Shown here piece by piece: positions 1 to 64,000 of a DNA stretch of 64,000 nt. Every line of letters starts with the position of its first letter. Position 1 is the stretch's first letter. The stretch lies in contig NW_027117346.1 in NCBI RefSeq assembly GCF_038025025.1, forward strand, positions 1,674,001 to 1,738,000, in the 5' to 3' direction. This stretch comes from Phyllosticta citribraziliensis. Lineage: Eukaryota. The notes beneath the pieces were generated by a model. It was not told where the DNA came from and searched no databases. It saw only the letters and a program-made list of their open reading frames with translations. The translations under genes were made by a program, and so were the position numbers.

Positions 1-886
1 CATGTGGTGGGTGCCAGACAACATGACTCTCTGGCAGAGGCTAGCAGACGCTGCTGTCGTCGTGGTCGTGAAACTGCCATGGCACGTGTTGGGAGCAGGC
101 AGTCAAGAGTCAGATGCGGGTCAGTGCTCGGGTTGCAAATATAGAAAGATTTGGCAGCAGCGGTTGGCAATTGGAGGACAGCGCATCCCCAGAGCTGCGC
201 AGCTAGGAGTCTGGGGTGTTGAGTTGGCCTAGCATGGCAGGACAGAAGCTGGCCTGAGAGCGGAGCGATAGGTCTTTGCCGAAACACATACATGGTCAAG
301 TCAGGACGCGGAGCTGGCGGAGCTGGCGGAGGCGGACTGGTGCAAATTGCCAAGTGACCGAAAGAGTCCAGATGCGAAAGGGACGACCATGACAGCGTCA
401 GGAACGGCACTGCATCGAAGGGGACTTGGTTGTCACATGAGGATGGGCAACCCTTGTTGCAAGCCAAATGAGACGGGTACGTACGTGGACAGTGACGATG
501 GTGAGTTTTGCCGGACCATGGTGGTTACATGACCATGGGGCGGAACAGCGAAGAGAGCAGACAGAGACGACAGGGCCTAGACGTGTTTAGCGCGGGGCGT
601 TGGTTGCGAGAGGGGATTGAACGAAGGGCCGATGGTGGTGGAGGACCTGAAGAAAACGGCGGCCGACGAGGCAGAGCAGGTTGAGAGAAGCTGACCACAC
701 AGAGACGGCGGAAGGCCAACAGTTGAGGCCGATCGTTATGGCGCAGAGGGAGCAGCGTGCATGCTGGTCTTGATCGAGAGATGAGGAGCAGCCCTGTCGT
801 CGGGCGAAAAGGGCACCCCCCTGCTCTGGCGCCAGGAGAGAGAGCCAGGCATGGAGGCGGGAAACGGAGAGGGAGGGAGGTAGATG

Positions 887-930
887 CGGTGCGATGCGAT
901 GCGATGCGAAGCGAAGCGATGCGATGCGAT
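887..930. repeat. (GCGAT)n pentanucleotide microsatellite, imperfect
   Basis: gcggtgcgatgcgatgcgatgcgaagcgaagcgatgcgatgcgat read directly. Confidence 0.8.
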
Positions 931-1336
931 GGCGCAGGACTTGGACGTGGTCGTGAGAGATGCAAGCGGGGCGAGGGCAGCGAGAATGCAGAGGAGCTCA
1001 CTCAGAGAGAGAGAGAGGGTCGAGTGATGGCTGGGCTGGGCTGCGGTGGGCTGGGCAGGCGGGCAGCAGCAGCGCTTGGACGTAGTAGTAGTAGGTGCGT
1101 GGATGCGGAGCGGAGGATGTGGATGGGATGTGGATGGGTCTGGGATGGCCTCGCTGACATGGGACGTGAATGTTTTGGCGATATTGCGCGCTGCAGCCTG
1201 ACTAAGCTGCGACTGAGGGCGAGTCAGTTAGGTTCCTTGGTGGGTGCCGTGCTGGGGCCGCGGGCAGCCACTTGCTGGCGATGTGCGAGGTGATGATTTG
1301 GGTGTTATTTGGGAGGGAGAGAGAGAGGGCGAGACG

Positions 1337-1340
<4 letters not shown>

Positions 1341-1428
<88 letters not shown>
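1341..1428. repeat. Long perfect (GA)n microsatellite (~43 units)
   Basis: Uninterrupted gagaga run. It produces the spurious poly-ER/poly-SL ORFs in the track. Confidence 0.97.
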
Positions 1429-1433
<5 letters not shown>

Positions 1434-2135
1434 ACCGGGACGAGGAAAAGAGTGGTCGACGACGAGGACTGGCTACAGTACCATACCTGACAGGCTGTAG
1501 AAACAAACAACACCATGGCCAGAGAGGGCAGAGGGCAGAGGGCAGAGGGCACCACCGGCAGCAGCACCAGCACCAGCGGCTTTGCGCGGGACGGCTACAA
1601 GTGCAATCCATGGGGCCAGTGATTGGATTTGGCTCTCGCAACGGCGCGCGCGATTCCAGAACGAATCGCGCACCAAACCCCCCCCCTCCCCCCTCGTCGC
1701 CGTCGGAGCCTCCCGCGCGCGGTGCCTGGCCTCTGCGCTCTCTCTCCTCTTCACCTCTGAACGCCAACGCCAACGCCAACGCAAGGGCTCCAGCTGGGAG
1801 TATCCACCCGCTACCGGCCAAACACCCCATCCCTATCCCTGAAGCGGCATCGCCTGAAGCCCCGCGAGGATCATCCTGTCCCGACTCCACCGTGCCCTGC
1901 TTCCCATCATCCCACACCTAAAAGGGACCGCGCGCCGACCTCGTCTATCCATCACTCGCCCTCCCGAGCCCAACGCCCTACCACTCCTCACACACACCTC
2001 TATTGCTTTTGTAAGACGCCCGTCCTCCGCCCATTCCTCTCCGTCTCACCTCCGCCGCTACCTCGACCTCGCGTTGGCCCGACACGTGAGCGTCGTCACC
2101 TCCCCGCCGCCCACTCCACCACCCGACTGCGCTAT

Positions 2136-4239
2136 ATGCTGCGCGTTCTGCACCCCGAGTCCCGCTTTGGTGGGGACCACTACCGTGAAAACGTGGTGGG
2201 AAGAGACGCCTTCGCCGGCTCCCTTCACCTCAACTCGCTCAAGCATCCTTCGTCCTCGCCGCCCTCGTCGGTAAGTTCACTCCTCTCTCTCGCTCTCGAC
2301 AACACCCCCGGCTCCGCCTCATGCCCGCCCGCATAAGCTCCACCCTTCTTTAAGCTCCACGTCCTTCCCCTTCTGGCTCCACCACCGATCCACCGTTGCC
2401 TAATCCAGTGTCCAGACCGCTGCCATGGACTTCCACGACGATCATAGGGCTGCCACTGCCACTACTCCGCGCAACCTCGTCCCCATGCGCTCTGCCGGTG
2501 GATATATGCCCCCCACCAGCAGTCCTGCCCACTCCCCGAGCGGGCCCTACCCGCCCTCCATCACTGGCGTCCGTCACGACAGCACCTTTTCTCCTCCATA
2601 CGGCGCCGACTCTCCCCTCAATTCCTCCCCGTCCTACTTTCCTCAGGCAATTTCAACCCCCAAGAACTTGGGCCTGATTCCACGCTCGAACCCCATTCCC
2701 AGCCACGCCCTCAGCCAGCAGCGTTTTGCCACCGGGAGCTATGCCGACTCTCAGACCAGCGACAGCGACCGCGGTGTTGCAACCAGGCACACGAGCGCCT
2801 CTCCCGCCGCTCCTCACGTCGGCTCAATCCCCCCCGTCCCCTCCAATCTCAATGCAAACATGCAGCCAACCTGGCATGGCTTCGTCCACACCACTTCAGA
2901 CGCCTTGACCATCATCGAGGCATGTTTGAACGGTACCCTCATCCATTGCCCGCGACGGCCCCACGACAGGGAGAGGGCGTCATTGATTCGCAGCGGCTCC
3001 GTCTTTGTCTATGAGGAAACGACGTCGGGAATCAAGAGGTGGACCGACGGTCTCTCTTGGAGTCCGAGCCGAATCATGGGCAACTTCCTGGTCTATCGCG
3101 AGCTCGAGCGCCCGTTCCCACCAGGAGAGAAGAAGCGGGCGAATCGGGCCAGAAACAAGAGCGCCCGCTCGGAGCCATATTCGCGCACCAGCAACCCGAC
3201 GCACTACAACGAAGAACCGCCATTTGAGATTCCCAATTCCAAGGACCGCAAAATCACCGGCTCCCTGGTTGATTCGTACGACTTCAAACGCGGGGGCTTG
3301 CTCAAGCGGACGCTCAGCGTCACCGTCAACGGTTGCACTCACCACCTGATTGCCTACTACACCATCGAAGACGCCAAAGACAACTCGACGTTGTTCCGCC
3401 CCGGTCACGACCATCGCCTGGCCAACTGCCACCCTCGCAAGGAGCTCGTCACCGACCAAAAATTCAGGAGTAAGTGCCCTGATTCCACTAGACACAATTT
3501 TTTTCTGACGAGGCCAGGTCCCATTCAAGACCCTGACGATGTTGTGCCCTATGGCGCTCCCTTTATGTCCATGGGCCCCATGCCTGGAGCGCACCTAGGG
3601 TCGTACGCCTCCCAGTACCATCCACAGCATTCGTACCAGCCCGTCATCCCTGGACTGCCGGCCCACACAGCTTGGGGGCACACTTCATCTCAGTCAATGG
3701 GCAGTCTGTCCGCATCGTCCAGCGGATCCTACGGCGGGTTGCCTTCGAGCTCTCCAAGTCCTGGAAGCATGTTTGGAGGCATGGGTCATGGCGCGCATTT
3801 GATACATGGAAGTCGACCGTCTGGTGAGCTTGTCAGTCCGCTGAATAGTCTCCACTTGAGCTCCTCCCCTGGGCACCAGTCGCGGTACCCGGTTGAAAAT
3901 GTTGCACCACCTCCCGTCTCCGGGTCGTCTCTCGATTATCAAAGTTTCTCGGCTGAGTCTTCCTACCCGACGGCACAGGGTTCAGGTTTTAGTCACGGCT
4001 TCGGTTTTGATCAGTCCGGTCAGGCGATGCCTCACCAGAACCATTTCCATGGCGGCGTAGGCGAGGTCAAGGAGGAACCTCAGGTCGCATCCGAAAGTTA
4101 TCTGGGCGAAGGTCCCGGCCAAATGCTCACATCTGGGTGTTTTCCTGGTTACCCAAACTCGGACCCGCACCACACACGACACGACACGATGAGCGCCTTT
4201 GACGAAAAGGCGCCAAACTTTTCCAACCATTTCAACTAG
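2136..4239 (+). CDS. WOPR (Gti1/Pac2) family transcription factor, Wor1/Ryp1/Sge1 type. Predicted join(2136..2270,2416..3469,3518..4239); alternative start at ATG 2425
   Basis: WOPRa motifs PTWHGFV..T.DAL.IIEAC, RRPHDRER..LIRSGSVFVYEE..SGIKRWTDG.SWSPSRIMGNFLVYREL and PFPPGEKKRA. WOPRb motif GSLVDSYDFK.GGL.KRT.SV.VNG..HHLIAYY. Introns GTAAGT..CTAAT..CAG (2271-2415) and GTAAGT..CTGAC..CAG (3470-3517). The first exon is less certain than the rest. Confidence 0.92.
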
Positions 4240-5239
4240 CCTCGACGTCTCCCCTTTCTGTTCTGACGAAGTTAAGGTCTGGCGTTTGGTGTAGTGTATC
4301 AGATGTTGACTGTCCCGATTTCTGGTTTATACTTGGCGCGTTCGACCACATCGATCCGGGTCAAACTTCCCGTAATTAGGAGTTTGTGTTATCAACGGAT
4401 ATGTCGAATGTTTTGTCTTTGATCACCTGGGGAGCGCATTGCTTTCTTACCACGTTCGGGAGCTGTGCATGGACTTGTCCAGGTGATTTCACGATACCCC
4501 AGTTCAAGCGCGCCGTCAAAAAATAATCATTCCTTGCTGCAACTTTTGTTGTTCTAGTCGATGCCTGACGGCTTTTGTGTGCGCTTTGTCCACTTGCTGG
4601 GCCCGTAGCGTGGGCGGAAAATGAGAATTTTGATCAATACTTCTCGAGCGTCTGTGATGGTGATTGGAATGGCACAGGGGCAAGCACGCGGTCCTGGGAG
4701 GACAGTGCTTGTGCGGGTAGTTTCAGTGAGCGGGGAGGAGGTTGCATGCGGGCTTCAGTAGCGACAGAGCAGAGGGGCTCCAAGAATAGCGGCACATCTC
4801 GATGAATGAACAAGTCTCGAGCATATTGCGCAGTGGTTCGTGCGGATGGTTTGGGCGTGGACACGGAGACCCCGTTTTCCCCAGATTCGACTGGCTTGGG
4901 TTGGGTTGGGGGTGCACGGGGCGCGTGGGCGCAAGGAGCGGCCTCTCAGGGCTCGGGCGCGGCAGGCACGCGGTCAGGAAGGCCAGGTTGGCAACCGGAC
5001 GGTGCTGAGTTTGTGTCAGCCTCGATGTGATTGATGATGGTGGGGGGTTGTGGATATGCTTTGAGCTACCGACGTCGACGTGCCGACGTCTGCTGGCCAC
5101 CTCCCTTACTTACCATACCTTAGCGACGTCGAGCCGGCCCGCCGAGCGGCGCGCGTCAACCACTTCTCGAGCTCGCCCGGTGAGTTTCTTTTGAGTGCCG
5201 TCGGTACTGCGAGACGACAACGACTGGCAGAGCAAGAAA

Positions 5240-5240
5240 C

Positions 5241-5275
<35 letters not shown>
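5240..5275. repeat. (CGA)n trinucleotide microsatellite
   Basis: cgacgacga run upstream of the cardiolipin synthase gene. Confidence 0.9.
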
Positions 5276-5514
5276 CAAGCCGACGGCCGGCACGTATGAA
5301 CGAGTCGAGCGGACGGCTCGCTACACAACTCTGCGCGACGCACGCGCCCTCTGCTCGCGGCATCTTCGCACGTCCGTCAGGTCCTCCCTCCATCAACCTC
5401 TACCGACCACCACTCCCCCGTCTCGAATCGTCAAATCCCGACCAGCCATGCCATGGAAGCAATGGCTCGTCTCTTGCCCATTTCCAGAAGCCTGCCTGCT
5501 TCAGTAACCCCCCG

Positions 5515-7772
5515 ATGTCTGCAGGCTTCCGGCTTCTCCCACATCGACCTGTCCGTCGGGCACCACTACCGCACGTGCTGTCGTCCAGCCTCTCACCTCG
5601 ACCGGAGCCGTCGGAGTCTGTTGGGCCTGCACACCTCCAAGGACCCTCGCTCCATGCTCGCAGCAACCAAACGGCTCACCAGCTCTGCCTTCCCTACCCT
5701 TCTGAGGTCAGTCCGTGGACTTCTCCGCCGTGTCGTCACATCTTGATACCACCCCAACTCGTCATTACTCATGCGCAGAGCAGGTCGCTGTCCTCGACTG
5801 CTATCAAAAGTGCTTCTCCGGGAAAGCCCAGCAAGCCGCCAGGGGAACAACCCTCTCAGAAGGTGAGCCGACTCTCTAAACTCATCTATCCGTCTTCCTA
5901 TCTCAAGAAAAACTACGACCCTGCATCTGTTGTCGTTCATGCTTTTGTCAACGTCCATCGTGTTTCTTGCCCCTTTCCAGCTTCTTCATGTCGTCGCCGT
6001 CGGCATCTGCCGCGCCAGCCTCTGAGGAATTCCACGAACCCCCCCTTCGCGGCAGTTTCATGTCGAGGCCGTGCAGTCCTAGGACATGCGTCCTGTCCTG
6101 ACTCTTGGATTTTTTCCATTGGACGCCCGGGCACGTATCATGTCAAGCATGGACATATGGCGCCTTCATTTACCACTTCTCTGGCACCTCTCTTCCTCCC
6201 TGCCACATCTTGCTCGTATTGCTGTCCATGACACTCTTCTCCAAGGATTCCATGTCGTCCTCGTCCTTGCGTACATCACTAACGACTCGTGGCCTCCCAG
6301 CACCAGCCGAAGAAGCCTCTTCTGGAAAAGACCAAGGAGCTGCGGCAACAGATCAAGTCGCTGACCACTCACGAGCAAATATGGAACGTGCCCAATGTCC
6401 TGACCTTGTCACGGCTTGTCGCGGCGCCTGCTGTCGGGTACCTGATTCTCCATGACCAGCATGCGTGGGCTTTGGGTCTCTTCGCATATGCCGGCATCAC
6501 GGACCTCGTCGACGGGTGGATTGCTCGGCGGTGGCAGCTGCAGACGGTCGTGGGCAGTGTCGTTGATCCCATGGCCGACAAGCTGCTGATGGCTGTCACG
6601 GTAGCATGTCTGGCTGCCAAGGGAGCTTTGCCTGGTGCGTGCCGCTGCCCTGCCACACATCCCCCAAACCCCCCACATCCGCAAGCTTCCGCAGCCCAGC
6701 CAGCCCCCGCCCCGCTCCGGTCCACCCTCCCTCTCCACCCCGCATCTTGCCCTCTGATCTCGCTTCGTATCCCCTTCCTTGGCTAGTTGCAGATGGATGG
6801 CGGTGCACTAACAGCCTGCTGCCTACTCCAGGGCCGTTGGCGATTCTCATCTTTGGCAGAGACGCCTCTCTGGCCGTTGCCGCCATCTACTATCGTTACG
6901 CCTCATTGCCGTCGCCCAAGACATTTGCCCGATACTGGGACTTTTCCCTGCCGTCGGCAGAAGTCCATCCGACGACCGTATCCAAAGGCAACACGTTCCT
7001 CCAGCTGGCGCTGATCGGCCTTACGCTCCTCTTCCCCGTCATAGCTCACTACGCCACCGTCGCCAATGACTCCGAATCAAAATCTGCTTCCGAAACGGGA
7101 CACCAATCCCTCGTCGCTGGCTCCCCTGTCGCTGCCTCCGCCAAAGATGTCGCTGTCCGACCGCTCTCCGCCGACGGGTCAGCGCCAGGCGCACACAAGC
7201 CCGAAGACGCTGTCACTCCCAACCTCGCCGTTGATGCTGGAAAAGACGCGCTCCAACGAGTCGAGCGCCAGCAGCACCAGTTCGCGAAGCAACTCGACGA
7301 CGGCAAGCATATCGCACTTTCTCGAGACGCCACCAGCACGCGGGGCGACGCTCAGCCATCTCCATCACCACAACACCAGCAACAGCGGCACGCAAACACA
7401 TCCCCAACCTCCTCACCTGCGCCCAAAAGCCAAACTCAAGACGTCAAAAACAACAATGGCGGCGCAACCTCGTCTACCACCGCTGCCGCCTCCCTCGCGC
7501 AATCCGTATCCGACCTCCCCTCCCTCGTCATCTCGTCGGTGACGGCATTGCAGTTCCTCGTTGGCGCCACAACTGTCTGGAGCGGCTTCAGCTATGCCGT
7601 GCTCAAGAACGCCGTCACCATTTTGGGCCATGACGAAGCGCTCAAGAAGCGCCAGGGTGCTCTCGGCCGCCGCATCATTGGAAGCAGCTTTGCGGCCGTC
7701 TGCGTCGGCGCCATGGCTTGGGCTGTCTTCGTCGATGGCTGGTTGAAGGACGACGATGAGCGGGAAGTGTAG
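5515..7772 (+). CDS. CRD1: Cardiolipin synthase (CDP-alcohol phosphatidyltransferase). Predicted join(5515..5706,5779..5862,6301..6634,6832..7772)
   Basis: IWNVPNVLTLSRL; CDP-OH-P-transferase motif DLVDGWIARRW...GSVVDPMADK; GRD...YYRYASLPSPKTFARYWDFSLPSAEVHPT.VSK.NT.LQ. Arg/Ser-rich N-terminus resembling a mitochondrial presequence. All three introns are GT..AG and keep phase. The 5' exons are less certain. Confidence 0.88.
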
Positions 7773-8367
7773 CTTTTGGGCTTGCCGTCTTCACGTTTTC
7801 GACGTCATCGTTGGGTGAAGGAAGGTTAGGCTGGAGATGTCGGGTCGGAGCAGTGTTGTGGTTGGGCACTGCGCGGCCAAGTCTGCCACCCGAGCAGTGT
7901 GACGATGTTTGAAAAGGGATAACGTGTACGACGAAGAAGTAAACTGGGCATGCGTGGATTGGGCACACCAAAAGCTCTACATTGTTGGTTCATGAAGCAC
8001 GGTTAGTGACGTGGACAGTACATTTGCAAGGTTCACACGCTACGCTGCTTTCCTTTTGCTGCGGTTTTGGCATCTGGCGAATAGTTTCGCGGTACCCGTA
8101 TTGTAGGATTTGCAGGATGATGATGACACGGCACGGCGTACATGCGCAGCGCATCATGATTTTTGCAGAGCGTTCCGTTCCAACAAAGTCGAAAAAAGCA
8201 TCGCCTCGCAAAAAGCTAAATGCAAAGAAACACCCCGAACCATCCTGGTCGAGGCGAGCATCAGGCCTTTCTTTGGTCAAACCAACCAAGCAAGCACCTA
8301 CCGTAGATACGACAAGCAAGCAAGCGCGTGACGCCTTGAACAACGACATGATGGCAGTGTGTGATGC

Positions 8368-8474
8368 GTGTGTGTGTGTGTGTGTGTGTCTGTGTGTGTG
8401 TGGTGCTTCAACCATCCTATTCGCCTGCGAAGTGTGCGAAGAAACCAAACAACAAGGATTCAAGCGTCTCTCTC

Positions 8475-8520
<46 letters not shown>
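8368..8520. repeat. (GT)n microsatellite (8368-8402) and (CT)n microsatellite (8467-8520)
   Basis: Read directly. Confidence 0.9.
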
Positions 8521-8525
<5 letters not shown>

Positions 8526-9966
8526 CTCTTACCTCATTCGCCATGTGCTGTCCGCCAATCAATCCGCGCGCGCACACACAAGCGGCCAAAGCAATCAAGC
8601 TGACCCAGGCAGCTGTTCATTAGCTACATACATGCAGTGTCGATGGCAAGGTAAGGTATGCGATGTAGCTACCTACAGCGGCCCGGGCAATGACAGCGCT
8701 AGCCGCGATAGACGCGGACGTCGGTCGACCGTCCGGGGCCTGCGGGTGCCGCTTATCCGCCGGCCGGCTGCGGTGGGCTAAGGCAGCGCCAAGGCATGGT
8801 GGGTGGCAGCTTTTTGTTCTTCTTGGACTGCCTGTGATAGATGGATGTATGGATGGATGGATGGGTGGGTGGACAGCTGTCGACTTAGCTGCGTACATAC
8901 CTTACTACTACTGACATACCTACCTTGTCTTGCCCACATACATTTTCCATCTACGTACGCACGCACGCACGATGTATGCGCCTTGCCACGCAGCCAGCAG
9001 CAGCAGCGGGGTACGGAGCTAAACAGCTAGCTACGTTGGCTAGGTAGGTATGCAGCCCTACTCATGGCGGTGGTGATAGGTCCGGACGTCAGTGCCGCGT
9101 CCACATGTATGCAAGACATCTTTTTTCTTCCACCTATATTCATTCGTTATTCCCGGCTGGCTGGCTGGCGGACTTCAGATCAAGACACCGCGCGTCACAC
9201 TGCACACCGCACTCCTTTTTCCCGCTTGCTTGCCCGCCCTTCTCGAACTACTCAGACTACACATGCATACAGTACCAAGATGCTAACAAACGAGGCTAAT
9301 GCAGCCCAGAACGGATGCATTTAGCCACATATCAATCTTGCCCGTCCAACGATCAATCAGATTTACCACTCCGCCCCTCCTCCTCCTCCTCCTCCTCCTC
9401 CTCTTGGGCTGTCCGCAGCTACGGTAGCCAGCCAGCCAGCCAGCCAGCTAGCCAAACTTGCTTGCTTGCCTCACCTTTTCTCCCGCTGCTTCTCCGCTGC
9501 GTCGCCGCGCCGCGCCGACGCCGTTGCCGATGCTGATACTGATACTGAGACGCCGAGACGCCGATGTCCGACGGACGTTCTGACTGCTGTACATACAGGC
9601 CTAGTGGATGGATGGATGGATGGTACGGTATGGCATGGCATGGACGTGTCTCGGGTCATTTTTCGTCCCAAAGCCAGCCCATCCATTCATCCACCCAATC
9701 GTCTTCTGCTGTCTTTGCCGCATTTCGCCAACGCTGTTTGTCATTGACATTGATGACGGTGATGACGATGACGCCAGCGGCTGTAGCGCCGCAACATCAC
9801 GTCTGCGGACCCACGCGGGCGTCACTTTTGCACACACGAGGTGCGTGAGTGCGTGAGTGAGTGAGTGTCTGCCGCGGACACGGCGAGCCGCGCGTGACAT
9901 GCATGGGCTGGTGGGGCAGGCAGACGTGTACGTACCACAAAAAGGACGGACTGGCGAACAGGCAGA

Positions 9967-10363
9967 CGGGCAAAACTGTCGGCGGACCAGCCAGCGGACG
10001 GGCTAGGAGGAAGAAGATGAAGAAGAAGAAGAAGCAGTCAGTATAGACGAGTGAGCAGCACATGGATGACGAACGACAAATGTGGGGGGGGCCTCCAAAA
10101 GGCTTGTTGTTTCTTGATTACATAGATATACGTGCACGTCGTACGTGGGCTGGTGGCCAGGCCGATATGTACGGACGTAGATGGGCGCCGCGACCAAAAG
10201 ACGAATAGGCGGGCAGACTGTCGGCGGACCAGCGGACGGGCTAGGAGGAAGAAGAAGCAGTCAGTATAGAAGAGTGAGCAGCACATGGATGACGAACGAC
10301 AAATATGGGGGGCCTCCAAAAGGCTTGTTGTTTCTTGATTACATAGATACACGTGCTCGTCGT
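9967..10363. repeat. Local direct duplication of ~155-175 bp (copy 1 9967-10142, copy 2 10210-10363)
   Basis: Both copies share ctgtcggcggaccag..cggacgggctaggaggaagaag..gcagtcagtataga.gagtgagcagcacatggatgacgaacgacaaat.tggggggcctccaaaaggcttgttgtttcttgattacatagata.acgtgc.cgtcgt. Confidence 0.93.
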
Positions 10364-11116
10364 CTCTTGCCATGGAATGGGTAGTAATCATCATGACGCG
10401 GGCGGTCACAATACGAACGGACGAACGAAGGCATACTAATCACTCGCGACCAGGTCTACTAATCGTTGATGCTGCTGGGTTTGCGTTCGCAGGCCGTGTG
10501 CGTCTCGGAGGTGCGTCATGAAAGAGGAGAAAAGAAGAGGGCTGCGGGGAGGGAAACGAGAGAAGGAATTAGCGGGATAGGTGTTGGGGACGGGGGGAAT
10601 TTATTGATCTTTGTATTGTGCTGTCTGTCTCTGCTACTCGTTTTACTACCGCCAGGCTTTATGTTGGAGGTGGCGGAAACGCGAGAAGGAATCGTTTCAT
10701 TCAGGTAGGAGGTAATAGAGAGAGTCACCGGGAGACAGACGAGAGGCGTCGTTTGAAAGTGAACGCTCTACGGTTTATCGGAGATTCAAGCGCATGGTCA
10801 AGCCCAGTCACCTCCCAAAATCAAGCAAGTCACCTTCATCAAATTCCTTGTGCGTTCAATCCCATATTAAGTATTTTGTCTATCGACTATACATATAGTT
10901 TGCGAGACTCCTTCTATTCATTCGCTTCGTCAGTCTCATAGGCTCATCCCCCTGGACATGCGACGCCAGACTCCTTGCACTTGCCTGAAAACCCGACAAA
11001 AGAAAATCATTAGTCCCTGAAAGACGCGTGTCTACCTCTTGTCCACCTCTTATCATTCTCTCTGGTCTCTTCACATCACTCGAACCTTCCCTTCGACCCC
11101 TGAAAACTCGCAACGT

Positions 11117-12998
11117 CTACTTGACAGTGAAGCGGCTCCTCGCCCTCAACTTGTCGCCGTAGAAGAACAGCACATAGATGCCTCCGCAGCAGACGACGGT
11201 AAAAGCCGCCAGCAAGCTGACACCAGGACCGATGCCCAGGTTGTTGAAGAGCGGGCGGGCAAAGTGGATCGCGCCGGCCGCGACGGCGGAGCGCAAGAAG
11301 TCGTTGCCAGCAAAGAGGCTGGCGGCGTACTGCGGGTACGACAGGGGCAGGTACAGGAAGACGCACTGGATGAGGAGGAAGACGCCGACGGTGAAGACGC
11401 CCACGCCGATGACGGACACGATCCAGTGTATGCTGGCACGCGCCGTCCAGCCGAACAGGAACAGCCCGATGGGGCACAGGAAGCAGACGACGAGCGCTGG
11501 GATGAGGCGGCGCTCCGGGGCGCCCAGGCCGTGCTGCCGGATCTCGGGCTCGACCACGAAGTAGATGTACGGCCAGTAGACGGCGAGGGCGAGCACCACG
11601 CCCACGGTGATGGACAGGAACGTCAGCCCCATGGTGCCCAGCGTCATGTGGTATATTTCGATGTAGACGAGCGGGAACGCCTCGAAGAAGGAGTAGTAGA
11701 TGCCGTAGACCAGGGCGACGTAGATGGCCGTGAAGGCAATCGACGGGTCGAGCAGCATCAGCTGCATCGGCCGCCACAGCGCCTCAACCACCACGTCGTT
11801 GACCGTCATGGCCGCCTGGTCGATCTCCGATTGGGACTTGAAGCTGCGGTTGCCCGTGGTGCGGCGCAGCCTCTCTGCGCGCCTCAGCAGAATCGTGGAC
11901 CCCGAGGTCTCGGGCAGGCATAGGAACATGACGATCCAGGTGGGCCCCGCCAGCCACAGCAGCTCCCACTGCGACCATCGCCAGTTCTCGGCTGCCACGC
12001 TGAAACCCGAGATGATGGGGCCCAGGGCCGGCCCACAGGTTGCTGCCAGCGCCCACAGGCTCAGCACGTACGGCAGCTTGATGAAGCTATACATGTCCTG
12101 CAGACTTGCGCCGCCGGTTGCGAGACACGGGCTGCCGAAGAAACCGAGCAAGAAGCGCATGGCAATGAGTGTGTCGAAGTTTGGCGCCAGCGCGGCCGGG
12201 ACGAGGAGTATGACGAAGATGCCGAAGGTGATGAGGTAGGGCGGATTGCGACCGATGAAGGGTATCTCGGACAGCGGTGACCATACCAGGGGGCCTACGC
12301 CATAGGCAAGCACGTACATGGAGAGGCCCAGAGCAGATGCTTGGATTGAAACTCCGAAGGCTTCCATGACGCCCTCCTCACTGGGAGCATAGATGGCGGA
12401 GCCCATGTATACTGCGAGGGTGTAGATACTGTTGCGCGGTGAGAAGCTGTCCCAATGGAGAGCGTAGAGGAGCTTACTATATCTGGAATGCCGCAAAGGC
12501 TTTTTTGCGAAAGGTCCAGTTTTGAGGGTTGGCAGGATCATCTTCGTCATACCAATCAATCAATATCGTTCCGTCGTCGAGCTTTTGTGGCTTGATTGGT
12601 TGGCTTCGTGTTTTTTCCAGGTCTGCGGTCGTTGCTTGTCGTTCAAGGTCTGCTTGAGGAGTATTCCGAGACTCGACTTTTTCTATGCCCGAGGTCGACC
12701 TCTTGAGGCTGGGGTCGCGAGAGCGGATGGAAGCATCTGACGCAAACTTGTCCGCGTCCGTCTCTTCGCCCTCTGAGTCTGACGACTTTCTCTCTTCTAC
12801 ACCCTTGTCGAGGTCTGGGCTTGCTGGTGTGGATTCGACATCTGTTGCGTAGGACTTGTCGAGGAAAGACACTCGTTTGGCAGAGTAGCTTGGAGGCAGT
12901 TGGTAGTCTGCCCTCTCCTCTGGGTATTGTAGTAGCTTGTTGCGGGAGAAGTAGCGAATGAGCTGCCCGATTGGTGCGTCTCTGATGAGGTCCGACAT
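11117..12998 (-). CDS. MFS drug:H+ antiporter, DHA1 family (Flr1/Caf5/Mdr1-like). Predicted complement(join(11117..12428,12478..12998)); an upstream in-frame ATG at 13049 is possible
   Basis: MSDLIRDAPIGQLIR, DWY.EDDPANPQNW, WSPLSEIP.IGRN, RFLLGFFGSPCLATGGASLQD, CGPALGP, LPETS, PERRL, YAASLFAGNDF.RS. 49-nt GTAAG..CTCAC..CAG intron at 12477-12429. Confidence 0.93.
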
Positions 12999-13532
12999 TT
13001 TCGAAGCAGTGTTCTCCTGGATGGATGGAGTATTGTTTGAAGCGGTCATGGCTCCAGATGGGAAGCACTGTAGTCAATTATACTCAATGGCAGATCGGGC
13101 TTTGGCGTTTGGGGAGCACAAAATCCGGCGGAACTATCCCTTGTAAATGTAAGCGTCAAGAAAGACAGTCATAGCTTTGGATGTTGCGACATAGTGAGCC
13201 AAGCACGCTGCATGCTGCAATGGCCCGCTAAGCATGGCTTTCAGTCGGTAAAGATGCACTAGGAAAGCATGCTGCTCGGGAACCAGAGCACGTTAATAAT
13301 CGACCATGACTTGCAAGCCCATGTGCGCATATGTGGCAGGCTTGAGCGAAACGAATGCGGCTCTCCGATTCGTTTACTGGGATTACCAATCGGGCTGAAG
13401 GGCGGTCGAACTGGTCCTACGTCAGCGCTAAACTGGCGACATGGCGGATCCAAATTCTCCAGGGGACCTATTTGAACGGACGAACGCTATGCTTGTTGGA
13501 AATCCGATTTTCATTTCTGCCAAGTCTGGAGG

Positions 13533-13543
13533 CATTACTAATG
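13533..13543. promoter_or_regulatory. Candidate Yap1/AP-1 response element TTACTAA within palindrome CATTACTAATG
   Basis: Exact TTACTAA at 13535-13541, about 540 bp upstream of the DHA1 transporter. Confidence 0.5.
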
Positions 13544-13929
13544 TGAGACGAATGTCTTTGTGCGCGATATGCTTGCAGTAAGTGCGGTGAGGGCGTTGGG
13601 CGGCGGCAGTTACAGATGCGTCTTCAAGCACCTTAGTGGCAGGCCTGGGAGATGGTCAGGGCGGCCTATGGTAGTACTGCAGAGCCGTCACGGAAGTTTG
13701 CTGGTGTTGCTTGTTTTGGCAATTCGACCCGCATCCTTGCCGGGCAGCCTTTGTTCCTTTCTTTTGGTGTTCTCTAGCGTAGATGCATTTAGTCGAGGTT
13801 TTGACAAAAAAACGTGCAGCGTGACGCCTTGAGATTCGTTCAATCAACGTCGTGAGCTTAGCGTCTCAAATGAGGGCCATGATATCAAGCTCGTCCGGTC
13901 AGTGAGGAGTGCGTAGATGGCGCATCTGA

Positions 13930-13946
13930 CATCATTAGTAATGATG
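13930..13946. promoter_or_regulatory. Candidate Yap1/AP-1 response element TTAGTAA within palindrome CATCATTAGTAATGATG
   Basis: Exact TTAGTAA at 13935-13941 with 8-bp perfect arms, in the divergent MFS/WD40 promoter. Confidence 0.5.
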
Positions 13947-14291
13947 GCGGCGAGTAGGAGACCGGACCGGCGCAAGATATGGCGGCATGACAGGCGCATC
14001 AAGGACGGCGTGAAGACGGTAGAATGGTTCAACCGCGTGTTATGAGCCCAAAGATAGGATGGAGAAAAAGAAAAGGAATGGGGCTGTCTGAAAAGAAACG
14101 GAGTTGAAGTGAGTCGACACGGACATGGCAGCTTATCGCCGGACGGGAGCACGAGTTGGAGATTCTCCTCGCACGGACCACACGCGCGAGTCCCTGGCCG
14201 GTCCACGTCCACCTCAGCTTGACGCGCTTCAACCTCGACTGGTGCCACCAACTCCACCCTCCCCGCCACAACACCGCCCCGATTCAGCAAC

Positions 14292-16043
14292 ATGGCAGGT
14301 GACGACGTCGAAGTCGATCATTTTGGCGTTGACGAAGAAGCCCTGAAAAGCTTCCTTGGTGCCAGCGAATTCGGCAAGCAACAGCGCACTGCCAATGTCG
14401 AGGCGCAACTCAACCGCTCCAAGAGAGATCAGCCTGAAGTTCCGCCAGCAAATCAAACCGATCCTGGATCTTCGAGCTCCGACGGTAGTGACGACGATGA
14501 CGACAGTGACGACGATGGGGACGAGTTTCCAGTTTCTCACGAAATGGTCATGAAAACACACGAAAAAGCCGTGACGACCATAGCTCTCGACCGAGTTGGC
14601 AATCGTGTGATTACGGGGTCCAACGACTGCAACATCAAACTTCACGACTTTTCCAGCATGACGCCGACCACCATTCGCGCATTCAAATCGGTCGACCCTA
14701 CCGCGACCAAGCAATCCACCAACGTTGAATCCCATCCTGTTCACCACGTCGAGTACAATCCAAACAATGCCAGCCAGCTGCTCGTCATCAGCGCAACATC
14801 ACAACCAAGAATATTCAACAGGGACGGAGAAATCATCACCGAATTTATCAAAGGCGACATGTACCTCCGAGACTTGAACAATACCAAGGGCCACATTTCC
14901 GAGGTCACCACTGGGACGTGGCATCCGACGAATCCAGATTGGTGTATTACAGCTGGTACAGACAGTACGCTTCGCATCTGGGATGTGAACAACAAGAGGA
15001 CACAAAAGGAGGTCATTGTCTACAAATCAAAAGCTGCTGGGTCAGGGGGTCGGACACGGATGACTGCGGTTGCTTGGGCCGCTGGCGAGGAGAACAACAA
15101 CACGCTCGTGGCAGCTGCCCTTGATGGTACCCTGATCATGTGGCGTGGCTATACACCTGCCTGGCGTCCGACGGCAGAAGCAAAGGAAGCGCACACCCCA
15201 GGCACCTGGATCAGCGGAATCGACATTAGTCGCGACGGCAGGATGGTAGTCACGCGCGGCGGAGACGATACCATCAAGCTCTGGGATACTCGCAAGTTTA
15301 CGAAGCCCCTGATTACAGTGGCGCACAACTCGACCTCGACCCAATACCCGACTTCAAACATCAAGTTTTCTCCGGACGGCATGTACGTGATTACCGGGTC
15401 GGATACCGGACATTTGCACATTTTGCAAGCCGCGACGTTGAGGCCAGTCCTCGTTACACCCGTGACACCAGGCTCCCCCCTCATCACTGTCCAGTGGCAC
15501 GAGCGGCTAAACCAGATTATAACGGGCTCGGCCAACGCGGAGACGCATGTCCTCTACAATCCCGACAAGTCGCAACAAGGTGCCGTGTCGGTCATGAAGA
15601 GAGCGCCAAAGCGGCGGCACATTGACGATGACCCGACCATGACCATGGATCTTTCGCAAGGTGTCTCGGCCGACAGCATTGTCGCTCCGGGCTCGCAATC
15701 GGCCACCAGCTTTTCGGCTCGGCATCCAAATGTCGGACTCACAGCGTCGGGCAGGTCGCGCGATCCAAGGAGGCCGCACATTCCACTGGCAACGCCATTC
15801 TCCAAAAATCAGCCGGACGAAGAGCACATTCGCAAAAATATTCCTCTCAGTTCCATGCGCGAGGAGGATCCACGGGAGGCTCTGCTCAAATATGCGGAGA
15901 AGGCCAAGGAAGATCCGGTATTTACTGCGGCATGGAAGGAGACGCAACCCAAGCCGATTTTTAGGGAGCTGAGTGATGATGAGGCGGAGGAGGAAGAACC
16001 CAAGGCGAAGCGGTTGCAAAAAGAAGCGGGAAAGCGGTGGTAA
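14292..16043 (+). CDS. WD40 repeat protein, WDR70-like
   Basis: Intronless 583-aa ORF with WD repeats (TAGTDSTLRIWD, RGGDDTIKLWD), the KGDMYLRD..NTKGH motif and C-terminal EDPREALLKYA...P.FT.AW..TQP characteristic of WDR70. Confidence 0.9.
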   Translation: MAGDDVEVDHFGVDEEALKSFLGASEFGKQQRTANVEAQLNRSKRDQPEVPPANQTDPGSSSSDGSDDDDDSDDDGDEFPVSHEMVMKTHEKAVTTIALDRVGNRVITGSNDCNIKLHDFSSMTPTTIRAFKSVDPTATKQSTNVESHPVHHVEYNPNNASQLLVISATSQPRIFNRDGEIITEFIKGDMYLRDLNNTKGHISEVTTGTWHPTNPDWCITAGTDSTLRIWDVNNKRTQKEVIVYKSKAAGSGGRTRMTAVAWAAGEENNNTLVAAALDGTLIMWRGYTPAWRPTAEAKEAHTPGTWISGIDISRDGRMVVTRGGDDTIKLWDTRKFTKPLITVAHNSTSTQYPTSNIKFSPDGMYVITGSDTGHLHILQAATLRPVLVTPVTPGSPLITVQWHERLNQIITGSANAETHVLYNPDKSQQGAVSVMKRAPKRRHIDDDPTMTMDLSQGVSADSIVAPGSQSATSFSARHPNVGLTASGRSRDPRRPHIPLATPFSKNQPDEEHIRKNIPLSSMREEDPREALLKYAEKAKEDPVFTAAWKETQPKPIFRELSDDEAEEEEPKAKRLQKEAGKRW

Positions 16044-16501
16044 AGGCAGTTTTAAGTATATGACAAAAGGGGCATGCGGAGCAGTAGAAATGATACCCGT
16101 CGATAGACATGAAAAGCTATTTTTCGATAGTCGGGGTGCAGTTGAGAGTCTGGGCGTTGGACGGGCGGAGATGGCTTGCCTAGGCGGATCCCTGCTTCTC
16201 CATGTGCTCAACCCAAGACCGGGACTCTACCCTGCTGGCTGGCCCAACTCAACTTCATCCTCCACCCACCCACCCTCTCCCCTTCTGTACGTTGGCACAG
16301 GTCCGCAGAGGGCCTGTCGAGCATGGCCTTCGAGTCCAACACTCGCCGCCGCTAGACTCATGAATCCTTTGCATTCTTCGCCTTGACCCGCCATCGCCCT
16401 CCGCGCGCCGCCCCGCCATCCGTAAAAAAGCATCCCCGGCGCTCCGCGACAAACACGTCGCCAACCTTCCACGCAACCACCTCTCGCCCTCCGCCTCCGG
16501 C

Positions 16502-19172
16502 ATGATAATACCAACCGCGGCGCAACGGCCGCTGCAAGACGCCTCCGCAGTCACTCTCGCCTCGCTCGCTGCATCGACTCCTTATTACGTCAACCCGAAT
16601 CCTGCATCACCGCTCCCGACGAGACCGCGCTTCGCATTTTTGGACAAGCCCGGCGATGAAGGAGATCATAGTGGTGACTGGGCCTCCCTCATCGGCATCG
16701 TGACGGCCATCGTGGGCAATATTCTCATATCTTTTGCACTCAACACGCAAAAATACGCCCACCTACGACTTGCGCGCGAAGCCAACCAACACCGACGAGT
16801 AAGCCAGAAAGGCAGCCCCCAAATTGCTGGACGAAAGTATGCCAAGGCAAAACGGAAACCTCGCGGCAGTACAGGGAGCATACCAAGACCGGACTGGAAA
16901 GTCGCAGACGAAGCACAAGAATCCGATCCTTTGCTTTCCGACAGCCATGGATACGATCGCAGCAGTATCGACCAAGACTCCACTTCGGGCGAGGGCGAAG
17001 AGTCGGACTCATCGCTAGAAGACCAGGCAGAAGCGCTGCGCCATCCAAAGAAAAAAGCATCCTACCTGAGCAGCCCCTACTGGTGGCTTGGCATCGTGCT
17101 CATGACGGTCGGCGAGGCCGGAAATTTCCTGGCATACGGTTTTGCGCCTGCGTCCATTGTTTCTCCGCTTGGAGTGGTGGCCCTGATATCAAATTGTATC
17201 ATTGCGCCCTTCATGCTCAAAGAGCCCTTTCGCATGAGAGACTTGGCTGGCGTCTTGATTTCCATAGGCGGCGTTGTGACGGTCGTATTGTCCGCCAATG
17301 ACAACAACCCAAAGCTTGGTCCGGATGAGATTTGGCAACTCATCAAGACTTGGGAGTTCGAGACGTATCTGGGCATCACCATCTTCTTGATCATCACGTT
17401 GATGTTTGCAAGCAAGAAATATGGCCGCAAGAGCATTTTCATAGACCTAGGCCTCGTCGGCTTGTTTGGTAAGAGACTGTTACTCAGGAACTCAAAGAAA
17501 CTGCTAATCCCTCATAGGTGCCTATACAGCTCTTTCCACAAAGGGTGTAGCATCTATGTTGTCATATACCCTCTTCCGCGCTCTCACCTTTCCTATGACC
17601 TATGTCATGGTCGGCATTCTCGCTGCCACGGCCATCATGCAGATCAAGTACCTCAACCAAGCCCTGCAGCGCTTCGACGCCACCCAAGTTATCCCCACCC
17701 AATTCGTCATGTTTACTCTTTCTGTCATTCTGGGTTCTGCCGTCCTCTATCGCGACTTTGAACGTACCACTGGCAGTGACGCCGGCAAGTTCATCGGCGG
17801 CTGCGCTTTGACCTTTTCGGGAGTGTGGATCATCACCACTGGCCGGCCACGCGGGGACGAGGAAGACGTCGAACAGGACCGCGACCTTGAACGCGAGCAC
17901 GCCATTCGCCTTGCAGAAGGAGAAGAGTACGACGACGATGTAGTAGCGTACGACCCCAGCTTCGCGAAGCACTCCTCGAGACGACCATCTTCGGCAGACC
18001 ATGAGCAAGAACATCCGTCTTCCATGTCCGTATCCCACCACCGTCGTCCTTCCATGCACCGACTCACAACCCCTGCTATTATGCTGTCCGCCGAGGTTCC
18101 ATCGCAAGCCGTCACAGCCTCCAATACCCCGGCCTTTAACACGCCGGCCGCAATTGAATACGACGACGAGGACGAGACTCTCACTCGCAACCCCTGGGCA
18201 TCAGAGTCTTTGGTTTCCTCCATCTCAACTGCGCAGAATGAACCTCCTCTGTTGCATGCTACCACGTCCGCTCCAATTCTTCCCTCTGAAGCCCAGACCC
18301 TCGGCCCCAAGGAGACTCGCAAACTGGACACAAACAATGGCGACCTCGCAGTCTCCGGAGAAAATGCTCGCCCACAGACACCAAGACATCCCTCTGCGCT
18401 CACGGCCCCAACTCCATCAAAATCCCAACGTACACCAAGCCCGAGTCCTGCGAAACAGACGCCGGCCACCCAGAACGAGCGAGCCACCCCCGGGACACCC
18501 TCGACTGGACGCCCATTCAAGCGTGGTTCTATCGGTAGCCTTTTGCCAGGGCCTCTGACAAGCCCGCTCTCGGGTGGCCTCAGCGCGATCGTCGCTGATT
18601 CGCTGCGCAAAGGCGTCGAGATGCGTAGTTTGCCCATCGGCTCCTTGGAGCGGCCTCGTCGCAACACTCGCGAGCGGGGCGAGCTCCTCGGATCTTTTGG
18701 TGGCTGGCTTGGGGGGTCGGGCGTAGGTGCTGTCGCGGGCCCACGCGGTGATCCCGCAGACAACAACACCTTTGTCAGGCGCAGCACTAGCCGGCCAGGG
18801 CGCCGGCGCAGCTTGGCCGTGTTTGACTCACTGGCCATGACGGCGGAGGAGAACGGTAGCAGCGTTGGTGGCCGCCGCGGTAGCGCAAGCCTCGAAGCCA
18901 GCATCGTCAGCGGCGGTGGAAGCGTGAGCGCGGGCGCCAGCGGCACTGTCACGCCCAACGCCTCTGCTGTGTCAGCGAAGAGAGGCAGAGGCCGCAGCGC
19001 GAGCAATCCGCTCGGGGCCTTGCTGCAGCGCGTTCGCAGCCGCGAGCCCAAACCATCGTCGAGCGGGGCGGCGACGCCTCCATCGCGCAACACCGAAGTG
19101 ATCGAGGACGAGGATGTGGTGGACGGAAGAAGGCCGAAACCGTCGGCAACCAGGGCGCAGACGGAGCCATAG
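16502..19172 (+). CDS. NIPA/DUF803 family (magnesium transporter-like) membrane protein. Predicted join(16502..17468,17518..19172)
   Basis: LIGIVTAIVGNILISFALNTQKYAH, YL.SPYWWLGIVLMTVGEAGNFLAYGFAPASIVSPLG, STKG, YLNQALQRFDATQVIPTQFV. 49-nt GTAAGA..CTAAT..TAG intron restores frame. Confidence 0.92.
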
Positions 19173-20532
19173 TAGCTAGCTAGCCGGCTGTCGCAGGTGA
19201 TGGCAGCTGCTGTGGTGATCGGATTCGTAGTACAAGACGTGACGTACATGCATGGATATCAGCGCTGGAGTAGTTTGATTGGGAAATTTGACTTTTGGCA
19301 AGCGCTTGGGCCGTCGTTCTTTTTTCATAGACTATGCTTTTCGTTTTTATTCGATGAATTCTCGTTCCGTCTTTCCTTGTTTTCCTTTTGTCAGTTTGGC
19401 GTCTGTCTAGGTCGGTTGGGCGTTGGTTTGCTTTTCTCATATCCTCCTCGTCCTCCTTTGCTGGTCTGCCGTCTGTCTTTTGAGCTCACCTGTCGGATTG
19501 TACATACAACTACATCTGCCTGCCTGCTTGTCTGCCAACTACTTGCCTGCTTTGCTTGCGTGCAATGAGAGCGGTAGATTCACAGTACTTGCACGGTCAG
19601 AGAAGGAGAGGGTGGGAAAGAGAGGTAGGCGCCTTCTGTACATATACGTGTATCAAACGAGCCGCTGGCCATCTGGTCTGGCCCAGCCTGGCTTCTTGAC
19701 CTTCTACTGCACTGGAACTCCTTAAGCAGGTGACGAGCCTCTCCATCATCTCCACTATAATCTTAAATATCGCCATCTACGTAAGACAACACCGTCCATA
19801 ACTTAACCACACACTTCTAGCTCCGCGGGTCACAGACAACACAGACATGCACAACTTTTCCGTAGTTACAACTTACACCACCAGCAGTGCTCATCAAGTG
19901 CTCCCGCATGCCAAATTGACTCACCGGGTGCATCTACTGTAGAGAGTTAGCCGGCGCAGGCGGCGGCTTATATACCCACGTACGCAGGAGTCACAGGAGG
20001 CTACAGCCGTCTGCTTAAATTCACAGCAACCGTATGCCCCTGATGCAGCGGGTGATAAACAGACATGTGAGAAGGGCATGCGTCATCGTCGCCGACATCG
20101 CCACCGTCGCGGAGTATAAAGACCTGCCCTCGCGCCGCATGTTCGTCTTCTAACCAAGCACAGTCTGCTCCTGTCTTTGCAGACAAGCCTAGCTGCACAG
20201 GCACACCTTGACTGGGCGGTCGCGGTAATGAGCCTCTAAAACCTGCTACTTTTGTGGCTGTCTTTTTGGCTTGTTTGGCCATGTCTCACTCACCTTTACT
20301 TTTTCTCCTAGGTTACTTCTCTACATGTAGATGTGGTGCTGTGTAGCATTTTGCTGTGATGAAGATTGCTAGCGTGTCATTCACTGAATAGCACTGTGCG
20401 CTGACGTACACTTATGTGGGTGTTCATCATCATAGGCAAGTGCTGACGCAGGGGAAGTATCGCGGGAAATGAAAGTGAGGAGCATTAGTTGGTGTCGAAA
20501 GGAACAAGACCTGTTAACATATGTGCGTCTAG

Positions 20533-20899
20533 GGAGCATTCATTTGCTGCTACAGCTACATTTTAGGAGTATTCACTTACTGCTGTAGCTAGATCTAGGG
20601 AGCATTCGTTAACTGCTACAGCCACATGCATGGAGCATTCGTTGACTACCATGGCTGTGCCTAAGGAGCATTCAGGCACTCATTGCTATAGCTATGCTTA
20701 AGCAGCAGTCGTTCATTGCTGCAGCCAGATTTAGGGAGCATCCATTCGCTGCTACGGCTACACGCAGGGAGAATTTGTCGACTGCCATGGCTGTGTCTAA
20801 GGAGCATTCATGCACTACTAAAGTAACGCTCAAGAAGCAGTCATTCATTGCTGCGGCCAGATCCAGGAAGCATTCATTTGTTTCGATACCCGCTGTAGG
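20533..20899 (-). repeat. Degenerate 33-bp tandem array (~11 units), probably the remnant of an 11-aa-repeat coding region
   Basis: Units start at 20533, 20566, 20599, 20632, 20665 (37 nt), 20702, 20735, 20768, 20801, 20834 and 20867, each beginning with a G(G/A/C)AG(C/T/A)A.T-like head. Minus-strand consensus is NECSLDLAAA(V/M). Confidence 0.88.
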
Positions 20900-21688
20900 A
20901 GTCATGTGTAAAGACAGGCTGAGGCTGAGCCTGTCCGTTTCACCATCTTGTTCACATGAACGGCAAATGGTGCCTGCATGCCTGCCACAATTTGATGATG
21001 TCGGCACACCCAGTCAGTCGTTGACGGCTAGGAACATAGTCTGACGAGATGCTCAGCAAATCGTGTCAGCAGAAAAATCAAGCAAGAATATGTTGAGCAC
21101 CACAGGGTCAGAAGAGAAAAACCATTGACGTGCGCATAGCGCCTAGAGCCTACGAAAGCAGACCAAGCAAACATACAAGCAAGACCATCGCCGTCAATCA
21201 GACAAGAAGCAGAGTGTGAAAAGAATACAGCAAGCCAAAAGTAGCGCCCTCGCTTTTCTCGCATTTCCGTGTGTACCTCGCGTCGTCCGTCCTTTACTGT
21301 GGCATCCACATCCGTCCATAAAGCTCCGTCTCCCATTCGCAATGGCAGAACTGCGCAATCCACGCCCCGAAATCAAGTCAGTCCAATCTTGCCGAGTCGC
21401 CGCGAGCAACCCGGACGCATCTCAGAAGTCCGGAGAGAAGAGAGGAGAGATACAGCTTGCTTGCTTGTTCGTTGGTCATGTCGGGTATCGGCGTCTAGAC
21501 AATGTATGTGTCCATGGATACACGTGCGTAGCCACACATCCAGGCAGTTGCGAGAGATCAAAGCAGGTGGTGGGTACCTAGCTCAGACTGACGCGCACGC
21601 GTCGCGACCGTGGCATGCTCGAAAGCCGCTCGCTCGCGAAAGCAAGCCAAACCAATCCGAGCCCGCCTTCGCCGTCGCCGCCACCGCT

Positions 21689-22313
21689 CTAGAATTGCGA
21701 CTCGTGTTGTTGCTCCTGCTGGTCTTCGCGGGGGCGCGGCTTGCTCAGGACCTCCAGGTCACCTGGCAGTGGGAGAGAAGAGTCAGTCTTGGATTCCAAT
21801 GCATGATCGAGACTGAGAGGAATTGACTCACGCTGCCTCAACAACAGGCGCGGGATCGTCTCGCCCTCCCTCTTGTTTTGCGAAGCGTCGGCACTGACGT
21901 GCACCAGGGTCCTGGTATCAGTCAGCGTCCGCTCAGCGGCTTCATCCTCCAACGATCTGTGCCATCGACGCGGGCAAATCGCGCATGTCACACGCGCAAT
22001 ATTTGGGTGCCTTTTGTGCGAGAAGGGATGGAGATACGTACCCCTTGGGCAAGCTGAGCAACAGGCTCTTGAGCCCGTCGGTCAAACCAAACCTCGAGAC
22101 GTTGTAGAAGCTGGTTTCCGAGTTGCCCTTGTTGCCGTCCCTGCAGGCAATCGAGTACGTGATGAATTCCTCGCCCTTGGAAGACGTCCTGAGCTCCGGG
22201 TCGCGCGCGAGGCGACCAACAAGCGTGAACTTGGCGAGCTGCGAGCGCGGAGAGCTCGAGAAGCTGCGGGCGGACGCCGAAAGGGTCGTGTTGAAGCGGC
22301 GGAGGGCGAACAT
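21689..22313 (-). CDS. RIM1: Mitochondrial single-stranded DNA-binding protein. Predicted complement(join(21689..21762,21832..21911,22042..22313))
   Basis: Presequence MFALRRFNTTLSASARSFSSSPR. OB-fold motifs AKFTLVGRLARDPE, YSIA, ETSFYNV, LLSLPKG|TLVHVSADA. Two phase-consistent introns. Confidence 0.85.
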
Positions 22314-23017
22314 GGCGATTAGGTTGAATTGGGCGAGAGAGATGCGGAGATGGAAGACTGGAGGCGAATGGAGTGTGGGAGAGGTTGCCGGGTAGCTTGA
22401 GTTGTGGATGAGGTTTGGCGTAACGCGCACGGTGCGGAAGAACAGCTGACGAGCAAAAAACCCCGACGCGCCGAATGACTCGAGGTCGCAGCCGCGTAAA
22501 GGCCGGCTGACTCGGGATGCGGTACTACCTGTGACCTTTGACCTTGCAGGACATGCATCTATTTTGACAAGAATCGGAAAAGCAATTGGCTGCAGTCTAT
22601 TCTTCTGAAACGTTTACGACGATCCAGCTCAGTCTGTCTTGAAATTCGGAGCTCCAGACAAGTGTCCTCCTAGCGTCCCACCTTTTGCTCGAGATTGCAT
22701 CGCAACCCTTTGTCCTCTCCCAAACACCACGCTCTGAGAATCCCGCAGAGAATCTATCCATGTTCTGCCAAAGCTCTATTTTGCATGCCCCTGCTCGCCT
22801 GGCATCATCCAGGGCGCCAAATTGGCACTGTCAGCTTCTTCGTCTCCCAATCTCTTCATCGGTTCATCGAATGCTGGCCTCAGACCATAGCCAGCCAGCA
22901 GCTGCTGATCCAGCCACTTGCGATTAGACTGGGGAAGTAGAGTCGGATTGAGGGGGGCAAAGTACTGCGCGTCGAGCTTGGAAGAGTGGGCGGTCAAGAG
23001 CTGTGCAGTGTACGGGT

Positions 23018-24139
23018 TTAGCCTCTCGAACCAAGTGGCAGCTGGCGCTTACTTACCTCGTCCATGTGCCTCAACTTTCCTGTCCACCGCTCATCGTCAT
23101 CGTGCCGCGTGCGCAAAAGCTTGACCTGCCAATCTCCTGCTTTCTTCTCTTCGTCCGTTGCTGTCCGTCTCGTCAGACACGAGTGGCTCTGTCCAGCGCG
23201 CTCGCATCTCAGACAGTGCGGGTACCGATTCGACATGGGAAAGCCAGGCGTCGGTGTCCTGATTGGGCAGGAAAGGCCCTTTATTTCGCAGTTCAGGCAG
23301 TTGATGATGTGAATCTTACCCTTGGTCACTTTCTCTTTTAGAAATCGAGCCTCTTCTTCCGCGCTTCCGCCCTTTACGTTGCCTCCCGGGAATGCCACGA
23401 TTTTGGGCCGTCGTAGCGCTCTACGGCGCACAATCTGCTGTTGAAGCTCCTCGAGCTGCGCAGCCACCGCCCACTCGCGTCGCATTGTCTCAATCGTGGC
23501 GCGATGCTTGTCTGGAATCTGCTCGGCGGGCTTGCTGTGCAGGTCATCCCTGGTGACGCCATCGGCATCGAAAGTGATTCTCGTGGTGATGTGATCCGCA
23601 GAGACTGCCAGCGAGTCTTTGTGGCTGTTTGACTTGGTAGGAGTTGGAGGAAGCGAGGGGACTGGGCTCTCTGAATCGGACGGAGCATAGGGTCCCTGCT
23701 TGTAGTTCCTGTCGTAGCCGTGGAGGCTTCCCGCTTGAAGTCCAGCGATGAATCTGTCGCGAGCCACCTTCCTCGCGGGCGTTGTGAGAGCTAGAGGGCT
23801 GGCCTGAACCTTGCGTGAAACAGAGTCTGGCACAACGCTGGATGGAGGAGTACTGAGGAGCGGCGTTCCATTGTCATTGCTGATTGGCGATGTCTCCTCG
23901 AATTCGTCGGGCTTTTTGGTTCCTTTGATCGAGCAATTCTGCAGTGGCAAAATCAGGTCGTCCTCGTCCTCGAGCGCTGGCGAGTTCATGATACTGTTGC
24001 TGCGTTTGATCCGAACAAACGTGGTATCTTGATCAGCGTGGGGCCCGAGTTTAAAGCCATCGCTCGCGGCATGGTCGAAGGCGAAATCTTTGGTGAGACA
24101 TCGCTTTGTCTCTTTGTTCGCTGGTGTCCGAGTCGACAT
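23018..24139 (-). CDS. Hypothetical protein (373 aa) with a C-terminal Zn(II)2Cys6-like cysteine cluster
   Basis: Long ATG-initiated ORF with protein-like composition. C-x2-C-x6-C-x17-C-x2-C-x8-C at 23299-23177. Confidence 0.7.
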   Translation of the reverse strand: MSTRTPANKETKRCLTKDFAFDHAASDGFKLGPHADQDTTFVRIKRSNSIMNSPALEDEDDLILPLQNCSIKGTKKPDEFEETSPISNDNGTPLLSTPPSSVVPDSVSRKVQASPLALTTPARKVARDRFIAGLQAGSLHGYDRNYKQGPYAPSDSESPVPSLPPTPTKSNSHKDSLAVSADHITTRITFDADGVTRDDLHSKPAEQIPDKHRATIETMRREWAVAAQLEELQQQIVRRRALRRPKIVAFPGGNVKGGSAEEEARFLKEKVTKGKIHIINCLNCEIKGLSCPIRTPTPGFPMSNRYPHCLRCERAGQSHSCLTRRTATDEEKKAGDWQVKLLRTRHDDDERWTGKLRHMDEVSKRQLPLGSRG

Positions 24140-24591
24140 GTCTGCACGTGAATAGTTGGTAAGGCTCCAGTCAGGTCCGGTTGTTCTTTGTTGTAAAGGG
24201 ACTTTTTAAAAGGTGAGATCTCAACAGACCTCAATTCGGTCATGGGTACCGAAAAAAGCGCGCCAGGTTGGGAGTTTGGGAGATTGTGAGTCGACCAACC
24301 TGATTCGAGATAGCGCACCTCAGAACTTGGGGATACGACATGCGAGCCGTGGCGAAGCCCAGTAAAAAAGTTTTGGGAGATCGTAGGATTGCAAAGATGC
24401 TTGATGTTGGTGAACTCACGAGTGAACGTGAAGGCTGGATGGACAGTTGTGAAAGTGAAAGAAACCAATGGTGTAACCACGTGAAAAGACCTAGCTGGGG
24501 GCGATTACAAAATGCTTAGCAGTCTGTACCTGATTACCGACCGTAGCGGCGCTCAATTAATTACAAAGGGTATCTTGAGGGCAGGTTGACA

Positions 24592-27500
24592 TCAGAGAAC
24601 GAATCCCCCGACGCCGACGCAGTTCCACGGACGCAGAGCCTTGGTATCTTCGAGCTCAACGCACCACCACAGCACCTCCTTTGCCTTTTCTATTTGTCCC
24701 CCCTCTTCATAAGCGCGGGCCAACGCGAACCAGGCTTCTGAGTCGTCCCAACCACTTCCCAGTTTCGTCAGCGTTGAGAGCAATCCGTACGCTCGATCTC
24801 TGGCCGCCAAGCGATTCAGCTCTTCGGGACTCGGCGATTGGCCGCTTGGTCTCCTGGTCTCGTTTGTAGATGGCTGTATCCGCGAGGCGCCAGCGAACTC
24901 AACGGGCTCTGGCGGGATCTTTTGTGTATAAATGTCGAGTAAAATATTCGACAAGCCAATGACGCTGACAGAGTCGTCTGGATGATGCGACAGGGCCTTT
25001 TCAAAATGAGACGAAGCCTCATGAGGCTCGCCTTCAGCGTGCGCGATTTGACCGCGCTATGAATTGTTAGAGAACACTGCTATGAAAAAGATCGTGAAAC
25101 TTACGCAAGCGTGAATTTCGGCCCACAGCTCCTCGACACTTTTACCGCCACCCCAGCCTCTCTCAGAGAAGAATCTGGCGCTTGATGACTCTTGAGATAC
25201 CTCTTGTTCCAAGTTGTCTGCCAACTTGAAAGCCTCGTCGACGGCCCCCTTGGCGTCTTCAAAAAGCGCCGCGCGCGTATACAAGCCGGCGATGAACAGC
25301 CAGACATCTATGAGGAGCGAAGTGGTATGCCTGCGCTCTTGCAGCTTTGGGAATTGAGGCTCGATGAAAGAAAAGTACGGTCGGGGAAAGGGCGCCGGCA
25401 GACGGGTATCCTGTTGGGGAGGTTGGTCTTCATGTCCAGCCGGAGGTGGCTCGTTCTGGTGGGAGAGGTTGTGGGCCACTGAGCGGAGTGGTTGATCGTT
25501 GGAACTGCTGACGGATCCACGGAGCTTTCCGGAGGGTGCGCTTCCACGTCTGGTCGCTCCATCCGCGACAGAGTCGGTCTTCTCTGAGTTTTCTGCTGAG
25601 TCGGCCGTCTTAGCAACGCTTGAGCTCCTCTTTTTTAATTTGATGCTTCCGCTCTTTGACAGGAAGCTATGTCTCTCCAGAGGTTTGATCAAACTAGGAA
25701 AAGAACGATGTCCATTAGCCTTACCGGTGTCGTCTGTGACCTGAATTGCCGGTGCCGCGGTCCCGTCGGTCACGATGGTCGAAGGCCTGGAAGAGCTCCT
25801 CCGGCTGGCTGGTGGTACGGACGTGCTACGTCCTCCCTGGTTGGTGTTTTTCCTCCGTCCAAACATGGAAACCCTCGTCGTTGAATGGTTATGGGGCAGA
25901 GCTTCAGAAGAACCCAAAGCAACTTTTTGCTGACCGCTAGAAGGGTCGCCGAAAAGTCTTTTGTAAAGGGCCAAAAGCTCCATGCTGGCGTCAACCGCTG
26001 CAGTCGTTCCTTCAAGAACCTCCAACAGCTTGAGCTGAGTAAACTTTACCTGCAAAACACCCTCCTTCTCAAAAGCTTCCATACGGTCAACCAGCCCGAG
26101 GTTTGCCTTGGCTTGGTGGCCGGATATTCCCGCGCCGCTATCATTAAGGTGCTCACTCCGGAAAGCGTCGGGTGCCCCAAACAGGACTGATGGGTCGTTG
26201 AATTGCTCAAAAGCGGCTTCCGCTGTTCTTTCAGCCGTCGCAAAATCGGACTTCGCTGTGAGGAGCAGAGCAAGGAGATGCCAAAGAGGAATCAGCTTTC
26301 TTTCGCGAATGTACTCTGCCTCTTCATCTCCCGCATCTTCGCTCAAAACGCCGTCCGGCGTCCTCAGGCCGTCGGGCTGCGAATACGTCGATAAAGCACG
26401 CTTTACAATCTTGATTGCACCATTGATGTCCCGCATCTCGGAAAGGAGCAGCCCAAGGGCGTACTGAGTTTCCAGATTATTTGGGTCTTCATACTCGGGG
26501 CTAAGCGCCCGGCGAAGCGCAAGAGCCGCTTGCGTTTGAAGCGTTGACCTCGCAGTCGCTTCGTACGTGAGCCTGGCCCAATGAGCACGACTGATACCTA
26601 TCGCGCGGTGGGCAATGGCAAGAACTCGTGGTGAGATTGAACTCTCCGTGGGCCTTTCTTTTTCCGTTTCAGAGCTGTTCGTTTTGGCCGTCCCTGGTCT
26701 CGATGCAGGCGTGTGTTGTTTCAGCCACTTCTCAATCTGCTCTCCCACCTTCTTGGCCTTTTCGGCCTCGTTGAATGAACCAAATCGACAGAGAATCCTG
26801 ATGGCTTCAGACGCAGTCCTAAGCACAATGTCGTTGTCGTCGAGTCCCGGATCTTCTTCTCCGGTTTTCTCCGCACGGTCTTTGCCGCGGCTAATGATTT
26901 CGACGTAGGAGTCGAATGCCTTGAAGGCCAAATCAAACTCAGCTAGGGAAGCATGTACAATGAACAAGTGACGAAGTATGCTGGTCGAATGGTACGACTT
27001 TGTGGCAGCCCTGTAAAGAATCTGAAATCTTGGTCAGCTCTTCAGTCTCCACAGAAATTGGAATCCCAAGCATACATCAAGAACGCATTTGCCTACTCCG
27101 GCCTTGCCTCCTTCACCAAGCTCGTCATCCGTCCAGGTAGGTCCACACAGCACACGCCAATTGCGCATCACGGACTCGGCCCATGAGTCAATCTCCTCGT
27201 TGTTCTCACTTGCTTTCGGGAACAGCTTTTCCTTGAGCAAAAGAGCTTCATAGACGGACTCGGCCAATCTCAACTCTGAGCGTTGATGCAACTTCGCGGA
27301 GATGTACTGTTCTTCGGAGGCATGTTCTGCGTCATCCCTCATAAGTGGGTCCGCTGGATCTGAAGAGCCCGTATACAGAGTGCGACGTCTTAGGATGACG
27401 GACAGGGAGCCATAGTAAGCCTTCCATACCGCACGTCGCATGTTGGGTGGGTCGCTCCCGTCGAGACCACCAAACAGAGCCTTGCCATTGTCGGTGACGC

Positions 27501-28346
27501 GCGACCACAGACGGAAGGTTTGGATAGACTGATTGAATTCTTCTACTCTGGCGCCAGGCCGGGAGATGTCTTGGTAGATGCAGAGGTGGGCTAGCAGAGC
27601 TTCCGACCAACACTTCAGCTGCGGCGAAGCAGAGCTGAGAATATTCTGCGAAAGGAATCGAAAGACCGATTTGTAGGACTGCGTCGCTTCGGCCGTGGAT
27701 CCTAAAGTTTTTTGGGCGGAACCTGACATGGTCAGCTTTTGAGGATAAAATGGCCTGAGCCCGTTCTTACCCTTCAAATATGCCCCCTTGATAATGCAAA
27801 CCTGGGTCCATCCAGTCAAGGACTCATCCCCAGTATTCAATTCGGCTATCTTGTCTTCGAAATTGGCAGGAAGCCTCGATAATGTAAGGTCGGGCTCATC
27901 CAAGACTGAGTGTATCCATGCCAAGCATACAGCCGCCGCAAACACGTCCTGCTTGTGTGTCGTCTCTGCGCCTAGAGCGGCGGCCAACGGGTCTATCAAA
28001 GTTCGCAAATCGGGCGGAGGAGGAGTCGCTGCGGTCGGAGAAGGGGGAGGAGCATATTGTGCTTTGTAGTGTGCGGCGACGTGGGCCTCTGCTCTGGCAG
28101 TGGTGTACAAGCCTTACGGTGCGGTCAGGTATGTGCGCAGTATTCTAGGGGAGAGCAATGGCGTACAAGTTCGATGAGGCGCATGCTTTTCGATTTTCCT
28201 GGCAAGCTCAGGGACATCGCCCCAGCGAGCATTGCAGCGGGCGTCGTCGAGCTGGGCAATGTATCCATTCGCCTTTGCGTTGTCCTGCAAGCGGGCATCA
28301 GTACGAGCAGAGGTGACGTAGCAGGGGGAGGGAGGAATACAGGCAT
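24592..28346 (-). CDS. YPP1: Ypp1/TTC7-like TPR protein (fungal 'filamentation protein Rhf1' type). Predicted complement(join(24592..25056,25105..27021,27076..27722,27771..28112,28167..28284,28341..28346))
   Basis: YI.QLDDARC..RW.DVPEL.RK..KHAP.R, LYRAATKSYHS..ILRHLF.VH.SL.EFDLAFKAFDSY, ERKLIPLWHLLALLL, ARDRAYGLLSTLTKLGSGWD.SEAWFALARAYE, LWWCVELED. Five introns with consistent phases. Confidence 0.85.
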
Positions 28347-28681
28347 GATTGAGCAGCCCGCGCAGCGACCTAGAGATGCTCAAGAAGTTATTATGCGAGG
28401 GCCATGACGGTCGGGTGAGGATCAGCCCTACGAAACAACCGAGTTGAACCAAGAACGGTTTGGGGGAAGGCGATGCGACGGTAGGGTGGATGGTGGAGCT
28501 GCAGCGAAACTGACGGGGCTTGGGGACCGAAAGGGACCTCCGCGGCGACGGGCAGGGATGCGCCCGGGCGCCAGGCCATGGTCGGCGCGTCCGCCAATCG
28601 CCGCGTTCCCGCCGCCGCCGCCGCCAGGGCAGCTTTTTTCTACTCAACACCACAACAACGGCCATCGCAAACAACAAGACC

Positions 28682-31012
28682 ATGGCTCCCTCCAAGGACG
28701 CCTACGCGGCGAGCACGCTCAAGGCTGTGTCCTACCGCATCTCTTCCCTCCCGTCCAAACAGCTTCCTGCCGCCATTCCTCAAATCACAGCGCTGCTCGT
28801 CCCATGCAAACCCATCTTGTCCTCTTCTCACAACTCGACGGCCAAGGATGCCTCCGAATCCTCGGTTCTGGTCCACAAGTTTAGGACCCAAATTTCAACC
28901 CTTCTCCAGGACAGATCGGCCGAGGGTCGCTGGTCCGCCGTGGTTCTCGCCAAAACAGCAATTGAACTTGGCGGTTGGGAGATGCTCCAAAAGTGCGGAC
29001 CGTGGGTTCGAGGACTGCTAGGCATCCTGTCCAAGCCTGATCCACCTACCACCAAGATTATGGCCATTGTCACTCTCACCAGAATCTTCATGCTCACGCG
29101 TGACTATCAGACGCTAGTCAGAGAGATCACGACGCCTTCGTTGACGCCATTCATAACGAGCTGCCTCAACATACTTGCAAAATCCTCACGCCTTGAGCCA
29201 GGGACTCCGCAGTTGGTCGAGACTACTCTTGAGAGCTTTGCGAGACTCCTGCCCCGTCATCCCACGACATTCCGCCCACACCTGGGTAAAATCAGCCGCT
29301 TCCTTGCTGATGTTGTGGCTTCAGCGTCTTCGACACAAGCAGCGCATTTGACAGATGACGGTCTTGTCGCAGCACGAAAGCTATTTGTGCAGCTTCCCTG
29401 CTGTGCTACAAAAGGAGCATCCAAAGAAGAATGGGAAAAATCCCTGCTCAATGTCGTGTCTGCTGCTCACCAAACAGCAAATAAGGTTTTCCGTGGTGTT
29501 CTCGAAGAGTGGGAGTCCGTCGCAGGGGTTCAAATATCAAACACGTCAAATCAAACCGCGGACCAAGCCTTAGCGGAACAGGATGCGCACGGGTTCACTG
29601 GATGGACGGGCATTTATGCTGGTGCCGACCGTCTTGTAGGCCTTCTCCGGTTGCTTGCAGAATTCACTACAACTCCGACCGCACCTGCTACGCCCGTCAG
29701 CTATCGCATCGCACACGTTATGGATTTGATCACAAGGCTGTTGGCTGTGACGGCTCCCGCCGCGAGAGGCAGGCAAGAAGGCGGTATGACATTTAATGAC
29801 CAGATCGGAAAAGAGGAGCGCAATGATTTGTGGACCATCTTACCCCAAATCCATGTTGCAGCAATCGGCCTCGCAGAAGCTTTGATTGAACGGTTTGGAC
29901 AGGCCATGACTCCTCTTATGGAGTTCCTCATCGAACGCCTTGTGTACTTGTTCCAAGAGGAACAGCTTCTCCCATCTGTTCGTGCTGCGGTGTACTCCAT
30001 CCTCACTCAAATGTTGCCTCTCATTGGACATGGTCTCCAAGGATTGCAAGTCAAGAGTTTGAACGTTGTTGCGCACGCTTGTTGCGACGATCTTCTCCCA
30101 CGCAAGAAATCAAAGTCCGTTGAGAACGCAGCTGTTGCTGCCAAAAACGGGAATAAGAATATTTCGCAGGGTTCCTTAAACGCGGACAGCTTTCTCAAAG
30201 CCCAACAACCTCTCGCGTTGGGAACGACTGTTCCTTGTGGCTTGCGAGATCATGCATCTGCGCTTCTCTCAACTTTAATCTTCCAACTACCAGCAGACTT
30301 GGTTGATCACGTTGTGCGCAGTCGCATGGACCAGGTTGCAGTCTTGACCAGACATGAGGAAGCTCTTATTTCGAGCTGCTTGAATGACTCCGTCAGCAAC
30401 AGTCCCAGCCTCTTGCCTCTCCTGGCAAGATTGTATTCGTCCAAACCAGCGGTTGAAGCACTTTTGAGGCCACGATTGCCTGTCATAAAAACAAACAGCG
30501 GCAGAAACCTCGATCACCAAGAGTTTGAAGAGGAAGACGAAAGCGAGGATGGTAGCGATTCGGAAAAGCAAGAGGTCGAAGAAAACGAGGATCATCAGGA
30601 AACGAAAGAGGACATGGAAGTCGACACTTCTCCGGTTCAGACCAAACCCGCTGAAGTGGAGCAGCCAAAGCCCCATGCTCCAGACTCGATTCAAGAAAAT
30701 GGGACAGACGCCATTGTTGGAAGCGCAGGTGTCAAACCCCTCGCTTTCCAAGACGGACCTGAGAAGCGACAGAGCGAAAATGTCGAAGCGCACGCTCCGT
30801 CCCCCAAACGGGCTCGAATTTCGAGTCCGCCGGAGGATTCGCCAAGTGAAAAGAGTCCTGTGCAAAGTGAGCAAACACGCGGGTCTTCATCTGCAGCCAT
30901 GGAACAGACGAACTACGAGACGGAAGAGCTTGAAGACGACGATGAAGACGTGGAAATTCCCTCTCTGGTGATGGGTGATGATGATGATGAGGAAGAAGAA
31001 GAAGAAGAATAA
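28682..31012 (+). CDS. RIX1: Pre-rRNA processing protein Rix1 (PELP1 family, rixosome subunit)
   Basis: VHKFRTQISTLLQDRS.EGRW.AVVL.K..IE.GGWE.L, WVRGLL.IL.KPDP, TLTRIF.LT.DYQTLVREITTPSL..F, EALLRPRLP. Acidic C-terminal tail. Confidence 0.88.
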   Translation: MAPSKDAYAASTLKAVSYRISSLPSKQLPAAIPQITALLVPCKPILSSSHNSTAKDASESSVLVHKFRTQISTLLQDRSAEGRWSAVVLAKTAIELGGWEMLQKCGPWVRGLLGILSKPDPPTTKIMAIVTLTRIFMLTRDYQTLVREITTPSLTPFITSCLNILAKSSRLEPGTPQLVETTLESFARLLPRHPTTFRPHLGKISRFLADVVASASSTQAAHLTDDGLVAARKLFVQLPCCATKGASKEEWEKSLLNVVSAAHQTANKVFRGVLEEWESVAGVQISNTSNQTADQALAEQDAHGFTGWTGIYAGADRLVGLLRLLAEFTTTPTAPATPVSYRIAHVMDLITRLLAVTAPAARGRQEGGMTFNDQIGKEERNDLWTILPQIHVAAIGLAEALIERFGQAMTPLMEFLIERLVYLFQEEQLLPSVRAAVYSILTQMLPLIGHGLQGLQVKSLNVVAHACCDDLLPRKKSKSVENAAVAAKNGNKNISQGSLNADSFLKAQQPLALGTTVPCGLRDHASALLSTLIFQLPADLVDHVVRSRMDQVAVLTRHEEALISSCLNDSVSNSPSLLPLLARLYSSKPAVEALLRPRLPVIKTNSGRNLDHQEFEEEDESEDGSDSEKQEVEENEDHQETKEDMEVDTSPVQTKPAEVEQPKPHAPDSIQENGTDAIVGSAGVKPLAFQDGPEKRQSENVEAHAPSPKRARISSPPEDSPSEKSPVQSEQTRGSSSAAMEQTNYETEELEDDDEDVEIPSLVMGDDDDEEEEEEE

Positions 31013-31942
31013 GTACAAGGCGATTGACCGCGGAAACTTGGAGATAGAAGAGTTCAAAATGAGTATCCACATCGCTTCCAACCGGACATTACGGATCCAT
31101 CGCCAAGTGTGCCGCGAACCATTGAATGTCTGGAGAAGCCGTTGCCTAGAAACGGCCACGGAATGGCGGGGTTCCTCGTGTTCCACTGAAGGACTGGTGG
31201 AGATGAGACAGCCGCGTGGGCCCTAAAAACAGCAACAGTAATTGCCGGCCAGCCTGGCAGAGATGACGAGCAGCTGGTGGTGTTGTGTTGCAGTCAGCGA
31301 TGACGCATCCGGGACCAAATACCGCGGACTTGCTCGCGCGAGTGGCTCGCTCAGAAACAACTGTCGCATGCTAATCTCGAACCGTCAGACCCTGTCTTTA
31401 AGCTGACATCAAGGCTTACTGCAACCGATCCAGCCCTGCGTCAACCGCCTCAGTTCCCCGATTCGGGCACCTGGACAGCTGCGCGGACGGCTGAGCGTCT
31501 CCGTCGCCTTGGTGCCTAGGGCCGTTGCGTGAGATTCTCGATGCAACATATGAAGCCGAATGCTTCCCATGTCCCAACGTGAAAGATACCGTATGGTTCT
31601 GAGTTGGGCCAGCAGAAGGGATGAGGTCATGATGGTCTAGACCTGGATCTTTGTTCCTTGCGTCACTGCAGCCGCCAACGCCATCCATTCTTCTTCAAGC
31701 GCCACTAGCCCGTAAGATTTTGGCATTGCCTCGTACTGACCTTTGACCTCTCCCAGTCTACCCGGACTCCAACCTGAAATCGCGTTTGGCTCCATCTTGT
31801 CCACGAAAGACCACGAACCCACGAACATCGAGAATGCGTCAACTTTGCGCGCATCTAGAGAACCGGATCATTCTCTGAAAGCGACGCTCGTTCCTGGCTC
31901 TGGATCAAACAAGTCGGCGCATTTGCCCTGCTTGCTTGCGGA

Positions 31943-34900
31943 ATGAACAATGGCGTCTCGGCAGAGGGTGTTGCCCACACCGAGGTTACAGAGACGAGCC
32001 ATAACAGTAGCTTGGCAGCCCTGGCTCTTACCGGCAAAGAAAAAGACTCGCATCCCACAATGAACACGCGCCAGGAAGATGGATCGGAAAAAGGTCAACC
32101 TGTTGTGGACGTGCTCAAGGCTGTTGGTCTTGTGGACTTCCTAGCCCTGGATCCAAGGCCTACCTTTATTCTCGACTTGGACATTACCGACAAACCTGGA
32201 TGCCTTCTTCAGCCTGTTTATTCCAACCGTGCCCTACAAGCCACGGTGGATGGCGATCTCATGTCCTTGGTGTCTGGAAAAGAGAATATGGAATCGCCAG
32301 GTGCATACTCTGTCAGACCGTACTCCAAATTCCGCAAGTGGATGTTCAACAAGAAGAAGGACCCAAAAGCGGAGACATTCGCGTACAGTGGGCTGCGGTG
32401 GACAAAAGTCATCATACAGGGTCGATGGAGCGTGATCAGCGCATTGGAACTGGACCGTCGCCCAACGATTCCGGACATTGTAACAACTGAAGTCTCTCCA
32501 TCCGTAAGCAGGGCAACAACACCTGGATCGAGGACTCCGAAGGAAGCCACCCATTTGAGAAGACCCAGCAATGTGCGAACACGCAGCCACGACGATATTC
32601 ATATTCTGCAACAGAGTTCGGGCTGGGCACATGTGCATGAGGACGCCATTTCTCGCCTATCGCGGCTATCTCACATACAGTCCGCAGGTCGAGACGGTAT
32701 TGCCGATTTTGTCAACGGATTCGATTGGACTGTGGACCCTCCATCAGGCAAAATGACCGAGTGGATGAACTTTGCGCGCTCCATTGATTGGAGCATGACC
32801 CCTCTCGGCCCAAGGCATTCCTGGTCGCCTCAACTTCGACTGATGGCCAATCTCATCTTGCGGGACACCAGACCAGCTGTGTTATTCTGGGGCCCAGAGG
32901 TCGTGATGATCTACAACGAACCGTACATCGAGCTTATCGGGGACCTTCATCCGTTCTCCATGGGACAGAGTGCGGCTGTGGCATTGAAGGATTACTGGGA
33001 CCATTTTACCCCATTTACAGCCCGGAACATTCTCGTTGGTGAGACTGTCCAGGAACACAACCTTCCAATCTTTCTAATGAGAAATGGCGTCCTGGAAGAA
33101 ACTTATTATTCCTTTTCGATGATACCGATTATAGGGGACCATGGGACTGTGGCTGGCCACTATGAGCCAGTGACAGAGACAACAAAACACGTAGTCTCCC
33201 AGAGAAGACTGGAAACACTCTTACTGCTCAGCGAAGAGACCTCGCGCGCTAGGACCCTGGATTCTTTTTGGCATCTCGTTCTCGGCGCTCTTTCGCATAA
33301 CGACAAGGACGTTCCATTCGCTTTGCTGTACGCGATGGAGGACGAGGACTCCAGCGACACCATGTCCATGTCAACAACTTCTTCGACGATGCCCAAACAG
33401 TGTGTACTCAAAGGCTCCTTGGGCGTACCTGACGGACATCCTGCTGCACCACACCGGCTAGACTTTCTCGCGGGCATGGATGGTTTCGTGCCCTTCTTTC
33501 GCGAAGCCATGAATTCGAGGGGGCCCACAGTGTTGGACTTGGGCGATGGAACCTTACCAAAGGGCATGCTCGATGGTATCCACTGGCGAGGCTTCGGACA
33601 TCCTTGCCAATACGGCGTCATTTGCCCGATCACCCCTACTACTACGAAGAACGTATTGGGATTCCTTGTGGTCGGCATCAACCCTCGGCGTCCGTACGAT
33701 GAAGATTATCAGAAGTTCATGAGCGTCACTAGCCGCCTACTGGCCACTTGTGGGGCATCTGTGGTGCTTCACGAGGAGGACATCCGCCAGCGAGAAAAGA
33801 TGATTACTCAAGCTGAGCTGATGAAGGCGAATCTTACCGAGCAGCTCATTGTCTCTCAAAAGGAAGCCGAACGGAACGAGAAGAAATTTCAACGCTTTGC
33901 AGAGAGAGCTGATGTGGGAATTTTCATTGTCGGCTCAGACGGCCGCTTCACGTACAGGAACAAGGCCTGGTTCAACGTTGCGCAGTTGTCCGAAGATCTC
34001 ATCGATTTTCGTGAGACCTGGCGAGAGCTCTGCCTCCCGGAAGACCAAGGCCGATGTGAAAAGCACTTTGCAAAGCTCATGACGGAGAAAGTCCAGGTGG
34101 TGATGGAGTTGCGACTGAAGAGGAGCTGGAAGCCTCCTCATGACACTCCAGACTTGGACAAAGATCATTGGAATCACAGCATGTGGATTTTGATATCCGC
34201 TTTCCCGGAGCTCAGCGACAGCGGCGAGGTCCAGGAGATTGTCGGTGCAGTCACGGATATTAGGTACGTAGGCCTCATTTCCTTGGGTATCGGTGCTAAT
34301 CTTGAACATCCAGCCGTCTCAAATGGGGAGAAGGCCTTCAGAAACAGCGGACAGACGATGCTTTGAGATCCAAGAGGCAGCTCGAAAGTTTCATTGATAC
34401 GACATCGCATGAGATGCGCAACCCACTGAGTGTAAGCCCGGAACCCAACATGGCTCATCGTAGCACTTCGCCTCTGTGGCTAACAGCACCAGGCAATCAT
34501 TCAATGCGCGGATAGCATCATCGAATCCCATCGCCACAAGATTAATTCGAATCAAGAGCTAGCTCCTCCATTCCTCCAGCTTCTCAGGGATGGTGTCGAA
34601 GCTGCTCAAACGATTGCCCAATGCAGTCAGCACATGAAATGCATTGTTGATGATGTCCTCACCATGTCCAAGCTCGATTCTGGTCTCTTGGTTATGACTC
34701 CAGTCGATGCACAGCCAGACTCGATAGGCCGGCACGCTGTCAAGATGTTTGAAGCCGAGGCAAAAGCTGCAGATATTGCCTTGAGATTTCGCACCGAACC
34801 CTCCTATCGCAATATTGTTGGAGCAGATTTCGTATCTCTCGATCCAACCAGACTCCTGCAAATCCTGATCAATCTGGTCACGAATGCGATCAAGTTCACG

Positions 34901-36034
34901 CGACTTGAATCAACCAGAAAAATCACAGTCTCAGTCGGAGCTGCGCTCGCTCGTCCCGTCTGCTATCCCAACGAAACGGATTCCAGCCTTCATACTGCTG
35001 CCGCTGAGGAAGCACCGAGCCTTCTTGCAGACTGGGCGCAAGACCCCAGCCAAATCCTCTTCATCAAGTATTCAGTAGAAGACACAGGCCGAGGATTATC
35101 GGAGGACGAAAAGGATCTTCTCTTTGCACGATTCAGCCAGGCCAGTCCCCGCACTCACATAAGCTACGGGGGCAGTGGCCTGGGTCTCTTCATTTCCCGA
35201 CGTCTCTCTGAGATGCATGGTGGTGCAATATGGTTTTCGAGCGAAAGCAAGCAAGGAAGCACGTTCTCCTTCTACATCAAGGCGAGGAGGAGCACGGACG
35301 TGCAAGATGGCCTTGAAGAAGCGACACAGCTGATTCCAGATCTAATGACGCCCTTGGCTGCCGAGAGCCCATCGTCAGAGTCCCCGCCCCGTAGGAAAGT
35401 AAGCGGGGGATCTTTCCAAGAAAACGAAAAAGCAGACGAGAGGAAGGCAAGACCGAAGCCCTTTAGGAGACCTTCTATGCAAAGAAGACTGTCGATAATT
35501 CCGCAAACCCCGGTGCACATCCTCCTGGTCGAAGACAACCTTATCAATCAGCGCGTTCTCGCAAACCAACTACGCAGCAAAGGCTGGGAAGTCTCGGTCG
35601 CCAACCATGGCGCTGAAGCGCTCGAGTTTCTTCGCCGTACAAAGTACTGCGCACACGCGCAAAACACGACGTCCTCAGCTCCAAGCCCCACCTCGGCGAC
35701 CTCTTCCCCCGCAACTACCGCAAATGACACGGCAAAGTCATCGTTCGACTCTTCCAAAGCCGAGCCCCCAATAAGCCTCGACCTAATTCTCATGGATTGG
35801 GAAATGCCCGTTATGGACGGTCTGACAGCCGTACGTGAAATACGTCGCCTGCAGCGAGAAGGCACCGTCAAAGGGCATGTGCCAGTCATAGCGGTCACGG
35901 CCAACGTAAGAGGGGAGCAGATAAACACGGCAATGGAAGCCGGCATGGACGACGTTGTGAGCAAACCGTTTCGAGTGCCCGAGTTGGCGAAAAAGATGAC
36001 AGAGCTGGTGTGCAAGATGGGCGGACATGGCTGA
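31943..36034 (+). CDS. Hybrid two-component histidine kinase (PAS-like/GAF-like sensors, HisKA, HATPase_c, REC). Predicted join(31943..34263,34314..34431,34493..36034)
   Basis: DWSMTPLGP..SW, H-box FIDTTSHEMRNPLS|AI, N-box NLVTNAIKFT, DTGRG, FARFSQAS, GGSGLGL. Receiver LLVEDN, LMDWEMP.MDG, TAN, SKPF. Two canonical introns restore frame. Confidence 0.95.
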
Positions 36035-37713
36035 GGGGAGGGGCCCGCCGCCTCCCGGTAGAGCTTAATGCCGCAATCGCTGATCGTCTTTCAAAAGGAA
36101 TTTCGAGGGCGCCTTTGACATCGCGGCAAACTCGTGGCTTCCCGATCGCCTCAGTCCACCCAGTAGCCAATCAAACGACCTCGACGCCTGTTGGCGCAGA
36201 ACACCATCACAGTGCTCGTATGCATCTCCACGTGGGCCAACATATGGTTGCAATATACCGGACATTCCGGAGAAGTGTCTCTCAGATGGTTATGCAGGGA
36301 GACCGCGACTCTGCGCTTCCAGATCACCGTACATATTGATCCAACACTGTTTTTCCAACCCGTCAATGCACTTCATCACATACACCGACTTCCGCGTATA
36401 CGCATCTCTACGTGTTAGCAACACTGCACCTCAATACTCTTACGCCATTTCCGGGGGTCTCACGAAAGCGGGAAATATTGGGGCGAACATAATCCACACC
36501 ACTCTAGACTCGTCTAGGGCATGCCTTCATTCTAGCCTAGGGAAAAGAGTGTCCTTTGATGCCTCGAAGGCGGCAGCTGCCTTCACGCAAATAATTGCTG
36601 CGACTCGAAGCTTATGCAAGGCAACAGATACCATTGAATTCATCTCTTTCTCGCAAAAAGTCCATTTGCTTTGCAAGCAACTGATTACTTGGAAGCACTT
36701 TCGAGCTAGGTTGCCAACACCCCACTCTTGCAGTGGATTCTGCAAGTTTCTTCGCACTTGTAGTCAGTGGGACGACGATAAAACTGGCGTCAAAGCTTTT
36801 GCCACGGCAAGCCGCAACGAACAACCCAGCAAGACATGGCGGGCCGCATGATAAACGCTTTCCTGGCCGACATGGCCGAGGCTCACCCGCCGCGTTCTCA
36901 CGGAGGCCGAAGCCAACACCACGCAGCCTCATTGGCAGGGTCTTTGGGGTCAAAAGGAAAAGCGCCGAAAATCGACGGGCGTGGTGGAGGGAAGGCAACG
37001 GCCACAACCCCACTGAGCATGTTCCAGAGCTTCCACCCGTCGAGCCTGTGAGACTGTCCCACCAAAGGACGGTCTGATTCGCCTGGAAATCAGAGGCGTT
37101 TGCTTATTCCGTACCGACGAACGGGGTCGTGTTTGTTTTCGGAAACGAGACTCGACTTGATGCTACCGCAGAAAAGACATGCTCAAGTCGTCGATAAAGA
37201 TGTTGCAGCTTTGATGTAACGGCGGGTACCTGCATCCTGGGTTTGTCATTGGTCGCCTTTCGAATCCCACAGAAGGTGTTGTGGCAAACATCGTTAGAAC
37301 GAATTGCTCGCAGGCTGGCCAGCGTGCAAAAGACGGCATCGAAAGTGACCCTCCAAAGGCCTGTGAGGTGATCACCTGGTGGATTCCCTTGTTACAGCAG
37401 ATCTTTTGACTTGAACTAACCCAGAGAGGCATCCTTGCGGGAGAAGACTCCCGCATCCGACCAGGGCAATGCGACTACGCGAGCTGATCCTGGATCAAGT
37501 CTGCAGATCTGAACTTTATTTCGTCTTCTGGCGTCACTCACTGCCTGCCTGGTTGTATAAGTTTTTGTCAATCAGGACCACAGATTTTGCCAACCGCACA
37601 TCTTCAACCTTTACTGAATTTCTCTCAGGATCTCCCAGCTTTCCCCTCGTCTTTGGACCTCCGCTCCACTGCAGGCGCTGCTTCTCGCCAAATCTCAAAG
37701 CAGTCACGCAGAA

Positions 37714-39504
37714 ATGTCTCAACACGACATTGCCACGCTGGCGCAGGTGGTTACGCTGAAATCCTTGGGTCTGTTGAGCGACTCTGAAATCACCTACCGG
37801 ACCGGCGTCTCCAGCGATGCAATTCATGGCATTTACGAAATTGCAACGCAGCGCGGTTTTGACCCAAGGACGACTAGAACCATCACGAAACGACATCTTG
37901 CGCCGTCAATGTCCGCACAGGCTCTACCAGTCCGTGTGCAGTTGCTGATTCTCAGCCATCTGCCTCTGACCAGCTTGATTAAGATGCACTGTGTTTCGCG
38001 GCACTGGCGCAATCTGATTGATAGCCAACTGGATTCGCGCAAAAGCCCTATTTCTTCCTCTCGTCGAGCTCTTCTTCAAATCTACCTCGAGGCGATCAAT
38101 CAACCATTCTTCATTGCGTCAAGAAAACACATACTGCCGCATGTGCGGCCGTTTGATCGCCAGGCATATGTTGCCGCTCTTGCACGATCATTTGATGGCA
38201 ACTTTGACGGCAGCTCGATGGCTCGGCTCCCCGAAGACTTCCTTACCTGGCTTCTGGAGTGGCCTTCGTCCGCCGTCATCGGCATGCTATGGCCAGGAAT
38301 CGACAGCGACTTTGGAAGCATCCCACCCACACCGAGGACCTCTTTTACAAAACTCCACAAGCACGTCGATCGCGAGCGTCGTTCTGCCGCCGTTGCCCGC
38401 TGGTACCGAGCCGGCTATCGTAACAAGCTCCCTGATCCTTCACGACTCCTCTCGTCACCGAGGCCCTTCTTTCCAACCAGCAGCCATGTCCAGGACCTCG
38501 ACCCTTGGCCCACTCCTCCCCCGACCCCGCCCATCACTAGCCCAAACTCGAGCTGTCCTTCTTCTCCAACGACAGCAACTGCTCCGCCGCTCTTTTGTCC
38601 GCTTCCGCCGACAGCGGGCGCCGCGTTCGAGCTGGAGCTCGAGCGCTTCATCCAAACAACCGAATCGTCCCCTCAGATGCGCTCCGTGCTGGTCCTGTCG
38701 CCCGCCACACTAGGCTCGCCCTCCCACTCGGTGCCGACATCTCCCCCCGAAACACCATCACCTGCCTCTCCAGTATCCACCCCACCTCCCATGGCGCCAG
38801 GCTCGACGTCCTACTTTCCGGCGCCAGGAACCTATCAACACACCCCCAACAGCAGCACCGGCAGCAGCAACAGTAGCGGCAGCACATTCGATGGCAGCGC
38901 GGCCGCTCTGAACGACGCACCCAAACCCAAGCCCGGCCGCGTCTACGCCCAGGTTTGCGGCGCCCCGCGCACCGTCGTGTTTGCCAGCTGGACCAAGTAC
39001 CTGGAGGCGAAGCTGCGCACGGTCGAGGCGTTCTGGGACGAGTGGGGCCGCCGCGAGGAGGCCGCCGCGCTGTATGCGGATCCGCATCCAAGGGGCCATC
39101 GCGACACGCCGCCGCCAGCTGCTCGTGGAAAAGCGGCCGACGGTGATGACGGCGTCGCGGTTGGCGAGGGGGCGGGCGTGTGGGTCGAAGGGCAAGCGGG
39201 CGACGAGCCGTCGAGCGAGAAGTCCGCATCTTCTGCTGCTCCGTCGCCGGATGCCTCGCCCCAGAGAGCCGACTGGATCGGCCGCGAGGTCAGTGGCATG
39301 CAGGCGTTTGGCGTCGCCGGCGGCGCCCAACGACCTGGCGTGAACGAGAAGCGCGTCGCGTGGGGAGCAGAGACGCGGCTCGAATACGAGCGAGGGGAGA
39401 AAGAGGTGCAGAAGCGATGGCGCAGGAGCTGGCGCTGGCGGTTGGGGTGGGAAGTGGGCAAGTGGAGGGCCAAGCGGTTGGTTTTGGGTGTGGCTCAGGG
39501 GTAG
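37714..39504 (+). CDS. F-box protein with an N-terminal transposase-like helix-turn-helix (alternative start 37909)
   Basis: F-box ALPVRVQLLILSHLPLTSLIKMHCVSRHWRNLI, followed by a structured block ..PFDRQAYV.AL..LPEDF.TWLLEWP..AVIG.LWPG and a Pro/Ser-rich tail. Intronless 596-aa ORF. Confidence 0.82.
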   Translation: MSQHDIATLAQVVTLKSLGLLSDSEITYRTGVSSDAIHGIYEIATQRGFDPRTTRTITKRHLAPSMSAQALPVRVQLLILSHLPLTSLIKMHCVSRHWRNLIDSQLDSRKSPISSSRRALLQIYLEAINQPFFIASRKHILPHVRPFDRQAYVAALARSFDGNFDGSSMARLPEDFLTWLLEWPSSAVIGMLWPGIDSDFGSIPPTPRTSFTKLHKHVDRERRSAAVARWYRAGYRNKLPDPSRLLSSPRPFFPTSSHVQDLDPWPTPPPTPPITSPNSSCPSSPTTATAPPLFCPLPPTAGAAFELELERFIQTTESSPQMRSVLVLSPATLGSPSHSVPTSPPETPSPASPVSTPPPMAPGSTSYFPAPGTYQHTPNSSTGSSNSSGSTFDGSAAALNDAPKPKPGRVYAQVCGAPRTVVFASWTKYLEAKLRTVEAFWDEWGRREEAAALYADPHPRGHRDTPPPAARGKAADGDDGVAVGEGAGVWVEGQAGDEPSSEKSASSAAPSPDASPQRADWIGREVSGMQAFGVAGGAQRPGVNEKRVAWGAETRLEYERGEKEVQKRWRRSWRWRLGWEVGKWRAKRLVLGVAQG

Positions 39505-40405
39505 ATGCACCCCGAACTCTCCTTTCCCATTGGCCATCGTCAGTCTTTTCCCCCTGTTTCCGTTCTTCTTCCGTTTCCTGTTCTCTTGGGTCGTCTTTTG
39601 GAGCGGAGTCTTGTCTTGAAGTCTGTGAGCGTATCATTGAGCAACGAGCGACGTAGGCGTTGGTGTTCAACGAATTTCCTTTGCATCTCTTTTCATACGA
39701 GTTCGACGCGTAGATGGATTATCTCATAAATATAACAACACACTATGATACCAAAAGCATTCTGGAATCGTCTTCTGCAAAACGACGGCTCGGCGGCTCG
39801 CTTGGCCCTGCGTCGGAAGAGAGTAAATCATAGAGATCAACACAAATAGAAACCCCATGAGAACAGTGTCTATGCTGAGGAAGGAGGAGTGGACTTGATG
39901 CCTGGCCAGTAAGTGAACGGCTGGATGTAATCGGATCACTAGACGCGTAGGCCCTGGATGCATTCATACACGGAGGCTACTACGCGCATTCATTCGACGA
40001 GCATAAAATCACATGTGCCACTCAATGACTGAAATTTTTCCATTTTTTACGTCTTGACGGCTTCTGTTCTCGTCGTGCAGCATGGAGGAAGAAAAAGAAG
40101 ACAAAAGTACAGTGAAAAGAAGGAGAAGAAAAAAGACCAGCGTCTGATGATGGGATCCTTCATGCAAGTGCAGAATAACAAGCAAAGACCAATGACGACA
40201 ACAAAAACGCCAAGACCCAAAGCGCGCGTCTGCGTCGCTGCTCCTCGGGTTCTGTGATCAACAATAAGCAGCACATCAATTGACCGTACATGGGGTTCGT
40301 CCGTCGCAAATGTCACCTGCCGAAAAAGAGCTCTAACAAGGCGCCTACGCCCATCCCCCCGGCCGTCTCTTTTGAAGAAGATATATTGCAACGCCAAGCC
40401 GGCGC

Positions 40406-41717
40406 TCATGCCTTGAGGCCGTCGCGCACGCTCTGGCTGCTGGCGCTCATGGGAATGTTGGTGGTGGGCAGGGCGTCGGGCTTTTCCGTCTTTTGGCGGA
40501 CCTTGGCGACGGCGTAGACGATGCCGCTGACGAAGCCGACAAAGATGGCGCTGACGGAGCCAAAGGTGACGGGGGCATCGAAGAAGACGAGGCCAGACAC
40601 GGCAATGGGCAGCTTATTGAGCGCGCCGACCATCGAATACGTCGTCGACGACGTCACGCGCACGCACCAGGCCGACGTGTACGAGATGAAGATTGTAGAG
40701 AGACCGGAAAAGATCATGGAGAGGATAATGGTGGTGCGGTTCTCGATGGGGAAGTTCTTGGACAGGTTGAGCGACGACCAGTCCTCGACCAGGATCGAGG
40801 CGACGAGGAGGATGGGGATAGACAAGAGGTTGTTGTAAAACATGGCTGGGAGAGAGTTAGCGCGGCGCTTACGGGGGGCCGTGGCACCAGAGGGCAGCTT
40901 ACTGTCAAAGTCCTTGAAGTTGGTGAGCTTTATGCGCACGCGCATGCCGAGGACGTAGGTCGCACTGCAGAAGCAGTTGAGCAACATCCACATGTAGCCC
41001 GAGTTGAGGGTCGAGATCTTGTCCGAGGCCTCGGAGCTACCGCTGCCGCCGTGGTTGGTGAGCGCATGCTGAATGTCGGCCCAGGCGGCAATGACGGAGC
41101 TCAGCACCATGAGACCAAAGGAAAGCAGGGCCGTGGGGGTCACGGTGCCGCCGAACCATAGCACCTCGCCGTATGCAATCAGGATGATTGTCAGGTTCTT
41201 GAAGATGGTGTAGACGGGGATGGAGAGGAATTTGAGGGCCTTGGTCGAGGTGTAGATCATGCCAATGAGAAGAATGGTGATGGGAAGCCCTGGGCGCAGT
41301 CAGCAATGATTTTGTCAGGGTGTTGGAAGCTTTGGGTACATTTTCTGGCCTCGGTGGCTTTGAAGTCGCGAAAGGAGATGACATTGGCCGTCTTGAGCGA
41401 CTGGATGGCGACGATGCAAACGACGGACTGCGCGAGGGGTGAGCGAGCAGGCTTGAAGGGCCAGCGGTGAATGGACGGACCTGGACGCAGAGCAGGAAGA
41501 AGTTGAGGTTGAAGCCAGTTCCCGACAAGACATATTTGTTGGTGACGGTCATCAAAATGGAGGAGCCGCAGTAGGAGAGGACGGGCAGGACGGGATTGCC
41601 CGACAGCGACGAGGACGAGGGCGGCATGGTGGACGAGGGCGAGTGGATGAGCTTGGCGTGTGGAGAGTCGTCGTCTTCGTCGTCTTGGAGGTGGACTCTC
41701 TTGCTGTCGTCGGCCAT
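40406..41717 (-). CDS. VRG4: Golgi GDP-mannose transporter. Predicted complement(join(40406..40845,40903..41289,41340..41427,41481..41717))
   Basis: [64 protein letters not shown], signature [14 protein letters not shown]. Three phase-consistent introns. Confidence 0.95.
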
Positions 41718-42234
41718 TCGAAGCGAAGGTAAGGTCAGTCAGGGCCAGGCAGTGGCAGCGGCAGGGCGCGTCGATCGGGCGGAACGGAATGCGAGTAAGG
41801 GGGAGCCCGGACACTGGACCTGGACTGCTGACGCCGGGAGGTGGTGCAATGCACAATGCAATTCAAAGCGCAATGCTGCGAGTCGGCGACAGAGAATGAG
41901 GTGTTGAGAGAACAGGATAGAGTTGGTGTGGGCTGTCAACGTAGTCGTCGAGTGGCGCAGCGGGCAAGCAGGAGGCTGACTAGCAGGTACCCGCCAACTG
42001 CAACTCAGGTACGACGACTGCGAATGTGTTGCATTGACGCTGTCGACACCTTTCCACATCCTTCGCGTCCGGTCGGATCCTGTCCAAGACCCTCATTATT
42101 GCCCTGGGTGACCCTTTGCGCCGATCATCTCGAATGAAGGCCCCTCCCGCCGCGTCCCTGGCATCATCATCCCTCCCATCCTCCGCCATCGCCATCGCCA
42201 TCGCCATCGCCATCCCACCACCCCCAGCCAAAAA

Positions 42235-42922
42235 ATGTCCATGTCCGCCCTCGACTCCAAGGTTGCCGCCCTCGTCGACAGGCCGCACGATGACGACGAC
42301 GAAGACGCTCTGATTGCCGAGCTCGAGGAGGACGAAGGCGGCCTCGACGCCTTTCGCGAGCAACGCCTCCAGCAGCTGCACGCAGAATTCACCCGCGCAA
42401 AGCAGATGCGCAACTCGGAGCATGGCGTCTGCACCGAGATCAAGGACGAGAAGGCTCTGATGGAGATTACCACGTCGACCAAGCTCTGCGTCGTCCATTT
42501 CTTCCACTCCGACTTTGGCCGCTGCCGCATCATGGACAACCACCTCGAGGTACGCGATCCCACATCATCAAACGCCAAACCCCACCCCCTTCTAATCCTC
42601 TTGTTTCCTCCAGGCCCTCGCTCCCAAGCACTTCGATACACGTTTCCTGCGCATCAATGTCGACAACGCCCCCTTTCTCGTCACAAAGCTCAAAGTCCAA
42701 GTCCTCCCGTGCGTCCTCGCCTTTGTAGACGGCCAAGGCGTCGACCGCATCGTTGGCTTCGAAGGCCTCGGCTACGGCACCGACAAGTTCACCACCGCCG
42801 ACCTGGAGGCGCGCCTGCTGCAGAGCGGCGCCCTCGTGCGAGCAAAGGTTGCGGATGGCGAGACCGCCGGCCCCGTCAAGGACAAGCAGGAGGAGGAAGA
42901 CGACGACGACGATTGGGATTGA
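42235..42922 (+). CDS. Phosducin-like / thioredoxin-fold protein (Plp1/TXNDC9 type). Predicted join(42235..42549,42614..42922)
   Basis: FREQRLQQL, CVVHFFHSDF.RC.IMD.HLE|ALAPKH.DTRFL.INVDNAPFLVTKLKVQVLPCV..F.DG...DRIVGFEGLG, acidic C-terminus ending DDWD. Intron GTACGC..CTAAT..CAG. Confidence 0.9.
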
Positions 42923-44517
42923 GCCAGCAGACGTCGGCGGCGACGAGGAAGATTGGGCCGGCTGCCTCGCGCGCTCTGCGAGTGGGACCGTGGGACTCCC
43001 CCCACTCGTCCACCCACACACGTACTGGATGGCTCCACGAATGCGGGCTGCCGCCACGGCTCGCCCCACTGAGCCAGTCGAGCTCTCGACTCTCTGGGAC
43101 TGCGTTGCCCTGCGTCGCCGTGGCGGGTTGCACGCGCCGTCGTCTTCGTCTCCCCCATCCGCATCCGTGGGTGGGTTTCTGCGTGCAGTGCCAAAAGGAG
43201 CCGGCGGGGTGTCTGGCTTACTGGCTGTCGAGTGGTCGCGGCCTATCTATCCGTCTTCTTGCCTCGTACCTGGTTGGACAAGACCAGACGGGACGGGACA
43301 GCATGGCGGGGGTCTCGTCGGTCTCGGTCCTCGAGCGAGCGAGCCAGCCAGCCAGCAAAGTACATACTGCAGCCGGACGGAGCAGCGGAAATGCCAGCTA
43401 TCCGGGTGAGACATGCAGCAGAGAGCTTTCTGCAGCGAGCGACTCGGTTGGTGGGTGCGTGTGGGCTGCTTGCTTGCGTGGGTGGGTGGACGCCGGAACA
43501 AAACAAAAAGCAAACACATATCTCATCATACATCACATAGTTGGCGTCTCCCTCCCGACAGTCGGGTTGGGTTGAGACAAAAAGAAGCAATCATACATAC
43601 ATTCATACGTGCACATGTGCATATTCCACCTGCTTGTCTGCCTGAATTCTGCTCCATCTGAAGCCAATTACCGACACTGCCTGTGTCCCCCGTGGCCTGG
43701 TAGATTCTAGATGTCTTCGAGAAGCCTCGCGTAGCCTGCCTGCCCCTCTGCAACTTTCGGGGTGACGTTCACCTCACAGAAGGATGGTCCGGATCAAAAT
43801 GGCTAGGCGCGTACATAGCTATTTCTCGATTTCTCAATCAATCAATCAATCTAGTAAAGTGAACAATCTTCCTCCAATTCAAGGCCACCATTCGCCCGTC
43901 CATCGCACTCGCTCAGTTCAAGGGCGTCGCCGCCGCAAAGCAATCTAGGTAATTTTTGCCGTGAAAAAAAAAATTTAGAAAAAAAAAGGTGGAAAACGGA
44001 ATAGACGTGTAGATGTGTGGACCACAAGCGGCAGCATAACGCGGTTTGTCTGTCTGGCTGCCTAGGCGCGCCGTAGAGGCTAGGAAATATGATTTGATGG
44101 AGGGAGGGAAAGTGAGGAAACAGAGGAGGATGGGAGCGAGAAGGATTGGTATTAGATGGTTTGTAGAAGCAGACAATGACCCGACGACGGAATGAAAGAG
44201 AGGCGAAGGCGAATTGGGTCGGACGAAATTGTCGTCACTCGTCGATAGCGGTCGCTTTGTTGGCGACGAGTGGATGGATGGATGGCGGCGACGTCGTACC
44301 ATGCCGCATCGTCGTGGTTCTCATGCTCAACACACGAGGAGCTCGCCATCACAGGCCGAGCAGGTCGGTATGTTGGGAGGACGTCGTAGGTAGACAAGCA
44401 GGCGGTCCCGCCGCCGCAGCTACCCGTCCGTTCATCCGTCTCCTGGCAAACGAACAGCCGTAAGCAAACTGTTCCTCTCCACTTGCACAGCAGCAGCCCT
44501 CACCTTCTGGCGTCATC

Positions 44518-45408
44518 TCAAAACCGCCACAGGCTGCGATGGCTGCGGAGCGTCCTACGCGGCGGCTGCTGCTGCTCATGTGCACAGTGATTGCGGTGCT
44601 TTTCCTCCGTCTGGCCAATGCGGGCAGCTCTGTTGCCGTTGCTGCTGCCGCTGCTACCACCAGTGCCAAAGGTCTGCGAAATCTGGCGGCGCAGCAGATC
44701 CAACGCACCGTACGGCAGCGGCTCCGCGCTGTATGAGACGTGCTCTCGCTTGAAAGCAGCCTGGGAATTGTAGCGGACGTCGGGTTCGATGTCGTCGTTG
44801 CTGACGAGGACGTCCTTTTCCTTCTCGATTGGAGAGTAGTGGGCCGCACCAGCAGCGCGCTCCTCCTCCCGCACCATCATGACCACCCGCTCGTTCCTCG
44901 CAGCCGCCGCTTTGCACAACGCCGCCTCGCTCTTCCGCGACCGTAGTCTCGCGGCGGCGTTGCCTGCGCCCCCGATCCCCACGTGCCATGGCCCGCCATT
45001 GCCACGATTGACCCTGAGCGCTACGGCTCTTGCGCGTGCCACCTCTTCTGCTGCATCGACGGCGCTGCGCTCCGTGTACGCATGAATGTTGCCAGCACCG
45101 CCGATGCCTGACGTGTAGTGCGTCTTTTGCTGCTGTGGGCGGCCAGAGGGCAAGAGGGGCGCGATGGTAGACTGGTATGAAGAGCGAGGACCCGCGGCGG
45201 ATGATGGTGACGAGCCGGCGGTCGAGGGGCACGAGTGGTGCGATGGGGTTGGCGAGAGAGACTGGGGTGAATACGGCGGCAGAGACGAGGCTTTGTGGAT
45301 GTTTCCCGCGCCGCCAATGCCAAGTCGGACGTAGGTTGGCTTTGTGGGTGTTGGTGGAAGCAGCGAAGAGCGGCAGCTGCTCGACGAGCTACTCGAAGGA
45401 CGCATCAT
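44518..45408 (-). CDS. DUF3602 / Par32-like protein with three GIGGAGN repeats
   Basis: RLGIGGAGNI, SGIGGAGNI and VGIGGAGNA, plus a C-terminal YS.EPLPYGA.D motif. First ATG at 45408. Confidence 0.72.
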   Translation of the reverse strand: MMRPSSSSSSSCRSSLLPPTPTKPTYVRLGIGGAGNIHKASSLPPYSPQSLSPTPSHHSCPSTAGSSPSSAAGPRSSYQSTIAPLLPSGRPQQQKTHYTSGIGGAGNIHAYTERSAVDAAEEVARARAVALRVNRGNGGPWHVGIGGAGNAAARLRSRKSEAALCKAAAARNERVVMMVREEERAAGAAHYSPIEKEKDVLVSNDDIEPDVRYNSQAAFKREHVSYSAEPLPYGALDLLRRQISQTFGTGGSSGSSNGNRAARIGQTEEKHRNHCAHEQQQPPRRTLRSHRSLWRF

Positions 45409-48289
45409 GATGGAAGTTACGGTGGGTTTAGGTGTCAGCTGACAGGAAGCTGGAGGAGTCGGGATAGTCGAGGACGTTTTAAAGTCTGACTTGATCAATC
45501 TGTTCCTGGTTGCCGGCTAGCTGGCTCGCAGCGAAAGATATAAAGATGTGAAAAATGGGAACGTTTTTGAAGACAACGTGTGGACAGGAGAAGCAGAGAC
45601 AGATGGTTCCAAGTCTAGAGGTGACTGGTGCTCCAAAACGCGAGCATGAAGGAAGGAGAGACATCTCTTTAATATCTCATTCCAGCCAGGCCATTTCCTG
45701 GGAAAAAACCACACGCGTCCCAGCACCACGGTAGCACCGCCCTCGCCAGCAAGATCTTGCATCAAGTGGACAACGGGATCATTCGAGCAAGCAGCCATTC
45801 GACCCCGGATCCCAGATTTTGCGCCCTCGTCGAAAGACTGGACGACTTGATCTTGCACACGGATCACCAGCACGTCTGTCCTGGCACTTTGTGGGCGAGA
45901 CACGCAGCGCGCCACCCCGGCCGGATGTGCTGGCTTGAGATGAGACGGCAGCAGGCGTCGGCCCGGGGACCTGAGTACCAAGCGAGGACGGCGGGAGAGG
46001 CGTAAGGCGAACAGGTGTAGGAGCACAAAAGTACCGTGTGGTGCATGTCAAGGGATGCAAAGGAGAGCGGATTGGGGGAGAGGGTCCCACGTCGCACAAG
46101 GCGCCAGGTCACCGTGGCTCCGGCCATCGAGTTTGCAGCCAGACTTGCTTGAGCTCGGAATCCACAGAGCCTGAATGGAACGGGTAGACGGATAGCTGCG
46201 CGTCGGAGTCTGTGGGGGAAACCTGCTGAGCGCTTCGTCAATGTGGGCTCTTGTTGCTGGAGAGCTCTGCGAGACTATCAACTCAGGAGTGCAGCAGACA
46301 GCTGTCACTGCCAACGTCAAGCACTGACAGCTGACCGCTGCAACTTCACCGTTTTTCATCTGGAATAGGGCTGACCGCGGCTCTGCCAACCTCCTGGCTT
46401 CGCGGCTTCACATGAATTATCCAAGGCGAACAAGACTGTCCCTGAATGGCTCGTTAGCAGCTTGTGACATCAAACGGTGTTTCCGCAGAGCAATGCAGGT
46501 GGAAAAGTTGTTACGGGCGGCGGCTAATGCAAGCTGCAGGGAGGTCAAAGCCTTGCATCGGCTCCTGCGAGATTCGTATCCGGCCCCTTGGAAATAACTG
46601 ATCGCGCGACCAGGGCAGTGATGAAGTTGCGTTCATCGGGTGAGGTAGAAAGCGGTAAGGAGAGACGCGAGGCGTAAGTAGGTATCCTTCTTTTTGACCG
46701 TGGTTGATTCCACACTGGCCATTCATTTGCGGGCCCGGATGCTTGCTTTTTTTCTTCTCAACGCCGCTTGGGATACATCATCTGAACCAGCGCTTGGGAG
46801 CGTTCAGGCGACGACGCGTCGGTTTCGACCGGAAAAGTGCAACCCAATAAGAGGCGTTTCTCGCTCACTCTGAATTCGATCGACTTTGAGATTGATGCTG
46901 TGTTACTCGATATTTCCTGGTCAAGTGCTGAGACGTGCGTGTGGCTTCCGTGTCGATGGTTTTGCTTTGCTGTGCCGCTGTTCTCGCCGTCTCAGCATGC
47001 AGCACCACGGGCGTGAGTCAAAAGTCCACAGATTCGAGATCCATGACAACCGTGATCGACGGACAGCGGGTCGAATGAGCCGCAGCAAGACCTCGATGAT
47101 TTTTCTCCAGACGTATGAATCTTTCAGTAGTCCTTGCCGCAGCATTCAGGCGACCAACTTCAGGATTGCAGTGTTACAGCAACGGTGCTGCAAAGATGGA
47201 CCGGGGGCAAAATCTTCTCAACTAGACTCGACGTCAATCTTGCAGGCCGTCCCTTTGGCTTCTCAGTAGGTGCATTGGTTGAGAACGACGACTACGAATG
47301 GTCAGGTTGGCCAATCCACTGACAGCGCCATGTTCAGTGGCTTGTGAGTCGTGCCTAATCCAGCAGCTAAAGGCAATGGCGTCGACGGATTGAGGAGTTA
47401 GTCCAGCTGTAGCAGCGTGGCTTGGTCGGATGGAGGTGGTGGCTTTGTTCAACGATTCACAGACCTCAGTTCAGCTCTTGTCGTGCAAAGGTTGCGATGG
47501 TGATGCAAGGCGTCGCACTCTGTAGCGGAGAGCCAAGGTGGAGAAGTGCCTGACTCGGATTCTGTCGCGCAGCCTGGATTTAACGAGTCAAGTTAGCTTC
47601 AACGCCTTTCCGGTTTGATTCACATCTCCTCCCTCTATACTCTCTTCCTTCGGCGCATCAACAACCGATTGACGCTTGAACTGTCTGCCGGCCTTATGCT
47701 CTCGAGTCTCCAGTGACTTGGCGTCGGGCCATCTAGCGCTTGGCTGGCTCTGTCTGCTCCTGGTTCACCACCGCCGCCACCAGAACTAACTTCTCCTTCC
47801 AGCCGACCCTGGCATTTTCCACTGACCCGGCCGTCACGTTTTGTCCTCGGACAACCTCAAGCCTTGGCCAGGCCCTGTATCCTATCATCTGAGCCGGCTG
47901 CGCCGCGCATCAGGGTCTGCGCTGTTCCAAACACAGGCTCCCCGCATCGAGACCCAAGCCAGCTGTGGGGAATGCATCAATGCATCCCCGCACTCCTCCA
48001 GATGGATGCCCTTGGCTTGCTTGCACGCGTGACAACTGGCTACCCTTCGGACTCTGTTCAATTCCTTTGCGCTCGGATACGTGTAGCTTCTTCTCCGAAA
48101 AGGCATTCAAGGCGCTCCTCATCTACCATTTCTTCCGCTTCTTCCAACTCTGTCGCATTTCGAATCATCTGACGGTCGGTCGTTCGTGCATGAACCGTCT
48201 GACACTCTCGTGAGCGAGGCGCAGTTTCACGCCCTGGATATAAAGTGAGCAAGAGTCGTTTGTCCGCAGTTCTCCGCCAAAGCTCCACA

Positions 48290-49913
48290 ATGGCACGACC
48301 AACCATGCGCGCTGCTCGCTACTACGGGAAGGAGGACATCAGAATCGAACAGATTCCCGAAGACGATACCGGTCCGGGGCAGATCAAGGTAGATCATTCG
48401 CTACCGTCTTTTTCGAGCCGACGCGAAACGATAGATTGCAGGCTTGATCGTTCTTTGGTCCGGTGGGACAAGCTGCTAACAGCACCAAGGTCGCACCCGC
48501 ATATGTCGGCATCTGCGGAACTGGTGAGTCGCTGGGCGCATTGAATTTGGCTCCTATTATTCTTTGCACCGATTGAAGCGATGCAATTGAAGCTCTCAGG
48601 CTCCATGAAAATACTCTGGACTCTAGCAGCTGACGAAACGCAGACTTGCACGAGTACCTCGGCGGTCCAAACTTTGCGCCGCTAAAGCCTCATCCAGTGA
48701 CCAAAGATACGGTTCCCATCACCTTTGGGCACGAATTCTCAGGCGTAATCAAGGAGCTCGGGGAAGGGGTGACGGGCTTCGAGATTGGACAGAAGGTGAT
48801 GCATCCGTCCCGCCACACTTCAACTCGAACCAACATTTCCAGGTCGTCGTCCAACCCACCATCTACTGTGATACCTGCAGTGTTTGCCGTAGCGGAATCG
48901 AGAACGCCTGTCCAAATGGCGGCTTCATAGGTCTCAGCGGCGGAGGCGGAGGCCTCAGTGATGCCGTCGTCGTTCCCTCCCGGGCTGTACTCGCATTGCC
49001 AGACAACGTGCCACTTGATATTGGCGCGCTTGTCGAGCCACTCGCCGTGGCCTGGCACGCAGTCGAAGCCGCTGGGGCTGCGCTGACTACTGATTCGACA
49101 GTCCTGGTGCTCGGGGGCGGTCCCATTGGACTGGCCGTTGTGCAGTGCCTCTCCGCGAGGAAGACGAAGAAAATCATTGTCAGTGAGGTGGCGACGCAGA
49201 GGCAGCGGTTTGCGAAGGAATTCGGGGCGCACCATGTGTTGGACCCAAAAACGTACGACTTGGTCGCTCTCTCGCGCCAATTGAGCGGTGGAGATGGGCC
49301 GGATGTTGTGTTTGACTGTGCAGGTGTTGAAGCTAGGTTAGTCTCTTCTCTTTGTTTCTTTGAGTCAACCGACCCCCTTCTTCTTGTTCATTGCGACTAG
49401 CTTGGTGGATTCGATGAGGAAAGTTTTCCTGTGCAAGATCCCTCAGCGCAAGACGTTGAAGTGTACATTTCCTGCTCGGCCGTCGTCTACACTCGCATGA
49501 TCGAATCATCGCTGACGATTCCAAATCACAGCCTCAACACAGCCTGCGGAGCCGTCGCCGCGCGCGGCCTCATCATCAACGTCGCCATCTGGGAGCGGCC
49601 GGTGCCGTTCCAGCCCAACCTGCTCGTCTGGAAGGAGGCCAAGTACGGCGCGGTGCTGGGGTATCAGCGGCGCGACTTTGAAGCCGTACTTGAGCAGCTG
49701 GCGTCGGGCAACATCAAGCCCGCCGCCATGATCACCGGCCGCATCGCCATGGAAGACCTCGTCGAGCGCGGCTTCCGCCCGCTCATTGACAACAAGGAGA
49801 AGGAAGTCAAGATTTTGGTCGACGTGGCTCGGAAGGCGAGGGCGGAGGAAGCGGAAGGAGAAGGAGAAGGAGAAGGAGAGGTGCTGCACAAGGTTGATTC
49901 GGCGAGGGGATGA
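48290..49913 (+). CDS. Zinc-dependent medium-chain dehydrogenase, (2R,3R)-2,3-butanediol dehydrogenase-like. Predicted join(48290..48388,48490..48523,48644..48795,48843..49336,49532..49913)
   Basis: MRAARYYGKEDIRIE, GICGT|DLHEY, GHEFSG, structural-Zn CDTCSVC.......C, ALVEPLAVAWHAV, GGGPIG, VFDCAG, KILV. TATAAA about 50 bp upstream. Four introns keep phase. Confidence 0.92.
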
Positions 49914-50558
49914 GCGGGCTCGTGGGCGTAATCGAGCTGCGGGTGAGACAGTGCGAGGCGGCGGCGTTGTGATGAGCATGAGGCTTGGTGATGATTCCCC
50001 TTTTATTTGTGCTCTTCTCGCTCTTGCACCAAGCAACGATTCAATTGCGGAAGTGTTTTCTCATTTGTCACAACCACGCTTACTGCGACCCAGTGCTCTG
50101 TCGCTTTCCGTTGGAAAACGAGACTTTTGTCGACTACATGCTTAGTGTAAGCACAAGGACATTGACCACTGAATAAATTATAGTTGATGTTGGATCTGCC
50201 TTTCGCCCACTTGCTTTCTTTGTCAGAGCTGGCCAGCGTGTGAAGATGGCGAACCACGGTTGGTGTGACCTCCAACGACCACCCTTCAACCGATTAATTC
50301 ATGTCAGCGTCCGCCTTCTGTTGTTGACTTGGGCTGTAGTACAGAGGGTAAAAGATGGTGTGACGATTTCCCTCACACTCCCTTTCTGAGATTTCCTTGA
50401 AAATAGAGTCGCGCTTCGTATGTTCCACTTTTGCCCAAAACGTCCGCCGTCGACTCTGCAAAAAGTCGACACACGGGCAAGCCGAGTTTCTCTCATCCGT
50501 AAAGGCAAAGAAGGCAAAAAATAATCGATAATCCACGCTGAGCGCGGAAGCATCATGC

Positions 50559-50683
50559 TGGCGATGCTGGGAATCGAACCCAGGTCGGGTCGGTTTCGTG
50601 AACATCCATAGGTTAACAACCAAGCTGGGCTTGGTGTTGTGGACACTCCACAACGACACATGCTACCCCTACACCACATCACC
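50559..50683 (-). tRNA. tRNA-His (GUG) with a 54-nt intron (50594..50647)
   Basis: Acceptor stem GGTGATG/CATCGCC plus discriminator A. A-box TGGTGTAGGGG. Anticodon arm GTCG-TT-GTG-G[intron]C-CGAC. T arm CTGGG-TTCGATT-CCCAG. T6 Pol III terminator about 40 nt downstream. Confidence 0.9.
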
Positions 50684-53600
50684 TGTGGGCTGTAATTATC
50701 AGGAGAATCTCAAAAACGTAACCTATACATCTAACGTTTTTGGCACGTTTGAGATCACAACATGACTGCGAATTCTGCGCGAGGTCTGTTACTTACAACG
50801 AAATTCAAGGAAGACGGGCAGAATTTCTCAAGTCTGCGTGGGATACGGTGCCTTTTTTACCTCCTGTGTACGATTTCTTGGACTTTCGTGGCAGAGGTGA
50901 AGGCACTCGCGACGCGGATTTGCACGCTCCACTTCCGCGCCCACTTGACCAATCACACGCATCCCCTCTAGCAACACCACACCTGCACCTTCAAACTCCC
51001 AACTCCAAAAATCTCAGCCAGCACCCGCCCGAGCCAGTCATGGGCTCCAAACGTCATCATGCAAGCAGCGCCATGACGTCGACGCCATCGACGCCAGCAC
51101 GACAGGGGAACCGTCGCACAATGCCCCGCGGACCGCGTTTCCGACGGGGGACACGGACGGACAGCGAACGGCCAGCCAGCTGGGACGCCTTGTTGCGTCG
51201 ACAATAATGCCGGCGGAGGAGAAGGCGCCTGAAGGAGAGCACAAAAAAAACTTGTCATCATTATGAAGCTGGTGACTGCGCGACTGGTGTGATGACTGGG
51301 AAGTCCAGAAGAGCAGCGCATGGAGAGATGACCGCTGCAGGCGACGACGGTGGCGCTCGCTCGCTCGCTTGATGTCTCCGCCATTTCGTTTTTGTGGTGT
51401 TGGTGGTTTCCACCCACCACAGACGTCACGAACTGCCAGGAAGGAAGACCTACCGGTCCACGGTACTGCGCCTCGGTCTCTTCTCTTCACAGTACCAAGC
51501 CGCAGACCAGAGGCTGAGCAAGAATTGCGCACGTTTGTGAGGCAGACACGCTGTCTGGCTGAATGGGACGCGACAGGACAAGAAACGTTGAGAGACCAGA
51601 CATGAGACAACGCCGCATGATCATGATCCGTCGTCGACCAACGGCGAGCAGCAGCAGCAGCATCATGACCACCAGCAGCCACAACAACAATGCGTCCGTC
51701 TCCAGAGGTTTCAACGGCGCGGAGAAAGAACCCTGCGCGGGGCCAGGCGCGCAATCAATGCGCGACGACGCGGCGACGCGCCGAGTGGGTATATATGGGC
51801 ATTCGGCGCGCCGTCCGACGGGCTTTGACGTTTGGTGCCACTCACTACTTACTACTCGCTACTCACTCACCACACAGACACACAGAGACGCTGCTTGCTT
51901 GTTGTTGCATGAATGCTTTGCCCTTGGGTTCGTGTCGGAGGGACACACGAGATGCTGAAGCAGAGAGAGGAACGGCAAGCGGGATCTCATTGATGGATGC
52001 GTTGCGCAGCATGGATACTCGGAAACGGAGTGTTCAAATCGGCCATTTCAGATACGGAAGAGAGGAGAAGAAAGGAAAGAAGAAAACGACGAAAGTGCAA
52101 AGAAACGACGTCAACCCTCTACATCTGCCACTGTTGTACGGACAAGTACGACGGCACCCCGCTGCTTGCCTGCCTGCCCCAGCTAGGAGCGTACGTGCGT
52201 ACGGCAACGGACGATAGCCGACAGACGGATTCATGGCTCGATGGATGGACCCTGATCAGACGCTCTACCCGCTGCCCGGCGCTCGGTACACGGCGCCGTT
52301 TGGCCGTTGCGATGGGCGCTGTGGCGGACGGGGGGTTGTGGGTAGGGACGTGGGTAGATGGGGGACCTGACGGGGCTAAGAATAGGCGGGCGGGCACTTT
52401 GTCCGTCGTACGTCGTCGTCCTCGTTGTTGGGGTTTCAAGCAAGCAGATAGTACAGACCTCAGACTTCAATCAGTGCACGCGTATTTTGTAGAGGAAAGG
52501 CGCGTGGCGTAGAGTATGGAGACGGAGGACGACAAAACGAGACAATACACACCCACAAACCAACGGATCAAAAGCAGCGGAGACGCATATGCCTAGCCGC
52601 ACAAATGATCCTGTGGCCTTTCGGCAGATGTCTCAACTCAAACGGCCGCACCCGCCAGAATCATCAGCACCGACAAACAGCAAGCCGACGCGGATTCAGA
52701 AATAGTTTTCAATGCCAGCCGCACATCACACGCATGGCTGATGAGGAGCGCAGGAGCCGCGGCAGTAGTGCCGACGACGGTCGATGCCCGTCAGGCCACT
52801 CCCTTATGGCGCGCCTGATGTCTGTCGTCTTGTTGGTCGTCGGATTTATTGGGCGGAGGGGCAGCGGCGCGGCAATGCTTGGTGCTGTGGGTGGAGTGAT
52901 GGATGACTTGATGAGTGAATGAATGGATGGGCGGAAGCTGGCGCGTGAGGTCTGAAGTCCACGGCAATGTTGATGGTAGACTGGAGAAGGTAAAGTACAG
53001 TGGATGATGGTAGAGGTGGGAGGTTTTTTGATGTAGCAGTGTTGAATAGTCGTGCAGCTAGCTGGATCGGTATGCAGACCAACGGAAAGAGATGGGTAGA
53101 CGAAGATGTACTTCGAGAAAAACAACTCTACAGTGAGCAATGACAGGTGAGTGGTTGATAGATCGCTTCTTCAGACCAAGCAGATATAGAGACCTTTCTT
53201 TCTGCATCACGGTTGGTACATCGTTCTCCTTGCTCCTACTGCTGTTGCTGCTGCTCTAGCTCATGGTCATGTCGTTGACGCCTCTTTGCCCCTTGGTCTC
53301 TCCCTGTCCTTCTTTTCGAGGGCGGAGCAGTGCCTCTAGCTCATTCGCAAACTAGGATGCAAGTCAGAAGAAACATGTTTTAGCAAACCTGATTACGCGA
53401 TGAAAGCCTGTCCACTAATCGCCAGCCGCTTGCTCGTCCGCGATCCGACTGGAATTGGCCAACGACGCCGTAAGTATCACTGCCAAACCGACACGTCGGC
53501 TCAAAAAGCCGTCCTTTCTTCCTTCCGCTTTGCATCGGCTACGTAGTGACATTGTCAACTCTCGTCTCGCACCATTTCGCTTACGCAGGTACACAGCCAG

Positions 53601-56600
53601 CTCAGCTCGCCTAACCCTGTCATCCAGGGGGGGAGAAGGCGCACGCGGAAACCCTGCGCAAGCCAACCATCCACGCATACGATCCGATCCGATCCGAGTC
53701 CGCGCATCTGAGATAGACGAGTGGGTGGGGGAGCAAGGTGGCGGCGATGGCGGTGTAGGGGTGGAGGAGGGGGCATTGGCGGGCGAGATGAGAGAAGGAA
53801 TGGGGAGAAGAATGGCAATGTGACCGGTCTTATAGATTTGCAAGATATTTGTGTGGCAGATCGATTGAGTGGCGCTTTTTATGGGCGCGTTGCGTCGTTT
53901 CGCGCACCTCGCATGGAACAGCGTGGGGCTGCTCGCGTCATTTGAGGTTGGCTGGGGAAGGAGAGCGAGCAGAGCAGGGGAAAGGGGAACAAAAAAAGAT
54001 GGTGGTGATTAGGGGTGGAGAAGGAGGTTGACTTGGCGAAGTGAAGTGGAAGCGAAGCGGGAGGATGAGCAAGCAGGAGAGAGCGAAAAAGCAAACAGAG
54101 GAACGAGAGGGGGGTTGTTATAAAAAGACTGAAGACTGGAAACTATGACACCGCCACACCAACCACATGGCGGTGTGTAGTAGGTCATTGCAAACGAGAC
54201 AAAAAGCAAGACGGAAAAAAAGAACAACCTATGTTCGACATGTCTGACCAAGAGCTCATGTCGTATATCCGAAGCTGCTGCGTCAATTCATCGACAAGCT
54301 CAGACCTACCTTGAGTGGCCGGTGCGCATCGACGAGCAGGCGGGAGACGGCAGCGAGTCGGAGAGGGAGAAAGAAAGCTCAAAGGGTCCACGTTCATCGG
54401 GAAGGACGTTCGATCCGCTGGCCATCAAACCGAGTGCCAACCTCCTGTCGCTCACACCTACCTTGCATTTACCTTCTCTCCACCTCCCGGCGGCAGGCCA
54501 GGGGACACGGACGGAGTGGTAGCCCACATTTGGGACGGCGACGACGCCGCGCCGCGCCGCGCCGCCACGTGCGATGGGGCATGGCAATGGCATGCAGGCA
54601 GCGTGGGACTCGCGTGGGCGCGCAGTGTGCAGGGCGTCGGTAGCACCGCTCGCGACCTGCTCTGCTCCCGATGCAAGCAAGAAAAACCACGTAGCAGCAC
54701 CTCGCGCTGGCCCTGCCTCGAGTCACCGGTAGGTGGTCCCATTTGCGTCCCTCCTGCCCCGCTCTGTGGTGTGGCTCCCTGTTTCGCATCTGTTTGAATC
54801 GCAACCACGGCACGCTCCTCGACGGCCGACGGTCAACCAATGTGCGCGCGCATGGCTGCGCAGGTGTACAGTACGTGTGGCCAAGCTCCAGGCTTGCCCT
54901 CCCTGGGGCCCGTGTTTCGAGCCAGAACAGACAAGACAGCAAGCGGCCTAACGGGGCCCCGCGAGCCATGTGTGCGTGCGTGGGCCAGGGTGCTGTGCTT
55001 TGTACCTTAGGGCGGCCCACTCGACGCGGGCGGGGAGGCGGCCGGCCAGGCGCGGGCGCCGCGTTGCGTGGCAGGTGGTGGAGGGTCGATTTTGGGTCTG
55101 CTCGAGGTTGTTGGTGCTTCAACATGGACGCGGTGGTGCCTTGGAGGAGTAGCTGCGTCGCGTCGGCTGCGGCAAGCCTAGCGCTGCGTCGTAGCCGTGG
55201 CTGTGTGCCAACTCGAGGCCGCGAGCGACGGGGATGGAGGAGAGAGCCGAGTCGAGTCGAGCGCGCGTAGATAGTGCGCATGTAGTGTACTCGGTTTCGA
55301 GTTTGCGTTGTTGAATCAGACGGTTGCATGCATGCATGCATGCATGACTGCCGGCCAAGGAAGGACATGTGTGTATCCATGTTGTGAGCAAAGGTCTGGT
55401 CGGGGCGGCAAGCGAAAGCAAGAGAAAAAGCTTCGCGAAGAGTTCCCGCTGGTCAACAGCCAGGTTTCCGGTGAATTGCAGGCATCAAAAGCGCGCAAGC
55501 AGGGGCCCGGCACGAGGCAGTCGCGGAAGGTCGTCCGGTGGAGGAGAGGCGAGGAAGGTGGTAATATGTGAAGGGCTGAGATCGTCAGGGATTCGGAGCC
55601 ATGGTACGCTATTGGACGGAGAGTGGGCACGGAGATGATAAGTCATGGACAGTGGTCGACCAAGATTAGGCGGTCCAGACGGTGTGCAGGGCGACGGCAA
55701 GCGGTCGAGGAGCGCGTGGTAATAAGGGACATTGTGTACATATTGGGAGCGACAGGTTGGTACTGGAGTGGGATGGCAGCGGAGATTTGAGCAGCAGGGC
55801 GTCGTCGAGGTTGTTTAGCGGAGATGGTAGCCGAACAGGAAGTAGAGCAATGCGAGGTGTCGATGATGGGCTGACGGGTGGAGAGTGTCGTCCGTGGCCA
55901 CGAGGAGCGCTCGGAGGATTGGAGCGGTGCGGCGTAGCGACGTCTGCAGCTTGACGTACAGGTCGGTCTCGGCGACTCGCAGAGTTCATGTTGACCTGAG
56001 GTTGCAAACAGACTTGGATCAAGGTTCATGTTCCCTTTTGGCGGCCGTTGAAGCTGAAGCCACGGTCCCATGTCCAGAAACTCGCATGATGCCCTCGAGT
56101 GGTTCTCCACAGTCGACGCTCCTTAGGAGCCCAGCACATGATTTTTTCTTTTTTCTTCCATTCCCTTTGGCGTGCAACCTGTCGGACGCAAGCTGCAAAG
56201 CTGACGAACAGGCATGCAGGCGGACGCAGGTACAACGAGAATGGAGAGAAGCGACGAAAACGACGTGGACGACGTGAGATAGGACGGTGCGACCTACGTA
56301 AGTGACGACGATCACGCGGGGATAATACTGTACAGGTACGCAGCCGGGCAATGCAGCGAAGTCGGTGAATTGTTGCGACCCCGGGGAAAATCTGCGACGA
56401 CTTTCCGTTGGTTCTCGTCTCCACCTGGACGTCAAGTGAGAAGGGAAACGGACGGACGGTAGGTACCTACATTAGGGACGGTTCCTGTCAGAACCAAAAA
56501 TAGGCCCATCTTAGCACCACCCACCCACGGCAGGCGCAGGAACGGAATCTCTGGAAAGACGGCGTATCGCCATGCTGGACACGAAAAGCTGGGCGCAGAG

Positions 56601-56682
56601 TGGTTGGCTTTGGCGACCGAGTCGTCGTACCGCAGACAATGCCCGAGTCCAAGTCGGGCGCCCGTCGCGTGCTCCATCCAGC

Positions 56683-56753
56683 CTCTCTCTCTCTCCCTCT
56701 CTCTCTCTCTCTCTGTTGATGTTGATGTTGTTGTTGTTTTTGTTGTTGCCGAG
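56683..56753. repeat. Compound (CT)n + (GTT/GAT)n microsatellite
   Basis: Read directly. Confidence 0.85.
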
Positions 56754-57717
56754 TGGTTGGTGGTTCACTTGTTGGACGTTTCATGCCATGAAACATGGTC
56801 CTGGCCTGCTCGCACACCACACCACACCACACCACCCGGTCTCGCCCGCTGCCCATTCCTTTCGACGCCTCTTCTTCAGCTGCACTGCACCCTCTCCCGA
56901 CTTGGTGCGACGGCTCCTCATCAAACTCGGCGACTCGACTGGGCTGAGAACCGCCAGGGGCACGGGGGACGCTTACTAACCTAACCGCCAATGGCTGCAC
57001 CCCGGTCCCGGTCCATGAGGTCCATCACCGCACTGACCTGGACATGGACATGGTCATGGACATGGGGCAATCAACTCCTCGTCGACATCGTCAGGCTCTC
57101 CACCCCGTCGCCATTTGCCTGCCACGACAATCGCCGCGCCGCATACCTATACCGCCGCCGCCCTCGACCTCGACTCCTCACCTCCACCACCACTCCGCCC
57201 GAGAAAGAAAAAAAAAAAAGCCTCCCGCTCTGCTAAATCGTCAATGCTCATGGGATTGCTGGTGCGGCTTAGCCCTATCTCCCTTTGACCTCGCCTCGCT
57301 CCTCACTTATATCCGCCGCCCCCATTGCCTGCCCGCGTGCTATGGCCTAACGCCCTTTTTCCCCCCCCTCCTCCACCTGGCTGCTTGTTTGCTGCTCATC
57401 GTCCTGGCCTGTGCCGCGTACGTCTATACCTCTTTCCTTCTCCTGACTAGGTCTTTGACCCGCCCGCGAGATTGCCAAAGCTCCGGCCAGCTAATTTCCT
57501 ACCACAGACGCTGCTGCCGACTCTCTGCTTGTCTCGACCTGCCTGCTGCCGCACAGAAACCCTCCGATCCCGTCATTAACCCCGGCACCACCTCGACGTC
57601 AACTCGTACCGCGCGTATTTGTTCGGTTTCGACGTCAGGTGTAGAGCGCATTCAAGACACAGTTGCTGCCGGTCAGCTCTGCCACACCGCTCATTTTCGT
57701 TTCGTTTCTGTTCCAAA

Positions 57718-60620
57718 ATGGCCATGGACCTCTTCAAGAGAAACCACTCGCAAGCGAGGTCGCGCCAGTCTTCGCTTGATGCTCAGATGCCTGCTCCCGA
57801 CTCGTCCATGATGGTCCCGCCAGGCTCGTCGTGCTCCTCGCACTCGAGCCCCCTCATAGGAGGTCTCCAGTCGCCGCCGGACCGCCGCAACAGAGACTCG
57901 GCCACTTTCCGCCGCAGTTCAGTCTTTACCCTTCGCCCCCGGAGCAACACGTCCAACTCGATGACCTCGAAGCTTTCCGTGGCCGATGAGCCAGACCGCC
58001 GCTCCTCGCGAGAAATCTCCCCGCACTCGACTTCGGCCAGCGTATCAGAGCCCCCCGGCCACCACAAGCACAAGTCGTCCATGTTTGCCAGCCGCGGCAA
58101 AAAGCTGCGCCGCCAGAGCAGCAAGCTCAGCATGACCATTGACGACTGGGACGAGGCCAACCAGGGTCGGAGGAGTTCCCTCTTTGGCAAGGAGCGCAAA
58201 AAGAGCACCTACGAGTCCGTGGAGCAGTGTAAGACAGGGTCGTCTCTGTTCGTCTCATCCTGCTGACGATTCTAGACAATCTCCGCATGCGCCACATTTC
58301 GGGCCCCTTTGACTTTCAGCATCTCACTCACTCTCATCCCAAACAGTTTGAAAAGGCCCTAGAAAGCAACCGCCAAGATGAGCTCGTCGCCGAGTTTTGG
58401 GCACACAGAGCTTCTCAGGCCCGGAACAAGGAGCTGCGCGGCATCAAGGTTGACGACTTGACCCCTGGCCCATCTGAAAGCCCACGCCCAACCAGCGGCT
58501 CCTCTTTCATCGTCACTTCGCCTCCCAGCGTGAGTCCCAAAACGTCAAGAGATCTTTCCAAACCCCATTCTCCTTCTCCAACGTCGAATCCGCAGGCGGT
58601 CCGGCACTCCCGCTCTCTGGGCAGCTTTTCCTATCCTCTTGCTCCTTCAGGAGACCCCATGCCAAGGACATCGTCGCGACTCGCCATGGCAACCGGCACC
58701 GACCCCTCGCGAAGAAGCTCTGGATTGTGGAGCGAAGCCTATAACGATTCATCCATGCCTAGCGGCGCCGCTGACGAGGTACCGCACGGTCCGCATGCTT
58801 TTTCGACTCCGGATGACACGGCTATCCCGGTTGCGTCTCCCAACTGGGGTACGGATTTGGAGCACATTGCCGAGGAGGAGGAAGGCTATTTTGCCCGTCG
58901 TTCGCACGAAAAATCCGTGCTCCACTCGCCCTCGCCCGACCTGTCGCCGACCCACCAACCAGAGGACGAGTCTGAGCAGCCTCACTCGGACTTGCCGCTA
59001 CGCACCGAGGCCCTTGGGCCTCATGAGCAGCTCAAGTCGTTTGCCCAGTCGCGCCTCTCTGCCAGGATGGGTGGCGCTCGCCCCCGGCCGCTTTCGCAAA
59101 TGTCGGATACCCTGGGCGCACCTTTTCACCCTGCCCAAAAGTCTCCTGGCCCAAGGGCGAGCCCGGCGCTGCAGCGTGCTGGCTCGGTCAGAAGGCGCTC
59201 GACCTTTTTCAAGCCATTGGACAACAACACTTGGGAAGATGACATTGACTTTTGCTACGATGTCGGTGCCGATGCCGACTGCGAATTCGACTGGGAGCGC
59301 ATGTCGAATGGACCGGCCAGCGCGCGTTCCTTTACTCCCATGGAGCCCAGCTTCCAACATCGCCGCACCACGTCGACCGTGGAAGAAGAACCCGAGGAAG
59401 ACAATGAAGAAACGATCCAATCTCTGGGCAACTTTCGCCCTTCGCTGGTCGTCCCCAGTACCACTTCAATACCCGACCTCGACTATCCTTCGGCCATTTC
59501 CGCTTCTACCAACAGCTTGCTCACGCCCGACTCGTATACGGCTTCGAACTTTGCCGCCAGCACGAATAGCGCCCGCAACAACACCTCGACCCCTGCCTCG
59601 GATCGTCAGGAACCGTACAACCCGAACCTCTTGGTTCCGCAAGAGCTCAAGGAGCAAGCGTCCAAGGAAAGCATGTTTGACGAAATGCTCGACTCGTACG
59701 CGCAGCGCGGTGGGCCCGACGACGACTCGGCCTCGGACCGTCATTACCCCCTGCTGAGCAACAACTCCAATAGGCGCTCAGCCAACACCCTGTCCATTGC
59801 GGAATCGTCTCGCAGCGGGCCGTCGCGCTACAGCATGGGTAGCTCGTATGACAGCAGCCTGCGCAGCGCGTCCATTTCGCTGACTAGCCCGCCGCGCCGC
59901 AGCCGCAGCTCCATCGGCTCCCTGCCCGAGCTGGTACACAGCAGGCGTGCGCGACGCACCATTGAGCTAAACGTGGACCGCCTCTCCAAGGACCTAGCAC
60001 GGTTTGCGCGTGAAGACGAAGAGCGACAGGAGGAGCAGCCCAACGAAGCGGCAGGTGACAAGACCTTCTTTGCCGAAAACATTTCAGACGATGAGAACGA
60101 GCACGAGCGCACGGCCGAAGACGACGACGCCGACGACGAAGCCAGCTCGCTGCGCCTCCGCCATCATCACGCACGGCCAACGTCGTCGCGCTCCTCGCGC
60201 CGCCAGTCGTCGCGGTCACGCCCGACCTCGCTCCTCGCCACCGCGCCGGCGCCACCCCCTGCCAAACCCGTCCCACAGCCCCCTTCGTCGCGTTCGCTGC
60301 CCCCCTCGCGCTCGTCGTCGTTCCGCCACCCGCAACACCGCCAACACCGGGAGGTTCCCCCGCCAAACCCCCGCCATACTCTGCACCACATGCCGCCGAG
60401 GAGTGTGATGCCGCCACCTCAGCAGCAACACGAGCGCACCGCGTCGGCCGACTGCGGCGAGGCCAGTTTGGTTGCGCAGGCTGGCGCCCGCGCACAGCAC
60501 ACGCGCGTGTCGAGTCTGGGCGTGGGACCCGCGGCGCCAACCAACGGCAGGAAGCCGAGCGTGTCGAGCAAGACGTACACGCTGAGTTTGTTCCCCACGC
60601 CGCCCAAGGCGACGAAGTAG
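57718..60620 (+). CDS. CRIB (Cdc42/Rac-binding) domain protein, largely disordered. Predicted join(57718..58228,58276..60620)
   Basis: CRIB motif ISGPFDFQHLTH (58296-58331). Second compact motif WEDDIDFCYD..ADADCEFDW. Terminal YTLSLFP. 47-nt GTAAGA..CTGAC..TAG intron joins the two ORFs in frame. Confidence 0.85.
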
Positions 60621-60902
60621 ATGCGGCGTGGATGGGAAAAGAGGAGGTAGAGAGAAAACCGAGGGACGAGAACAACATGGGTTTGATGCGTTGAGCTGAG
60701 CTGAGTTTTCCACAAAAAGACAGACCAACAGATCTATGCCAGAGTGAGACGTGAAGAGAAGGCGATGCCTAGCCTCGTCCCAGCCAAGCAAGCAAGAATA
60801 CAACCATCTGTCTTCCTGAAGCTCCTATCTCCTTGTTTTCTTTCCTATTTCATCTCCCTGCCATACTATACCATTCCTTCCCTCGTCTCCTTGTCCTCTA
60901 CC

Positions 60903-60998
60903 GCTCTCTCTCTCTGTCTCCTTCTCTTTTCCTTCAATGTATCTGTCTGTCCTTGCATCTCTCTCTCCCTCCCTCCCTCTCTCTCTCTCTCTCTCTCT
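60903..60998. repeat. (CT)n-rich microsatellite in the CRIB gene 3' region
   Basis: Read directly. Confidence 0.8.
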
Positions 60999-61714
60999 CA
61001 TCTTTCTCACTGTCCCTACTGCATCATTAGTATACCCCACCTTTCCTTTCAAAACATAGACGTTTGGCATGGAATGGCGCCGGCGCGGCAGGCGGAATCG
61101 GAATCAAGAAATTGGAAAAATAGAGGCCATAGGCATCCATGAGTGGGTTCGGAAGGCGTCGTCGTTAGCGGTGGGTAGGTACGCGGAGGCTCCATGCTTT
61201 TGGGTGGGTGGGTGGGTGGCTGGCTGGCTTGTCGGTGTTGTTGTGTTCATACCTCTCTCCTTTTTCTCGTCTTTTCTTTTCAACAGCGGCAGTGTGCTGC
61301 TCCCTCTCCTTGTCACATTTACTCTACTGCATATACGCACTCACCACCTTTTCGTGCGTCTCTTCTTTTTCTCTTTCTTCTTCTGCTAGGCGTCAACTGG
61401 CTGGCGACAAACGGACGGACGACGCAATCATGCATGCATGGGCTGGCGGCTGGCTTGATACCAATTTCGAATTTGACTCGTTTGAACTCCTTGTCTTGCT
61501 TGCGTCTTCCTTTTGTGCTTGAAAACAGAACAGTGTTTTGACCTTCTAGAATCAAAGATACTTGCTCAGATAGCAAACAAGGCATCTACGTCTATTTCTA
61601 TCGTCCGTTTCGATTTGTATCTGGATGCATCCACTGCTATCTACCGGTCGAGACCCGCATCTACTCGCTCACTCTAGACGCTCTCCGCCCTTTAGTCTCT
61701 ATTGAGGCTCGCCA

Positions 61715-63302
61715 TCAAGCCTTGCCGTCGCAAAACTGCACAACGGCCCACTTGCCGCTCCACGCCCACTTCCTGCATCCGCTGTCGCCACCGCCACCCT
61801 CCATCTGCCGAAGCTCCTCGTCGCGGCCCTCGGGCAAGCCAACGACGACGTCAGCCTTGCAGGTGCGCAGCGCGAGGACGCGGACGCCGCTGGACGGTCC
61901 AAGGGGCCCAATGGCAGTCGTAAACGGCGTCGCTGGGTCCCAGACGGCGTCGCCCGTCAGCTTGCGGTAGTTGAGGTCGCCCTTGAAGACGACGAGCTCG
62001 CTCTGCTTGAGGTCGTCGTGCAGGGCGGGCGCCGTGGCCGGCAGGCGCCAGAAGCTGCCGCCCTCGGTCCAGAAGGTGTTGGGGCGGATGGCGAGCTGGC
62101 CCTCGGCGTGGAAGCCGCTCCAGCGGTCGAACAGGAACGACAGCTCTTCTGCCTGCGTTGGCGATAGCGGCGGCGAAGGCGCGCGCTCGGCGTGCTTGTC
62201 GTCGTCGGACTGGCTCGTGTAAAAGGCCTGCGGGTCGGCCAGCGCGTTGAGCAGCGCGCCAAAGTCGGCCGGGATCACGTCCGACACGAACCACGGGATC
62301 GACTTGGGGTGCAGCACCACGTTGGTGGCCAGCCCCGCCGACAGCAGGTAGCCGGCCAGGATCAGGTCGACGAACAGCTCGAAGCCCGCGTTGTCGAGCA
62401 CAATGTCGACGCGGCGCTCCGCCTTGCCCGCCTTTTTGGCCGCCAGCAGCGTCTCGTACGCCGCCTCGAGGTCGTTGACCAGAATGTTCTTCTCCGACGC
62501 CTTGCGCGCCTCGGAGCCCTGCAGCTTTTGAATGTCTTCGTACGACAAGTTGGTCAGGAGCGACAGGTCCGTCGCGTTGCCCCAGAGGCAAATCTCGCTC
62601 ATTTCCATGAACAGGATCTTGTCGGCCGCCTCCTTTGCCTCGGCCGTCTGCTGCGCCGACTTGCCCGTCTCGAGCTGCGTCACGAGCTCCTTGTACTTGG
62701 CGGCAAGCTCGATGACGGCCGGGCGCGACGACTTGAAGGTCGAGATCTTCTGGCGGGCGAAGATGTCGTAGTTGGTCCACTTGGACGACCGCTTGAAAAG
62801 CGTGCTGATGCGCCTATCTGCACAGGTCAACGCACCGTCCAGCGTCACTTCGGTCGGCGTCCGTTTTACCTGTACATGTAGCACTCCGAGTACAGCCATG
62901 GCACGTCGAACCATGTCGGGTTGCCCAGCTGCTCCAATTCCTTGTTGTATCCGGCAATGTCGGGCTCGCCGTCGTCCTCGAGCGGCGTCAACTGGCGGTC
63001 GTGTTGGAGCTCGTACTTGAGCTTTGCCATGCCCTCGACAATCTGCTTGCCCTGCTTTTGCGTCTCGGCGTCGTCGGACGCGATGATGCCGCGGTGCACG
63101 TCATCAATGCCTTGGGTCTGCGGAGAGTCAGCACCGTGATGTCGCAGGCAGAGAGAGAGACTGACAATGATGACAGGCCATCGGTCCTTGGCAGAAATGT
63201 AGGCAAAGGACGTCTTGTCCGAGGTGTTGTAGAGCGCTGCATTATGTTAGAGCCGCGAGACAGCGCGTAGGCTCACTCACGCGTCTTTGTGTCGTATTCC
63301 AT
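61715..63302 (-). CDS. DUF89 / ARMT1-like damage-control phosphatase (YMR027W-like). Predicted complement(join(61715..62813,62870..63117,63166..63236,63281..63302))
   Basis: SFAY.SA.DRWPVII|T, W.DVPWLYSECY.YRR, CLWGNATDLSLL, DIVLDNAGFEL..DL, HPK.IPWFVSDV, FKGDLNYRKL, LRTCKAD. Three introns keep phase. Confidence 0.94.
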
Positions 63303-64000
63303 GGCGGCGGTGTTGGCGTTGGATGGAAAATGTCAGTTCGGGGTTGGCGGGGTACCACACCGTCTTTGCCCCTCGATCTGGCTCAATGACGTCGGCGGAT
63401 CCATGTCCCGAAGCGGTGATCTTCCCGGGCAGTGGGGACACATAAACAGCGTTGCTGAACGCGTTCAGAATGGCTTCCGCCAGAAGCATGGCACCAGACT
63501 CTATTGAATGTGTGCTATAACGTGTTCCCATGCCTTGTGCAATAAGTATCATTGGCAGAGCACATGGAGGACCAATTTGTAAATCGGTACAGTCTCAACT
63601 TCCATCAGTTCCTCGGCCAATCCTCACGGGTTTGCACTGCCAAAACACGCTTCGGATTGCGAGTGCTGGAAACCGGGTCGCAACATGAAAGTAATTGCTT
63701 TCCTGTTGTTCGACGAGGAGAAACAAAAAGGTACAACTGGAGTGGATGGTCGTGCTTAGTAAGCGAACCACCGCCCGTTTTGTCAGTGCACTCGGTCGCT
63801 TCACTTCATGATTCTACACAGCCCTTTGCCTTTTGAACCTGGTTTTATATCGCAAAATGCTCTTCTTAAGCTTCTCTAGCTTAGGGGGACAGTTTACAGG
63901 TCCCACAAGAGTATTGTCAAGCTGTGCTGGACAACGAAGTTCACCTCAACCTTTTTCGAATTTTTTTTTTTCAGAGAGCTTGCCATGGTCGCTTACCTGT

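Follow-up and report, generated by a model that had tools for sequence, protein, structure and literature searches.

A Tc1-like transposase-type helix-turn-helix domain fused in frame to an F-box in a predicted ubiquitin ligase adaptor of Botryosphaeriales fungi

The closest described counterpart of the gene reported here is the Caenorhabditis F-box A2 family (fbxa-192, fbxa-210, fbxa-215 and others; Almeida et al. 2025, Mol Biol Evol, PMC12062965; Thomas 2006, cited therein). According to the main text of PMC12062965, these proteins carry an N-terminal mariner helix-turn-helix (HTH) domain for which EMSA detected no DNA binding and which acted as a platform for interactions; the proteins are not nuclear. 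In the same text, a screen covering 10 million proteins found 497 F-box-HTH proteins, 496 of them in nematodes, and two independent captures of transposon domains by eukaryotic F-box genes are counted. The idea of such a fusion is less new than an earlier note on this fungal locus assumed, because the same architecture had been described in nematodes. Known as it is in Caenorhabditis, the architecture arose in fungi through an independent capture of a different HTH type that we did not find in print. A fungal fusion of an F-box with a transposase HTH was not found in literature searches: the main text of PMC12062965 gives no fungal case (a row in its table S1 is possible), and the term 'F-box' is absent from the main text and two supplementary files of Oggenfuss et al. 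2024 (PMC10799480).

The gene lies in a 64-kb stretch of Phyllosticta citribraziliensis DNA, the whole of which is called the window here (Table 1). Its start codon is the first in-frame ATG downstream of the upstream stop, and a second Met, aa 66, is encoded at 37909-37911, four residues ahead of the F-box; the residues of the first 65 codons and the position of this Met are exactly as first noticed. The encoded protein (P0001) is found letter for letter in the 90% cluster of P. citrichinensis. Sequence conservation and public gene models suggest that the gene is expressed and that the ATG at 37714 is used. Contigs of relatives from four runs (X1, X6, X9 and X10) were compared with the locus. 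Those of X9 (48 differences in 715 nt) and X10 (10 differences in 255 nt), runs that are possibly of RNA, begin in the possible 5' leader, unlike the DNA contigs of X1 and X6, which continue through it. The X9 contig is colinear with 37623-38337, so that HTH and F-box are bridged by one contig.

Table 1 Features of the HTH-F-box gene in the window.
Feature	Residues	Position	Strand	Basis
Whole coding sequence, intronless	596 aa	37714..39504	+	ORF read; identical protein is the annotated NCBI product
Possible 5' leader		37617..37713	+	Weak hint: two short low-depth X9/X10 contigs of relatives begin here
Tri-helical transposase-derived HTH core	1-51	37714..37866	+	phmmer; transposase-only HMM; AlphaFold2; 7 synonymous, 0 non-synonymous changes
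Helix 1	6-18	37729-37767	+	AlphaFold2 models
Helix 2	23-30	37780-37803	+	AlphaFold2 models
Helix 3	34-46	37813-37851	+	AlphaFold2 models
RGFDP cap, right after helix 3	47-51	within 37714..37866	+	
Linker	52-69	37867..37920	+	Alignments; pLDDT <50 for aa 58-66
F-box	70-105	37921..38028	+	Pfam PF00646 and PF12937 over cut-offs
Post-F-box region	106-199	38029..38310	+	Common to Neofusicoccum and Botryosphaeria (LPEDF..W.LEWPS.A....WPG)
C-terminal part		38311..39504	+	Pro/Ser-rich low-complexity stretches alternating with Phyllosticta-conserved blocks; Trp/Arg-rich tail

The F-box is recognized by two Pfam models, F-box PF00646 (aa 71-105, 29.8 bits, E 5.2e-7, cut-off 20.5) and F-box-like PF12937 (aa 70-105, 29.2 bits, cut-off 24.3), and the Neofusicoccum ribis protein P0007 also has an F-box match over the Pfam cut-off. 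AlphaFold2 places helices at aa 73-82, 85-94 and 96-107 of this region, and Foldseek comparison with Skp1-bound F-boxes gave weak matches (for example 5ibk_E at E 0.8, with an rmsd of 2.0 across 43 columns). Neither the post-F-box region (aa 106-199) nor the C-terminal part matched a known family in the Pfam scan. C-terminal blocks kept within Phyllosticta include GRVYAQVCGAPRTVVFASWTKYLEAKL... and WIGREVSGMQAFGV, and this part is presumed to be a candidate substrate-binding region. The gene product is a predicted SCF-type F-box substrate adaptor. The linker, which in alignments occupies the place of the ...EDAPRSGRP linker of transposases, is basic in Phyllosticta (+4 over aa 52-60); this stretch and the Trp/Arg C-terminal tail could still touch nucleic acid.

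Sequence searches identify aa 1-62 as homologous to the first HTH (HTH1) of fungal Tc1-like transposases, with which they share 35-58% identity. Against 1.84 billion representative proteins, phmmer with aa 1-65 returned 18 matches at E≤1e-3, with fungal HTH proteins at E 1.5e-6 to 9e-4 and with three of the 18 (P0009, P0013 and P0015) ending in ...EDAPRSGRP. A Pfam scan of 17 matches found HTH_Tnp_Tc3_2 in 2 (the fragments P0011 and P0012) and HTH_23 in 7 (E≤0.01), bearing out the Tc1-type transposase pattern to which the earlier note had pointed. Relatives of the transposase fragment P0037 occur in metagenome contigs: among 10 ORFs found by a sequence pattern in 80 loci, 7 encode 385-444 aa, and the 5 of these that were scanned with Pfam encode HTH_23 and HTH_Tnp_Tc3_2 (5/5) and DDE_3 (4/5). 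A profile built from the N-termini of 11 bona fide transposases and from zero fusion proteins matched P0001 over aa 1-62 with 54.7 bits (E 5e-15, Z=12000); the background consisted of all 787 ORFs read stop to stop in the window, of which this gene's ORF matched and the other 786 did not. Together with the Pfam F-box at aa 70-105, this upholds the reading of the gene as an in-frame fusion of a transposase-type HTH with an F-box. The transposase similarity stops at HLAPS (~aa 62-65), facing H(V/L)EDAPRSGRP, so the match does end before the RSGRP linker, as had been noticed. Direct comparison of aa 1-65 with Pfam HTH models gave no HTH_23 match at E≤10 and, as the best hit, wHTH-PRTase_assc (E 0.1); the Pfam link to HTH_23 runs via intermediates (P0012, E 9e-10, and P0022). 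ESM Atlas scores for aa 1-65 were ≤0.79, led by HTH_23, Sleeping Beauty HTH and Tc3 HTH; for P0037, a cluster of Ascomycota transposases reached 0.97.

The remainder of a transposase is missing from the surroundings of the gene. In tblastn searches of the window with P0037, P0012 and P0011, matches covered residues 4-59 of P0037 and P0012 and 51-99 of P0011 and no more, and nothing else in the 64 kb fell below E 1, including a second HTH or a DDE part. No DDE domain was found in P0001 by Pfam scan, and the search for terminal repeats across 36500-39800 yielded just one weak inverted pair, 18 nt long and 78% complementary, in agreement with the first impression that neither a DDE domain nor terminal inverted repeats lie nearby. 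The first ~62 residues are a domesticated HTH1, PAI-like, from the DDE transposase of a fungal Tc1-like element, cut just ahead of the GRP linker and joined straight to the F-box.

Structure prediction agrees with an HTH. Two AlphaFold2 models (pLDDT 84.7 and 79.1) have the same three helices (pLDDT ~90) in a simple tri-helical HTH fold, so that both the structure check and the profile check (E 5e-15) of aa 1-65 favour an HTH. In VIA-align, where no Z exceeded 6, the Tc3 transposase 1u78_A was listed at Z 5.4 (45 residues, rmsd 1.8), level with other HTHs of the tri-helical kind. With neither model did Foldseek find a PDB match at E≤1e-3; 1tc3_C ranked 45, and with the two-domain model 6pax_A and 1u78_A ranked 15 and 43, respectively. 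Searches of solved structures by sequence reached E 1.3 at best with aa 1-65 and E 0.29 with a 21-row profile. Because fold searches yield generic HTH matches, a transposase origin is not indicated by fold alone.

The HTH and F-box fusion was found in five Phyllosticta species, N. ribis and Botryosphaeria dothidea, which represent two families of Botryosphaeriales (Phyllostictaceae and Botryosphaeriaceae), with one gene seen per species. The order of HTH, F-box and post-F-box region is shared with N. ribis P0007 and B. dothidea P0038 and P0040, as is a spacing of 20 residues from RGFDP to LPV, and aa 1-199 of P0007 align to the translation of 37714-38310 with 44% identity (E 3e-42). When P0001 or aa 1-65 served as the query, word-index searches matched nothing beyond three Phyllosticta orthologues, and profile search A2, which covered at most 8000 candidates, added, among the matches listed, Botryosphaeria and one transposase fragment. 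The view that an older F-box gene later gained the HTH found no backing here, as no unfused F-box homologue is among the matches listed in A2. In an HTH tree of 34 rows and 57 columns, which includes the 16 of 80 metagenome loci in which the HTH pattern was found and excludes the other 64, the two fusion clades are not united (2 changes are needed), and one origin is still compatible. The case for a single capture rests on the shared downstream protein and spacing, because the HTH tree does not unite the fusion clades; by these sequence features, one capture before the split of Phyllostictaceae and Botryosphaeriaceae is indicated.

Within Phyllosticta, 62 of 65 HTH positions are invariant across four proteins whose overall identity goes down to 72%. 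Synonymous and non-synonymous changes were counted on a 10.8-kb DNA contig of a relative (run X6): all 7 changes in the 195 HTH bases are in third positions and synonymous (7 synonymous, 0 non-synonymous; neutral chance of 7/7, 7e-5), and the following 225 bases have 6 synonymous and 3 non-synonymous changes. Judged from these codon counts, the HTH is under purifying selection, and the fusion is conserved, two points that the earlier note had left to be checked. These data also bear on whether the first 65 codons lie outside the working protein, translation starting from Met66 and the HTH being a decaying relic or leader ORF. The closeness of Met66 to the F-box would suit such a start, and the B. 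dothidea model P0036 (346 aa) begins at an internal Met within the HTH. However, the substitution pattern and the invariance just described, an open HTH frame whose homology is still recognisable across three genera from two families, the complete HTH in B. dothidea models P0038 and P0040 (389 aa), and the annotated product of the same genome, which begins at 37714, make this reading hardly credible.

The HTH core carries a net charge of -2 to -3 in 8/8 fusion proteins versus 0 to +5 in 12 transposase-type sequences, and the helix-3 arginines of transposases (R35 in 10/11 and R43 in 11/11) are both replaced in 5/5 fusion representatives. Of the 13 positions of helix 3, 1-4 agree with the transposase consensus; this helix is near-invariant inside Phyllosticta, and just 2-3/13 residues are shared between Phyllosticta and Botryosphaeriaceae. 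Helix 1 matches the transposase consensus at 7-10 of 14 positions and RGFDP at 5/5. Since the basic surface and the helix-3 arginines are lost, transposase-type DNA recognition appears to be gone, and the DNA-targeting role proposed in the earlier note is doubtful, judging by charge and two arginines. Under that proposal the HTH would bind transposon ends or a new site and bring the ligase to chromatin-bound substrates. An intact, strongly conserved tri-helical fold, the constancy of helix 3 within Phyllosticta, the basic stretch after the domain, the Trp/Arg-rich tail, and the retention of DNA binding by many host-transposase fusions (PMC12062965, main text) all speak for it. The acidic core and the missing arginines speak against it, as do the divergence of helix 3 between the families, a misfit with a conserved DNA target, the lack of the GRP linker and second HTH of Tc1-like transposases, and the nematode analogue, for which no shift was seen in EMSA and which is not nuclear (PMC12062965, main text). 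On balance we consider a DNA- or chromatin-targeting adaptor rather unlikely.

Two copies of aa 1-65 were modelled as a homodimer with a score of 0.64, and the best of 3 controls scored 0.01. The score mark was reached by 21/30 proteins solved as one-chain pairs and 0/23 solved as single chains, and on eukaryotes by 17/29 pairs and 0/30 single chains; where eukaryotic proteins lacked older solved relatives, the calibration was poor (1/7), and a pass may reflect memory; the score itself comes from single-sequence modelling of a small predicted domain that was taken out of its protein. The dimer runs agree in 100% of contacts, partner pLDDT is at least 82, and the modelled interface comprises aa 5-15, 18, 20, 28-31 and 55-62. 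This model supports, short of proof, a possible self-pairing of the HTH through helix 1. We note that the conservation of helix 1 could simply reflect its role in the fold core.

Our preferred reading, to which we assign a probability of roughly 0.6, is that a domesticated HTH has been put to new use next to the F-box, as a module for protein interaction or dimerisation. On this reading the HTH is no longer a transposase DNA-recognition module, and its most likely role is in protein-protein contacts. It may join two adaptor molecules via helix 1, the job of the D domain in dimeric F-box proteins, and may also, or instead, give partners or substrates an extra platform, a role that has been proposed for nematode F-box A2 proteins.

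Helix-1 pairing could alternatively be directed at Tc1-like transposases with the same HTH, which would be ubiquitinated or poisoned as mixed oligomers. Helix 1 (10/14) and the RGFDP cap (5/5) are the parts nearest the transposase consensus, helix 1 forms the predicted homotypic interface (0.64 against 0.01 for the best control), and related transposases with intact ORFs occur in environmental fungal contigs. Yet tblastn found no Tc1-like copy within the window, worm fbxa-215 mutants lack a consistent change in TE expression (PMC12062965, main text), and long conservation where the element may be extinct would favour a host function. We regard an anti-transposon adaptor as quite improbable. 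The fuller version, in which one homotypic pairing helix lets the adaptor pair both with itself and with same-helix Tc1-like transposases and aims an SCF ligase at the transposase of its source element, is a long shot. If true, it would be a transposon-derived, ubiquitin-based anti-transposon device, and the independent HTH-before-F-box design of nematodes would point to a general rule.

A third capture, in fungi, of another HTH subtype in the same position before the F-box would mark this as a design reached repeatedly. As aa 1-65 match no Pfam model, the fusion is invisible to domain-based screens, and such screens therefore undercount. The fungal gene is single, old and strongly conserved rather than part of a fast-expanding family, which makes it a cleaner system for the function of an HTH beside an F-box; the question it poses is whether this HTH dimerises the ligase, recruits substrates or binds DNA. 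Some host species are citrus pathogens, and a conserved, order-specific predicted ligase adaptor may interest plant pathologists; the present results contain no link to virulence.

Host-transposase fusions, SETMAR among them, have mostly retained the ability to bind DNA, with effects on chromatin or transcription. The fungal gene resembles these fusions (SETMAR is named in the main text of PMC12062965) in joining the DNA-binding part of a transposase to a host domain and in being kept by selection, and differs in that the partner is an F-box. The zebrafish F-box::CxC7 fusions, as presented in that text, likewise consist of an F-box gene with a captured transposon protein domain, which in that lineage is the zinc-chelating CxC7 domain of a KDZ transposon. 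Fungal Tc1-like transposases (metagenome loci L008, L015, L017 and L022; fragments P0037 and P0012) share the D-ATRAQ-VTLK ... TG ... A..RGFDP framework, whereas the fusion is a host gene, not a transposase, lacks the GRP linker, second HTH, DDE domain and terminal repeats, and has an HTH without the helix-3 arginines and with reversed net charge. The dimeric F-box proteins Fbw7, Cdc4 and beta-TrCP carry a D domain just before the F-box. The fungal protein also has a small helical module immediately N-terminal to its F-box, for which self-pairing is predicted by modelling, but the D domain is not transposon-derived.

Likeness is closest to the Caenorhabditis F-box A2 proteins, as far as these are described in the main text of PMC12062965. 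Both have a Tc1/mariner-derived N-terminal tri-helical HTH directly before the F-box, and both lack the catalytic domain of a transposase; purifying selection is reported in worms and seen in the fungal gene, DNA binding was not found in worms and is doubtful in the fungal protein, and in both the HTH is proposed to be a protein-interaction platform. In contrast, the worm HTH is of the Mos1/mariner type (IPR041426) and the fungal one is HTH1 of elements with HTH_Tnp_Tc3_2 and DDE_3; an FTH domain follows the worm F-box, where the fungal protein has an unrelated region of no family; and the worm family has ~30 genes in C. elegans and is ~20 My old, against one gene seen per species across two fungal families. 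Pfam scans of P0001 and P0002 at E≤10 gave neither a mariner-type HTH nor FTH. As the nearest relatives of the HTH are fungal Tc1-like, the gene is convergent with F-box A2 rather than a member of it, and its occurrence in a different kingdom marks the fungal capture as independent of that in Caenorhabditis.

The start codon of the fusion gene is the first in-frame ATG downstream of a stop about 100 nt upstream, Met66 lies at 37909, and the identical 596-aa protein is recorded in NCBI as an annotated product. Pfam found no further domain in it besides the F-box. It most resembles F-box proteins from Phyllosticta, a genus placed in the Botryosphaeriales (Dothideomycetes): 91% for P. citrichinensis, 78% for P. 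citricarpa and 72% for P. capitalensis. The neighbourhood contains ordinary host genes, and nothing odd was detected in the composition of the gene's flanks. The two long ORFs directly upstream encode PAS_4, HATPase_c and Response_reg domains and probably make up a single hybrid histidine kinase gene, divided by an intron or frame change. The C-terminal tail (aa ~563-596, 39400-39504; KRWRRSWRWRLGWEVGKWRAKRL) is Trp/Arg-rich, near-invariant among four Phyllosticta species and missing from Neofusicoccum; it could direct the protein to the nucleus or nucleolus, or bind nucleic acid or membranes.

Features of the locus and layout of the Botryosphaeriaceae orthologues
Feature	Position or length	Strand	Basis or content
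RIX1	28514-31012		Ordinary host gene
Probable hybrid kinase (PAS/HATPase/receiver)	31859-36034	+	Ordinary host gene
Fusion gene, complete CDS	37714-39504	+	One unbroken ORF of 596 codons; ORF reading
F-box	aa 70-105	+	Pfam PF00646 29.8 bits, PF12937 29.2 bits, both over curated cut-offs
Neofusicoccum ribis P0007	416 aa		HTH, F-box, conserved post-F-box region
Botryosphaeria dothidea P0038/P0040	389 aa		HTH, F-box, conserved post-F-box region

The N-terminus descends from a Tc1-like DDE transposase. Alone, aa 1-65 reached no HTH model in Pfam (best E 0.1) and no solved structure by sequence. An exhaustive phmmer search of 1.84 billion representatives (E<=1e-3) gave 18 matches: one orthologue (P0004), another HTH-F-box protein (P0007), 14 short proteins of fungal type, 40-53% identical across aa 1-62, and two evidently unrelated repeat proteins matching short stretches only (P0019 and P0020). 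Among the 17 matches scanned in Pfam, 7 hit HTH_23, and HTH_Tnp_Tc3_2 directly follows the matching HTH in the transposase fragments P0011 and P0012. A further fragment, P0037 (261 aa), carries HTH_23, HTH_Tnp_Tc3_2 and HTH_32. Scanning metagenome contigs from P0037 retained 80 of 207 relatives, whose loci yielded 10 HTH-bearing ORFs by pattern, 7 of them spanning 385-444 aa; five of these, scanned in Pfam, encode HTH_23 (5/5), HTH_Tnp_Tc3_2 (5/5) and DDE_3 (4/5), which makes the parent family of aa 1-62 a Tc1-like DDE transposase. A profile of 11 transposase N-termini, built without any fusion protein, scored 54.7 bits on aa 1-62 (E 5e-15, Z=12000) and, among 787 six-frame ORFs of the window, matched solely the one containing the fusion gene. 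The similarity ends at ...RHLAPS, aligned with ...H(V/L)EDAPRSGRP of transposases. The earlier note had quoted the 65 residues exactly; its transposase motif recurs in the ...EDAPRSGRP endings of several phmmer matches, and the similarity stops, as it had said, just before RSGRP.

No surviving transposon lies near the fusion gene. Searching the window by tblastn with P0037, P0012 and P0011 matched only the first HTH of each, and 36500-39800 holds a single weak inverted pair, which bears out the earlier statement that no DDE domain or terminal inverted repeats lie nearby.

The fusion is conserved in relatives, from Phyllosticta to Neofusicoccum and Botryosphaeria. Of the first 65 positions, 62 are invariant in four Phyllosticta proteins, the C-terminal half of which is divergent with many indels, and P0047 of P. 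citriasiana likewise bears the fusion. The translation of 37714-38310 is 44% identical to aa 1-199 of P0007 (E 3e-42), and 20 residues separate RGFDP from the F-box LPV in all three genera. Since Neofusicoccum and Botryosphaeria belong to the Botryosphaeriaceae and Phyllosticta to the Phyllostictaceae, the fusion appears older than the split of these families. In a tree of the HTH (34 rows, 57 columns; 16 of the 80 metagenome loci gave a row) each fusion clade is supported (99/94 and 98/90), and both fall in a polytomy with P0037-type transposases, compatible with one origin or more. A single capture is the simpler reading because the downstream protein and the spacing are common to both clades. 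Four short proteins with the HTH (MARHDIAT.AQALTLR...RGFDPQS; P0006, P0014, P0021 and P0030; 85-153 aa) form another well-supported clade (100/99) without the RSGRP linker, and may be either predictions cut short or a further domesticated gene. The orthologues' public gene models differ in start (P0047, 729 aa; P0050/P0051, 678 aa; P0036, 346 aa): P0036, from B. dothidea, begins at an internal Met inside the HTH, and those of P0047 and P0050 run 79-132 residues upstream, through a leader of low conservation that contains stops in the window. These look like annotation choices, not biological differences, and only the model starting with the HTH agrees between species.

Purifying selection is also visible in the nucleotide sequence. 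Sequencing run X6 includes a 10.8-kb contig that agrees with the protein P0003 in its three amino-acid changes and differs from 37714-37908 at 7 sites, all third-position and synonymous (chance 7e-5, given 25.5% synonymous sites). The following 225 bases hold 6 synonymous and 3 non-synonymous changes, and the 319 bases upstream 16 changes plus an 84-nt gap. This gap (37311-37394, joining 37310 to 37395) lies ~320-400 nt before the start codon, in the presumed promoter. A contig of a second run, X1, has zero differences over the fusion-gene stretch. Short contigs of runs X9 and X10, the kind of both being a guess, start at about 37617-37628, a weak hint at a transcript start; that of X9 is colinear across the HTH and F-box, bridging both.

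AlphaFold2 predicts helices at 6-18, 23-30 and 34-46 (pLDDT ~90), then a disordered linker and the F-box helices. Fold searches returned only generic tri-helical HTHs, with Tc3 transposase among tied matches (VIA Z 5.4, rmsd 1.8 over 45 residues), and Foldseek gave zero rows at E<=1e-3; the predicted fold therefore agrees with transposase homology without proving it, and the proof comes from the sequence comparisons.

In charge and in helix 3, the captured HTH departs from that of transposases. In 12 transposase-type sequences the HTH is basic, its net charge being 0 to +5 for the core and +2 to +6 for helix 3; in the fusions it is acidic in 8/8 (-2 to -3 and -1 to +1). Arg at alignment position 35 (10/11 transposases) is D/N/D/C/Q in five fusion representatives, Arg at position 43 (11/11) is I/I/K/L/S, and Arg9 (11/11) is Leu in Phyllosticta. 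Helix 3 of the fusions retains 1-4/13 transposase-consensus residues, with 2-3/13 common to Phyllosticta and Botryosphaeriaceae; helix 1 retains 7-10/14, and the RGFDP cap 5/5. The GRP linker and second HTH of Tc1-like transposases are absent. Given the charge reversal, lost arginines and missing parts, we infer that ancestral DNA recognition was lost and that the fold and helix-1 surface were retained. Of the proposed domesticated DNA-targeting SCF adaptor, the fusion, domestication and conservation are well supported; that the HTH targets the ligase to DNA is improbable with an acidic domain stripped of its helix-3 arginines, and action against transposases is less probable still. We note a second host-gene-like family with the same transposase HTH1 in B. 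dothidea and Macrophomina phaseolina (P0010, P0023 and P0024; ~240 aa), conserved in two genera and present on 74 contigs, with KRTGRPRK and a long Gln/Pro-rich tail after the HTH. Unlike that of the F-box fusion, this HTH is still basic (core +4, helix 3 +6), so the family may be a DNA-binding domesticate.

Modelling gives support, short of proof, for pairing of aa 1-65 with itself. Two copies scored 0.64 (best of 3 controls 0.01) and passed the controls, with 100% contact agreement between runs, partner pLDDT of at least 82 and a symmetric interface of helix 1 (aa 5-15, 18, 20), aa 28-31 and aa 55-62. This pairing mark was reached by 21/30 proteins solved as one-chain pairs and 0/23 solved as single chains (17/29 and 0/30 for eukaryotes, but 1/7 without an older solved relative). 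In dimeric F-box proteins the D domain is a pairing module directly before the F-box, which the predicted module recalls. We favour, at roughly 60%, a role in which the captured HTH would act as a protein-interaction or dimerisation module beside the F-box.

A similar architecture is known from Caenorhabditis. Almeida et al. 2025 (PMC12062965) describe in their main text the F-box A2 family, noted earlier by Thomas 2006 (as cited there), in which a mariner-type HTH (IPR041426), acquired about 20 My before the present, stands at the N-terminus ahead of an F-box and an FTH domain. No binding to DNA was seen by EMSA, the tagged proteins did not localise to the nucleus, and pull-downs and AlphaFold screens indicate that the HTH is a protein-interaction platform. 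Their screen placed 496/497 F-box-HTH proteins in nematodes; by their count, F-box genes took up a transposon domain twice independently, the second case being zebrafish F-box::CxC7, and fungi occur in the main text, as distinct from the supplementary table, only in two reference titles. The text and two supplementary files of the fungal co-option screen of Oggenfuss et al. 2024 (PMC10799480) contain no F-box, and a full-text literature search found no published fungal F-box-transposase HTH fusion. Screens built on curated domains would miss the fungal fusion, since aa 1-65 match none of them. The Botryosphaeriales gene is not an A2 member, because its HTH type differs, it has no FTH domain and it belongs to another kingdom; it is the same design, arrived at independently. 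This kind of architecture was already known, and what is new is the fungal instance, its apparent age and its predicted self-pairing.
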